A DNA stretch of 63,569 bases, counting the filler, from Reticulomyxa filosa (Eukaryota > Protista > Foraminifera), in the NCBI GenBank assembly GCA_000512085.1. It is 20 parts of 20 records of this genome, joined end to end, with 100 filler letters (N's around TTAATTAATTAA, not from the genome) between each part and the next. Parts side by side here need not be neighbours in the genome. Positions count along the whole stretch, not along the records: positions 29,080 to 31,584 come from ASPP01044184.1; 19 more parts are not named here. One strand, written 5' to 3'. Numbering within the stretch: position 1 is the stretch's first letter; each line of letters starts with the position of its first letter. Shown one piece after another: positions 1 to 63,569 of this stretch. The translations under genes were made by a program, and so were the position numbers. The notes beneath the pieces were generated by a model. It did not search any database. It saw nothing but the letters and a program-made list of their open reading frames with translations, and had not been told where the DNA came from.

Positions 1-513
1 AAAAAAAAAAAAAAGGACGAAACGTGGTGATGTGGGATCAAGGTCTTGAATGCGTCTGTCTTTCAATTGCTCGCACCACATTAATAATGTCCAATAGTTC
101 CAAGCACTGAAAAGGTCACGGCTCTTTCGTGTGCGTTCGATCATAGGCCTAAGTGATACGACTTCACTCACACTGGAACAAGCAGACAAATCCGAGATCC
201 ATTCACTTTGAAACCCCTTCACTAAATTGTTTTGCACTTCGACCCAGTCATCACTAACATTTAATGGACGACGAGACACATAGCTGACTGCCGTTGGATC
301 TGCTATTTTCCTTGTGCATAATCGGCGTTGATATCTATATCTCTCCCAGTCGCCTGACAATTTCCCACTACATGCTCGCGGCCTGCGCCGTAATCCTTTG
401 TTGTCTGCTGGAATTATTAATACTTCTTCCAATGCATGGGGTGAAAATGACACTTGCTTCTTGTGTCCACTTTTTTTCTTTTTGTCTTGCGTTTTTATCA
501 GAATTGGCTTCAT
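1..513 (-). CDS. Hypothetical protein, N-terminal exon running off the window; possible PP1-docking motifs
   Basis: Hand translation gives a stop-free frame from ATG at 513: MKPILIKTQDKKKKSGHKKQVSFSPHALEEVLIIP...WNYWTLLMWCEQLKDRRIQDLDP. It is absent from the ORF track because it has no stop inside the window. Confidence 0.6.
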   Translation of the reverse strand, partial: MKPILIKTQDKKKKSGHKKQVSFSPHALEEVLIIPADNKGLRRRPRACSGKLSGDWERYRYQRRLCTRKIADPTAVSYVSRRPLNVSDDWVEVQNNLVKGFQSEWISDLSACSSVSEVVSLRPMIERTRKSRDLFSAWNYWTLLMWCEQLKDRRIQDLDPTSPRFVLFFFF

Positions 514-1022
514 TTTCTTTTTTTTATTTTTATTTTTATATTTTTGTCCTCACAGCTCATTCGTGCAATTAAAATTAAATAAGCTTTGCCATATTATTAC
601 TTTTTTTCCCTCCCCCCTTCTTGCCCCTTTGCTTCCTTTCTCAAAAATTTACAAACATGTTGTCGGATTATTTTTCCCTTTTCCCTTCCCATAACGATAC
701 AAGGCAAGTCTCTTTTAGGAAATTATGAACAGACCTGGCTAATTCTTGATTAATAGGAGTTAGATAACCTACACAATACAAAAAATAATAAAAGGGCACT
801 AGAATATTTGTCTCAAAGCCCCTTGTGAAAATCTTTCTGAAAAGAAATTGGAGGCTCTTTTGAAGACAAGGTGAGAAACTGGTGTCAATGAATTTTTATG
901 AAAATTTAAAAAATTATGTAACTCAATCCAAAGTTGTTATAAAAGAAAGTTTCGGCTTAGCGCGCGTAGCCTTGTTGTAACTTTTTTCTTTTGGGCATTC
1001 AAATATTGGTTCATTTTTAAAA

Positions 1023-1817
1023 ATGGACGAAGTAACTGTGAAAATAGTAGTGGTGGGCGACGCCTGTGTTGGCAAGACCTCCATTTTGATAAGCTACACA
1101 GAAAATAAATTCATGGAAAAATATACGCCAACTGTCTTCGAGAACCGGAGCACAATAATATCGTTCAAAAAATATGTTGTAAATTTAATATTGTGGGATA
1201 CTGCTGGCCAAGAAGGTATTGTTGTTTTGTTGTTTTTGCTCTTTGATCTTTCGAAAAGACTTTAGTTTGGAAGACAGAGGGATATTTGTAACTAAAAACT
1301 GCATTGCGACAGTCTCCTTATGTGCTTCTTCTCTCCTTGCCCTTTTTATTTATTTATTAAAAATATGTTTCGCAAAGACTATGACCGACTACGACCACTG
1401 AGCTATCCGGGAACAGATGTAATTTTACTGGTATTTTCGTTGAATGATGAAGACAGCTTGCGTAATATAACAGACAAATGGTACCCCGAGGTTATACATT
1501 ATTTGCCCGACGCCACCGTATTACTTGTCGGCAATAAATCGGATCTACGCACACAAGACAAGCACAAAGACAAAGCAGTCCGCTGGTTTGATGCCACGCA
1601 AGTAAGCAAAGAAATTAAGGCCATCAAATATGTGGAATGTAGTGCTAAAACACAAGAAAACTTGCAGTCTATTTTTGAGTTTGCAATAGATCATGTCATT
1701 AAACAAAAAACAACCAAATACAATGGTAGATTGAGCAAGCCAAACAAACACAATAATCAGTATTCTATTACTAATATTAATGAAAAATTTGTTGTAAAGA
1801 GATGTGAAATTTTGTAA
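1023..1817 (+). CDS. Rho/Rac-family small GTPase, join(1023..1215,1378..1817)
   Basis: GDACVGKT P-loop, YTPTVFEN switch I, WDTAGQE|[10 protein letters not shown] across a GT-AG intron, NKSD, ECSAK and C-terminal CAAX box CEIL. Confidence 0.96.
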
Positions 1818-2506
1818 AATCAAAATGTAAACAAAATATACAAATTCATTTTTTCATTGTTTGTCGTTTGGATGGCTCTGTTTTTATCACTTACTATTCA
1901 TCCTTTTTTTTTTTTTTATCCTTCCCGCCTCAAATTTTTGAATATATCTATAGAACTTATCTTGTTCGACCATATCTATTTGTGGTCAACACTGTTAGAA
2001 ATTTTGTTCTTATTTGCAGCAGAATATCATTTAATACGTTCTTTTAAATTTGTTCAAATCTTAACATTATGTAGGACTAATATAACGCCTTTCATAACAA
2101 AAAAAAAATGTTGAACATTTGTCACGCAAATTTTTGTTTTTATTGCAATGAGATTAAAATTTGCGAACAGTCTAATTTTCTTTTTTCCTCGAAAACAAAT
2201 GTTGCTTAAGTGCGCCTAGGTTTTCAAGGATAGTGATACAGATTGACCTCAAACATATATACTGTACATGCCTGAAACGTAGACTTTGCTACGTTCATCA
2301 TCTTACTTGAAATAAGTCTAAAATTCTACAACTTGTCAAACATTGAAAATACTTTAAGGCATAAAGAATGAAAGAGGAGCTGATAGAAGTTGTTTTTTGC
2401 TTTTGCAGTGGACTTTAAAGCGTCAAAGTGGTCCCCTTTCTCTCCCTAGAACAGGTTTTTAATATTAAATTTATGAGGTAATTTAACTGAACGAGCACAC
2501 AAAAGA

Positions 2507-4884
2507 ATGAGTTTTGAATCTTCAGTCAGTCCAGGCTTACTTAAAAACCAGGGTTGGGATCCATCCATATTTAAAAACGGAATATCGTCGGAATTTGTTT
2601 GTGCAATGTTAACAGACAACAAACAAAAAAAAATAAAATAACAAAATAACAAATGAAAGCCCCACACTCTGTAAAAATGAGAAGTGGTGACAAGAAGAAG
2701 AGGAGAAATGGGGCAACAATGCAAAAAAAAAAAAAAAAAAAAGCAACAAAAGTATTTGTATTAAAAAACAATATGTTGTTAACAGATGTAATGGAGTAAT
2801 TCGCGATGCAGTGGAATTGAGATGTTCTCACGGGCATTTGTATTGTCAAAAATGCATTGAAAATGAGTCGAAATGCCGTAGCGATTCAGCAAGCGGTAAG
2901 CAATATCAATGTGTGAGTTGCAAGGATGCTTCGAAGAGTTACAATAGCTTTTATCCAAATCTGTATTGCCGTAAAAAGATTGAAAAGCAAGCCATTGTGT
3001 GTCCTCTGAATAAGCCGTTGCAGTTTGAAAGAAAACATATCACACAAATGATATTAGTATTCATTTAAAACACAACTTATGTCCTTTTGTATATACATAC
3101 ATATTATAAATAAATGATATAGAGAAAATGACTGCAAATGTGAATGGGAAGGCACACTTTCGCAATTGGAGAAACATTTAAATGAAGAGTGTGGGCTAAA
3201 TTCTGCACGTTATTGCCAATGTTTATATCACACTTACGGCTGTTCTGTCAAATGTGAAAATTCCAATGCTTTGCATCAGCACTTGAATGATTCACATGTC
3301 TCTCATTTGTCATTGGTCACCAAAACAGTTGCGTTTCTCTTCCTTGGCAAACACATGCGCATCCAAAAAAAAAAAGTGTAAGGGAGGGAAACATGATTGA
3401 TAGAAGAGGAGGGAGGGGGCGGGGAAAAAACAACAAAATGAGGAGAACAAAGAAATTAGGTGAACAGGATATATGTACATTTATATATGTATATATTTAT
3501 TTGTTGGGCTTGTGGTGCAAAAGGTCTCTTCACTGCAAGATCAAATCTCAAACTTGACAAAGAGGTTGGAAAAATTGGAAGCGATAAATAAAGAAATTAT
3601 CGGTCTTAGCGACGAAGATGAAATGGAAGATGTGGAAGACGATGATGAAAACGAGGACGGAGATGAGGATGAGCAAGGCGAGAGCGCTAAAACGCAATCG
3701 TATGACTCCGAAAAGCCTCCTGCCAAAACCACTGCGGATGAAAAGAAATTAGATTTTGATACAATAAATTCTGGCTTGAATTTTAACCTTGTTAACTTAA
3801 TACTTTTTTTTTTTTTTTTTTTTTTTTTAATGGAAAAACTTGAACCGAACATGACGTAATGTAATGTTCTGTCGGGGGGTTTTGTGATTTTGTCAATAGA
3901 ACGGTACTGATGCCAACAATGAATCAGGGTTCGTTTTTGTTTGTCTTTTAAGAATAAACGTGCTGACAAATATACAATGTATTTGTTGTTTAAATTGGAA
4001 CAGATTTGCAGAATTTGCAAATTTGGGTGGGTTTGCCTCATTCGAATGGTCGAATATGGCCAATTTCGGCGAAAGCCAGGACAAAGACGCAGACGCCAGT
4101 GCAAAAGTGTGGGGCTCTGAAAAGGAACCATTCAATTGGAATGGGTTTTTGGAACAAGTTAATGATATAACGAACAAAAATCAACAGCCGGAAGGTAATT
4201 CAGACAAGGAATCGAATGAATCCGAAGTAGATGATGCCGAAAATGAAGATACATTAAAACCCATTATTGATTTGCCTTATGTAGAGGTTAACACTGGCCA
4301 TGAACATGAAGTTTGTCTCGCACAAGTGTTATGTGTCCATATACATATATGTATATTATGTATATGCACATATGATTTATAGTACCTTGCACATTTTTGG
4401 GATAGTATTACAATATACAACACATATACATATATCACAATGAAATGCTTTATAGACCTTTTTCCAAATTATTTGTCTGGGACAAAGATGTAGTGGGACG
4501 ACCATATTGGAAGTGCCGCTGTAGCCATAGTTCCATTGCGTTTTACGAAGACAGCAAGACCAAAAAAATTCGGCTTGTCGCCCGAGAAGATGGGACATTC
4601 AAATTACGCGTTAATCAGGCCATTAATTCCAAAGCCGTGCTAAAAAAAAAATCAGATGTAATATGGACTTGGTCTGCTTATGACGATTCGTTAGAGCATT
4701 TTTGCGTGTTCTTGGGAAAATTTATCGATGCAGTAGGTTCGTTTCATTTACACTTTTACTTTCATTTCTCTGTGCAACATATGAAAAATTTGATCCTTGT
4801 TCTCGAATAGATGCAAAAAATTTTGGCGAATTATATACTAAAAGCCGCGATGGACTAACTTCTCAAAACGTCAAACAGGGTTAA
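2507..4884 (+). CDS. Multi-exon RING/TRAF-type zinc finger, coiled-coil and Ran-binding domain (RanBP1-like) protein
   Basis: MSFESS...FVCA; RING-like C-SHGHLYCQKC...CVSC; TRAF-type CEWEGTLSQLEKHLNEEC and CLYHTYGC...LHQHL; coiled coil plus acidic tract; RanBD-like EVNTGHEHE...KLFVWD...W...KIRLVAREDGTFKLRVN...SDVIWTWSAYD...F...DAKNF. Exon boundaries are approximate. Confidence 0.8.
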
Positions 4885-5675
4885 CTTAACTTGGAGGAAA
4901 GAGATCTTGTTGTGTGCTGATAAGCACAAAACAACGAACGACGAGTTGCTGCAACAGACAGCAAAAGCGTTTTATTTTTGAGAAACGAATTTTTAAAAAG
5001 TTTTCGCATAATATGAGCCAGCCTGCTCCTGTCGATCTCAAATTTTTTGAAAGGCAATGCCCATATGCAGTTGATGGACTTTTTCCATTACTTTCATTTT
5101 TCATATTTGCGACTACCTTGCATGATTATATTTACATCTTCTTGGCACGCGTAAAACGTTGTTTTACGTGCTGTTTTGATTCAAAACAGGCTTTCAATTG
5201 CTTAATCACTTAAATGAACGTTATTTTATTTTTAAAAATAGAATACCGTGAATGTACAAAAACATTTAACAAAATCAAATTATTTCATAAACGTTAGTTT
5301 TTGTGATTTTGAAGCAGAGCGAAGGACAACACAATCATTTCCAAACGTAACAAATTCAATAATATAGCCTTTCGGCAGATCAAATGTGACTACATTTAAA
5401 ATGAATACCAGCACCAAAAAAAACACAAGTCAAATTTTTCAAATGAAAGGATGCTTACACAAACTCACTAAAAGACTTAAAATAATTTCTATGACGTACA
5501 AAATATATTCTCACGAGGAAAAAATAAAATGGCTACAGTCAATGCGTGACATTTCAACTCGAATGTTTATTTTATTGAAAATACAACAAAAGAATAAAAC
5601 GACAAACAACATAAAAAAAATCATCCATCCTAATTTTCATTTTTGTTTTTTTCCGAGTAGTTGATTAAACAAATG

Positions 5676-7645
5676 CTAGATTGTTGGATGCAATGCAATT
5701 TTGTGGAACATTTCTTTTGTTACAAAGGACGTTGTGGCATACGTTGACGTCCATGAACGATCGCCTAACAAGCTTTGTTGAACATTTGAAACGCGTTCAT
5801 TCAGTATTTGTTTTTGTGTTTCACTTAGTTTCCAAGGACAGTCACACTTACTTGCCAACAAGGACAATAGGCGGACCGTTCGTCGCAATACAAACTTTAT
5901 TTGAAACAAACAGTTTTTGTTTTATTGGATATCAGAGCAGTAAAAAAAAATAAATACAAATATGTACCATAGATGTACTATTCAGTAAGCCAATGATAAA
6001 AGCCAACGTTTGATGAGATCGAAGAATATCCTTGACCAATCCGACTTGTTTCTCTTGATCTAATGATATATGCAATGCCACTAATCCCAATCGAACAAAA
6101 CATTGGTCTTGATGAGTCAACACACGAGTAACAAGTTGTTCCATTAATGCTTTATGTTGCAAAACGAAAGCCCTCAATGTCGCATGCTTTTCCATTTCTT
6201 CGCATAAATGGCCAAGCATACTCACCGCCTGTTGCAAAAAGATAGTTTATGAAAGCGTAGAAAAGTGTTGTATTTTCTTTATTGCTATTCAGTTTTGCTA
6301 ATTTCAATTAAATACGAGGGCGAAGGAAGAAAAAAAAAAGATATCAATAAAAAATTTTGTAAATTTTTTTTGTCTCATAACTTCATGACTCTCGTCCTCA
6401 ATTAAACTGGCCAATAAGTTTAGACAGTCATTGTTCCACAAACACGTGTCTGAAGATATATCATCACAGATCAGTCCATGCAAACCAGGCAAGCCAATAA
6501 AAGCATCAAGTCATCAACAAGATTGCAATTGCGTAAATTAGTCATATTTATTTTTAATTTGTCTAAGCATTGCCGATAAAATGTCTACTTATATATTCCC
6601 CCCATTCAAAAGCAAGAAACTTATATCCGTACAATGTGTTATGTACATACATACGTAAATATTGTATACATATTGCAAAAATAAGTTACATAAATAAGTA
6701 AAAAGGATGTTTTATCATCACACTTTTCTTTTTAACTTGAAATACAAATCCGTCTCCACTTCGTCTTTGAAATTCAATGACAGTAGCACTACCATTGTCA
6801 GGACATTCATAAAAATGCACAGCAAACCCGACAGGCTTATGTTGGATCATGACGCACCCTTTGATTTGTGGAATGTGTTTGCCGGTAGCACTAGAGGCTT
6901 CACTGGACTGGAATTGCAGGTCCACATCATCGCTCACTTGAGCTAAACTTAATGGTACCAATTGCATACACTCCTTGATTCCATTGGACACAATGCAACA
7001 ACTTTCGCTCACTTTCAAGCTTTGGGATAATCCTTCCTCCTTTGTTTCGTCCTCTTCCCTCTTTTCTTCTCGTACTAAACCTGGCACGAACAGTTCGATC
7101 TCATTATCTAGTGGTTCCAGTGTCGCGCAGTCAACAAACACTTCGCAAGGTTTCATACCACACAAATCCATATCCTTGTTGCACACATCTATTGTCTCCG
7201 CTTCGGCTTTATCCATGTATCACATTCAAACAATTTTTTTTAACTTTTTTAAATAAATAAAAAAAAAAAACATGTTTCGCATTTTCGCACTACAATCAAA
7301 GAACCAAGTGCTTTTTTTTTTTTTTTTTTTACCTTTTTGATTTGAGGATCCTTTTGAGAACACTGGAAGTGGCATATCAAAAATCGTTTCGTGGTTTGTG
7401 TTGGATGCATGTTTTGGTTGCAAAAAAGACATTGGCTGTGTGCCATCAAATTCTATTTTCCCATATCCTCCTCTTGTATTTGCGCTCATTACTGCTGTTG
7501 AACGGTAAGGGCTGTCGCTCTCTAAACTAAGGTTTAGTTTGAGAGTTGTCTTACTTCCTGTACCAGAAGGTCCTGGTTCCAGACCTTTATGCTCTTCCTC
7601 ATTGACAAAGTTACTTTTTGGTTGTTTTGCAATATTCTTTTGCAT
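5676..7645 (-). CDS. Multi-exon hypothetical protein with a KA1-like segment followed by a helical (ARM-like) region
   Basis: Co-oriented ORFs at 7645, 7216, 6492, 6237 and 5909 separated by poly-A/T introns; VIEFQRRSGDGFVF resembles the KA1 fold signature. Confidence 0.55.
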
Positions 7646-7995
7646 TATATTTATCCGGTCAATTTAAAATTATAATAGACTTAAATCAAAGTTTTGATTG
7701 CAAAAAACGAAAGAATAGTTTCAAAATGTTGTGTTATTACAATTTTTTTTTTTTTTGTTCAGAGTTTGAAGATCCTTTTTTTCTGTAGGACAAGCACGTT
7801 CAAACAAATTCGAATTGTGCTTCTTTGCACATACAGTCAATTATCAATGAATTTTTTGCAAAAATGCATAAAATGAAATCAAAAAAACCAGAAAAGATAG
7901 TTAAACAGGAAAATTCAAGAAACACTGGCTTGGCTTGCTCACACAGCAGGAAATATAGTTATTTGCAAATAACTTTGATTGTTATTATTAATTTT

Positions 7996-8307
7996 TTAAT
8001 CACTGATTCTCTGAATAGTTAAATTGTTGGTCATTTGGTTTGCATAGAAACCCGTCAGATAAATTGAGAGCTGGTCATTTTCATTTAATCTCCGGACTAT
8101 GTTAATAGGATGAGAGGCATAATTGCCAGTGTACATATAACATTGGGCAATAACACTCCCATTGACTAGTACTTGGGAAACATTGCTACCACTAGCTTGT
8201 GTTATTGTTCCAAAAATATGGTAGAGTCCCTTCTTAAGTATCGTAATAGCGTTGTTGTTGCTACGGAACAAGCCAGCCGGAGGGGGCACAGTCTCAGTAC
8301 CCCAAAT
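7996..8307 (-). CDS. C-terminal C1q/TNF-like beta-sandwich domain, 5'-truncated
   Basis: ITILKKGLYHIFGTI...VLVNGSVIA...IVRRLNENDQLSIYL matches the C1q-like pattern GLY...NG...L..GD.L.V. Confidence 0.55.
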   Translation of the reverse strand: MWGTETVPPPAGLFRSNNNAITILKKGLYHIFGTITQASGSNVSQVLVNGSVIAQCYMYTGNYASHPINIVRRLNENDQLSIYLTGFYANQMTNNLTIQRISD

Positions 8308-8407
8308 NNNNNNNNNNNNNNNNNNNNNNNNNNNNNNNNNNNNNNNNNNNNTTAATTAATTAANNNNNNNNNNNNNNNNNNNNNNNNNNNNNNNNNNNNN
8401 NNNNNNN
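8308..8407. other. Artificial contig-joining spacer (first of 19)
   Basis: Identical 100-nt N44-TTAATTAATTAA-N44 blocks with stops in all six frames at 8308, 12633, 14941, 19826, 24350, 28980, 31585, 34398, 36177, 40805, 43196, 44917, 50538, 51995, 53860, 56107, 57487, 59288 and 60808. Confidence 0.98.
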
Positions 8408-8999
8408 GGGCAGACGGGCCATGTAAGGACTCCCATAGAAATTTATTCCAAACAGTTCCACGCCAGAGTCTTGCAAATATATGCAGTTTGTCAACAGTTC
8501 TTGCACTTGTTGTGCGTTATACTGCATTAAATTGGTTTCATGATTTCCAGAAACAAAAATTTTGTATCTGATCAAAAGACCAAAATATATTAATAAATGT
8601 GTATATTTATATTTATTTGTATGCGTATATACGTATATGTATGTGCATATACATCTTTTGAAATACACTCGTCTTGCAGAACTTATGAGGACGTGCACCC
8701 AACCATTCATTGAAGTCTTTGATCGTGTCGACATTTGGGTATTTCATAAAACGTGAATTCCCCTTTTTGTCACTAAAGTCACCTGAATGAATCAATATAT
8801 CTCCGTCCGGTATATTTTGCTCAAATCTTTGGTGCTTGAGATGGGTATCACTAATGTGCACAATACGAATGCGCTTAACGTCTTGGTCTGAGTCGCTGTC
8901 TTCTTTTGACTCTTCTTTGCTTGACTTATATCGACTTCTTGGCAGATGTAATTCCCCACAATAATTTCCCTTTTCTGTGATTATGTCAGAGTCTGACAT
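8408..8999 (-). CDS. Calcineurin-like metallophosphoesterase (MPPED1/2-like), 3'-truncated
   Basis: HISDTH, IHSGDFS, FNEWLG...HK|YKIFVSGNHE, YLQDSGV and FYGSPY motifs; one intron at about 8570-8682. Confidence 0.9.
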
Positions 9000-10408
9000 T
9001 TTTTGGTTGTCTTGTTGAATAAAAATTCCAAATTTACACAAATCCAGGAAAAAGGAACTTCAAAAATCAACTCTTGTTTATATTTGTGGTTTTTTGAAAA
9101 GTATGGGGTTCCTTGTGATAGAAAAAATGTATATTGTGAGGCAAATATCAAATATTTGATATTTAAACATCATCTTGGTTAGTCGCACCCTTAGCCAAAG
9201 TAACATGATTCAAATCCACCTAGAAAAACAATTTTAAAATATCCCTATGACCGCTTGTCGTAAAAGCAATAAGTTGCTTATCTTTTTTAATGTTTTTTTA
9301 AACAACTTGGAGAAGAAATTAATGAACCACAGCATGTGAAAGATGGGAAATAAATTACTTCTGGTGTAGAGAGATGCAAGATAGCTAAGCTAACGAAAAC
9401 GTACAAGAAATTTGAGGATAAAAAAGAATGTTTTATTTTATGAGTTGAGTTATTACAACTCTGGAGTCAGTTATGACTCATGTATCACTACATGGCATAA
9501 CGTGCCATGATAAGCAGTAACATATTTAACTGTTCCACGCATTTATTTTTAGTGATTTTGCAAGTACGTTTGTCGCCCGTTAGGGCCAGTAATTGATAAA
9601 TTTTACATTCTTGGAGCCCTTGGAACGCAATACTTTCAGTAATTTTGCGAGTCATCTCAATAATTTCACTATATGATTTACCAATATCTCTCGCTGTGGA
9701 TTTTGATGCAATCCTCGGTTGCACTGTACAGACTATCGTAAATTAATTTATCAATCAAATTAGCTAACAATCGATATCTTTGATACTAATACTTTAAAGG
9801 AATATGCTCTTTCTCTTTATTATTATCGTCTTCTTTTTCTTCGTTGACATTGGATGGTCTACTTTCTGCCTGGTCACTTACTTTGCTTTCTTTTACAAAG
9901 ATATTGTTCTTCTTATTAGCCCTAGTCTTGGTAGACTACGATGTTGGGTAAATCTGCGTATATAACGAGCTGTCATATAAATCAATCAGTGCTCGAACTG
10001 GATTTCGTTGCGTGATATTCGCGTTCTTATTGACGGCATGTGATTGCCAATACAAATAGCACAAGCGCTCATCCGACTAGTCATAGGAGTTTGAGTTTCT
10101 TACTGTATTCTTTTTATTGGAATGATTGATAAAACATGTGCTAGATCCTTCATAGTATCTGAATCTTTCGTGATGAAAGATTAAATTTTCTCTATAAAAA
10201 TACGTAGAAATCTCCGCAACATTTGTAAACTAAAAAGGTTAATTTTATTGAAAGTGTTTCCAATGTTTATCAAATGACACGGCAAAGTTTTAAAAACGAG
10301 AATGTGGTTTTTTTTTGCAGGTTACGTATGCATAACAAAAATTTTGATCCTTATGATCTGCGAAAAAACGCAAAAACAACATGCAAGAATCTTCAAAAAC
10401 ATCAAATA

Positions 10409-10800
10409 TTACAACGCCGACAACATTCGAGGCCATCGCATTTCTCCTCGACTTTTTTTTATCCATTTTTTGTTTTCATCTTTTGCTTCTGCTAAAGATA
10501 TACATACACCATAAAGCCTTTTGGCCATTTCAGCACTATTCTTAATCGTTCCATATCCTATTGTCCTGTCTTTCATAAGCTCGATAGCGGCATTAATTTC
10601 ATTGCCTTTTGACGAGCCATAGGAATCTTTGTTTGTTAAGTATAAAACCCTGGCCATTATCCTTCAGAGGTCTGGACACCTCCTGAGTACAACAAACACT
10701 TTTTTAAAAAAAGCCAAAAAAAAAAAAGTTAGCATACCTCCCACCACTCGTCATACTTTGCCAGTTCTTCGTTGCTGGGCAGCTTGTCATAGCCTGACAT
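10409..10800 (-). CDS. Small two-exon hypothetical protein (about 98 aa)
   Basis: MSGYDKLPSNEELAK can be spliced (GT...AAG) to IMARVLYLTNKD...SAL*; the splice site is inferred. Confidence 0.45.
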
Positions 10801-11308
10801 ATTTTAAGTTGGTTTTTTAAAGAAGCAAAACAAAAAAGTGAGGTCTTTTTTTTTTTAAAGAACAAGACGCAAAAGAAAACTCGTTTACGGCTTAACCTAA
10901 ACGAAACATAGCACGTGTAAACAAATTCAGTATTTTTTTTGATTAAACAGTTATTTGATGATGTTGACCTTCTACCAATGGATGTTTTTGTTGCAAGATG
11001 AAGGCATACTGTGCATTAACAGCCCTATATTATTGATTATCTTTGGTCTCAAAAAAGGAGTTGGTAAACTAACACAAATGCTTCAGTTGGAAAATATATA
11101 CTATCGTATAATAAATACCTCCTTTGAGTATAGTATAACTAGGAATGTTATCCCGAGTTTAAAAATGGACTTATTCTTGAAGGAACGAGAGTAGAAGCCA
11201 AAAATGGTACTCCAAAGGGGCAATATTACAAAACAAAAAAATTAAGTTTATTTCACTTAAATTAAATAATCCCCAAATCAACCCAAAAGTAACGACAAAA
11301 CGTTTTCA

Positions 11309-11884
11309 TCAACTCTCAAAACTAAAAGTGTTGTAAAAGTTCATCACTGAATCGGTTGCGTTTTTCAGGCCAGTGAAGAGCGTAACTTGCCAATAGTGAA
11401 GTTGGTCGTTCAAGGTTGGGCCAAAACTTGGTTGGATGCTTTCGTGCTTTTCCCAAGAAGAGGATACTATAACAATCTGTATCACAGATTTGTTGTAGTC
11501 ATACATTGTTATCACGCATCAATCACAAACAAAATGGATTTCTACAATTCCTTAAATCTACAAAAAATATTTCCTATTTCCCCATATAACATTAACGGCT
11601 GCGATCGCTACAATTGCCAGCGAAACGAGCAACAGGAGTTTTATAAACCTTCCACAAGCATGGTGCTCCTTTGACTGCCCCGAATTCACCGGATTTCCTC
11701 TTTTATCATTGTTGTGCAAAAATTGTTCTTCCTTGCCATCACGAACCGCAGTTTGTTCGTGAGATTTCCTCAAACACGCCGGAAGAAGTCTTTCGCAAGA
11801 AACGCAAAGTGGCTTGTCCAGCAGGTTTTTTACGACTGATCGGTGATTGTAACGACATTGATTTGCAGTATGAATTCGTTGCAA
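11309..11884 (-). pseudogene. Frameshifted hypothetical single-pass membrane protein
   Basis: Overlapping minus-strand frames; hydrophobic segment FIKLLLLVSLAIVAIAAVNVIW. Confidence 0.3.
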
Positions 11885-12120
11885 AAGAAAGATTTTCGTA
11901 TTGAAAGTCTACAAAATGCTCAAGAGTTCTCCTCTTCCAAAAAAACACCCTTACTGCAACTAAAAAAAATCACACAAGATTTGTGCCTGAGATGTGGAAT
12001 TACTTGCATATTTCTTGTTTTTCGATCTAACTTAGCAGATACTTAAAGACATAGTATAACGAAACAAATTAGCATTGTTGAGGAGGGAAGGAGGAAAAAA
12101 TTGAACTTAAAGAGGAGCAA

Positions 12121-12595
12121 ACCGAAAAAATTAATTGCATTTGCAGTTGTCTTTTTGGCTATTTCCTCAAAAGAGTACTTGTGTTTGTAACATTCAGCAA
12201 GCTTTTCAAAAATCAAAGGTAAAACAACGGGCTCGTTTTCTTTTCCGTCTAATAATTTCCATTTTGGACCCTTTTATCTCCAATATGCATATATGGCGCA
12301 TCAGACTCAACCATTAACTTTTCCAAAGGAATAAGTGGGATAACCTCCCTCAAAGCTTGTCCGGGCTTGCTTTTACAAATATAGCCGGAAACACTAATGA
12401 AATAGCCCAATTCCAAATATTTCAACAACTGTGTTTTGGTTTGTGCAAGATCATCATTTGTTCCGGTGAAGCAGTGAACAATGACATTGTTCCCATTTTT
12501 ATTTTTGTTCTTTTTCATTAAAATATCAATCAAGTCTTGATGGGCTAATCTCTCATGAACATAAAGAGGTAAATTGTATTCGTTGGCCAACTCGA

Positions 12596-12597
<2 letters not shown>
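12121..12597 (-). CDS. TatD-family DNase, C-terminal half, with one 1-nt frameshift near 12256
   Basis: LPLYVHER.AH, VIVHCFTG and IPLEKLMVESDAPYM; then in a shifted frame ENEPVVLPLIFEKLAEC...EEIAKKTTANAINFFG. Confidence 0.88.
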
Positions 12598-12632
<35 letters not shown>

Positions 12633-12788
12633 NNNNNNNNNNNNNNNNNNNNNNNNNNNNNNNNNNNNNNNNNNNNTTAATTAATTAANNNNNNNNNNNN
12701 NNNNNNNNNNNNNNNNNNNNNNNNNNNNNNNNTTTTACTGAAGCTTCTTACAATACATAGCCAATTGCAATTTAAAAAAAAAAAAAAA

Positions 12789-13220
12789 GTGCGACACAAG
12801 TACAAAAAAATTTAATTACTTAATAATTCAACTTATGTGATAAAAATAATAAATTATAAAAATAATTATAATCTGCTTCTGTAAAACAATAAAACATAAT
12901 AATCATGATTGAACTATGTATTTAAAGTTATCGTTTTTTCACAGTAAATATTGACTTTTAGTTTTTTGTTGCGATAATCGGAATTGTATATATCATTTTA
13001 TTGTGATGTATATATTGATACGATATTTATTATTTCAATATTTTGTTGTTAGTATTATGGTAGTTACTTAAAAATTCTTAAAACTATTTATTAAAGATCG
13101 TTGTATTGTCATTATCAATTTTAAGAAGCTATTTACTATTTACTTATAAAATATTTTTATTATAAAATAGTATCAAATTAATAAATTGACCACATTATAT
13201 TTTTTGTACTTGCGTTACAC
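12789..13220. mobile_element. MITE-like element with imperfect 21-bp terminal inverted repeats
   Basis: GTGCGACACAAGTACAAAAAA (12789-12809) versus reverse complement GTGTAACGCAAGTACAAAAAA (13200-13220), 18/21 identical; very AT-rich non-coding interior. Confidence 0.55.
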
Positions 13221-13530
13221 TTTTTTTTTGAAAAAAATAATTTTGTGTAAAGAAAAGACAGATTTTATAGTAAACAAAGTCGAGTTAGACATTAATAACA
13301 ATGAAACGAGTATCCCACATGCACAATACAGACTTATGTGAAAAGGAGTGTCTTTTCCTTATTGGACAGTAAACAAATATAGGAGCTAGTACCCAAAACA
13401 TAAATAAACAAAAAAAAAAAGCTATATGTCACAACGAAAATCCATCAAAATTTCAAACTTTCAACCTTTCCAAAAAAAAGTTTGTCCGAATTAGAAAATT
13501 GACATTGCAAAAAATAATTAAAATACAAAA

Positions 13531-14172
13531 TTAAGTAGCAGTGTTTTTTTGAAAAAAATCTCGAAGCGATTGAGAATGAAAGGTGATTCTTTGTTGAATG
13601 TGTGTATTCCAGTCGTTAAGGTCAATGGCAGAATGATCAACAGGAAAAGTCCATCGCAAGCCTTTGGAAACGAGCATGGACAAGTTGGTAATATTGGAAG
13701 CATGAATATAACCCAATTGAAACCGTTCAATATTTTGTTCCAAAGTCCCTGAAGTGCACCAATCCTGCCAAGGCCACAGAAATTTTTCGGGCGGGGATAT
13801 GTCAGCCTCGGATGTGTGAATGACACTAACGCGAAGTACATGATCGATCTCTGGGATACAAGAAATCGGTGACGAGGAAGGGGTTGACGATGACGATGAC
13901 GATGACGACAACGATGATGACAAGGAGCTTGGCGTATGTTGACACAGCACTTTGGCATGACTAAAATAAGCATCTTCTGGAATTGCAAACCAACTGCTAA
14001 ACCCTCCATCCAAAGCCAACGCTTTTTCCCATTTCCCAGGACGTCGAAAAAAGGGTAGCGTTCTCATTGAACAAGTTGCCCCATATACCAATTCTTTCAA
14101 TGATCTGCGGAATGTCATCACAGATCATTCATTTTTCGTGTGTATATGTATATGTAATATATACATATATGC

Positions 14173-14206
<34 letters not shown>

Positions 14207-14940
14207 GCATATACATATATATTATATACGTTTGATTCAAACATTACCGAAAGGAATGAGCCAATACAAATTCAAATTTCCAAGGACACAAATTCCATTT
14301 GGTAACTCCGAAATACAAGAGCGGAGAAGTTTTGGAATCGCTTTGGGCTTTCAACAACTTGTCGTCAATCCCAAATTTGAGAAACAAACGCAGGATCATG
14401 TCCATCACTTGTTTGGTATCTAAAAAACAAAATTTTAACAATCTCGAATCAAACAACTTTTGCCACTCCATTCCAAACTCAAATGCTTGACATACACTTA
14501 AATTAAAAAATATTGTGATGACGGCACTCGTTCCACATGATATCCCGCACAATCGCAGCTGCTTCTCTTCCATCGCGTCTTGGATGTCAAAGTGGTCTCG
14601 TAGATACGCTATCACGCCGATAAAGTATGCCCACAATGTACCCCCTGGAGAAAATGATATTACTGGTCTATTGTCCAACAAAGGGGCCTCAAATTCTTCC
14701 AGTTTTTTTTTTAATAACTCTTTCTGCCGGTCTATCAGTTTCAATGACGAACTTCGATAGTACTGACATCTTGCCTTGTTTACAAGGCTTTGCATTGGTT
14801 TATTCCACAACAATTTTACTACAATTAGATTCAATAACAAGCCAATGTACGCAAAGAAGCGTAAAATAATAGCTGGACATACTCCGGGCATGATTATCAC
14901 ACAAAAGAAGGGCCAGAACACTTCATACCAAACTTAATTT
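13531..14940 (-). CDS. Patatin-like phospholipase (PNPLA-like), 5'-truncated
   Basis: SFSPGGTLWAYFIGV oxyanion loop, GISCG nucleophile elbow (GxSxG) and LDGG catalytic Asp motif; intron with TA repeats at about 14125-14245. Confidence 0.85.
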
Positions 14941-16408
14941 NNNNNNNNNNNNNNNNNNNNNNNNNNNNNNNNNNNNNNNNNNNNTTAATTAATTAANNNN
15001 NNNNNNNNNNNNNNNNNNNNNNNNNNNNNNNNNNNNNNNNTCTTTATCTTCTGTAAATGACGTCACCAATCGATTCTCTAATGTGATTTCCCTTCCTCTG
15101 ATCCCTTGTCATTTTCTTTTTTATTATTATTGTTGTTTATTTTATTAAATAATTCATCTGAACCAAGGAATGACAAACAATAAAAACAAGGGAGAATTTT
15201 TTTTCAGTGCCTCTCCGTTTTGTTTTGTTTCGTTTTTTTTTTTTTTATTGCCTTTCTGTTTTTCTCTTTATTTTAAAGAATTGTTCTGTTAACATGTTTC
15301 AAGGAAATAATTGTTGTTTTTGTTACATCTTTTTGTAGTTTTAATGCAACTTTTTTTTCAATTGTTGTTGCATTTGAAAAATGATCCAAAGAGATCGCCG
15401 CGATACAAAAAAAAAAAAAAAAAACGAACCTTACGGCCTTGGGCTATTATGTTTTTTTTTAACCTTTTTTTTACATTTTGAGGGGTTTTTTTGTTTTTTT
15501 ATGATTTATGCAAACTGTGACATATGTGCAAAATGAATACTCTTGGTGTCATTGCTTTTGCTTTGTGTTTTTTGTGTGTGTTTCTGTAAAATGCTGTAAA
15601 ATACGAGATATAATCAAAACTACACAACTTGAGCGTCTTCTTTTGAAAAATGCATCAATGAGAATACCATGGCAAAGCATTCCCTTGAGTAACGAAATCT
15701 CCGAGTATTGGATGTGTCATTCAAGACTAGCCTTAGTGTTGACATGAAACAAGTAAGTTTGCACTTTGAACTGGTTGCTTCGTCCAATCTTTTTGCCATA
15801 CTAAATGTTTTGATAAGTGGTCATTATCTTTAATTTAAGATTGTATTGTTGTTAAAAGCTGAATTAAATTGAATGTCTTCAAAAAATCGAATTATGTTTA
15901 GTCTGATATGTAGCCTACTTACCGAATTCGATCACTGAAAGACCTTGCTTTTTTATTTGTTGAATTAGCACAATAGAGAAAAATGTTTATGCAATTGTGA
16001 ATTTGCAGGAAATAAACGACTAGAATGTGTAAAAACGAAAAACGTCTTAGGGGAAAACGGACATAAGTAAATAAGTAAAAAAATGCAAAGTATTTCAAGA
16101 GGTAAATAAAATTACGACTGTAAAAGACAAATCAACGTTTTGTATTTTGATTGCTTAATTTCGGTTCATCAAAGTTTTCAAATTTATCTTTATGATTTCA
16201 TTAAAGCAATGTTATAAATAAAGTTTATTCAGTCTGACCTCCGAAGCAGTGATAATAAGTGCTTTCAAACACAAGAAATAAATTTTTTTCCTTGGTGCTT
16301 GTGAAAGGAGTTTGTTCCCAAAAACTTGTTTGAATTGCCCAAATTTTTTAATAATAAATATTTTGTCAGATTTTTCTCTCTCCAAAATTAAGAATTACTT
16401 TTGTAACA

Positions 16409-17804
16409 ATGGCGCAAACAGAAGTAGTGGCTCAATTTGAGATCCAGAATCCCCCAACGGACGGCATCACTCGTGTGAAGTTTACAAAAGACGGTGCACA
16501 TCTGCTGGTGTCGAGTTGGGACAAAACAGTGACACTCTACAACATTGACTTTGAAAATTTTTCCTCCAAGAAAGTCCACTCGTACGACCACAAGGCAGGA
16601 GTACTGGACTGCACATTGTCTCAAAATAGTGGAACAGCATACAGCGGTGGTTGCGACAACCTCGTTATTCGATGTGATTTGTCTTCAGGAAGCGTAAGTC
16701 CACTGCTTTCGACCAGTGGACATAGCCAGCCGATCCGATGTGTCCAATATGACAATGAAAACCAATATGTGATAACAGGCAGTTGGGACAAAACCCTCAA
16801 AGTATGGGATGACCGTGTATCTGAGCACGTGGTTCTGACACATCATTTGCCAAGCAAAGTATTTGCAATGAGCACCAGCAAACAGCGTTTAATTGTTGGT
16901 TAAGTGAAGCACAATCAGAGTTTTATTTTTTATTTTTATTAAAAAAAAAAAAAAAAGAAAGACGCGAGATTGCGAAACCTTGTCTCTCCTTTTTTTTTTT
17001 CCCTCCCTCTCCCTCTTCTCTTTATTCTCGTTGCATGCTACTGTTTTCCTGCAATATAAACAATTGTGTGTCCACAACCGAACAATTGTCTGTAACTGTG
17101 GCAAAAATGTTCCATGAAGGGGTTAAACAAACAAAAAAACAATGTTGAACGAACAATGAATGGTAAATATGATGTGTTTGTATACGTTGGTGATGACTTT
17201 GAACCTTTGGGGGGGGGGGTGGATGTAACACGGGCAATTCGAACTTGGGAGAAACGTATACGTAGGGTGCAGTGGACGAGAGATATATATCTATGATTTA
17301 CGTAAAATGAAAGAACCAGAACAAAAGCGTGAATCATCATTGAAACATCAAACTCGATCTATATGTGGCCACACGAATGGCGAACAGTTCATATTGGCAT
17401 CGATTGAAGGACGTGTCGCGATCGAGTATTTTGATCCTAGTCAGGAGGCCCAACAAAAGAAGTTTGCGTTTAAATGCCATCGATCAGTGGACAAGACGAC
17501 CATGGTTCAAACCATATATCCGGTCAATTGCGTCTCAGTTCATCCTATTTATGGAACTTTTGCCACTGGAGGTTGTGACGGTATTGTCAGCGTTTGGGAT
17601 ATGGACAATAAAAAACGCATCAGCCAATTCTCTGCGTTTGCTACCAGCATCGCCAGTATTGATTTCAGTGGAAGTGGAAATCAACTGATGGCGATTGCTC
17701 AATCCTACACTTGGGAGCAAGGACCCACCGAACATCCCAAAGATAGCATATTTATTCGTCGAGTTAAAGAAGCTGAAATGAAACCTAAACAAAAGAAAAA
17801 ATAA
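16409..17804 (+). CDS. BUB3: Mitotic checkpoint WD40 protein BUB3, join(16409..16898,17266..17804)
   Basis: PPTDGIT, LLVSSWD, TGSWDKTLKVWD, RESSLKHQTR, SIEGRVAIEYFDPS.EAQ.KKFAFKCHR, IYPVN, GTFATGGCDG and KKR..QF signatures; a clean GT-AG intron restores the frame. Confidence 0.93.
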
Positions 17805-18250
17805 GCGGAACAAGACCGGTACCACAAGACACTTGTCTTGAGGAAAGGCCAGAGGCAAAAAAGGGAAGGGGAGAGAAGAGAGGAAAGATTTCAAAAAAGT
17901 CATGAAAATGAAAAATAAAAAGGAGAGTGCTTTTGAGTTTTTTTTAGATTGATTGTGTCAGTTTATCTGGGCTTTATTTTACTTTACTTTGCAAATTGAT
18001 TTTTTTTTTTTTTTGGGTATTTATCAAATTGGAAAATTGACAATACAAAATCTAGACTGACAAAGCCATCATAAAATTGACCAAAAAAATCGTTTTCCAA
18101 CAATTTGTAATTGACCACATTAAACAAACAAATCAACAAAAACAAATATGGTTCTCTATTCTCAACAGTTATTAACATAAAAAAGAATACGTTTCGATTT
18201 TTGAGGAAAAGTTCACCGCACAAGTTGGAATTTAAGGTGTGACAGACTTG

Positions 18251-19746
18251 ATGAACATTTTGTGGGCATTAGTTGCTACAACTTTGGTTCGCGCAGGTAA
18301 TTTTGTTTAATTTTTTTATGTGTTGTAGCAGCTACAGCATAGACAAAAAAAAATGAAGGACTTTCTTTGTCCTGCAGTGGACCAACTTATCTAAGAACCG
18401 ACTTACATAATTGGCAACAATACTTGAATGAAAGCGAAGCGTTGATATCTCCTAATTGTCAGTATCGCCTTTCAGTAGAAACAATAAAAGAACGAAGCGA
18501 GTCATATGCAGTTTTGCGTGTGGGCGATATAGCCTTGTGGACATCTCCAATGAGCAAAAATCCACTGCAATTCAAACTGACCAACGCAGGCAATCTGCAA
18601 TTAATAGACAAGCAAGCCAATGAGGTGTTTTGGGAAACACCAGTTGTAAATAACGGCAGAAAGCCTTATGTTGCAGCTGTTAATAACTTTGGTGATGTCA
18701 TTATATCCGATCCCAAAGGCCCAATTTGGAATTTATGTATGTATACGTCCCCCAAAAAATGTTTTATTTTTAAAACCTTCTCCTTCTTATATGTTACATA
18801 TGTAATGTAATATATTACTATGCCAAAAGAAGACAAAAAAAAAAAAAAAAAAAGGGGTGGTCATGTGGATGGGTTTCAAAAAAAAATAGACTGTGAACAT
18901 CACCGCAATCATCTGTGGAGTGGTGAAAAGTTACAAATGAACGAAGGCATATATTCGACTAATTGTCAGCACGTGTTGCAACTGTCCGCGACCGGATTGG
19001 AGTTAAGACATTACGAAGAGATAGAGCAATGGACTAACGATGAGTTCGCTTGCGACTCGTGTTCTCTGCAATTGAACGACAAAGGCTATTTGCAAATTGT
19101 GAATCATTTGGGAAATATTGTTTGGTCCCTTTCTTTGGGTTTTTCCGGTGAGTGTCGAGGAATATTTTGGGAACAAAGGAGGAAGAGAAGGAAAAGAGAG
19201 TCCATTTCAAAAAAAAAAAAAAAAAAAAGCACTCACCAATATAAACTTATTGTTCGAATCAATTGATATGGACAAAGAGCAAGATATACATATATATACA
19301 TATACATACATATATAAATATATGCACAAACACTGTCGATGAATTTGTTATATGTGTAATACACTTTTTTTAAAAAAAAAAAAGAACCAGAAATGCAGCG
19401 GTATGTAATGGTAATAACAAATGAAGGCAGGGTCGAAGTAAGAAATAGCAAAGGACAGAAAGTTTGGGACGGATCCCAAGTGCAGACAAAGAAAGAAACG
19501 AAAGCAGAAATATGGCCGAAGAACAAGGCCAAGACACATCCGAAGCAAAATGACGAATGGAGCCAATATACGACGTTGACGGGTTGTGGCGTATTGTTGG
19601 TCCTGGCGCTGTGCAGCTCACTGTTTTGCGGATCTTACGGGACCCGTTACGTCAAGAGTTACACTGTCGCTCCCGAACCGGGCGTGACCCACTTGCAAAA
19701 AAGCCTGACTTTTAATTTGGAGCAGATCCTTCGGATTGGAGTTTAA
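18251..19746 (+). CDS. Type I membrane protein with two bulb-type (GNA-like) lectin domains
   Basis: Signal peptide MNILWALVATTLVRA; repeats L.S.NC.Y.L, LTNAGNLQL...W, VNNFGDVII...IW, LNDKGYLQI...VW and ITNEGRVEV...VW; C-terminal TM segment GCGVLLVLALCSSLFCG. Confidence 0.75.
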
Positions 19747-19785
19747 TTCTTTGTTGTTTTTTTTTTTTTTTAATGGCAATGACAT

Positions 19786-19825
<40 letters not shown>

Positions 19826-19989
19826 NNNNNNNNNNNNNNNNNNNNNNNNNNNNNNNNNNNNNNNNNNNNTTAATTAATTAANNNNNNNNNNNNNNNNNNN
19901 NNNNNNNNNNNNNNNNNNNNNNNNNCAAAGTCTACATTTTTTTTTTTTGAAATAAACTCCACTAAACCGAATGACCCCTTCGCATTGCA

Positions 19990-20567
19990 ATCGATTTAAA
20001 AGTTTGAATTCACTTGCAAACAACAAATCTGCATGCTTTTGTGATCTCTTTTTGTTATATAGTTTTTAAAAAAAACAGGAAACACAAATAAAGATGTTGT
20101 AATGCGAGAAGGATTGTTATCCCAAAAAAAAAAAAAAAAAATAACGCAGTTATAAAACTGACCCGTAATCGCTTGAGTGCACATCTTTGACCAGTGAGGA
20201 GGTAATTCACTTCATACACACACGAGGACATCCCATCACCCAATGTTTGGATAATCTCAAATTCACTCATTACGTTTTTTCTCGCGTTTTTGCGCTCGAC
20301 AAACTCGGTAACTGTTTGTGGAATTTCCACCTCTTCGTTTTCCCTTGTATCGTAGTCTATTCCCTCGGATTCTTGCTTTGTGCCTTCACTTGTTGGGGTG
20401 TTTTGCACGTTTCGACTACGGCCTGTCGAGTTTAGCACAGCCAAATCCGAACCTGTGTCTACGTAGTTTTTATTCCGTCGCGGATTTTGTGGGGTGATAT
20501 GTGAAGAACCGTGTGAAAGGGTTTCGTTTTTTTGTTGCAAGCAACATTTTGAATTGTGGCCGCCCAT
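19990..20567 (-). CDS. Ser/Thr protein kinase, N-terminal part, with acylation motif
   Basis: MGGHNSKCC start; FEIIQTLGDGMSSCVYEV...TGQRCALKRL (subdomains I-II); truncated by the contig end. Confidence 0.78.
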
Positions 20568-21076
20568 TCTTCAAGATTACTTTGATTATTGACAACAATC
20601 TTGACTGTAAGGTGTACAAATATTTTCACAAGATACAACTGCGATCTAATAATCAAATTATGAGGTGTGCTAATTATTTTTTGGGGAAAACGAGCTGTGT
20701 TTTTGTAAGGTTAGGTTGAAGAATGTAAACCGACAAAATACCCAAAAAAGATCAATTTAACTCTCTGGAGAATCACTTAAAAATATAAATATAAAGCAAG
20801 ACCTTTTTGTATGTGTATGTAAGCTTGCATATCTTTAAATCAAATGAACAAATAAAACATTTCGTTAAAGTATCACTACTTTTGATACAATCTCTTCCTC
20901 TAATTTAAATTATCGAATTAAATTTTTTTCAACACATGGGCCAAAATAACACCAATGAGTAGCGTAGAAGCAATATCTTCAATTACGATTTGAAATGTCC
21001 AAATCTAGAGTGCGGTAGTGTGGCCTGTTTGAACTTTTTTTTCTTTTAATAAAATTTATGCAAGGTGTCTCTGCAG

Positions 21077-23025
21077 ATGGGTCAATCAACTTCTCATTCT
21101 GCTGAAACAACATTTCGGCCACATTCCACTTTCTTTCATTCCCGTCAGCAGGCGAAAAATGAATCCTGTTACGAACGTGCAAAAATAGAGGAAAGGATAG
21201 AGATGATAGAAAGTACGAGTTTGAAGAAGCCGATATTTGCACTGAATCTAGCACGTGAGCCTCCGAAACACTGTCGGACCAATTATATCCATGCACTATG
21301 TGAAATTATCAACGGTAATTCGCGGATGGGATCATCGATATCAATAAATGGAAAAGAAAAGGAAGGCGAGGAAGAGAAAATGAGAAACGCAAAATTGAAA
21401 TTCGTTCAGCTATCGATCTGCAATTGGCGTTTTTTAGGAAGTCAAATCACATCATTGGACCTGTTGTCCAATGCATTAAAAAACAATGTTTATATAAATA
21501 CATTACATTTGATCAATTGTCAATTGGATACCTACTCCAAACTTATTGTCCTTATCAAAGCATTAACAAAACGAACACAAGTTCCATTGTTAAGCATTGA
21601 TCTGTCTGGGAATGCCTTTGGACTGGATGAGCAAGCTGTGACCGCATTTGGTATATATGTATTACTCTTTATCTTTCACTACTATATATGTACCACTGAA
21701 AACGTACGTGTATGTATCCCTTCAATTGAAAAAAAAAAAAAAAAAAGGGGAATACATTATTGAATGAAATACACAATATTGACAAAAAAAAAGAAGAGGA
21801 GAAAACAAAGGAGCTCTATCATTATTATTATTGTACGTATACATATATGTGTACGTATATATGAACAAAAGGCCATTTTGTTAGTCATGCCCAATGCTGT
21901 CAGAGTTTAGAATCGCTAACAATACGCTGCATTCGACTGACAGACGCCAACTTTATAATATTGATGAACATGCTAAAAGAAGGATGTAATATAGCGACAG
22001 CAGCGCCAACAGCAGCAGTAACAGCACTAATGACCTCCAAAGGATCAATCCAACCCTGGCGTAACTTTAGTGTGACACACAATCGACTCACTAAGTTGTC
22101 AATGACTTCACTGTGCGAATGGTTAAGACAACGCGAGAGAGCGTCGAGGCTATCAACACACAGGGATGGATTGATATTAAAGTTGAACGCTAATCCCATC
22201 GGCGACGAAGGCCTGCAAAAGATTGCCGACTTGGTCGCACACACCGACATACCTTTGGAGGCACTCTATTTGAACAAGTGCAAGATCACAATGAAAGATG
22301 GAGTGTATCCATTTTTGCAAAGTGTTTGTAAGCGCCAATACCGCGTAAAAGAAGAAATGATACTGAAATTGTGTCATGCTATTCAAATCCTAGGCCTATC
22401 GCTACCCGTTGAACTTTCGACCATCATCATCGATTATCAAATGGATTGGACTTGCGATCCGAGATTAAATATTCAAATATATGCCGATACCGTCGTGGAA
22501 GGATTCGATGAAAATATGTGTATCGACCAGTGGCAATGCGCACAAGTTGAAGGATTGAATCTCATTGTGCAAGAGCTCATCATAAAGAAACAACTTTGCT
22601 TCCATTCAATTCAAATCAGAACGGTTCATTCAAAAGTCATCAAACATCAATCACCATTGGATGGAAAAGAGGAAACAGAAAAAGACACCTTTTCATCTCA
22701 GCCCTCGCTTGTTGTTCTTTGCAAAACTGTCGAGTCCCTCGTGGACTACGTCAAAGATTCCAAAAATGGAGGCAGATTTGGTCGCTTACATTTAAATGTC
22801 GAACACGACTTTTCCAGTGATTATTTTACTCAAAACAAATATCATTCGCTATTTGGAGGATTGAATCTTCATCCTGATCAACAAACTGTTTGCTTAGACA
22901 CCAATTCTTATCTCGTCACATTATGTAATCGCTTTCTGGATACCGAAATCATTCGAAAGGATTTGGTTCCCAATCAAGACAAGTCCACTTCTAGTGGCGA
23001 TGCCATCAGCGTATCAAATCTTTAA
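21077..23025 (+). CDS. Leucine-rich repeat (RNI-like) protein, two exons
   Basis: INTLHLINCQL, LLSIDLSGNAFG, LKLNANPIGDEGLQKIADL and LEALYLNKCKIT repeats; MGQSTS start; intron at about 21651-21871. Confidence 0.8.
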
Positions 23026-23800
23026 TTTTATCTTTGTGTGATCTTTTATTCGTTTCATCTTTTTAGTTTTATTCTTTTCTGATGCTGTTATAGTAGCGCT
23101 TTTTTTTTTTTTTTTTGCAAAAAAAATTGTTTGCTGGGAGCAGTGAGTGCTATTATGGTATTGTTCACAATATACGCTAAGTAATTTTTTTGACTACAAT
23201 TATCTGTAAATTTAACTGGTAATTGATTAATCAATGCTAATATCAATAAACGACTTATCTAATGATTATTTAAATACTAATTATTCAAAGTCTAAATACT
23301 TTAAATCGTTCTAAATTATATTTTACAATAATATTGATTACTAATTATTTGAATGCTACAAATAGATTGCGATGTTTTGTTGTTTGTGCATCCATTTTTA
23401 TTTTGTTTTACTACCTTCAAATTTTTTTTCAAAGTAGTCAAAAAACCAGATCCATTGCAAATCAAGGCAGACCAATTCATTGAAAGCATAAACCAATGAA
23501 ACTGTTAACAAATATTGAAAGGTAACTTAAATTACAAAGATTTCAATTTTTATTTTTGAATGATTTGTACATTGAATGAAAACACTTTTGAAAAAGGTTT
23601 TGTATATTACGAACAAGGGCATTAAGGAACAGTGTCTATTAGTACCTATATACTGCACCAATTTTTTTTCAAATAACCGATTTAGGACGATTCGAGAAGT
23701 GAAATTTCGCAAACAAAACAAGCAACGAAAACAACGACTTTGCCAAGTGAAAAAAAATGAATATACAAAAGTCTTTGCCAGTGTCCACACAAACAATCAG

Positions 23801-24324
23801 TTAGCTTTCTTTTTTGGTCTCAATATCGACCTCAGTTTCCAGCAAAGGTAATATCATTTTTGGAGCAGGTTGTGAAGCAGTGGGTGTTTGTGGCAAGAAT
23901 TGTGTCAGCCATTCCATGCATTGCTCCATTTTTGCTTCGGAAGCTTTTCCATAAGGTGTCCTCCCTTTCCAATCACGTATGGAAAAATCAGCGCCTTTCT
24001 GCTGTAGCAATTTTAGACACGCCAGACTTCCAACACATGCAGCATAATGAGCACAAGTTTCACTAAATTCATTTTTTTTATCACATCCGCGCCGAGTTCG
24101 GCAAAGAGTTTCACCACAAACGGGTTGTCATGTAGACATGCATGCATCAAAATAGTAACACGCTCTTTGTTCAGTTCTTCGATCAAGTCTTTGCAATCCA
24201 AAAATGAAACACCAATTTCCGCAAGAACCTCAATCACGTTGTATTCATGAGCTTCAAAGCAGGCCCGAGCAAGTGATTTTCCTTCATCATTTTGGACATC
24301 TTTCAAACAATGCACAAATTTCAA
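23801..24324 (-). CDS. Ankyrin-repeat protein, C-terminal part, with a 1-nt frameshift in the A8 run at 24072-24079
   Basis: TILMHACLHDNPFVVKLFAELGAD; adding one A gives NEFSETCAHYAACVGSLACLKLLQQKGADFSIRDWKGRTP. Confidence 0.85.
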
Positions 24325-24562
24325 AAAAAAAAAAAAAAAAAAAGTGTTANNNNNNNNNNNNNNNNNNNNNNNNNNNNNNNNNNNNNNNNNNNNTTAATTA
24401 ATTAANNNNNNNNNNNNNNNNNNNNNNNNNNNNNNNNNNNNNNNNNNNNGGGACGGTTTAGTGTTTTGTAAAGTGGAAAAAGTTTTCGTGGAAATTATTG
24501 CCATTTTTTAAAAATATTGTTGCTATGCTTACTTTTTTACGAAAATATATTTTTTTGTTTGC

Positions 24563-24929
24563 TTATTTGGTACCGTTCAATCCGCCAATATGCCGTTGAA
24601 TTGAGCTCGAGCATGCACCACAAGTCATTCCATTTACCGAAAAAAGTCTCTTAATATGGGGTTTCATCGGCATCGAAGAAATTTCTTGAAGATCTGTCAT
24701 TTCAATTTTGGTTGACGCTGGCTCTTTGTCGTTGCCAGTAGTGTCTTCGTCTTCAAAATTAGCTTTCGAACTCAAAAGTCGAACATTTTCATCAGTATTT
24801 ATGTCGTCTTTTTTTTTTTTAATCCAGATTTGGGCAGAGAAAAAGGATTTTCTCTCAGAGGATTCTTCGAGATCATTATTTTTTATCTTAAGTTTTTTTC
24901 TTCCCTCCAAGGGAGGCTGAAGGTGTCAT
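24563..24929 (-). CDS. Heavy-metal-associated domain protein, probably the N-terminus of a Cu-transporting P1B-ATPase
   Basis: FSVNGMTCGACSSSIQRHI (GMTCxxC); ATG at 24929 joins this frame if one A is removed from the run at 24893-24899. Confidence 0.8.
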
Positions 24930-26618
24930 CCACGACAAAGTAGTGCTGGTGATAATGACTTTTAATAAGATATTTCTTTATGAAAAAAATTTCCATTTTG
25001 ACGCACTTTTTGTAACCTTACAGAAAAACGATAACTATCGTTAATGTGAATTAGCAAAGAAACCAAAATGATCAAATTTTCCAACTAAAAAAGTTCATCG
25101 ATATTAAATTGCAACATCTTCTAGTGTTTGACAATAAAAAATATGAAACATTGCTTATTTGGGAAATTTTGTTTAAGTTGAAAAAAAGACAAAAAGAGTT
25201 TGCGCACTAATAATACACTAGCATCAATACTTTTTTTAAATAAAAAAACATATAAACAAATAAATACGCAAAACAACTACTACAGACAAACGTTGATTTA
25301 TGTTGAAGAAATGTTCTTGTATTATTGTATTCAATAACATATATTAGTTTTCTACTACTATGTACATTTATGTTATATACAACTTCTGACACAATCCAGC
25401 ATTGGCCACGCAAAAAAAAAGTATCAAGTAAATGGTCTAATGTCAAACATGTCATAATATAAATGAACAGAAATTTTGTTTATGTTTCTTGTCTAACATT
25501 ACAAATAGGTTAATGATAAAAAGCGTTAATTGCTTCTTAGAAAACAAGGTGACTATATCTTTCAGCAAGATAACGCAATGAAAACTTATAAAATCGTGTC
25601 AACGATAATACAAGCAATCAAAAAAGTAAAATGTATTTAACTAGCCAATAAAAATTTTGAAAGATAAAAAACTAAACGATATTTAAAATTTTGATTAAAT
25701 GTTGTTTTTTCATTCATAAAATCAATTTCTTTATAATGTACATTTTTATGTTTTAATTTATGTTGTAGTTTTGTATTATTTGTTGTTTCTACTCATGCAT
25801 ATAATATGATATGCATGTTTTATTTATACACAGCATTTATAATAATGTAGTGTAAACCATAAGTATAGTCATAATTGACTCTAAAGTTTCATCAGCGTTT
25901 TTCTGGCAATATTACAATTATTTTTCTATTTTATTTCTTTGGTTTTCCCCAGTTATTTGTATAATTTAACTGAGTAAGCGTTATCAAATATAAGTATCAG
26001 TGTTATGTATATTGGCTTACTTGTCAATGCCGCTGGTACTTGTGGATGAAGTGTTGTTACAGTGTTAGTACTTGTTTCATTAACTGTATTAATATATCCA
26101 TTGGTGTCCATATTTATGTATGTGCTAGTACTGAACTTATGTTAAAATCGGTTGTAGCTAATATTGTTTGCGTATATATTTGATAGTTTTTTTTTTGAAA
26201 GCTCAATTTTCTTTTTTTTGCTTTGTTCCTACCTATTTTTTAAAATATGCAAATACGCACAACGATGTTGTAGGAAAGTTAGTTTCTTACATGACAAAAA
26301 ATTGCGTGTTTGCTATTCCACTTGTATCAACTCCAAGTGATTGTTCATGATGTGGAAACATGTGCAAAAACAAAAAGAAATTGTGAACAACTATTTCTCT
26401 AAAAAAACTTCAACTTTTTGCAAAATGAACTCATTCTATGTCTTGCCTAAAAAATTTTTTCTTTCACATTTCTGGTTAAATGTGTATTCAATTCTTTTGT
26501 TTCTATTTTTTTTGCTGTCATTTGCCAGGTTATTTCTGTGATAAACGTTTATTGTTTGTTCAAAATTTCTTTGCATTATTAACTAAACAAATGGTACACC
26601 TTTGGACACATATGCAGA

Positions 26619-27842
26619 TGTGACAGTGAATTGAATGATTTAATTCGTCAATTTCGCAATGACTTGCAATTGTTGATGAACGAGCAAAGTTATGAAGAAG
26701 GAATAGAATATTGGAGAAGTTTGTTTAGTAATGATTCGATCATTGAAATGAACGATCGAATATTTGTTGGCAAGCAAGAAGTCAACTTTTGGGTTGATAG
26801 TCATTTGTATAATTTTCGTCGAATTCAAATGGACACATTTTCATCAGATGTCACAATAACTCGAGTGGGTGGTGAAATTTCAATTAATTTGGGAGAAGAC
26901 AAATCTATCGATCAATGGAGAGAAGTGAATTATCGAGGCAAAATTTCTCCAGCAGCAGTCAATGAATATAAAGTATTGAGCACCACTTTGTATGCAACAT
27001 ATGTACCGAGAGATCCATTAGGATGTGTCTCTGTTATGAAATGGCTTAGTCTCATTTGGTATGGAGATTTTGACCAAAGTGGTATGTATTTTTGAAAGTC
27101 TTTTGTTGTTTAAAATATATCAACAAAGATTAAATGTATTTGCAAGTATATTATAAAAACATGCTTCAAATGTGAATAGAAAAATATGGACAGATGTACA
27201 AAATTCATAAATGGCTGATGATTTCTGACAAATCTTTAATTGAGTGGGAAGAAGAGCTTACTTGCAATTGGGTTGCTGAGCCTGTTCTATTGAAATCTTC
27301 TTTGAAGAGATTGCTGGATGGAATGTACAAAGACGCTGATATTAGTACAATGGTTAACACGTCTCCTTACATAAAATACGCGAAAGAGGCTTTTTTTATT
27401 CATCTACCATTTACTCCTTTTTTTTGGCAATATCCACAAATCGTTTTTTCTAAAAAAAAAGGTTAGACAATATTATGACACAAAAGCGGAGATGCATATC
27501 GAAAGAGAAGAATTGCGAGGTCATGATGGTATCGTTGAGTGGTATCAAAGATGGCAAAAGTTTGGGGTTACTACGATGTACAATAACATTGACGAAATAA
27601 ATACAATTGGAAATACCATTGTTGTCAAAGTTCTTACCATCATTGTTGATAGCACTGGGCTGTGTTCCAACAGCTATTTATGGTATGGCTTATATCGATT
27701 CAATGGGCATGGACTTATTGTTAGTGAACAAAGATTTTATGCTACCAATACTGTTAAAGAAGCTATTCAAATTATTTCCAACTGTGGAGACATGTCACCA
27801 CAAAAAACACATTCCACTACCCAAAAGAAAAAAGATCTTTAA
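26619..27842 (+). CDS. Hypothetical, probably secreted, protein with two SnoaL/NTF2-like segments
   Basis: WRSLFSNDSIIEMNDRIFVGKQEV and LRGHDGIVEWY...GNTIVVK...YRFNGHGLIVSEQRFY patterns; three co-oriented exons and a hydrophobic upstream exon. Confidence 0.5.
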
Positions 27843-28485
27843 AGTATATCTATTGCTCACTTAAATTGAAAATATTTTTAAAAAATTTAACAACTGGCTT
27901 TGAGAACATTTCTTCCAACGTGAAATCATTGTCACAAATTCAAAAGGTATATTTTATCATTTTTAAAGAGTGACACAATAATTAAATATTTCTGCTTCAA
28001 AAATTTTATTATATAAAAAAAGAATAAAATGATTCAAATTTTAACTTTGGATCAAAATGATATTTTTGAAGAGGAAAAGGTTTTATTTTGAGATTTGAAA
28101 TTTTTCTTGAGTAAAATTGCAAAGTTTATAAGTTTATTTTATGGTTTAAAAGAAATTAGTTTTGTTTATAAGTATTAATTTTGAAACAACAAAAATAAAA
28201 TCATAATTTTTGATTTCCTAGTCAAATCATAACTTTTTTTTACTTTTAAAAAGGACGACTTTTTTCATATACTTCATCATTTAAAAAAAATCTAAACTAC
28301 TTCATAGTTCTTCAATATTAACAACATGAGAGTATAAATCTTTGAAACAGATCCAATCTCACAATGTTAAATGTTCTTGATATGTGTCTTTTAAAGATTT
28401 AATGATTTCTACTAGAAGAAACATTGGTTGAAATTTAATTTTATTAATTGAACACAGAATAATAAAAATGTTAATCTAAGCTTTT

Positions 28486-28979
28486 ATTGGGTGTTCAGGT
28501 TCATCTGAGACGAATACAGATAGTGCAGTGAGTAAATCTATACAAAAGCAATACCAAGCGCAAGCGAGAAGCATAAAAGATGAAAAGAAGTTTACTACTC
28601 GGGACAGGTAGAGAGGAGGGGGAATATTGTATGAAGTTGTCTGAACCTATTTGAAATGTGTAATCTCCCAATCAACAACAACAACAAAAAGCAACATAAA
28701 GAATGAATGGAAAGGGAAGGGATATGGAATAAAAAACACAGGCGCGAGTGGAAAATCAACAATTTTCAAAAATTTGCGAAAATGGAACGGAGATACAATA
28801 TGTGACCCAAAGTCAGTGATGGAAACAGCAGAATCAATTCGAAGCAACATTGTGCAATATATGGCAAAAATGTTGCTGAAATCACAAGAAATATATGAAA
28901 GAGACACGGAAGCAAATAAAGACTGTCAACTTCCGGACGACAGTAAGGTCATTGAACACGCTCGTGTGGTGCTGAGTTA
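28486..28979 (+). CDS. Heterotrimeric G-protein alpha subunit, N-terminal part (damaged start and frameshift: error or pseudogene)
   Basis: (M)GCSGS...SKSI...DEKK, then LLGT|GASGKSTIFKNLR across a GT-AG intron, then IRSNIVQYM..L. Confidence 0.85.
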
Positions 28980-29079
28980 NNNNNNNNNNNNNNNNNNNNN
29001 NNNNNNNNNNNNNNNNNNNNNNNTTAATTAATTAANNNNNNNNNNNNNNNNNNNNNNNNNNNNNNNNNNNNNNNNNNNN

Positions 29080-29720
29080 CTTCTTCTTCTTCTTCTTCTT
29101 TTTCTTCGGCTTCATCCTCCGTCCCTTCTTCGGTGGTCGTCGTCAAAACCAGTGGCAACGACGTGACGGACTTTTCCATGCATATGCCAGCAGTCCATGA
29201 CGCCAAGCTAGGCACGACAAACACATACTTTGGCGTGGTATCGACCGAAGCAGCTCCGAAGCCGTCGCGTCCGCATGTAAAAATGCACGAGAACAACAAG
29301 CTGTCCGACCGCTTCTTTGGTTCCAACGGCTTCTCGTCTTTGGTGGACGACCGAACCATGGCCGCGCCCTTCTGTGTCGGCCAGTTCCTCCCTGGAACAA
29401 CTCCGCACGGGAAAAACGCTTGCTCAGCAAAATACAGCCCATTCCGGAGACATACATCATCATCATCATCGCCAATTGCCACACAGTTTTGCAATTTTTT
29501 TTTGAATTGGTTGCTAATTGAAATCAATCGATTCATTTGAAATATATTCATTACGACAGTCCACCATTCCCACCACCATCAAAGCGGTGCGCTTCCATCA
29601 ACAGAGATTACAACGACGACAATGATGACCACTGCATACAGCAGTGGACATGTGAAGCTGGGCCATATCACTTTATCGGGTACTGGAATTAATAGTCTTC
29701 CCAAAACAAGCTTTCCTACT
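29080..29720 (+). CDS. Low-complexity Ser/Thr/His-rich protein, 3' fragment
   Basis: GC-elevated open frames SSSSSF...VVVKTSGNDV... and TTVHHSHHHQSGALPSTEITTTTMMTT; the strand is uncertain because the antisense frame is also open. Confidence 0.4.
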
Positions 29721-30178
29721 TTTTTTTTTCAATTGCGAACTTTCCCTTTGTTGTAAAGTCAATGATCTGCCGCAATTTGGTCTTGGTACTGCAAAATAGG
29801 GGTCCAACAGAGATATATAAAAATTCATTGATATCCATTTCTACGTTTATCTTGAGATGTTCAAAGTAATAATAAGTCAAGTGATAGTCAAAAAACAAAT
29901 GAAATCAATAAATTTCAAATCAGTATTTGACAGTACCGTAAGCATGTATTTCACTGTTACACACAGCACACCTTTTCAACTTCTGAACACAACTAAAACA
30001 AAATGCGAAATGGCCACAAGGTATTAAAATATGATTGGATTGTGCATCGCATATTCAACAAGTTTAGTTAGTATTTTGTTTTTCTTTTTCATCGAAAATT
30101 TTTCTGATGACTTGATTAATCCCATTTTCTTTGTTTTCTGCAATCGCTTCATTAGCACTTAATTTTTCAATAACATAA

Positions 30179-31584
30179 GCTCACAAGTGCGATTTCGCGT
30201 AGTAGGGATAACTCTACACGCGATCTACACTCAGAAAAACCTCTGCTTCACCTAGTGAGAAGAGGTCATAGAGACAAACCCCCTATGGTAACCGGGTATG
30301 ATTTTTCTTCATACCAAGTTTTCCTTTTGGATTACTTAATAGAAAGAGGATGCCATCTAAATCAGTCACTAGGGCCTTTCATTCTGTTAGGCGCTTCAGG
30401 TCTGAAGCAAACCTAGGGTTGTGCCTTCATAATTATAATCCCTTGCATTTAAAAAAGGGAAACTTACATCGCTCCAAACTTGTAACCTTTATCTATAGAG
30501 AGGGGGGGCCGCAGAAAGTGCGCATAAGAGTTATGCGTAAAAGGACCTACTCCTATAATAAGGTTGTGGAGAAAGGGAGGTTACGGTCTGCTCTTTTGTT
30601 AGGGGACGAGTTTACTCAGCGACAGGAGACCGATTATGAAGCTGGTGCGCGTTCCTAATTGCAAACGTCACACACAGTCCATAAGTACTAGTAGGCGACG
30701 TCCTATGGACCTCCGTCCAAGTCACTACATCTGGTCCTGTGAAACACAGGATAATATATCTAATTGTAGTTTAAAAGGTCTTGGTCCGAGGGGTTGGGCC
30801 ATATGATGTTGGGACCAAAGACCTACAGCACTGGGAACCTAGCCTTAGGGTGATCTTAAGGATAGTCAAATGACCTCGGAGAAGGCCCAGCAGCGTGCTT
30901 ATGGGGGGTGATAACATTTGTCCGGAGACGGCTTTGTTGTGACGTAGTGTAATCGTAGAGCCACTCGACTCCCATAATCGGATAGAATATCTCCTCCGTC
31001 CTATGACAACACAAGACAGCAGGATACCCAAAGGTTGCTATGCACGCCAGTGTATGTTGTGTTCGATAGCAATACACACAGGCTGCCAACAACCGGGAAC
31101 CAGGACCTGAACCGAATGCCTTATAGCAGCGCGGGATATAGAGGGAGACCCACATGAGACGTGGAAATATACTCTCTTGCCAAGCCATGCCCTAAAGTAA
31201 ATGGTCCTGCAAACGAGGACTATGGTAGGTAGTGGTGGTATCGTGTATACTTGTGAGCAGGAGCCACATATTACAGCTAGCAACACTATGTCGAAGGAGG
31301 AGGTTTAGTACGAGGTACCGTGCGGCTTCCTTGGCCTTCCCTATAGTGCCTAGTAAGTGTTGGCGTGTGGAACAACTCCTACGGCCTGAGAGCACTGATG
31401 AGCCCAATGGCAGGGCAAAACCGTGTATAGCCTTCTAGGCCCAGTTGGTCCGAAACCTACCTATGTTGCACCCTTTGGGGAAGCCAATAGGATATGAGGA
31501 TGCGAGCAACCTAGAAACTAATATATATACACCCTTACAAGGTAGTAATGGCCAACATAAAAGGATCGATCGGCTCCCAACACC
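30179..31584 (+). ncRNA. Large, highly structured non-coding element (candidate structured RNA or retroelement leader), 3'-truncated
   Basis: Abrupt GC rise, no credible ORF, and near-continuous nested helices with many G-U pairs on the + strand (details under findings). Confidence 0.65.
31383..31441 (+). ncRNA. Hammerhead ribozyme-like motif (type I topology, G12A variant)
   Basis: CUGAUGA-GCCC(AAUGGCA)GGGC-AAAA-C(CGU)G-UA, enclosed by GGCCUGAGAGCA / UAGCCUUCUAGGCC. Confidence 0.5.
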
Positions 31585-31989
31585 NNNNNNNNNNNNNNNN
31601 NNNNNNNNNNNNNNNNNNNNNNNNNNNNTTAATTAATTAANNNNNNNNNNNNNNNNNNNNNNNNNNNNNNNNNNNNNNNNNNNNATTTTTTTCTATCCCC
31701 TTCACTCTTGTCCCCTTATTCTGCTTTCCACCCTCTCTGCTTTGTCTCTCCCTCCCCCTCCCCTCCCCTCCCCTCCCCCCTCTGAACTTCCTTCTCTTAT
31801 TCACTGTGTGTCTTATGTTTAATCAGTATAAGTTCAACATTTCCGAATTGTTTATTTGTTTATTTGTTGTTGAGAGTCACATTTTTTGGATGTCAACTTA
31901 ACAGGCAAGATTCCATTTTCCACTTTCTGTCATTTTGTTTTTTGTTTGTTTTTTGTTGATATTGATAGATAGATATTTGCTTGCGATTA

Positions 31990-33740
31990 TCACATATCGC
32001 TGTGTTTTTCCATTGGTGTGAACTCAAACCTGTGTGGGGTCATGTGTCGGAGAGCATTGGTATTTTGGCTGAACCCTTGTATAAACCATTTGTTGGACCT
32101 CTTTCGGATATGATACGCAAGTTGTATTGGCTGAACGAAGTTCTTTCAATAAAGATTTTGGAAATGTTTGCATTGCCAACCAAAAGATTACGAATAAATT
32201 TTTTGAAATTTTTTTTAGAAACGTCCCCATCCCCCCTTTCCCTCCCTCTTCGTACCTTGAAACACATTCCTTGTTGTGTGTTCAAACGTAAGATCTTTTA
32301 ACAAAAGGAAAGAGCAAAAAGTAGAGCCCACCAAAAAAATCATAATAATAGATCTGTGAGATTTAAAAAAATTAAAAATAGCAATTATTGAGCAGTGATA
32401 TAATGATTGGTAAAAAAGCACTGACTTCAACAAATCCAAAGACACAGAAAGAAAAGAGAGAGGGAGGAGCTGGCCATTTGGTTTGATGATTTATTTGCTT
32501 TAAATAAAACTCTGTCGAGATAAACCCCCTCTTTTTTTTTTTTCTTCACGAACAATATAAGACTCAATTTGAGTCGCAAGAGTAAATATTGTGAAAAGAA
32601 GTTATTTTCTTTTTGGATTGACTTGTCTATGTTTTTGTTCTTTTTCAACCTGTATCTGTTGTGATTGATCCAGTCGGTGTTGAAACGCCCTGGCAATCGC
32701 CCATACACTATCACGTGGATTAGTATAACTGTTCCCCCCCCCCGGCATCAACACAGCATAAAAAAACAAATAAACAACAATAATAAACAATTGTTATAAA
32801 GATTCAATTTTTGAAATCATCAAAAGAAGACAAAAAGCGTAATGTTTTTTTCGTTGACAATTGGATAATATGAGTGTGATTGTGCAAAACTCTTCTGGTT
32901 TGTAAATGCGTGGTATCAATCCGGATGTTTGTTGTTGACGAAAATCCAATTCGAACTCCTTGGTTTTGTGATGTCCTTCTCCAGAAGACCTGCTGCTATT
33001 AGAGTGCGCAGAAAAAATGTCCAATTTGCGGCAACTATTGTACATATACAATTCATTCTTCAGCAAAACATTCTCTTCGACATGTTCATTCCAATAGTTG
33101 CCTTTTTTTCGCATCTTCAGTTGTTGGCAGCGCGACTGAAAAATTTTTTTTTTTTTTTAATTTTAAAAACAAAAAAAAAAAAATTTTTATAAAAAAAAAA
33201 AAAAAAAAAATTGGGTGATGAGGTCGTTTTTTTAATTGGTTTGAAAAACTTGAATTTGTGGATGTGGTGGTGTTTGAGGTGATGATGGGATGGTGACTGG
33301 CTTCAGCGGTACAATTGTTCCTGGTCCTGATTCCGGCTTTGCTGTGAACAATATTTCGCTTCTGCTCGATGTAATTGACAAAGTTGCGTGCAGTGCTTCA
33401 ATATTTGGGGTTATTGGAGGTGACAATGAACACGACTGTCCTACTGACGCTGCACTTCCCACTGATGCTGTTGCCAATCAATCACAGTACAAAAACACTG
33501 GTCTTTTTTAATTGTCTTGTCCTCCTCTTATCCCTTTGTCTATTGTCACGTCAAAATTGCAAAAGTGTCAAATTGTTTTTCTTGTCCCTATTGTCTTTCC
33601 CCTTTTTGGCAGTAACCAAAAAAAAAAAAGACATCACTTCTTTGTGTGTTTTTTTGTTGTTGCCACACTTGTTCGACGCGAAGAACGAGAACTCGATTCG
33701 TTTTCGCTGTCAGTATCATACATTTGCTTTATTAGATCCA
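31990..33740 (-). CDS. Multi-exon hypothetical protein or pseudogene (Ser/Pro/Thr-rich)
   Basis: Series of co-oriented minus-strand ORFs (33477, 33114, 32790, 32285) separated by poly-A/T tracts; no family recognised. Confidence 0.35.
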
Positions 33741-33898
33741 TCACTTCTTCCTTCCCTTTTTTTTAGTTAAATATGAAATGCAAATTTTACAAGTTCAGGC
33801 AGTTTTTCTTGTTTTGAAATTTATCCTCGGCAGCAAACACCAATTTTTGCAATGTAACAAGTTTATCACAATGTTTTTTTAACAATTCTAAATCCAAT

Positions 33899-34354
33899 AA
33901 AACTCTGTGTATCAGAAGAAAAACAGTATTTTACTTCATATCATGATACTTATTCACTTGTCTTCAAATTAATCCAAATTGTTTTGTAAATGATTTTGGT
34001 CCAAAGTAACTCAAAATCAAATTCATTTTTATAACATCCAATTGGGCTCCAAATTTTAAAAAATTATATTAAAAAAAAATAATTTTCAGAAAGTAATTTG
34101 AAACATTGACTTTTATTTTATTTGTTTAATTTTTTAAAAAAAATCCATGTTTCAAATTACTTTCTGAAAATTATTTTTTTTTAATATAATTTTTTAAAAT
34201 TTGGAGCCCAATTGGATGTTATAAAAATGAATTTGATTTTGAGTTACTTTGGACCAAAATCATTTACAAAACAATTTGGATTAATTTGAAGACAAGTGAA
34301 TAAGTATCATGATATGAAGTAAAATACTGTTTTTCTTCTGATACACAGAGTTTT
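33899..34354. repeat. Long inverted repeat with 208-bp arms and a 40-bp spacer
   Basis: 33899-34106 is the reverse complement of 34147-34354, with no mismatch seen by eye. Confidence 0.93.
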
Positions 34355-35664
34355 GTGAATTAAACTTAATTCCATTTTCAATTAGAAACAACATGAANNN
34401 NNNNNNNNNNNNNNNNNNNNNNNNNNNNNNNNNNNNNNNNNTTAATTAATTAANNNNNNNNNNNNNNNNNNNNNNNNNNNNNNNNNNNNNNNNNNNNTAG
34501 AGACTGGCATGCATAATTCGGTTTGAATTATTTCGATATGAAATTTTGGAGGCAACGTTCAATTCGATGTTGACATTATTGATTGCGTCGTGTCAATTAA
34601 ATCCATTGATTATTCAGTTCTTACTAACATCCACTTCACTAGCTTCGCCGCATCAAACCGTAAATAAAAGATAAGCACCACAATCTATTATTTCAATTTT
34701 GGATTCGAGTTTTTCTTCATGTTGGCGAATTGAGCAATCTGCAATTACTAATAGTAATAAAATTTTTGTTTTTTGATTTGTTCATGAATTCTTCGACACA
34801 CGAACGAATTGCAACTTTGGACTACATATGATTCAACACACTATATTCACTTTGCTTTTGGTGTCCATGTACTGTGTCGTTTTGTTTCCATATCAGCAAT
34901 TACATAATTAAGTGACGACACTGCAACTTTTTTTTCTCATCGTGCGTTATGCGTATGATACGCGGCTTCGCCTATACGTATGTTTTCACAGTTATTTTTT
35001 TTAAACAAACACACAAAGAAAAAAAAATGAACTTAACTAATGTTGTTATCCCACGCGGGATCTCATCAATTTTCAAATAAAAAAAATTAAAATTTCAAAC
35101 AATTTTTTTCCTTTCTTATTCTTTTCTTTTTTTTTCTTTCATTTATTTTTTCCTTATAATAATGTTCTTTTTTTTTCTTTTTTTTTACATACTTTTTTGT
35201 CATTCTTTTTTTTTTCTTATTTATTATTCCATCTTTTTTTTATTTATCCTTTTTTTTTCCTTATACCCTTTTTTTTAATTGTTTCATTTTTTTTTTCTCT
35301 TTCCCCCCCTTAGCACTATTATTTCCCACTTTCTCCAAATCCTTGAAAAGATACTTACACTCTGCCGTCTTTTGCTGCGCTGGACATCTATATACACAAG
35401 CAAAGTTATATTTTATAATTTTTTACGACAAAAAAAAATATAATTATAACTTTGATAAATTGATCATAACGTTCATTTCCATTCTTTGTTTTCTGTTTGA
35501 GCACTTCACAAATTTTTTTGTAGGTATGTGGAGACAAATAAAAAAAATAAACATATACAGTTTTTTTCTTTGAAGGGGGAATTCCTATTGTTTCACAAAC
35601 ACAACCACATTATATAATAAAAGAATATATATATTTAAATATAAACATACACAAACCTTTATTA

Positions 35665-35873
35665 CTCCTTTCGGAGACGGGGTGGATTTCAACCCCGATT
35701 TTTCTTTTTCATTTTTTTTTTTTGTGTGGATGATGGGAACTGTACTGGAACAATCTTTGCGAAGCGGGGGAACCTATAGTACAAAACATATAACAGTTAA
35801 ATATATTCAAAAAAAAGAAGATAATAAGACAAACCTGTTGTCCTCCTTTCGGAGACGGGGTGGTTTCTACCCC
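35665..35873. repeat. Two copies of a GC-rich double-hairpin motif
   Basis: CTCCTTTCGGAGACGGGGTGG is identical at 35665 and 35843, each followed by ...ACCCC. Confidence 0.85.
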
Positions 35874-36483
35874 ATATTCTTTTTTTTTCTAATCACACTG
35901 TGGTGTTCTATTTAAATACATACACACAATATATAGCTTAAGTTAGACATAAAATAAAAAAGATTTACCTTCTATGGCGTCCAATTTTGCAATGTAAAGC
36001 CCACATCGAATGTCACTTATTCTCTGAGGCCACTCCAACTCAACAATAATTGAGCACATTGTTATTATACGTATTCCTATATACAAGCCAAAAAAAAAAT
36101 GGATATTATTATGACAACAATAAAAAAAACAAAATTAACTTTGCATTGCTACAAGATATCACAGACGTTAGAACATNNNNNNNNNNNNNNNNNNNNNNNN
36201 NNNNNNNNNNNNNNNNNNNNTTAATTAATTAANNNNNNNNNNNNNNNNNNNNNNNNNNNNNNNNNNNNNNNNNNNNAAAAAAAAAAAAGTGGTATCCATG
36301 ATACAGCAAAAAAAAAAAAATTTTTTAGTGTGCATGCACATCGTTATATCATAAAAACTCAACATTTTTTTTTGTATATATCACAACTTGAAATACAATA
36401 TTATACGTATGTGTACATATACACATACATATATATAATAGTCCATATGTACACATAAAAAAAAAACATACATGTAAACATAG

Positions 36484-37038
36484 TCAATTCACCCGAAGAA
36501 CGATTGTTGCATTTGCGCAATGATCATTTGCCGGAAAAGGTGAAGATATCGAATTTTACTACAGATTTTCAAAGCGGCCTGACTCTAGTTTACCTGCTGA
36601 ATGCGCGTTGCGAGAGGAGGATAGACTGTCGCAGGACGACATTGAGGATATTGAACCGGACGATTTGTTGAAGCAAGTGTTGGTCTACGCGGATGAGCGA
36701 CTGAAATCCTGCAGCTGTTAGACGTGTTGCACATATTGGAGAATCCGGACAAGCAGTCGATGATGACGTGTGTGTCGTTGGTTCGAACGGCCTTGGACAA
36801 CTGCGATCAGGAGCGGTCGAAGCTGAACCAATATATGGTGAAAATGAAAGATTTGTTTCAACCGCTAGAAGACAAGCTGAAAAATCAAATCTCTTTTTTG
36901 GAAAAGGAGTTAAACGCCACCAAGTTGGAGATTGAAATGGAGAAAGGCAACGCCCAAACCGAAAATGAAAACTATAAACAATATAGAAATAACTGGATCA
37001 AAGAAAAGGATGATCTTCGAATGAAATTGCGTCATTGA
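36484..37038 (+). pseudogene. Calponin-homology domain plus coiled-coil protein, frameshifted
   Basis: VKISNFTTDFQSGLTLVYLL, then in another frame LLDVLHILENPDKQSMMTCVS (CH2-type motifs). Confidence 0.7.
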
Positions 37039-37489
37039 AACAACAACTTCATGACACTAATCATGAACACGAAATGGTTCTTTTTTTAAAAAAATTTATT
37101 TGTTTGGTTGTAGTGTTTTTATATTTGACATAGTTAGTTAATTTCTCTTATTTGTACGTATTTCAATGTCATTTCTATACACACGCACATACTTCAATAT
37201 CATTGACAATAACAACAAAAAGGTCATTTCAACCAAAGAATAAGCTAAGTTTGTTGTTAGTCAATACAATACGCAAATTAGAAGCGACGATTTAAGAATT
37301 TAAAAAGCATTGAACATTCACTTTTTTTTTTTGATTTGCTTGCTTGTAAGGCTTCAATGTGTTGACTTGTGTATGTGTGTAGAACAAAATAAATGAAAAG
37401 TGACAAAGAAAAGACCGTGCATGCACAGTTTCCAAAGACAAACAGTCTGTCGAAGATATGCAGCTACAACTCAAGACGCTTGAAGATAG

Positions 37490-37790
37490 TATATCGATCT
37501 GGTCAACAAATTCAAGTGTTCAATGGACATACAAGTTGGGTGAATGCTGTTGAATATTCATCATTTGTAATAAATAATGGCAGTGTTAATTCAAATGTGC
37601 TATGTTCTGCATCAATTGATAATACAATTCTTTTTTGATATTTTCGATTAAATTTTAAGTCATTATATATTATCAAAGGATGTACTGTAAGTGATAATTG
37701 GATATCATGTATTAAATTTATTAGATTGAAAAATAAAGATAGTATAAAGAATATTAAATATAATTTAAATTTATTTTATGGATCCTGAAA
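37490..37790 (+). pseudogene. WD40-repeat family remnant
   Basis: RSGQQIQVFNGHTSWVNAVEYSSF...NVLCSASIDNTILF followed by a stop and decayed sequence. Confidence 0.75.
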
Positions 37791-39316
37791 AAATTGCTTT
37801 TTCTTGTTTGAAATACAATACAATATGATATGAGGTATATTCAAGTATATGAATGCACTTTAATGTAATTTTATCATTGACAACAATAATATCTACATGC
37901 TTTACATATTTGAGTGTAAATCATTTGGTATCACTCGCAAACAGCTTTTTATCTTTGTATACGGAAATATCTTGTTTTGTTTCGAATAAATCCAATACTT
38001 GTGATAATCCACTTGAATGATCTAAATGACAACGTGTTATTATCACTCCTTTCAATCCGTTTACACTTTCTTGCTTTTTTAGTGTTTGCACAAGTTCATA
38101 ATATTTCTCTTTTCTTTCTTCTGTATCAATCGATATTTGTCTATTTTATTTTTATTTTTTTTCCTTCAATGATTTGTCTCTAGTATCAATGAAATATGTA
38201 TTTGCTCCTTTTGGATCATTTGCCCAGGATTCTGACCCAATATCTTCTACTTTGGGGAATTGCTGACTTTCTAAGTAAGACATAATCAATTTTTTTAAAT
38301 TGAAAAAAAGTCGACAATGTGAAGTAGTGTATTGATGCCAAATTGTATTGGCATTAAAGTATAGTAATGAAAGTAAATGTTTATCTATATAAATGTATAT
38401 GTATGTATATATGTATTTTAAAAAAGAAGAGTAAACTTGTTCAAACAAATAAATATGAAGTATCCGATCGCAACGATTGAAAAGAATGATACTTGGCTTT
38501 TGTCAAGACAACATCAATCCATTTCTCTAGCATTTGTTTTTGCAAAGACAATTCTCGGAAAGCGAGAGATTTGATTGGTCCTTCGAAGTCAATGCAAATT
38601 CTATTGTGAGTTTTTTCAATCACAAATAATGTTTGCTCAAATGTGGGCAATATTACATCATTCATTGCATTTTCAATTTTTTTGGACAGTTCTTCCATTT
38701 GTGGAATGTATAGAATTAACAGCTTTGATTTTTGTTCCCATATTTTTTCACTTATCTCTTTGTTATTCCATTTTCCTTGTTTCATCATTTTTTCCATTTT
38801 TATTGAAAGCTATTTTTATTATAGAATTAGTAGTAGGGCTCATTGATGTCACTACTGTCTCTTTCTATGCAAGGTTTACTTTAATCGCTTGAATTTAAAA
38901 TACCAATTTAACAGCTTATGCCTTATACGATGAATTAAATAGTACTATAAAATATAATAGCTAAAAATAAAGAAATTTAAAAACGCATTGATCTAAAACT
39001 AAAATCTGTATTTTTCAAAATATAGTGAAAAAATTGCTCTTAAAACAAACAAATGGACAAAACTTGTGATCCTTTTACATCATCACAGCCTTTTGTCATT
39101 AACACGTACAAGAATAGAAATTTTCCTAGCCAATCATTTGGAAAGAAATTATGACTTTTGTGGACCAACGTATTGTTTTATTTTTAATAGCAATTGTAAT
39201 AATTTTTTAGACGTCAAAACGTGTCACCTAACAAGGGGCTAACAGTGTTAGAGCAATCATATCATTATTATCACAAGAAACGTTTGTGCCGCACTTAAAA
39301 TAGGAAATCTAGAATC

Positions 39317-39553
39317 ATGGCCAGTGGTCTCTCTTGTCTCATTAACGCCATTTACTGGTTCATTATGTTCGTGATATGCTCGATGTGGGTATATCCGCTG
39401 GCAGTAGGAATTTTTTGGATTACTTCCGTTTTTGGTGCTTGCATTCCTCCGTGCAAAGATGTTGCGTCTATTGTCAAGAAATGGTTTGATACACCAGCTC
39501 GTTGCATTAGAAATATGCTCGATGGCGCGCCTATTAGTTGCAATTGCATCTAG
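39317..39553 (+). CDS. 78-aa intronless Cys-rich membrane microprotein
   Basis: Complete ATG-TAG frame with raised GC, a hydrophobic stretch of about 35 aa, then an amphipathic helix and a C-terminal SCNCI. Confidence 0.65.
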   Translation: MASGLSCLINAIYWFIMFVICSMWVYPLAVGIFWITSVFGACIPPCKDVASIVKKWFDTPARCIRNMLDGAPISCNCI

Positions 39554-39864
39554 TCAAAAAAAATTTTTTTTTTTCCAATTGTAAGATGTTGGGCTTGTGC
39601 AGGAATATTTTCTTAGGAAATGATTGCTTGGTTCTCTGAATTAGCACTTGTGTTTGATTGCAAGGAATTTCGAATCAAAAATTTTTTTTAAAATTTGCGC
39701 CTTTTTTTTTTTTTTTTTTATTACGTCTTTTAAATAATGTCACTACGAAAAGGATAAGGGCGGAGCAAAACACCACTTTAAATGAAAAAAAGTTGGCAAG
39801 CTACAACTGCGAAAATGCTGTGAAAAATTATTTTTAGGAATCACCTAAATTCGGAATTGCAATA

Positions 39865-40760
39865 CTAGCGATTTGAATTTGAACCTAGTTTCCGAATTTC
39901 AACACACCAATTTCCTTTGTTGAAGAAGGACCGCAACACCTCCACCCGGAATTGTTTAGGAAGTTTGTGAGAATTAGGGTCAGAAGGAAAATTGACGACA
40001 TGAGCCACAGTTTGAAGTAGATGTTCCAATTCTCCTTTCCTGTAGACGTGGCAATAGCGCTGAAAGGTGATAACATTTTTGAGAGGGTCTTCAATTAATG
40101 CCATAGAGGGCAAAGCAGTGTTGTTGTTGTTGGATTGATCAGAGGGACATTCCTTTGTTTGACTGTTAATATTTTCGTTCTCATTTTGATTTAACTTTTC
40201 CCAAAACTGAGGAGTGACATATTTTTTGTCCAACGCCCAGGGAACGAATACATCTTCTTTGTCAAATTGATGTTTGCTGTCATCTTCTTGTTCCAATGCC
40301 CAAGCACAAATTAAGATACGGCCACAAACATTGGATTGCGGGTCGTAAGACTTACAAATTCGAATAAGTTCTTTGATAGCTTCTAATCTCCGGCATTGTG
40401 TAGAAATGTGATGAAGGACTGCGATTGAAATGACAGCATCAAACGAGTCATCACCAAAGGGAGCAACCAGCGCATCACCGACCAATCCTTCCAACTTTCG
40501 ACGTTGAACAATGTCAATTAAATTTTCACTAAAGTCGATACCAATTCCGTACACGTTTTGCGGCAGCACTTTCAAATACTTGCCATTGCCACAGCCAATG
40601 TCCGCGATTATCGCACTCGGCATTTCATTTCCAACGGATTGCAGAAATTTCATTACCTGTGGCCAAGGCGAATGTCTCGTTGACGAAAAATGTGGAGCAA
40701 CAGCGTCATAAAATTTGTGAACAAATTCGGATTCGACTTTTGGTGCGACTAACTGTGATC
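39865..40760 (-). CDS. tRNA wobble-uridine methyltransferase, Trm9/ALKBH8-like
   Basis: FVHKFYDAVAPHFSSTRHSPWPQV, DIGCGNGKYL, FDAVISIAVLHH, WALEQ, DVFVPW, QRYCHVY..GELE and GNW motifs. Confidence 0.92.
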
Positions 40761-40798
<38 letters not shown>

Positions 40799-42347
40799 TT
40801 AAAANNNNNNNNNNNNNNNNNNNNNNNNNNNNNNNNNNNNNNNNNNNNTTAATTAATTAANNNNNNNNNNNNNNNNNNNNNNNNNNNNNNNNNNNNNNNN
40901 NNNNGGAAATTTCTGAACCTTTTTCGTGCAGTCTTACGACGGAGTCATGGAAAGTGCCATTCGTCACGATGTGTAAGGCGCGGAACAGCAGACAAGCCAC
41001 TTTCTTGAGAGAACGCTATGCGCGGCAAGGTAAATCCTTTCGGGCTTGGAGCGATGCTAGAAGTTGAAACTAATGAACGTCCACTATTGTTGAGGCAATA
41101 CCTTCAAACTTGCGTTTGGTTTTCTTTGTTCCTTTTTTCTGTAAATGTTACTACTCCAAGTCTTTTTTGCCAGGAATTCCTATTTTGAACAGTCAACGCT
41201 TACACTTGGCTCTTTTGGAGTAATCTTTTTTTTTTCTTGCCACCAACTCTAAATGATAGAAATCATTCATTCTTGTTGTCAATTTTTTCAAAGACACGAC
41301 TGAAACACCAAATTGAATTTATTTGGATATTTTCGACTTTCTTTTACATTTCAAATATTCAAATTCAGAATTTTTTACGATGAACGTAGTTTGATGAGAA
41401 AGATGTTAGGTGAGCTGGAGGAAGTGCGTTGAAACTTTTTCAAAAAAAAACAAGAAAACTCAATTCACACAAAAAGACGCACACTTTTTAAACAAAATTT
41501 GGGTCAAGTGTTAAATACTTGCAATCCAATATGCAATCAAATTGGCGTTTGAACTTCACCTTTACTTGTTGGCATCGCAACACTTTCCAATTTCTCGACA
41601 GACGTGTACTTTGGAGACCTATGTTGTGTGCGTGTATATTGATCATAAATGTTTCAATGATATTATAAGAAAACATTATAACTTGGATCTAGGTTGGCTA
41701 TATAATCACGACAATGATCATCTCACAACTTCCTTTCATCAATTATATGGACATCTAGTTCTTTTTTTCAAGCGTAATAACATAATCAATATTCGATGAA
41801 AACAGTCGCTATCATTATTGCCAATTAACAGCAACGTAAATAGCAACAACTTGCTAATCTGCAATACAAACTTCATGTAATTTACGTCCATTTCCACTTG
41901 CAAATCTTTCAATATATATTCAAAAATTTCAAACAATACATACGACACACATACAAATAAATAATCAATATACGTATACAGATGTTATGAAAAAAACTTT
42001 TTCAAGTAATGGATCCAATCACGGTTATACCATCAGGCAGCAGGAAAAAGACATGCGCACAAATGATCAATCAAATAACAGTAATTTCTTGGGCTCTTAT
42101 GTCGAATGCGATTTGATGGAAGAATTGCCATTGAAATCAAATATTTATTAATTTTGCACAGTTGAATGGATTTGGAAGCATGCATCATTGAAAAGCTCGT
42201 CCACTAGAACTTCCATTTTGTGTGGAGCTTCCATTTTTTGAATAGGAGCAATTCGTTCGAATCCACAGCAACGCCTTTGTGAGTGAGCGAGAAGGGAAGG
42301 AAGTGCGTAATATAACCGATTGCTGGCATTAACGTTTGCCCACGTTA

Positions 42348-42860
42348 TCAATCCAACACATTAAAGAGATTTATTGCAATGCTTTGCCAAATGGTGGAGC
42401 GACTATACAACAACTGAGTCCAAATATTGTCGACACAACGACAGTCCAATGTGTCAGAACAATTGACCAATAAATAGAAGAGTATGGACTGCGTCGTCAT
42501 CGCTATCACCATTATCATCATTTGCACTGCGTTTAACATTGCCACATCGGTCAAGCAACTTACATTGGGGGGGGCGCACCATGTGAAGTTGGTACATATT
42601 TGAGGATCCGCAAAGTCGCCAATCGTGTGTGTGGAGAGCCATTCTATAACCAAGATAAAATCGACGACGATCTTTCTTTTTTTAAAAATAAATCTAACAT
42701 CTTATTCTTTGTCTTCCAATTCAGTCGCTGCTACAGTAATATCAACTACAAAGTCCATCAGTCATAGTTGCACTTGTGATGAGGAACGCATCTTGGTATT
42801 GTCAAATTGGCGCGAGTATTTCCAAAAAAGACTTTGGCGATACAATGATCAATGGTAAAA
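42348..42860 (-). pseudogene. Cys-rich, saposin-like secreted protein remnant
   Basis: VIEWLSTH...DPQICTNFTWC resembles the end of a saposin-B domain; surrounding frames are interrupted. Confidence 0.35.
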
Positions 42861-43939
42861 CGCTTTTTTTTTTCCTCAGCATTGAGCTTAGTATTTGTTG
42901 TTCTTTTTTTTTTTTTTTTTTGTGTTGGGTTTGAGTCGACGCGCATTTTGACATTTGAATCACATAGGAACTTTGGAGCAATCAAACATCAAATTAATGC
43001 AAATTGGCTACTCGTACCCAATTACCAATATTCAATGTCACTCGCGAGCTCCTGGTTCATTCTATCAGCACACACACGGACCAAAATTCAAAGTTGCGCA
43101 TATCCGCACGCACATAATACGTTTCAATACGAATGGTCCATCCATATGTTTTTGATTTTTCTTCAGCGCCATCAACTTGTAGCTGATACCAAGCTNNNNN
43201 NNNNNNNNNNNNNNNNNNNNNNNNNNNNNNNNNNNNNNNTTAATTAATTAANNNNNNNNNNNNNNNNNNNNNNNNNNNNNNNNNNNNNNNNNNNNGTGAG
43301 GAAGTCTCAGAATTTCCAGAGTACCTCATTTTCAACATTACCCAAAGGGGGCTTCCCCTAGATCAAACAAAATAAGGTGAACGAAAACATCAATTTTCGC
43401 TACAATTACTTCAAAAAATGCCCATTTGTTAAATTACAAAAAAAATTGTGAAAATGAACTATTTTACTTTCTATTGTATTTATTTAATTTTTCATTATTG
43501 TTTCTATTTTTTGCTATTTTTTCAAAAGTGTTTCCAAAGGGACTTAAAAAACAACTAGCTATTTAGAAGTAACTTAACGTCACCGTAGAAAAAAATCGAC
43601 TTTACAACAAATTAAAAATAAAAAACGGAAAGACTGCTGTTTTTGAGCCACATATCACATAAATTGAAATGCACAAGTGTTCATCTGAAAAATATTTGAC
43701 AAAAAAAGCAATGCTTTTTAGACACTTGTGACCTTGGCAATAAGAAATGTTTCTGTCCTTCTCGTTTTTCACTCACTAACTTGGCTCTGTGTTTAACTTT
43801 AAAAAATATTCAAGTTTTCACTAAACAAATTACAAAGAACTGAAAAAGATCAATTATTAATTAAAACAGTTTATTAGTTTGGCCAGAAGTCAAATATAAT
43901 AGCAATAATTTCTTGACCACTTAGAAAACGTTTTAGCAT

Positions 43940-44330
43940 TTACCAACGTCTTCTAAAATTCAAAGTCAAGTCTAAAATGCAAACTTGTTTTTCGCAACAG
44001 TCTTCCAAATTGCTGGACAAACACAATTTATGATGGTGTGATTCTTGCTATCACAATACAGTCCACTGAATGCAAATCAAAGCCTTTGTTGACAATGTTA
44101 ATATTAATCAGCACTTGCAAGTGTCCATTCACAGACTCATCAACAGTGTACTGATACTTATCTGGAGACACAAAATAATTCAATGAGCAGGTACGTAGTC
44201 CATTGGTTGTGCATAACTCTGGCATTATAAAACAATGATATACAACTGTGGCAACAATTGCCCAGTGGAGTTCATATTGAACAATTCTACGTTAATCTCC
44301 ATTACTCTTTTGAGACAGTGTTCATCCTGT
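43940..44330 (-). pseudogene. SF2 helicase C-terminal domain remnant (type III restriction Res subunit/Irc3-like)
   Basis: QVLININIVNKGFDLHSVDCIVIARITPS*IVFVQQFGRLLRK (motifs V-VI), then VCILDLTLNF in a shifted frame. Confidence 0.7.
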
Positions 44331-45044
44331 CAATACGAAGATATTGATGGACAATCACTATGTCTGTAACGTACATGAAGGCACAAACGAATTGTTCTAA
44401 TTATGTGTATACAAAATCTGATTCAACAAAAACATTTCAAAAAACAAAACGGTGAAAAATTGGTGAATATAACAGTAGTCAGCTTGGACTTCTTTAAGTC
44501 TATATATTATAAAGCCATATAACAAGATTTCAGCATATTAAAAAAAAATAATTTTATATAAACAAACGTTTTCGTTTGCACTCGCAAAAAAAAAAAGAAA
44601 AGCAGACTTGAAATAAAACTTCTCAGCCATTACATCTTTGATTCCTTGTCAGTGCTATAGTCCACCTTTCAAATTGGTGTAAATATATTTCAATTCGATT
44701 CCAAAATCTTTCTTTGGTGCAAGTGCACAGTGGATAACAACGATTTAATCATTCAACACAATCCCTTTTTACTGTGTTAGGTTGCATATACCCATAAATA
44801 AAATTTAATTGCTATCATCATTCAATGGCACCTTTTTTTATTCGATTCTAGCTTGCTTCAAGCAACTGGGTGTATATCAATGTCACCACTAGTAACACAT
44901 TTAAGCGGCCACGTTTNNNNNNNNNNNNNNNNNNNNNNNNNNNNNNNNNNNNNNNNNNNNTTAATTAATTAANNNNNNNNNNNNNNNNNNNNNNNNNNNN
45001 NNNNNNNNNNNNNNNNAAAAAAAAAAAAAAAAAAAAAAAAAAAA

Positions 45045-46261
45045 CTTGATAGATTAAACGTCCATCTTTAAATGATAACGTCCAATCAAACAGATCACAT
45101 ATTCTTCTTTGCGGCTGGTGAATGGATAAAACGATAGTGCAAGAAAGGGTGTTGACCACATTGCGAAGCGTCTGTGTCAGTGCCAGTGCTTGAGGTGTGT
45201 CCAATCCACTCGTGGGCTCATCCAGCACCAATATGTCTGGATTCGTTACCAATTGAGTGGCTATACTCACCCGTTTATACTCTCCTCCAGACAAATACCG
45301 TATCTTTTGATTTTTTTTTTTTATCAAATGCAAAGTCTTCAACACGTTATTGGTCTTTTGGACTATTTCTTCGGCCGTCGTCTTGCTCAAATCGCTGGTC
45401 ACCGCGCATGAAAATCGCACCAATTCGAACACCGTTTCATCCTTTGGCATCGCCGGAAACTTTTTCATACATGCAAAAAGTTGTGCTCATTTTTTTTTGT
45501 TAAAAAAAAAAAAAAGGGGGGGAGGGAGGACATGATTTTAAAAAAAAAAAGGACACCACGAAGAATCGTCAAAAATTATGTGCTCACTTTTTTTTTTTTC
45601 CCCAAAAAAAAAATGAAAAGAAATAAAATTGAAATGGACTCATTTTTTACACTTTTCATAATTTGTTGGTATTAACTTGGCTAATCAAAGCAATTCGCTT
45701 GGAATTAACAGCGATTTGGCCTCTCATTGTTCCGGTCAGAGGTATGCCCGCGATTAATCCCAAAAACGTGGATTTACCTATTTTATTTGGGTGTATGAAA
45801 TTGGTAGAGTTACAAAAGTGGAACGTCTGTGGTGGCAGAAAAACAGAGAGGGGAGGAACGGGGGGGGGGGTAGGAAATTGACCTGCTCCACTTGGACCAA
45901 TGATTGCACATAAACACTGCTTCGGGATAAATCCGGTGATATCACTTAAAATGCGTGTGGATTTCCAAAGTTTTTTTTGTTTTGAATTCAGTTGAAACAC
46001 GCGAACTTTAAAACTGACTTTGTAGAAAGCTATTGCACAGTCATCAACTTTACTGGCAATGGATATTCCACCAGAACTGTTAGCGATTCCCCTTGTTTCG
46101 GCTCCATTTGTTAGTGCGCCTTCGGACGTGCTTGTTAGGGGTAATTCCACGGTGGAAGTTGGATCATTTGCTATATTTGCTTGTTGAGACATTTTTTGCG
46201 AATGACTCCCTTCGTCGTCCACTTGTTTGTAGGCCGAAATGCTTTTGGTTTTCAAAAGCAT
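45045..46261 (-). CDS. ABCG (White-family) transporter, N-terminal nucleotide-binding domain, 3'-truncated
   Basis: AIIGPSGA|GKST Walker A split by an intron, LSGGEYKRVSIA signature, LVLDEPTSGLD Walker B/D-loop and SIHQP. Confidence 0.93.
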
Positions 46262-47967
46262 ATAGTTTTAATTTTTTCCCCCTTTTTTTAAAGACAAACG
46301 AGTGGTATGTTATCTTCACAAGGTGCAAATACATCAATGTTAACAAATAAGTAAAATGAAAAGCAAAATTATTTTAAAACAAAAAGGGTTACGCGATAAT
46401 AGACAGTAAAAAAAAAACAATTCATTCGTACGTAATACACGTTCATTCTTCACCAACACACTACGAACGGCAAGTAGGCCTGTACAAGTGGCAATGTCAA
46501 GTGGCTTAGTACTGCCAAGCAAAGTGGAACTGACTGGACAGTAACACTGGACACTTAATTTGAAAGTTTAAATAATTCAATTACAGTGCGCAAAGACGTC
46601 TAAAAAAGACAACAGAAGCATAGCATAAGTGGCTAAGTGATCGTGTGCGCATCTTGTAATAAATGCAACAAAAATTGATTGGTAAGGACACAGAGTATCA
46701 TTGCACTATAATGAAGATATTGACAACTACAACTAGTGATACGACTTATTTGAACGATCTGTAGAAAAACAAACATATAACTAATAGCACAAGTGAATGT
46801 AACAAATGCACTGGCCACTATAATTCAACAAAAGTTCAATAATAGTAGAAGATGCAAAGCAGATAATGTAATCATAGTATATTTGATAGTAGACAAAAAA
46901 ATGAATATTAGAACGAACTAGTTGCAGGAAGAGTCGTTTATATGAAAATACTAAGAAGTAAAACATAATTAATGTAATGGTGCATGATCGGACAATTGTA
47001 TGTAATTGCACAACAATTGAACAAAAAAGAGCAAATCACAAGATTGCAATATGATCAAATCAGCGTAGGAGAATACATTGAAGACAACGACTGATAAAAA
47101 GAAAATAATAGTAAATACAATATCGAACGTTGTACTATAATAAAGACAAAGTAAAGGTCGACAACTAAGAGTTTGACAGCAAGTTCAAACTTACTGTTAG
47201 AACATCAAAAGAAAGATATTCTTTATATAATCGCAATATAGACTAGACAAGTTTATACAAATATCCAGCAAATAATTATCAACAAAAAATCAATAAGCGC
47301 AATAAATAAATTAACAATTGACTATTTAAAGAAATTTTCCAGAATTATTTGAAATATTACAGAACTAACTAACTATCAAACTAGAACCTACAAATAAGCA
47401 AGAAGTGCTTCGAATAAAAAGCAAACATAAATTAACAAATTATGCAATAGTTGATAAATATGACTTAACTAATTTAATTACACATTAATAAAATAACTAA
47501 CAATAACTAATTGAAAAATCACAAAATACGATTAACAATATAAATATATAACAAAATCATTACCAAATTAGATATTACGTAACATGAGATAATTGTAAAA
47601 TATCAGTAAATAATAAATTAGATATTGCTACGAGTCATAAGTCGGAATTTGCGGCATGAGTATAAAGATGATTGCAGTAAATATGTACATACAACAATAT
47701 ATCATTGAGAATAATATAATATTTACAAATAATATTATGTAAAATCTCACAAGAGTTGTATATCGAAAATCAAGTGTATAATAAATATTGTACATTACAT
47801 ATTACAAAGGTGGAAAGATAACTAAGTGTAATCGATATAGTAAGAGCAATAAAAAGTAATATTATTTAGAAACAAAGAATATACATTAAATAAAAATCTA
47901 GCAAATGCTATTATGCGAGAAATACAATAGTTCGAAAAAACATGACAAATATAATGATAGTTTATGA

Positions 47968-48045
47968 AGATGATTGATTTTCTATTTGAAAAACAACATT
48001 CAGACATAATTTTTAAAAATATACACAAATGTTGAAGTTTTTAAA
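47968..48045. repeat. Dispersed repeat, copy 1 (copy 2 at 51325-51408 on another contig)
   Basis: AGATGATTGATTTTCTA...GAAAAACAACATTCAGA...TTTTAAAAA...ACAAAT is shared by both sites. Confidence 0.7.
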
Positions 48046-49149
48046 TATGATACTGACATTGTTATTTGATTACTTGTAAAGTTTTATTTTGATTATTGCC
48101 TAGATCATGCGAATTTGGAGGGAACTTAATCAAGTTCATTATGTTTTGTTTAATACACTTATTTGCTGCTTTGTATTTGTGGTGTTTTGTGTTGTCTTGT
48201 AAAAACAATCAATTTCTATTATTGTATGAGTAATATTTAATGTTTTTTGGCATTCATCATAAAATATTTTTTTATAAATTGTGACATTAACACATCTTTC
48301 AATCTTGCAGGAATGTCAATGCATTTAGACCAAAGCACGTACATGGCATGATGATAAACCAACAAACATTAAATTTTCTAAACCTATATATCAATAATAT
48401 TCTGTCTTTCTTCTGTCCATATATAGTGAATTCAATACATTCAATATAAACTAACTTTTATTTCTTCCAAAAATACAACTTTTTTCAATAATATAGTTTA
48501 ATTTTGTATTAATTAATAAAATTAAGTCTCTTTGCTTTATATTCTTCAGTTAGTTTCGGTTTTATCTTTTGTAATAGTATATAATCCATTTAACTTCAAG
48601 TCTTAGTTATTACCAAATAAAAAACTATAACTTTTAGGTGGAAACTTTTCTAGAAAAATGTTAGCTTTGAATTCAACTGGACAATCAAATTATGACAACT
48701 CAATAATAAACTCAATCAAAACAAAGCATACATACAAGATGAGCAATCAATTGACGATATCAAGCAACATGATAGGCCTAGCAAAAAATGGAACTATTAT
48801 TATCGAAGAAACAACTACATATATCAAATAGCAACGACGATCTTCAGCGGGTGAGATCGACTTGTTCGACGACAAACTATCGATTGATTTGCATACTTTC
48901 GAAGTAAAAGCAGTAACAATAACACAATATGATATAGTAGCATACTCTTTGGCGAGAGCAAGGTTGACAATAACATATTACACTAACTAATTTTAATCTT
49001 CTAGTCTGACGGATCCACTAGACATATTGCAATATGAATTTTCTTTCGAAGAAATCAAAAGCAATACTTTATGCAAGATATAAAGATACATTAAACAAAT
49101 TGTGTGATCCAAACAATTTGCAATCTTGATATGGAGTGCTTTGTGCATG

Positions 49150-49530
49150 GACTCAAATTGGCAATAAAATAATTAGATGAATCCATTCATTGTAATTTTT
49201 TGATTTATCTATTTTATTGTCATCACTCCAAACGCTTACATATTTAATCACCAATGCATATTTACTTGATCCACCAAAAGATAACAAAGTGGCTTCATTG
49301 TGTCTTTATTGTTGCTATTATCGTTGTATATCAGTTTCGCTGCAGTGTCCCCATAATTGAACAGTAATTGGATAATCACATATAAACTTGTATTCGTTTT
49401 GAGTGTATTATAAGAATAACACTCTTGTTGATCATAACATCTACAAATGAGGATTTTGCTTTGTGCAGCACACATTTGATTTAATAAGTGCAAATCCTTC
49501 AAACTTTGAAAGGAAGTTGTGCTTTGATTA
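49150..49530 (-). pseudogene. Kelch-like beta-propeller family remnant
   Basis: FQSLKDL...KILIC...ECYSYNTLK...YG...KL...NNKD with frameshifts and stops; resembles the expanded Kelch-motif family I recall from Reticulomyxa. Confidence 0.65.
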
Positions 49531-51679
49531 CCTGCTAAATTTTTTTAAAAAGGGGATGTGACATGATTCTTTTGAAAAAACGAAAAAATAATTAAAAAGA
49601 CTTTACATTGCAATAAATTTACATAATTCAAAAGTTTTATTGATGTACTTTGCTTCAAAAAATTATCAAATCAAATGAACTGGTGGAACTCTTGTTAACT
49701 GTGGTTAAAAATGTATTTCACAGTAAAGTCAGAATAACAAATGGAAAGCGTTGTGATCTACAGAGATAAATTGTCTCGTCTAAAATGTGAAAATATTCAA
49801 AAAATAGTAAAATCACATCTTTTTAATAAACATTTATGAGTTCATGTCACGTCTTACTGAAGAGAAAAAGGGTTTTTTTTGTGTCTATTCTTGTGCCGGT
49901 TTGTATTTGGGGTGATATTACCCATATTCCTCCTCCCTACGCACGTCATTTTTTGTAAACTTCCAACAAAGAAATAAACTAAATAATGATACAACTGTCA
50001 AATAATTCGGCATGTTGGTAATATTTTAAATACAAAACGATAAAAAATACGTGAGAAATCAATCCAATTATCTTAACGAACCAATGACCAAATACTGCAC
50101 CTGAATAATAAAACAACGATATACAAAGGTAATCTCACTCTATGCTTGCTAAATTGGCTTTTTATTGTTAGTGGATTTACCTTTTTGAAAATTTATTTTA
50201 ATTAAATCACAACAGTTTATCCCCAATCATTGGATATGCATTGAAGCTTGTTAAATGCAAAGACGCCAATTGTGGTTTCCTTTTTGCGACATTATGAATA
50301 TACTGTGTCCAAAAATACTATGTGCAAACAACCTCGATAAATTAATCTTTTTTAAAAAATTATCAAACATGTTTTCTAAGTTAGAGAAGATATTAATGCA
50401 TATAAAAGCCTTGAAAGATGGTTCCATAAATTACTTTTGTCTCAAGTAGCAATCCGTTTGCGTAAAGGCACCACCAACTATTGTAATGCCATCCATAAAT
50501 TCATTGCTATGATTTGATCATTTTTCGAAAATAGCATNNNNNNNNNNNNNNNNNNNNNNNNNNNNNNNNNNNNNNNNNNNNTTAATTAATTAANNNNNNN
50601 NNNNNNNNNNNNNNNNNNNNNNNNNNNNNNNNNNNNNAAATTTGGCAATGGAAAAGTAATAGATAAACTTTGAATTCAAATGAAAAAAAAAAAGCAATTG
50701 TAATGAAATAGCTATTTCCTGAAAAAGAATAAATGAAAAAAGATAACGCTATGGACGGAAGAGTTATGAGAAACAACAATTTTTACCTGTTCCTGCTTCC
50801 ACTTTCAAATACATGAGATAGTGTTTTCACCAAATGATCAACAAATTACCTTTCCAAAGATATAAAATATTAATTTGTGAAGAAGTTGTTATTAAAATAA
50901 AAAAAGAAAGATTACTATCATTAATTGATAACAACATCAATAATGTATATATGTATGTCTTATCGTTTGTGACAATGAATCATCCCAACAGAATTACATA
51001 CTGACACTAAAGTCAACAACAAACATCAGATATAATTTCACATCTTTTAAAAAGTTGATGGTGCCTACTTCAAGGCATCCAAACACAAATAGACACATAT
51101 ACAAAGTGTAGAAATGTCTCGGTAATGCAGTAAATCAAATCAAATCCCAAAAAATGAGGACACTATTATTATTGTTTCTATTCTTTCTTTGCAAATTTCT
51201 CTAACCAATGTGAGATTGCACATGGTATAGGTTTACCTTCTTGTCAGCTTCTTCAAATTGCTTTGCTTGATCCAATTCAAATAATTGTATATTGAATTAC
51301 AGTAGAATGAAAAGTAAAATTGAGAGATGATTGATTTTCTACATGAAAAAACAACATTCAGATTTAATTTTTTTTAAAAAAATATCTACAAATCTTGCAC
51401 TTTTTAAAAATCATTTTGAATTTAGTTTTTTATTAATTTTTTATAATTATTTTAATATTTTATCCTTTATTTTTCTTTTCTTTTTTTTTAGCTCAATTAG
51501 TTCGATATTTGAGTTTTTTAATTTTTTATTTTTGAAAATGGCTAAAGGATTGAGAATTTTAACAAAAGAGATTCTATTGATCTGTTGTTTCAGGGCTGGA
51601 GTTTGTGCAAAGTTGCAAAAAAATTTCGTGTAAGTCATGAATGTTTATGTAAATTGAAGCGGACGTTCAATCATAAAAA

Positions 51680-51994
51680 CCTAAAAAAGTTGGTGGTTGA
51701 GGCATAATCGTGTGTTTTTGTTTTGGAGTGTTAGTGTTTGGTTATGCATGTAACATTGATAGATGTGTAAATGCAGATATTTACAAAGAAATTTTAGGTA
51801 ACGAAATGCCCAAAAAGCATTAATGGCGTTTAGAAGATAATGAAAATTAGATATTTCAGCAAGATAAAGCCACCAACCACATAGCAATTACAGCAAAAGA
51901 TGTTTTGAACAAAATCGAAAATATGTGGTGGAAAGTAAAAACAAAAATATTCAAAAATGGACCATTCAGATCAAAAGAAGAACTTCTAAAACAA
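51680..51994 (+). mobile_element. Tc1/mariner-superfamily transposase remnant
   Basis: IDRCVNADIYKEIL...*IFQQDKATNH...LNKIENMWWKVKTKIFKNGPFRSKEEL, compare FQQDNAPxH and LNPIENLW; two in-frame stops, and the WPPxSP segment is missing. Confidence 0.8.
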
Positions 51995-52124
51995 NNNNNN
52001 NNNNNNNNNNNNNNNNNNNNNNNNNNNNNNNNNNNNNNTTAATTAATTAANNNNNNNNNNNNNNNNNNNNNNNNNNNNNNNNNNNNNNNNNNNNAAAAAA
52101 AAAAAAACACTCTTGCAAGAGACA

Positions 52125-52681
52125 CTGCAACTGAAATTTACACACAAAACACTCAGCACACAAAATTGTATCCATTGTTCTGACCTGTGAGCCTTCGCCA
52201 CATACACCAATTTCATCGAAAAGGGTATACTCCCTATTTTGCTCGTCTGTCCATGCCCAATTACACTTCTTATTTTTGGGGGACGCCATGACTCCTATCA
52301 AGGTGGATCGGTTCGCAAATCCATTGTTCTGTTTGTGTACACCACAATATAACATTTTAAAAACACAAAATTGAACCAGAAAAAAAATTGTAGTAACAAT
52401 GCACGCCCTTATGGCTACGTATGGACAACACGTGGTGTATGAATGACTGTTATTATCGTGTATACGTGTGTATACATATTATGTTAAACATTACGGCTTT
52501 GAAGGAAATTAGCATAATCCGACCCATCTATTCCGGCAAGTGTGGTATCATACGTGCTTTGGCAGTAATCGTCCCCGTCTGTCCAAGAGACGTTAGCTCG
52601 AGGATCTACAAACACCCATTTGCTGCTTGAACTTGAAACTTGAGTTATCAACAAAGTACACAAGCTTAAGAAAAATGACAT
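52125..52681 (-). CDS. Secreted C-type lectin-domain protein
   Basis: Signal peptide MSFFLSLCTLLITQVSS; VSWTDGDDYCQSTYDTTLAGI; second exon with LIGV...WAWTD...CFVC. Confidence 0.72.
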
Positions 52682-52939
52682 TACTATTTTTGAGCACTTT
52701 CTCTGTGGAAAAAAAAAACAAACTCTTGCACTTTTCACATGCCAAAAACTTAAAACGTGTAAAGTAGCCAGTGTAAGTGTTCAGTTTTAAATTTTTTAAA
52801 AATACAACAGAAAACGCAAATAAAAATAGCATCACCAAAATATTTACTAAAGAAAACGGGTATCCTTTTTTTCTCTCCCAGAGACAGAGTTTTTCATACT
52901 TTGTTTTCCCCGCGAAAAAAATCTTTATAGTGTGAAATT

Positions 52940-53780
52940 ATGACAGAGCCTGGCGTCACTTCTACAGATACATCAACAATAGTATTGTTTCGGAATATCC
53001 CTTCTAATATCCCGGAAAATGAACTGAAAGAGGTGTTTCAAACGTCTGGTAAAGTGGTAGACTATCAATTTCTTGGAAACGAGTGCATAGTAACGTATGA
53101 CAATAGCAACTCGGCGCAAAGCACAGTGATGTTGAATGGAGTGGAGATGATGACATCGACATTGAAAGTTGAAATAATCGATGAAACAACAAAGCAGCAG
53201 CTGTTGAATCGAGCCAGAAATGGATCAGCATTGCTTAATGCAACCAATGCAGAATCGGAAAGCAATTCGCACAACCTCAATGACCCGAACAAAGCGCTTA
53301 TAAACAAGACTATTAAAACGAATGGTCCCTTCAATTCTAAAATGAATGGTAACACTAATGCAAAAGGTGAAGACGATGACATATCCAAGGCAATGGCTTT
53401 GATTCAAGCCATGGCACAGCCTCAGCCTGATCAACTTCGAGAGGTTTGCGCTTTATTTTGTAATTATTGTGTGTGTTTTTTTTTTTTGAAGTGTTTGATG
53501 GTATCACTTTTTTTTTTTTTTTTGACAAAGAAGAAAGGAGGGGGGGGGAGGGGAGGGGACATAATGAAACAAATAAAAGTTTTGTTTTGTTTGTTTAAAC
53601 AATCGCGCTTGAATTGTACAGAATGAACAGAAATCGAATCAAATGGCTGACGAATTGTCACGTACCATTTATTTGGGGAATTTAAACCCACTTGTCACAG
53701 AGGAACATGTCAAACAATTTTTTGCTGATTGTGGAGTAGCTACTCATGTCAAAATTTTGGGGAACATTCAACATGTATAA
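52940..53780 (+). CDS. Two-RRM RNA-binding protein (SRSF11/SREK1-like), 3'-truncated
   Basis: RRM1 IVLFRNIPSNIPENELKEVFQTSGKV...MLNGVEM; RRM2 RTIYLGNLNPLVTEEHVKQFFADCG after an intron. Confidence 0.8.
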
Positions 53781-53959
53781 TAACATTAGCTTTTTTTTTT
53801 TTTTTAAAAAAAAAAAAAGCTAAAGGGTTTCGCAATTTCGAATTAAAAAAAAAAAAAAANNNNNNNNNNNNNNNNNNNNNNNNNNNNNNNNNNNNNNNNN
53901 NNNTTAATTAATTAANNNNNNNNNNNNNNNNNNNNNNNNNNNNNNNNNNNNNNNNNNNN

Positions 53960-56062
53960 TTTCATTGCACCCCGCCCAATGAACACACTCTTGATGTCAT
54001 CACTGGCTCTAAGAGACGACATAATCAGCGATATTACTTGTTGCTGTTGCGTGGCAGAGTGAATTGACAGCAACGTCCTCCCCAAATTCTCACAGTAAGT
54101 TTCTGCATCCCTCCAATTTCGTGAGCTCTTTACAAATACCCAGTTGTACACAGTCGTCTGTATCACTGCATTATTCCACAAGTCATGACCACCCTCACCA
54201 TACGTATACTTATAAGTAAATGTGAAGATACAAGATAAAAGATAAAAAAATATAAAAACGAGGGACCAAATACCTTGCGGAGCTTGTCGCACAAAGATTC
54301 GAACTGAAGTATTTTGTTGGCCCAATTTGTTTTGTCCAGGTAGCATTGGTCCAGTGAACTTTCCTTCATCACAATAATGCTAATATTGTATACGATTATA
54401 ATAATTTTCATTTATGTATTAATTGTACTAAACTTTAATAAAATAAAAAAATAAAAAAAACAAAAAAAAAAAAAAGTAACGGTACACACCTGACAAGCAT
54501 CCGTGCATTGATCCAAAGAATAGCCCCCATAAAACAAACCCCCTCCTGCAGTAGCATTTTGGACGCATCCGCATCCCTCATTTTCGGAGTTGCTTTGGAC
54601 GGATAGCCGATTAAAAGGGAGATTAGGTAGGAACGCCCAAGAAATGCCTCCCGGTTTGTACGTGTCATTGACAGCGCGACAAAAGGTGGCAAAGGTGGAT
54701 TGACTGTTTTCCATCAGCGTCGCAATGATGGGATTATTTGTCCGCACATGCGTGATATTTTTGGAAATCGCATATTGTCCGTCGAACAAATCCCATTCAT
54801 TATTTTGGAATTCAAACGCAATGTAATAATCGTTGTTGTTGTTGTTGTTGTCCTCCCATTGGATCATAACCTCGTCGTACATACCTTGAAAATATTTGCC
54901 AATGATACCACTACTGTTGTCGCGCAACAACGCATTGGAGTCATTGGTTACTTGGGACAAATCTCGTAGCAACGGCAACGTCCCTGCAGATAGGATCTCT
55001 TTCCCGACAAGTGTCCATCCTCCTCCATCCGTATCCATGTTGCAATATACGTCCATGACCCCTTGGCCAGGATTGACCCCATACACGCCACTGGGGACAC
55101 TTGCGTCCATGTCGCTGCATTGTCGAATGGTAGGAACTCCGCATATTGCATAACGCAAAGTGCTATCGCAATCCAAGTCATTCCATCCATATACCATCGT
55201 CCCTTCCAATGTCCCGTTGCTTTGAAAACGCAATTCCACACAGTCTTCCGCATTGCCGTAATTGTTGGGCTCTCCCGGCCACCAGTACGTATAATTCAAT
55301 GTGCTGTTATCGGTCCATTGCCACTGCTCGTCCGTTTCCTGATGCAAGCCAATCCAAAAGGCATTTGCCGAAAGTCCACTCTGATTCCATAAGCTGAGCA
55401 ATTCTTCTGTCATTATATCGTCATGAACTGATACCAAATGTCGTCCAATTTCTCGGCAATACTTTTCCGCCTCTTTCCATGTCAGCTGATATTTGACGAC
55501 CACGTATACCATTGTTGTCGCTGTCGCTGTCGTTGTTATTGGCATTGTTGTGGATTCAACTAGCTCAATGTACACTTGATCAGTTGCTGTGTTGCATCAA
55601 ACGTTAACACAAATAGGAGGATACTTCCCCCCTCCCTCTCATATACGTATACGTATGGTTACGTATACGTATATGGCATGCATATATGTTATATGTGTGT
55701 ATGGGGTCACATAAAAAAAAAAAAAAAGCAAACAAATGCTAACCATGCTTTCTTTCATAATAGGTGACACTCAGGGCGGAAGGCACTCCAAATTCCACCT
55801 CGTCAGAGCGACGATCCACGCTCATCACTGTGCAATTGAATCCAGAAAAAGAGTTCATAATTTGAAATGATTTACAAGTGTCCGATGTCCAACATGCCTC
55901 CACACATCTGTCTTTTTTTTTTGAGTTGGTATCATAGTTTTGTTCATTTGTTTGTTTCTTTCGCAACTTAGAAGGACTGCTTACAATCGAGGATGTGAAA
56001 GCTGAAGATGACACCGTGTTGAGATTGATACCCTTATTTGGAAATATTGAAAACGATTCCAA
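53960..56062 (-). CDS. Multidomain extracellular protein (PAN/apple-like, C-type lectin, fibrinogen-C-like, C-type lectin), partial
   Basis: CVEACWTSDTCKSF; TWKEAEKYC...LVSVH...FWIGL...WQWTD...WWPGEPNN...EDCV...WNDLDC; SGVYGVNP...VYCNMDTDGGGWTLV; second lectin domain NWRDAETYC...LLSIHS...VFIG. Confidence 0.88.
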
Positions 56063-56984
56063 AATATCTTTTTTTTTTTTAATTGTGCAAAAAAAAAAAA
56101 AAAAAANNNNNNNNNNNNNNNNNNNNNNNNNNNNNNNNNNNNNNNNNNNNTTAATTAATTAANNNNNNNNNNNNNNNNNNNNNNNNNNNNNNNNNNNNNN
56201 NNNNNNAATTATTCAAAAAAGGATAAATTGTAAGATAAGTATTTATATTTGTGATTATTTATTTAATGTAATAATTTCAGTTCAATTTTCATATTTGATT
56301 GAAAATAGCTGTTAGATATTACACATTTGTCTTCCTTGTGATCAAAGTAATTAATTGAATCCATTGGATATTCCAAATATTTGAGACTTCGAAACAAAAA
56401 TAACTCAACACAAAATTAAAAAAAAATAAAATCTTAAATGAATCATTTGGACTTGACAACCTTTGTCAACAATGAAAAATCAGAAATTTGATGTCTTTGA
56501 GTAGTTGACCAAATTGCATATTTGCAAAAAAAGTAATTTGAAGAGAACTCTTTCCATAAAAAAATTAAAAATTATTAGTCATTCATTTTCTTTCATCAAT
56601 TATACTCATATTCTCTTTGTATAATTTAGAGGTTTGTTAATTGTTTGCAATAACAAAAAAAAACTCTTTCCTATAGAAAAAAAGTTGTTGGTGTGTATGT
56701 ATAAATAATGGATGTTAATATTCTACAAAATAAAACATTTATTTTTCATATAAAGTTTATATTTATTAAATAAATAAATTCATTTCAGTTTTTATTAACC
56801 CTTCGTGAACTTTAAAAAAAGTTGAAAAGCATCTTTTTCATCATCTTTGTATCATTAAAGATCATCTCAAGGAAAAAAAAAATGGAAAGAAGATACTTTA
56901 GCTTGGTAATGAGAGTTTCGTTTAAGTTTTTTTTAGGTTCTTCTTCTTATTGTTTTTCTCATTTTGCTTTATGATTAAAACAGT

Positions 56985-57486
56985 CAAAAGAAGAAGAGAT
57001 CCAAATCATTATTCATCATTGGATTAGAACATTAAACATTCAATTAGGATGGATCAAAGATTTTGAAAAACTTGTTGTCAATTATGTTAGTTCATTTGTT
57101 CATTCTTTTCTAAATGCCAATCGAAACATTCCAATATTATTTAACATAGGTGCATACTATCTTCATGTTTGACACATTTCGTTCATCATCCAAATTAATC
57201 AATACATTCAATGGACATACAAAAGCTGTGTGGAGTATTGATTATTCAACATTTGATAATTGTCAATTCATTTGTTCTGGATCAACTGATGAAACAATTC
57301 TTGTATGTGATGTTGATAACAATAAACAAATTCAATCATTCAGTGGACATTCATCTGAAGTGTATTGTGTGAAATTTTCATCATATCATTATCATAATCA
57401 TCGTCAATATGTCATTTGTTCTTCATCATTTGATAAACCATTCGTTTTTGGGTATGTCAAATATGAAAACAATTACAATATTCAAT
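56985..57486 (+). CDS. WD40-repeat protein of an expanded family, partial and possibly a pseudogene
   Basis: EEEIQIIIHHWIRTLNIQLGWIKDFEKLVVNY, intron, then FMFDTFRSSSKLINTFNGHTKAVWSIDYSTF...ICSGS.D.TI...QIQSFSGHS..VYCVKFSSYHY. Confidence 0.88.
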
Positions 57487-57586
57487 NNNNNNNNNNNNNN
57501 NNNNNNNNNNNNNNNNNNNNNNNNNNNNNNTTAATTAATTAANNNNNNNNNNNNNNNNNNNNNNNNNNNNNNNNNNNNNNNNNNNN

Positions 57587-59078
57587 AACCGTTGATTGAT
57601 CTCGCCGTACAACCTTTGAGATTTTATTTGTTTTTTTGATATTTTAAAGATTAAATTGAAACTTAAAATTTTTTTCACTTGTTGTTGGTTGTGTGAAGTT
57701 TTTGATATGTTTTGTTGATCTTTTCCATTTTTTGTTTGTTTTCATTAGAGTATTGTGTTCCTTTTGGGACGAGGTGCTCATTTTAACTTGGAAAAAAAAA
57801 CAAAAAAAACTAAAGAATGAAGGTGCTGACTATACCTTTATTTAGCATGCAAGCCTTGCTAAATGGCTTTTTTGTTAGCACTACGCTCGATAAAAGTCTC
57901 TTTCTTTTAACTGTTGTACTGAACCGGAGACACAAATAAATTGCAACAAATGCGTTGCCAAAATGGCCAAAAAGTACATAAATTAAAAAAATTAACTATA
58001 TCAGTATCTTGTTAGTTTGAAACAGCTTGACTTTTTCTGACGAGTTTGAGATATATCGAAATATCTGTTTGTTTTTTTTTCAGATGGTAAATGTTGTGAT
58101 ATTGAAATTCCAAAAAGAAAAGAAAAAAAACCGAAAGGAGGAAAAAACATCATAACCAGGCACCTCACTCACACGGAATACAGTACTAAAATTATAATAC
58201 ATTACAAAGTAATCAATAAAACAACATTTGCACGTTTCATGTGTCATCATTAAAACCAAAAGCAAAATAAAATATTTAATATCAAAATCTGAAAAATGAA
58301 ACATATTACAAAGCAGAGACTGAAAGCTCTGTAAGTCGCATCCAGGGGTTGGGGCATGTATTTGGACATGTCCCCTTGAGCGATGGCACTTTGTTTGACA
58401 CTATTTTGGCTTAGTTACCTTTGATGATGAGAGGGGTCAATTAATTTTTTTTACCTGTTTGTTCTATGCCAACACAAGATTATGACAATTGAATCCCTGG
58501 AAGAATGTAATTGTTGAATTGACAAAACTCAAACTTGAACACAGTACTAAATAATACAATACGTTACAAAAAAGTAACCGACAAATATTCAAGTTTCAAC
58601 ATTGAAGCAATTATTATTTTTTTAATTTATTTTAGAATTTGTCCAAATGAAAATAAGAATGCATCCATTTATATCATTTCAAAATGATCTCAATTTAACC
58701 CACAAAACTTTTTGATCATCGCACAGTAGCAGCTCAGAGGGAATCCAAGTTTCCCTTTGGGATCACGCTCAAATTCTGCGAGACTCCAGCAAATGGGCCT
58801 GGCTTGGAGCCGTAGGCTTCTCGCGTTTTTGGCAGTCCAAAAACATTTGTTAGTGAGATGCCGAGCCGCTATTTTTTGCCACTCTCTTCGCTTCGGCATT
58901 TGTCCTGTTGGCCTTTTTAGTTAGCCAGCGATGATGAATTTTTTATTTTATTTTTTATTCTTCAGATTGTCAATTACATCTATGGAAGAAGGCAAACATT
59001 GTGCCCATTTAATTGATATAAGGAAATATTGTAAACAAGCACCCGAAGACTGAAGGTCAGAGAGATCAATCAACGGTT
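57587..59078. mobile_element. Candidate non-autonomous DNA transposon bounded by a perfect 17-bp inverted repeat
   Basis: AACCGTTGATTGATCTC (57587-57603, the first bases of the contig) and GAGATCAATCAACGGTT (59062-59078); no recognisable ORF inside. Confidence 0.55.
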
Positions 59079-61237
59079 GTGAAAACAAATTTGGCTCTTT
59101 CCTGTGGAATGGTCAGGGGGAATTACAGGAGCAATGCCAATGCTCAACCGAATCCTCTGAGCCTTGTTTTCGAAGTGTTGAAGTATCATTGAAATATTTA
59201 GATTCAATTCACCTCTTTTAACAAATTAAAGCAAACTAAAATTTAAACACTTATTATTAAAGAAAAGCATGTGAATGCTGTTGATATNNNNNNNNNNNNN
59301 NNNNNNNNNNNNNNNNNNNNNNNNNNNNNNNTTAATTAATTAANNNNNNNNNNNNNNNNNNNNNNNNNNNNNNNNNNNNNNNNNNNNAAATCTCTAAATC
59401 TCTTTCGTATAGTCATTATAGCAATCTGTATTTTTATGAGTATTCATTATACTTTGATTGCTATTCTTTTCTTCATTAATGATAGTATTGTAATTAGTTT
59501 TATTAAATACAAAACTTTTGTATTCTTGATTACGAAACTATTCATAAACAACACCACCCAAACGAATTCTATATCCAACATTATGACTTTTCTTAGATTT
59601 AAACAAAACAATTGAATAAATAATTTGAATAACTGTCTTTTGAAAATGGATTGAATGCTATTGTAACACAATTACTCCAATCTTTAAACACACGATTGAT
59701 ATAATTTTGATACAACAATTGACAAACCAAATGTGATGAAAATGTTGAATCAAGTATTTTGTAAGTGTGAAATATTGTTTACAAAAAATTGGATATGAAG
59801 AATACAATGATAAAAAATAGATAATCAAAATTCTGAAACTTATAAAAAGTAAATCATGAACAAATCAAGCTCTTGCACTTTCTTTGTTAGAAATAGTGTT
59901 GTCAATGTAAAAGTTAATAATTATTTGTTTTCTGTTTTTACACAGTTTAATGGACTTTAATTTTATTTTACATTAATTAATTATAAACAACCGTAGCTGA
60001 CACATATGCTGAAAAAAACTTTCAAATCACAACCAACAAAGCCCAGTTTGCTAGCAGATCAACATGTTGTTGGCATCTCTGATTTGAATTTCTTATCATC
60101 ATATTCTTAGCTTTATTTTCTTGAAAAAAATATATTTATTTTATTTAGTGAAATTGTTCTCATTATGTTACTCTTGTAAATGATACCAAAGGTAATGTTA
60201 GTGCTATTTTACTTCTGCAAGTCAATGTTTTTTTAACGCAGCTTGGATTATTCGTTCAATTTGTTCTAAAAATTACCTTATCTTTTAACTTGTCTAAGTT
60301 GGTGCAAAGCAACGTTTTACCCTTTAACATTTTCAACTTTAAAATGTGTCTTGAATGTGCTTATTTCTGAGCATATTATTATTTATTTACAATAATAAAT
60401 ATGTATTTATCTAATGATGTTATATTTATTTGTATATGAAAAAAAGAAATTTGAATTATTAAAACAAAAAATATTCACAAAAATTTGTTGGAATGATGTT
60501 AATGAAATGACTTGTCTTCTTTGTTATTTGCATAAACAATGTTCAAATTTCGTAATAAGCATTATACCTTTGTTGAAAAAGACAATTTTGTTCAAACACA
60601 AAAAATTGTTTAAAAAATTTTAAAAAAGTGTTGTTCATGTACTTATTTTTGAACATAACACACTTTATATAAAATGGTAATTTTTGTATAATTTAAACTA
60701 TCATTTAACATATTCTCTTTCATGACATAAATTTTCTATTATTACAATAAAAGTAAAAGTTTGCATTTGCTTATTGATATCACACAAATTCAAAAAATCA
60801 TTGCGTGNNNNNNNNNNNNNNNNNNNNNNNNNNNNNNNNNNNNNNNNNNNNTTAATTAATTAANNNNNNNNNNNNNNNNNNNNNNNNNNNNNNNNNNNNN
60901 NNNNNNNGCCAAACAAATAATTATTCTGAGACATAAAATTTGAAGAACTGAAAGCCATCATACAATACTGTCACGATAACAAATTGAAAATAAGGCCGTA
61001 AGTATGTTGTCTCCAAACGGGATCAGTTTGTCTAACGAAGGTATCTATTTTTACAAAAAAAAGTTCGAGAAAAAGGTGAAAGGAAAGAAAGACATTTTTG
61101 GAAAACAAAAGAATATTCAAATTTTTTGAATATTTGGAGAAAAAATTTCAAAATGACGTATTCTATTTTTATTTTTATTTTGTTGTCCCTTTTCCACAAT
61201 AAAAAAACAAAAAAAAAGGATGATAACTTTAGTAAAA

Positions 61238-62020
61238 TGAATCATGTGTTATGCATCGATGCGGAATCTGCAAGTGATAGTGCAAAGTGGTTGTATATCC
61301 ATACGGAATGACGTTGGAGAACATTCCATCAATATTGATTGGGCATATGCTCTTGCGATACGCAAGTGTAGCATTGATTGCAAATAATCCATCGTTGCAA
61401 TGCACAGCAGGTAGTGTCATACGAACAAGATGATGACATCTAGGAACTGTTTCCGTTTGTCCGCGTGGGCCTGGGCAGCTTGGGCATGGTAACGCAAATG
61501 ACCTTGCAATGCGTGAAGAGTCACAAGCTAAAGGAAGAATTGTGCGTCTATTCGCACAAAGAGTTGACGAAAAAGATGGCTGACGACTAGTGGCTCAAGC
61601 TTACCAGCAAACAACCGCAAGGCTTCCATGGATTTGTCGACCCGTTCATTCGCGAAGAGAACAGGCCCATTTGACAGATAGCGATCATGTCACGTTGAAC
61701 GATGATATTATTGTCTTTGAGTGCGGTGGGCAGCAGCTTGTTTACAAAATATGCTTCCTCACACTCAAAATGACGCCCCTATCGTTCTCAATTTGTTGCA
61801 TCACATTCAAAAGTTGCAAATTCATGTACCCGTACACCGAGCGAACAGCGATTGACAGCAGTACATCCAATCTTTTTAAAAATGTATAAATATACATAAT
61901 ATAATTGTTACGTAGAAAGTATACGTTGTTTTTTTAAAAAACAATTAAAATAATAACGAGTCGGCCTATTCCTCCAATGAAAAGACAAATTCATGTGGTT
62001 TGTGATTATGTTTATTCATC
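61238..62020 (+). pseudogene. L-galactono-1,4-lactone dehydrogenase-like (FAD-linked) pseudogene
   Basis: YGMTLENIPSI, ELFPFVRVGLGSLGMVTQMTLQCV and FECGGQQLV (compare FDCGGQQWV), with stops and frameshifts. Confidence 0.72.
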
Positions 62021-62087
62021 AACACAATAGCAAAAAACTCGAGTTGATATCATCAAGAACTTTGTTTGTATGAACGTGCGCTTAGTC

Positions 62088-62990
62088 AAGTGTGGTCATC
62101 TTTGGCGGAGAAGAGCTTGCGCACATGAATTTCATCGGAAAATTGGACTCATTTTTGGAAATTTACTGTGTGGACAGTCAAAGCCAAAGTCATTTGGTCT
62201 ACAAGTCCGAAGTCATCAAATTTTCTTTTTAATGATCCCGTAACACACTTCCCAATCTAATATTGTTGATGAAGCGTTTGTCTGTGTTTCAAAAAAAAAA
62301 CGTATGGGACTGCGACAGTAACGATAATCAAGAGTTGATCACGAAGTGAAAATGAACTTAAACTTCTCGCGCAATGACTTCAAATGTGATTTGGAGAACA
62401 CCAAAAAAAGGCAATAAGATGTGCGTTTTGAAAGTCACTGAGCTAAAGTCGACAGTGGCTCATTCGTTTTTAGACTTTTTGGCAGGTGGTGTGGCATGTC
62501 GCTGATAGTCGCCATTGACTTCACTAGATCCAATGGCCACCCTTTGCACAATCAAAGTTTGCAATATTTGTCTCCTCAGTGCCCACAATACCAACAAGAT
62601 ATTCACACTATTTGCGATATTGTGTCTTTCTATGATTCCGATTAAAAATTTCATGTGTTGATTTGTTAAGTTGAAAAAAAAAATCATGTTTGGCCTATCA
62701 TTGACCGCTCCTTTTTTTTTTAATTGTAGCAAAGATGCCGGATGGAAAAGTATCACATCACTTTGCATTGGACGGTAACAAATTGAACCAGGAGACTATT
62801 GCATTTATGATTGAGCAAGTGCACACTTTGGCGATCAAACATGGATTTGTATAGGCCGATCCTTTTCCAACAGATTTTATCAAATGTTATTTCAATCGCC
62901 TCTGCTATGCATTCCAACATTAAAAACAAAATTTGATATTTCACCTTGTTAATTTTGACAGATGAATTATTTCAAAGAAACTAATGATTT
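62088..62990 (+). pseudogene. Copine (C2 plus vWA) pseudogene
   Basis: MNFIGKLDSFLEIY...LVYKSEVIK (C2); HSFLDFLAGG / SLIVAIDFTRSNGHP...SL...YQQ...IVSFYDSD; AKMPDGKVSHHFALDGN; several frameshifts. Confidence 0.82.
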
Positions 62991-63569
62991 GTTTAGTTAT
63001 ATTTGTTGTAAAAATATTTAAGACAAAAGTATATACAAATCAAGAAACAAAGTAAAAAAAAACAAAAATATATATGAGATACATCCGACAACCTCGTTGG
63101 CTTGTGCATGTATTTAGGAAATAGGATTACCAATGCTTGTTGCAACGGTAGTTGCAGTAATTTTGGATGTGTCAAACAATGTAAATGTGTCAACAAACTA
63201 CTGGCACGTAATGTATTGTCGTTTATTTTACCATACAAAGTCATCGTTCCTGATTGAAGATAAAGCGACATCCGATAATTGATGATTTCATAAAAAGTGC
63301 GCTTGCTCGCTTCGTGCCAGTGCTTATGTTTGTTAATTCCACCAAACATTCACAAACTGCTTTGTATAGTTCCATAATGCAAAACCAATGATCATCTAGA
63401 AGAATATCATAAAAATAAAAATTAGTATTGTAAATCTGCATTATTTCAAATAGAACGTTTCTGTACCTTTTATTTTTTTTTAAAAAGGAAATATTTGCAT
63501 ATATCACTATCCAGTATAACCTTTTGGTTGGATAAAAAAAGTTTTTGTAATTGTAACAATTATGAATTG

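Follow-up and report, generated by a model that had tools for sequence, protein, structure and literature searches.

The window analysed here is a 63,569-nucleotide stretch of DNA from Reticulomyxa filosa, made up of 20 contigs with 100-base spacers. One 2505-nt contig (29080-31584) ends in a structured, non-coding element of foreign composition, which starts at 30179 on the + strand, reaches the end of the contig at 31584, and is 1400 nt long (30179-31578) if it ends at its 3′ closing helix. The element contains the catalytic strand of a type III hammerhead ribozyme and, far upstream, a GUC-containing strand suited to be its substrate. We consider it probable that these are the halves of a split hammerhead, disabled, within a real foreign structured RNA. 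As the best explanation we tentatively propose that a foreign RNA replicon, non-coding and ~1.4 kb in length, is represented here by a single copy in genomic DNA, that is, a reverse-transcribed, hammerhead-processed circle which was inserted behind a host gene and then lost G12 of its ribozyme. The replicon would probably have been a viroid-like or retrozyme-type circle.

Composition, host setting and boundaries

The composition of the contig changes between 30170 and 30200. The jump in GC content reported in the preliminary description was reproduced (0.22 at 30061-30120 compared with 0.47-0.50 from 30179 on; 47% for the element), as was the loss of the host A/T tracts, the longest A/T run being 6 in the segment and 7-28 in 56 host windows. 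At 1.17, the TA ratio lies above that of every host window (mean 0.65, maximum 0.95); the CG ratio is 0.65 and the AA ratio 0.95. The dinucleotide signature of the element is foreign, lying outside all 56 host windows.

The 3′ part of a host gene lies upstream on the + strand (29082-29692), with a GT-AG intron of 74 nt at 29486-29559, the splicing of which gives two exons in frame, and a TAA stop codon at 29690. A Pfam search with its first exon gave no match. Elsewhere in the window there is a WD40 exon with 272 relatives; all 120 among the matches listed are from Reticulomyxa filosa, one of them at 100% identity.

The distance from the end of the host gene to the element is 490 nt and the orientation of the two is identical (+). 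This arrangement would suit a host non-coding RNA gene or a 3′-UTR control element of the upstream gene, comparable to Clec2, with a hammerhead that was domesticated or arose by chance; split hammerheads are known in 3′ UTRs (PMC2920678, available sections). We regard such an origin as quite improbable, given the dinucleotide signature, the loss of G12 and the lack of a match to any Rfam family. A run of five Ts argues against transcription by polymerase III, and the element has such a run internally (30302-30306). Nor is there a convincing telomere-template-like word in the element, and telomerase RNA was rejected as a candidate.

It is also unlikely, to a slightly lesser degree, that the contig is chimeric or contaminated and that the element, as a structured RNA gene of bacterial, phage or organellar origin, is not part of the host genome. 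The assembly is fragmented and the sole sequence matches to the element are phage and metagenome hammerheads, both of which would fit a contaminant. Against this, the composition boundary is the first base of the outer helix, a coincidence that a random join would rarely produce (~4%, an estimate), and the element had no blastn match among phages, plasmids or E. coli genomes. The GC content also speaks against a mitochondrial source, foraminiferan mitochondrial genomes having 21.5-23.5% GC according to the available text of PMC13421374.

On the right, the segment ends at 31584 because the contig stops there. The last 7 nt of the contig do not resemble flanking host sequence, so the element may go on beyond them. 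We saw no clear target-site duplication at the element, where the right flank is at most 7 nt. The 8-mers at 30179-30186 and 31573-31580 differ by one mismatch and could be a worn target-site duplication.

Folding of the element

The preliminary description had drawn the segment by hand as one large, ornate multibranched RNA. The 11 helix strands checked, all among those with a stated position, were found in place, and the + strand folds better than the shuffled controls that it had asked for: the folding energy is -462.8 kcal/mol, compared with -424.4 +/- 9.4 kcal/mol for 30 dinucleotide shuffles (z -4.1). For the minus strand of the whole segment z is -1.85, a value as low being seen in one of 25 shuffles. 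When the 1400 nt were folded as a circle, z was -4.7 (23 shuffles), with 64% of bases paired and 28 hairpins.

The fold signal is uneven. The most strongly structured part is a row of short hairpin arms near the 5′ end (30195-30480, +), for which z is -5.3 on the + strand and -2.8 on the minus strand. The central domain (30624-30995, +) has five collinear long-range helices with probabilities of 0.92-0.99 and is structured on both strands (z -2.7 on the + strand, -4.0 on the minus strand). For the rod at 31259-31380 z is -2.8, its upper part (31276-31354, +) having helix probabilities of 0.91-0.99, and for 31381-31584 it is about 0.

The hand-drawn helices fared unequally in the ensemble. The outer helix, AGGAGA/TCTCCT, CCGATTATG/CATAATCGG and the three upper rod helices have probabilities of at least 0.9, whereas GTAACCTTT/GGAGGTTAC, AGGAG/CTCCT and CCACAT/GTGTGG are at 0.0 and CTGCT/AGCAG and GGACG/CGTCC at 0.23-0.30; GCGAT/ATCGT and a proposed three-way junction were left out of this count. 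The argument that frequent G-U pairs point to selection on a + strand RNA found no support, there being no excess beside the short hairpins (10 G-U, 12 A-C). Shuffles have perfect stems of 7-10 bp at least as often (125 of 200 contain a 10-bp stem), and the best 70-nt duplexes within the element were equalled by two of 21 shuffles. A structured RNA is what remains of the original proposal; a single fold held by G-U-rich helices is an overstatement, since part of the hand-drawn fold loses to competing pairings and several alternative partners exist for the region of the substrate. On these folding models the element appears to be a structured RNA for which the hand-drawn fold is only partly supported.

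The catalytic half of the hammerhead

The catalytic half occupies 31388-31425 (+) and consists of a stem I strand, CUGAUGA (31395-31401), stem II (GCCC/GGGC) with the loop AAUGGCA, AAAA in place of GAAA, and the stem III strand CCGTG. It was the top match, a weak one, in the Rfam scan: Hammerhead_3 (type III) at 31379-31426, with 17.2 bits and an E-value of 2.6, where the cut-off is 48.5 bits. With a model built from 21 phage hammerheads the motif scored 36 bits (E 4.8e-9) and the runner-up in the 63.6-kb window 10.5 bits, the score being inflated because the training set had been retrieved with the motif itself.

Using the core list of PMC3088659, we found C3 U4 G5 A6 N7 G8 A9 followed by stem II with G10.1-C11.1 (CUGAUGA and GCCC/GGGC). 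The stretch G12 A13 A14 A15.1 is not intact: position 12 (31417) is an adenine. G12 is the general base of the hammerhead (PMC6155905, available part), and in a viral hammerhead mutation of the general-base guanine abolished function (PMC13725137, available part). Section 8 of PMC3088659 names no G12 variant; its supplements (figures S6 and S7) could hold some. With this one core defect, the copy is predicted to be dead, that is, the ribozyme is predicted from its sequence to be inactive here.

All 21 aligned phage hammerheads have C11.1-G12, in a set retrieved with patterns that demanded the C and allowed G or A at position 12. The change at G12 is therefore one from CpG to CpA, the product expected from methyl-cytosine decay in DNA; methylation in the host is only putative.

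A near-copy of the substrate, TACGGCCTG, lies beside the catalytic half (31380-31388, +). It is identical at 8 of 9 positions, has C at position 16.1 and gives rise to the compact Rfam alignment. Read locally in this way, the motif would have two core defects and a stem I of only 2 bp. By eye, GCC at 31384-31386 can form 3 bp, no more, with GGC at 31409-31411 in loop II, and by analogy with the phage relatives could kiss that loop. A second GAAA, at 31452, is intact and allows only two contiguous stem III pairs.

A distant substrate half and the split ribozyme

The substrate half was found at 30582-30595 (+), where a stem III strand (TACGG), the GUC triplet and a stem I strand (TGCTCTT) follow one another, so that U16.1 and H17 stand between stems III and I; the predicted cut is after 30588. 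The halves are ~790 nt apart and would pair through seven base pairs in stem I and five in stem III, ten of them Watson-Crick. A substrate site as good was seen in 11 of 5000 shuffles (as with all three shuffle-test p-values, the pattern was first noticed by eye) and nowhere in 120,802 nt of host sequence. Unrelated real DNA, with loci fetched by the substrate word left out, gave one match in 587,694 nt, or 0.0024 per 1406 nt, the same rate as the shuffles. No remote substrates were found for the 21 compact phage hammerheads in 52,456 nt.

On their own, the two pieces fold unconstrained into the three-way junction (-30.3 kcal/mol). Forcing the junction in the whole RNA costs 9.8 of 462.8 kcal/mol (~2%). 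The outer helix crosses the pairing of the ribozyme, which brings the probability of the split ribozyme down to 0 in the full-length nested ensemble. Once the 300 nt at the 5′ end are removed (RNA start at 30480), stem III reaches a probability of 0.80 and stem I 0.26; starting the RNA at 30300 gives only 0.02 for stem III. Three simulated rolling-circle transcripts gave at most 0.3 for the split ribozyme. Given its absence from the nested ensemble, the ribozyme must form as a pseudoknot, or as a transient fold beyond what the program scores, or not at all. Additional pairing flanking the ribozyme core was not significant, 200 of 500 random flanks being equally stable.

The ends, the hub and a possible circle

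The 5′ strand of the outer helix (30179-30188, +) pairs with 31249-31258 through 10 Watson-Crick pairs (p 0.99) and starts at the composition boundary. An internal hub at 31249-31265 (+) is complementary to both ends of the element in register, with 10 bp to the 5′ end, one unpaired A and 6 bp to the 3′ end, where the closing strand GGCTCC (31572-31577, +) pairs with 31260-31265 (p 0.99). This register was equalled by 15 of 5027 shuffles and by 97 of 20,000 random 25-mers. Joining 31578 to 30179 would yield one continuous helix.

A 1400-nt circle opened at some point other than the cut site would leave ends that pair like this in a unit-length copy, and on sequence grounds we take the pairing as no more than suggestive. 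Closing the circle costs 3.2 kcal/mol, which is not unusual, since two of 23 shuffles close as cheaply, and the hub strand has a rival partner in the base of the rod. Serial RNA domains often begin adjacent to one another. It counts against a circle that the copy is opened inside a helix and not at the cut site. For a minus-strand ribozyme, the element holds no hammerhead core or twister word and only partial hairpin and HDV words.

Coding potential and known RNA families

The claim that no ORF looks like a protein held up: all six frames, read through stop codons with X, gave no Pfam or PHROG match, so that at 64% pairing the element combines compact structure with the lack of a protein homologue. 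A minus-strand frame (30859-31584) is open for 242 codons except for two TAG codons, an extent reached in 4-6 of 400 shuffles in one of 15 tests. Its GC content is flat by codon position, with no codon periodicity, and a hidden protein was rejected, as there is no homologue and the only matches are to phages at E 0.8-1. A 78-aa piece gave no usable Atlas match. On the + strand of the 1400-nt circle there would be a Met-ORF of 117 aa across the junction (31463-31578 joined to 30179-30416) and a second, basic Met-ORF of 102 aa (30350-30658) that overlaps its end; two circle ORFs of at least 102 aa occurred in none of 1000 shuffles.

The frame from ATG 31463 stays open to the end of the contig. 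This is one of several features that could instead point to a longer, linear retroelement or RNA virus which runs on past the contig end and of which the element is the 5′ leader or LTR; the split hammerhead would then serve to trim this leader or to license the translation of a downstream ORF. We see a minority chance of such an origin, perhaps one to be kept in mind above the other alternatives. The contig ends within sequence that is not host-like, the structure fades past 31380, and among fungal viruses the megabirnaviruses and others have hammerheads in large 5′ UTRs (PMC13725137, available part). The open stretch, however, is only 40-48 codons and has no homologue (three apparent matches are sums over repeats, the best single stretch scoring 7.5 bits). 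The ribozymes of the megabirna-, chryso- and fusarivirus 5′ UTRs, in the same part of PMC13725137, share with the element their place in a large untranslated region; they differ in being compact and type I and in being followed by viral ORFs, where the element has no ORF with a homologue. A search for LTR repeats gave none, and the only candidate primer site is a 7-nt match by eye to a tRNA-Met site. No LTR start comes after the purine tracts at 30498-30508 and 30568-30580. The related suggestion of an IRES-type UTR found no support because no ORF with a homologue follows.

As the preliminary description had it, the element is not a known RNA: the Rfam scan gave no family at gathering score. 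Searches for a tRNA, a tmRNA and a sigma-70-like promoter were negative. Nuclear, bacterial and mitochondrial rRNA were rejected, as there is no Rfam match and the alignment and chain scores against E. coli 16S/23S are at shuffle level (a single bin of the 19 stood out at word length 8, in scrambled order). A scrambled rRNA or mitochondrial insert was likewise rejected, on the same rRNA scores and on the much higher AT content of mitochondrial DNA in foraminifera. The group II-like alternative found no support, with no Rfam group II match at E<=10 and no domain V by eye in the contig; a domain V could lie past the right end of the contig. GUGCG (30187-30191), at the composition boundary, and the hairpin at 30498-30557 resemble the consensus of group II intron ends; the 5′ bases at GUGCG form a local hairpin. 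The hairpin at 30498-30557, 370 nt past GUGCG, is purine-rich with a bulged A, ends in CUCCUAU and is domain VI-like by eye, with no domain V between.

Relatives of the hammerhead

The suggestion of an undescribed large structured RNA, such as a ribozyme-bearing element or a viroid-like copy, is supported by the hammerhead core with its distant substrate strand; no relative or second copy was found in the phage, plasmid, viral-contig, metagenome and prokaryote sets searched. A scan of viral contigs with a pattern built from the motif gave 44 compact hammerhead loci. Three of the 44 have the loop II word of the element, which was free in the pattern, and are 93% identical to it over 29-32 nt. 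Six compact hammerheads from a metagenome pattern scan have flanks unrelated to the element. Scans of prokaryote genomes gave no loci; of six further viral-contig scans, four gave none and two gave 8 and 76, and in none of those 84 did the similarity extend further. In three phage records the hammerhead is the one feature shared with the element.

In the phage/metagenome family, loop I UGCC is complementary to loop II GGCA, and L026, L029, L039 and L045-L050 are compact type III hammerheads whose loops I and II kiss through Watson-Crick pairs. A start codon follows closely after several members, and two copies are present in L047.

Loop I of a compact hammerhead of this phage-like type could have received an insert of ~790 nt, a mobile or self-splicing RNA that was group I-like or of some unknown kind, and removing that insert would restore the ribozyme. 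The halves fit the compact family (a 6-bp stem I in 19 of 21, loop II AUGGCA and GCC beside stem I), and the insert is preceded by a U, could have a G as its last base and has a U-G hairpin at its start. A post hoc group I descriptor fits P3, P4, P6 and P7 in order (21 of 3000 shuffles), but recovers only 24 of 126 real loci and has a second, overlapping match in the element. Further points make this alternative unlikely. The element has no Rfam group I match at E<=10, and a profile of 114 real R-S stretches found nothing in it. Its R-like strand is buried in a hairpin of -19.8 kcal/mol, compared with at most -11.6 in the 126 real loci, and forcing the group I core costs 26 kcal/mol. By these tests (Rfam, the R-S profile, the forced core and the burial of R) a group I core was not found, and a group I intron inside the hammerhead is a weak candidate. 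At 30651-30867, words resembling P, Q, R and S of group I introns stand in the correct order, R and S with indels and buried in stronger helices.

Comparison with known systems and proposed origin

The nearest parallel to the arrangement of the halves is the split type III hammerhead of Clec2 in mammalian 3′ UTRs (PMC6155905 and PMC2920678, available sections). There too both strands are on one transcript, with a helix I gap of 150-1500 nt (~790 here). In contrast to Clec2 as described in those sections, the element is a 1.4-kb foreign RNA in a protist, has lost G12, has a structured spacer and has an outer helix crossing the ribozyme pairing. The compact phage and metagenome hammerheads (L026, L029, L039, L045, L046 and L050; loop I UGAUGCC, loop II AUGGCA, 6-bp stem I) are nearest in sequence, their core and stem II being those found 93% identical; unlike the element they are compact and intact, several lie just before small ORFs, and their flanks differ. 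Relative to the non-circularly permuted hammerheads of PMC10085705 (available part), the strand order of the element is that of an ordinary type III.

Plant LTR retrozymes, as presented in the available sections of PMC5680766, are likewise non-coding genomic elements of 1-1.5 kb with a type III hammerhead and a compact branched RNA. Their ribozymes are compact, however, and no LTR pair, second hammerhead, clear primer site or 4-bp duplication was seen in the element: the window contains one hammerhead, and a long direct repeat was not found, the contig being cut at the right. CarSV and environmental viroid-like circles (PMC11722881; 10.64898/2026.09.16.752053; both in their available parts) share with the element a hammerhead-bearing RNA, circular in their case and putatively so here, and CarSV has a DNA form. 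Those RNAs differ in length, at 275 nt for CarSV and 286-685 nt for betaviroid-like RNAs, and have ribozymes on both strands. In the same available parts, CarSV DNA is multimeric and extrachromosomal, unlike the element, and the betaviroid-like RNAs, which come from public data, are rod-like, two that were tested having no DNA form. With one hammerhead and no LTR pair found, the element fails to qualify as an LTR retrozyme, and with no minus-strand hammerhead core or twister word it fails to qualify as a symmetric viroid-like RNA.

DNA forms of hammerhead circles are known for CarSV and retrozymes (PMC11722881, available part). In the origin that we favour, a copied circular replicon, the halves would have been docked in the ancestral RNA by long-range pairing (7 bp in stem I, 5 bp in stem III and the GCC/GGC loop contact), and the docked ribozyme would have cut after 30588 and so released monomers. 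The outer helix, crossing the ribozyme pairing, may have served as an off switch. A host or viral reverse transcriptase would then have copied one round of the circle, the DNA copy would have been inserted behind the host gene, and the CG to CA change at G12 would have arisen later, in DNA. More speculatively still, and with correspondingly little confidence, the element could be the first trace of large, branched, non-coding circular RNA replicons of Rhizaria, in which the hammerhead exists only as a long-range pseudoknot between two domains 790 nt apart and is gated by a helix that clamps both ends of the replicon, the circle being occasionally copied into the host genome as an exact monomer.

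Ribozyme searches with compact models miss hammerheads whose halves are far apart, as the 17 bits obtained here with Rfam against a cut-off of 48.5 illustrate. If the split hammerhead is real, ‘orphan’ circles and inserts that seem to lack a ribozyme may in fact conceal a split one, and the split arrangement is not peculiar to mammals. A foraminifer would then also carry a ribozyme-bearing RNA element, something on which we found no earlier paper: in the available text of the literature searched there was no relevant hammerhead or ribozyme report for Reticulomyxa, Rhizaria or foraminifera. Among the matches listed for discontinuous hammerheads, no title or opening lines named a protist case; the supplements of viroid-like surveys could hold similar circles. 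With one predicted cut site, the split hammerhead could be tested cheaply using two short RNAs.

Two further observations concern viral contigs. At one locus (L006, 1501-3020) there are four hammerhead cores with a spacing of 420-535 nt. Others (L178-L180, L150-L151, L190-L191 and L198-L199) have two or three group I-like R-S cores, mostly within 1-1.5 kb.

Follow-up and report, generated by a model that had tools for sequence, protein, structure and literature searches.

A hammerhead-like motif in a GC-richer non-coding stretch, possibly the remnant of a type I ribozyme

We have analysed computationally a hammerhead-like motif of 59 bases on the plus strand (31383–31441) of a stretch of DNA of 63,569 nucleotides, which as a whole is called the window below. 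The most likely of the readings that we have weighed, and one to which we give an even chance, is that the motif is the remnant of a type I hammerhead ribozyme, catalytically dead and decayed by more than one defect. This reading is ranked first because chance would seldom produce, in a single window, the full type I layout along with a helix II and loop 2 that have an exact natural twin, and because type I hammerheads are common in many animal genomes. Those with a helix III of 1–2 bp are described, in excerpts of PMC4209133 and PMC7229834, as common, if patchy, in animal genomes, and the excerpt of PMC7229834 counts more than 6,000 type I hammerheads in a coral, some 5,000 in a mussel and as many as 120,000 in axolotl. 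The ancestral copy would have carried G12 and would have been cut 3′ of A17 (31427) by the usual mechanism, with G12, which the excerpted text of PMC6155905 names as the general base of the hammerhead, presumably acting on the 2′-OH of residue 17. The present copy is predicted not to cut, owing to the G12A change and, in addition, to the bulged position 1.2, to a loop 3 that is odd and not a palindrome, and to competition from a more stable fold. Its carrier would be a single-copy, non-coding, GC-richer stretch of no named family, located beside an exon of a host RING-finger gene. If real, the motif would join a class of decayed hammerheads of animal genomes of which thousands of copies are known, and would add little to it.

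In the window, 20 contigs of 1.3–8.3 kb each are strung together, with 44 N, TTAATTAATTAA and another 44 N between neighbours (for example 31585–31684). As such neighbours have no physical link, the context outside 29080–31584 is uninformative about the motif. The contig that bears it covers exactly this interval (2,505 bp) and ends 143 nt past the motif. The 87 ORFs scanned in the window gave eukaryotic families, partly of animal type (Ras, RanBP1, G-alpha, WD40, ankyrin, and C-type lectin followed by fibrinogen_C). The features of the contig are collected in Table 1.

Table 1. Positions, in window coordinates, of the hammerhead-like motif, its parts and its surroundings.
Feature	Position	Strand	Basis or remark
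RING-finger exon, C-terminal, of host gene	29920–30180	−	zf-C3HC4_3 at 29920–30054, E 5e-10 (Pfam); adjoins the GC-richer stretch
GC-richer (47%) non-coding stretch holding the motif	30187–31584	+	1,398 nt; continues up to the end of the contig
Helix I, 5′ strand (GGCCUGAGAGCA)	31383–31394	+	RNAduplex against 31428–31443, −13.8 kcal/mol; 11 of 12 positions paired
Core CUGAUGA (C3–A9)	31395–31401	+	Direct sequence reading; aligned to the Hammerhead_3 core
Helix II GCCC/GGGC (G10.1-C11.1) with 7-nt loop 2 AAUGGCA	31402–31416	+	GCCC 31402–31405, loop 31406–31412, GGGC 31413–31416
AAAA in place of G12 A13 A14 A15.1	31417–31420	+	A31417 is the G12A position; the canonical core is GAAA
Mini helix III, A31420-U31426 and C31421-G31425, loop CGU (31422–31424)	31420–31426	+	Direct sequence reading
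A17	31427	+	Predicted type I cut 3′ of A17; GUA triplet 31425–31427 fits the NUH rule
Helix I, 3′ strand (UAGCCUUCUAGGCC)	31428–31441	+	Bulges A31429 and U31436

The elements that a sequence-only reading had picked out, namely CUGAUGA, the GCCC/GGGC stem around AAUGGCA, AAAA-C, C-CGU-G and the GUA triplet, are all found where it had placed them, and the three helices around the core are arranged in the type I layout that it had proposed. Eleven pairs, interrupted by two bulges and one mismatch, make up helix I, and helices II and III consist of 4 and 2 bp, respectively. The interrupted stem I, described before as pairing 11 of 12 positions with two bulges, is reproduced by RNAduplex. Its distal part comprises GGCCU/AGGCC, the bulged U31436 and the pairs G31388-C31435, A31389-U31434 and G31390-U31433, and its proximal part the A31391/C31432 mismatch followed by G31392-C31431, C31393-G31430 and A31394-U31428 with A31429 bulged. 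The bulge at position 1.2 lies directly at the junction. In the conserved core (C3 U4 G5 A6 G8 A9/G12 A13 A14/A15.1-U16.1), 10 of the 11 positions agree and H17 is A, while the full core is broken at position 12, which is A.

The motif had also been taken to differ from a hammerhead core by the single G12A change, and this is not borne out, in view of the bulge at position 1.2, the non-palindromic loop 3 and a hammerhead fold that lies well above the MFE (see below). With several further defects present, an A-to-G revertant may well remain inactive. According to the excerpt of PMC4209133, the canonical animal type I hammerhead has a helix III of 1–2 bp with a palindromic loop of 2–4 nt that permits cleavage as a dimer, and this is the route by which hammerheads with a short palindromic helix III are rescued in animals (excerpts of PMC4209133 and PMC7229834). 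The helix III of the motif (2 bp, 3-nt loop) is of a length within this animal type I range, but its loop, CGU, is not a palindrome of the kind that the excerpt of PMC4209133 describes. Since ACCGUGU has no self-complementarity and cannot pair with itself, the dimer cleavage that had been invoked by analogy with Penelope-like elements and retrozymes is closed to this motif. Loop 2 likewise lacks a partner in a loop 1, the sole UGCC within 31200–31584 being located at 31347. Nor can this UGCC be displayed as loop 1 by an extended helix I hairpin, as there is no upstream complement of 31385–31394.

The change at position 12 had been interpreted as CpG to CpA decay of a once active ribozyme. Such decay is possible, the observed/expected ratio of CpG being 0.65, but it is not demonstrated, since CpA (0.96) and TpG (1.01) are not in excess. 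The descent from an active copy gains support from a natural hammerhead with G12 and an identical helix II and loop 2, while the several further defects fit poorly with a copy that is only one change away from activity.

This natural relative was found by scanning a metagenome collection with a 27-mer that runs from CUGAUGA through the AAAC part of the core, with either A or G at position 12. A single locus, L001, was obtained, with 26 of 27 bases identical and G at position 12, so that the 15 nt of helix II and loop 2 are the same in both. For a random stem-loop of the same geometry, we estimate the chance of an exact natural twin in this collection at about 1%, which is a rough, uncalibrated guess extrapolated from the 6 distinct GCCC-N7-GGGC loops of viral contigs (see below). 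The match could mean that hammerheads have converged functionally on few loop sequences, or alternatively it could link animal genomic hammerheads with ribozyme-bearing RNA replicons. It is important to note that the sole identical natural relative is a type III hammerhead (Rfam Hammerhead_3, 43.0 bits, E 2.4e-7) located in a virus-like RNA and not in an animal repeat, which speaks against the type I remnant. Beyond the 27 bases, no similarity between L001 and the window was detected by blastn, blastn-short or tblastx.

The exact 27-mer occurs neither in viral_contigs nor in genome_contigs, and a text search of the literature for the motif sequence string gave no match. Viral contigs do contain GCCC-N7-GGGC between canonical cores, at 8 loci with 6 distinct loops, and the loop of one phage locus, L006 (AATGGGA), is one base off loop 2 of the motif. 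All six of the viral loci that were searched with Rfam score as type III hammerheads (27.8–42.1 bits); L004 and L008 were left out, being repeats of L002. Among the 123 matches listed for the two cores at a spacing of 13 nt, a helix II of at least 3 bp is present in 73, which comprise 54 distinct stem-loops, and 2 of these 54, again among the matches listed, have the GCCC helix. The loop AATGGCA with any helix II was not found in viral_contigs, but as each of two permuted-loop decoys was also found 0 times, this result is uninformative. By eye, L001, L003, L005 and L006 each have a complementary set of four bases in loops 1 and 2 (UGCC/GGCA, UACC/GGUA, GGCA/UGCC and UCCC/GGGA). This covariation, judged by eye, is consistent with a loop–loop pseudoknot in those four type III hammerheads; a complementary loop 1 of this kind is absent from the motif.

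The alternative that survives best, and that we regard as possible though on balance doubtful, is that the motif has never been a ribozyme at all and is a chance look-alike, that is, a local hairpin in a GC-richer non-coding stretch whose apical part contains CUGAUGA, a small hairpin and AAAAC by coincidence. The covariance models give this alternative some ground. The whole window has no Rfam match at gathering scores, and the hammerhead-model search that had been suggested as a check turned out unfavourably: in E-value mode, the motif reaches 17.2 bits with Hammerhead_3 against a threshold of 48.5, with E of 6.9 in 4.5 kb and 2.2 in 1.4 kb, and it is aligned as type III. Hammerhead_1 is absent from the output, in which overlapping matches of the same clan (CL00010) are shown once, and the 17.2 bits are the Hammerhead_3 score only. 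When the 5′ closing strand is removed, the score is 17.4 bits, still with Hammerhead_3, which means that only the core and helix II contribute to it. The threshold of 48.5 bits is likewise missed by the natural relatives from phages and the ambivirus-like contig, with 27.8–43.0 bits, but their E-values are at most 0.003.

The folding calculations point in the same direction. A segment of 76 nt around the motif does not fold better than its shuffles (z of +0.40 and +0.42 for the two strands), and the type I hammerhead fold, at −11.7 kcal/mol, is 6.5 kcal/mol above the MFE of −18.2 kcal/mol, whereas six natural hammerheads with the same helix II are only 0–3.7 kcal/mol above their own MFE. In the MFE structure, the distal part of helix I and helix II are retained, while GCAC (31392–31395) pairs with GUGU (31423–31426) instead. 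The same two elements are kept in the MFE and centroid structures of the entire 1,398-nt stretch. When the 76 nt are folded in a longer context, the 3′ arm of helix I pairs elsewhere. It should also be pointed out that two incompatible closures, of type I and of type III, both fit the motif, as coincidences would. The topology is therefore not unique, which counts against the type I remnant as well. Finally, no copy, tandem partner or transposon context was found within the window and contig searched.

How often such a motif arises by chance was estimated with a descriptor (CUGANGA, a helix II of 4 bp, a loop of 3–12 nt and GAAA, one mismatch at most being allowed in the core), comparing the window with its own dinucleotide shuffles. 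A near-core with a 4-bp helix II is at chance level, with 2 in the real window and 1.05 per shuffled window (300 shuffles, 65% of which have at least one). The second near-core, on the minus strand at 26847–26823, is an example of this chance background; it has CTGATGA, a 5-bp helix and GAAT, and no closing helix (the helix I duplex has −2.2 kcal/mol). In 2,820 shuffles, 73 near-cores have G10.1-C11.1 and four Watson–Crick pairs (0.026 per window). Little weight attaches to a mini helix III with H17, which is present in 805 of 1,781 shuffled near-cores (1,874 shuffles).

Helix I is what sets the motif apart, being far better than in the shuffles. Among the 805 shuffled near-cores with a mini helix III, a helix I duplex of −14 kcal/mol or lower is found in 0 and one of −12 kcal/mol or lower in 1, the value of the motif being −13.8. 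Because the window is AT-rich and the surroundings of the motif are not, matched nulls were added for helix I. Random arm pairs from 30187–31584 give a P of 0.0013 (18,282 pairs) and arms of local base composition a P of 0.005 (20,000 pairs). When the helix I geometry is slid along the stretch, 1 of 1,337 positions is this good, which is the motif itself, and 3 of 440 arms have such a partner at any spacing of 20–50. We estimate that the full type I layout exceeds chance, with a joint frequency of 2–6 per 100,000 windows, a figure that is a product of shuffle rates and does not come from real genomes. This low frequency and the identity of the 15-nt helix II and loop 2 with those of a natural hammerhead are what stand against a look-alike. 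On the other hand, over some 250,000 windows, 4–15 equally good chance cases are to be expected, and the figure is accordingly suggestive and not proof.

Coming back to the remnant of a type I hammerhead, we compare the motif with the known systems of this kind. With the type I hammerheads of animals (satellite DNA and non-LTR retrozymes; RF00163) it shares the open helix I, G10.1-C11.1 in a helix II of 4 bp, a helix III that is very short (2 bp) and an NUH triplet (GUA), and animal-type ORFs are present in the window. It differs from them by A12, the 3-nt non-palindromic loop 3, the bulged position 1.2 and the lack of a threshold Rfam match. Retrozymes, as described in the excerpt of PMC7229834, are tandem repeats of 150–450 bp with a GC content under 45–50%, whereas the motif is solitary and the local GC around it is 47–55%. 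The minimal hammerheads of Penelope-like elements (excerpt of PMC4209133) resemble it in their type I topology, their weak or absent helix III and their low or absent monomer activity, which is also predicted for the motif. In that same excerpt, however, they have a helix II of 7–8 bp after an unpaired base and a helix I of 4–5 bp, where the motif has a helix II of 4 bp, and they have a palindromic 15.2–16.2 and loop 3 and a flanking RT/GIY-YIG ORF, neither of which is found here. The type I hammerheads in mycovirus 5′ UTRs (excerpt of PMC13725137) are alike in being single type I motifs in a long, non-coding, structured stretch, but their helix III is long according to the excerpt, and they belong to fungal and plant viruses with RNA genomes; no viral ORF or similarity was found here.

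The motif may also be read as the remnant of a type III hammerhead (RF00008) of the kind seen in L001 and in phages, which we consider improbable. Helix III would then be formed by UACGG/CCGUG (31380–31384/31421–31425), the cut would lie after C31386, and the ribozyme would be dead by G12A, C16.1 and the loss of helix I. This is how Rfam aligns the motif, with this helix III, C at 16.1 and a helix I of 2 bp, and the 5-bp closure is indeed in register, which is the case in only 6 of 2,820 shuffles. In addition, type III is the class of L001, the sole locus with the same helix II and loop 2, and of L006, the locus closest in these elements, and with L001 the motif shares 26 of 27 bases over CUGAUGA, helix II, loop 2 and GAAAC. 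However, helix I would consist of 2 bp and a 4-nt loop, compared to a hairpin of 5–7 bp in the six natural ones. In the type III hammerheads of the L001 and phage kind, the loop of this hairpin pairs with loop 2, G12 and U16.1 are present and the fold is at or near the MFE. The C at 16.1 opposite A15.1 would be a second lesion of the core, the closure adds nothing to the covariance-model score (17.2 vs 17.4 bits), and the type III fold has −8.7 kcal/mol against −20.4 kcal/mol for the MFE. The much rarer type I helix I would be left unexplained, and the likeness to L001 ends with the 27 bases, with no second ribozyme on either strand.

The stretch that carries the motif begins at a composition break at about 30187, where the GC content rises from some 30% to 47%. 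It has no ORF of more than 118 aa in the standard code. Twelve stop-to-stop frames (11 of at least 52 aa and one, truncated by the end of the contig, of 48 aa) contain no Pfam family, and RT, endonuclease and GIY-YIG domains were not found in them; only sub-threshold matches to Fer2 (E 0.031) and wHTH (E 0.1) were obtained. Longer frames under codes 6, 14 and 27–31 were considered and set aside, since they open in several frames at once and look like effects of composition. The contig 29080–31584, which ends shortly after the motif, has no tandem or dispersed repeats, and there is no second copy within the window. Searches of the stretch for tRNA genes and for a second ribozyme on either strand (Rfam, E up to 10) gave none, DNA similarity searches against plasmids and phages gave no match, and a scan for bacterial promoters and terminators gave nothing useful. 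Strong structure is predicted for the first 300 nt (z −4.56, with 0 of 100 shuffles as good). A series of near-perfect hairpins extends over 30170–30480 on the plus strand, with a sliding-window z of −5.0 and no Rfam family, and a 27-mer from the 5′ hairpin is not found in genome_contigs. Near the motif, the sliding-window z is −0.3 and +0.8.

One may ask whether the stretch as a whole derives from an RNA replicon with ribozymes, or from a viral UTR, that was copied into DNA and fixed in the genome of an animal, with the motif as its inactivated hammerhead. We find this highly improbable. Candidates would be ambivirus-like, viroid-like and mycovirus-type agents with an isolated hammerhead, and such an origin would account for helix II and loop 2 being identical to those of L001. 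This locus also has a Hairpin-meta1 ribozyme on the opposite strand, about 300 nt from the hammerhead (56.9 bits, threshold 40), and a 514-aa ORF that belongs to no Pfam family and has only two relatives among 5.8 billion proteins, both unnamed and one of them on a contig of 5,454 nt. The two ribozymes of L001 are in opposite polarities, at 1621–1692 (+) and 1996–2054 (−), with ORFs on both strands. The excerpt of PMC10162972 describes ambiviruses as ambisense, about 5 kb long and endowed with hammerhead or hairpin ribozymes in two polarities, and from these features we infer that L001 is ambivirus-like. Apart from the 27 bases, the ambisense ORFs and the hairpin ribozyme are its own and it has no further likeness to the window. 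The stretch itself lacks the marks of an ambivirus- or viroid-like circular RNA, having neither paired ribozymes in two polarities nor ambisense ORFs of more than 118 aa, and its MFE structure is branched. A rod-like fold, as in viroid- or delta-like RNAs, was rejected on the latter ground.

Another option, also raised earlier, is that the stretch forms the 5′ portion of a group II intron with the motif as a domain I arm and the hammerhead likeness an accident; this is hardly credible, as it would make the hammerhead layout a coincidence of 2–6 per 100,000, and as Rfam gave no group II model (domain V/VI, D1–D4) at E up to 10 or at gathering scores, the contig has no domain V-like hairpin and no RT/maturase ORF, and the neighbouring context is a nuclear RING-finger gene. 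What speaks for it is that the stretch starts at 30187, at the composition break, with GTGCG (cf. 5′ GUGYG), that its first 300 nt form the strongly structured multi-hairpin domain described above, and that 30179–30186 is perfectly complementary, in the manner of IBS1–EBS1, to 31251–31258 some 1,065 nt downstream (control, 10 of 579 flank 8-mers). An EBS1-like site at this distance from the 5′ end is, however, outside the usual domain I, which extends far less than that. The partner TGCCAT proposed for the AUGGCA loop is indeed present at 30351–30356, but it lies inside the putative intron and not at the end of the 5′ exon, which weakens the group IIB EBS1 interpretation of the arm further.

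Two minor observations concern the surroundings of the stretch. Translated on the minus strand, the RING-finger exon contains two in-frame stops four codons apart, TAA at 30066–30064 and TGA at 30057–30055, and the TGA falls on a variable residue position within the first CxxC of the RING finger. The stops point to a pseudogene, to sequence errors or to stop-codon read-through, and a changed genetic code is disfavoured by the long standard-code ORFs elsewhere in the window. In the next contig, a weak match to MIR529 was obtained at 32439–32554 on the plus strand (24.3 bits vs 75, E 0.026); it is a purine-/pyrimidine-rich hairpin of low complexity, and the match is probably due to chance.
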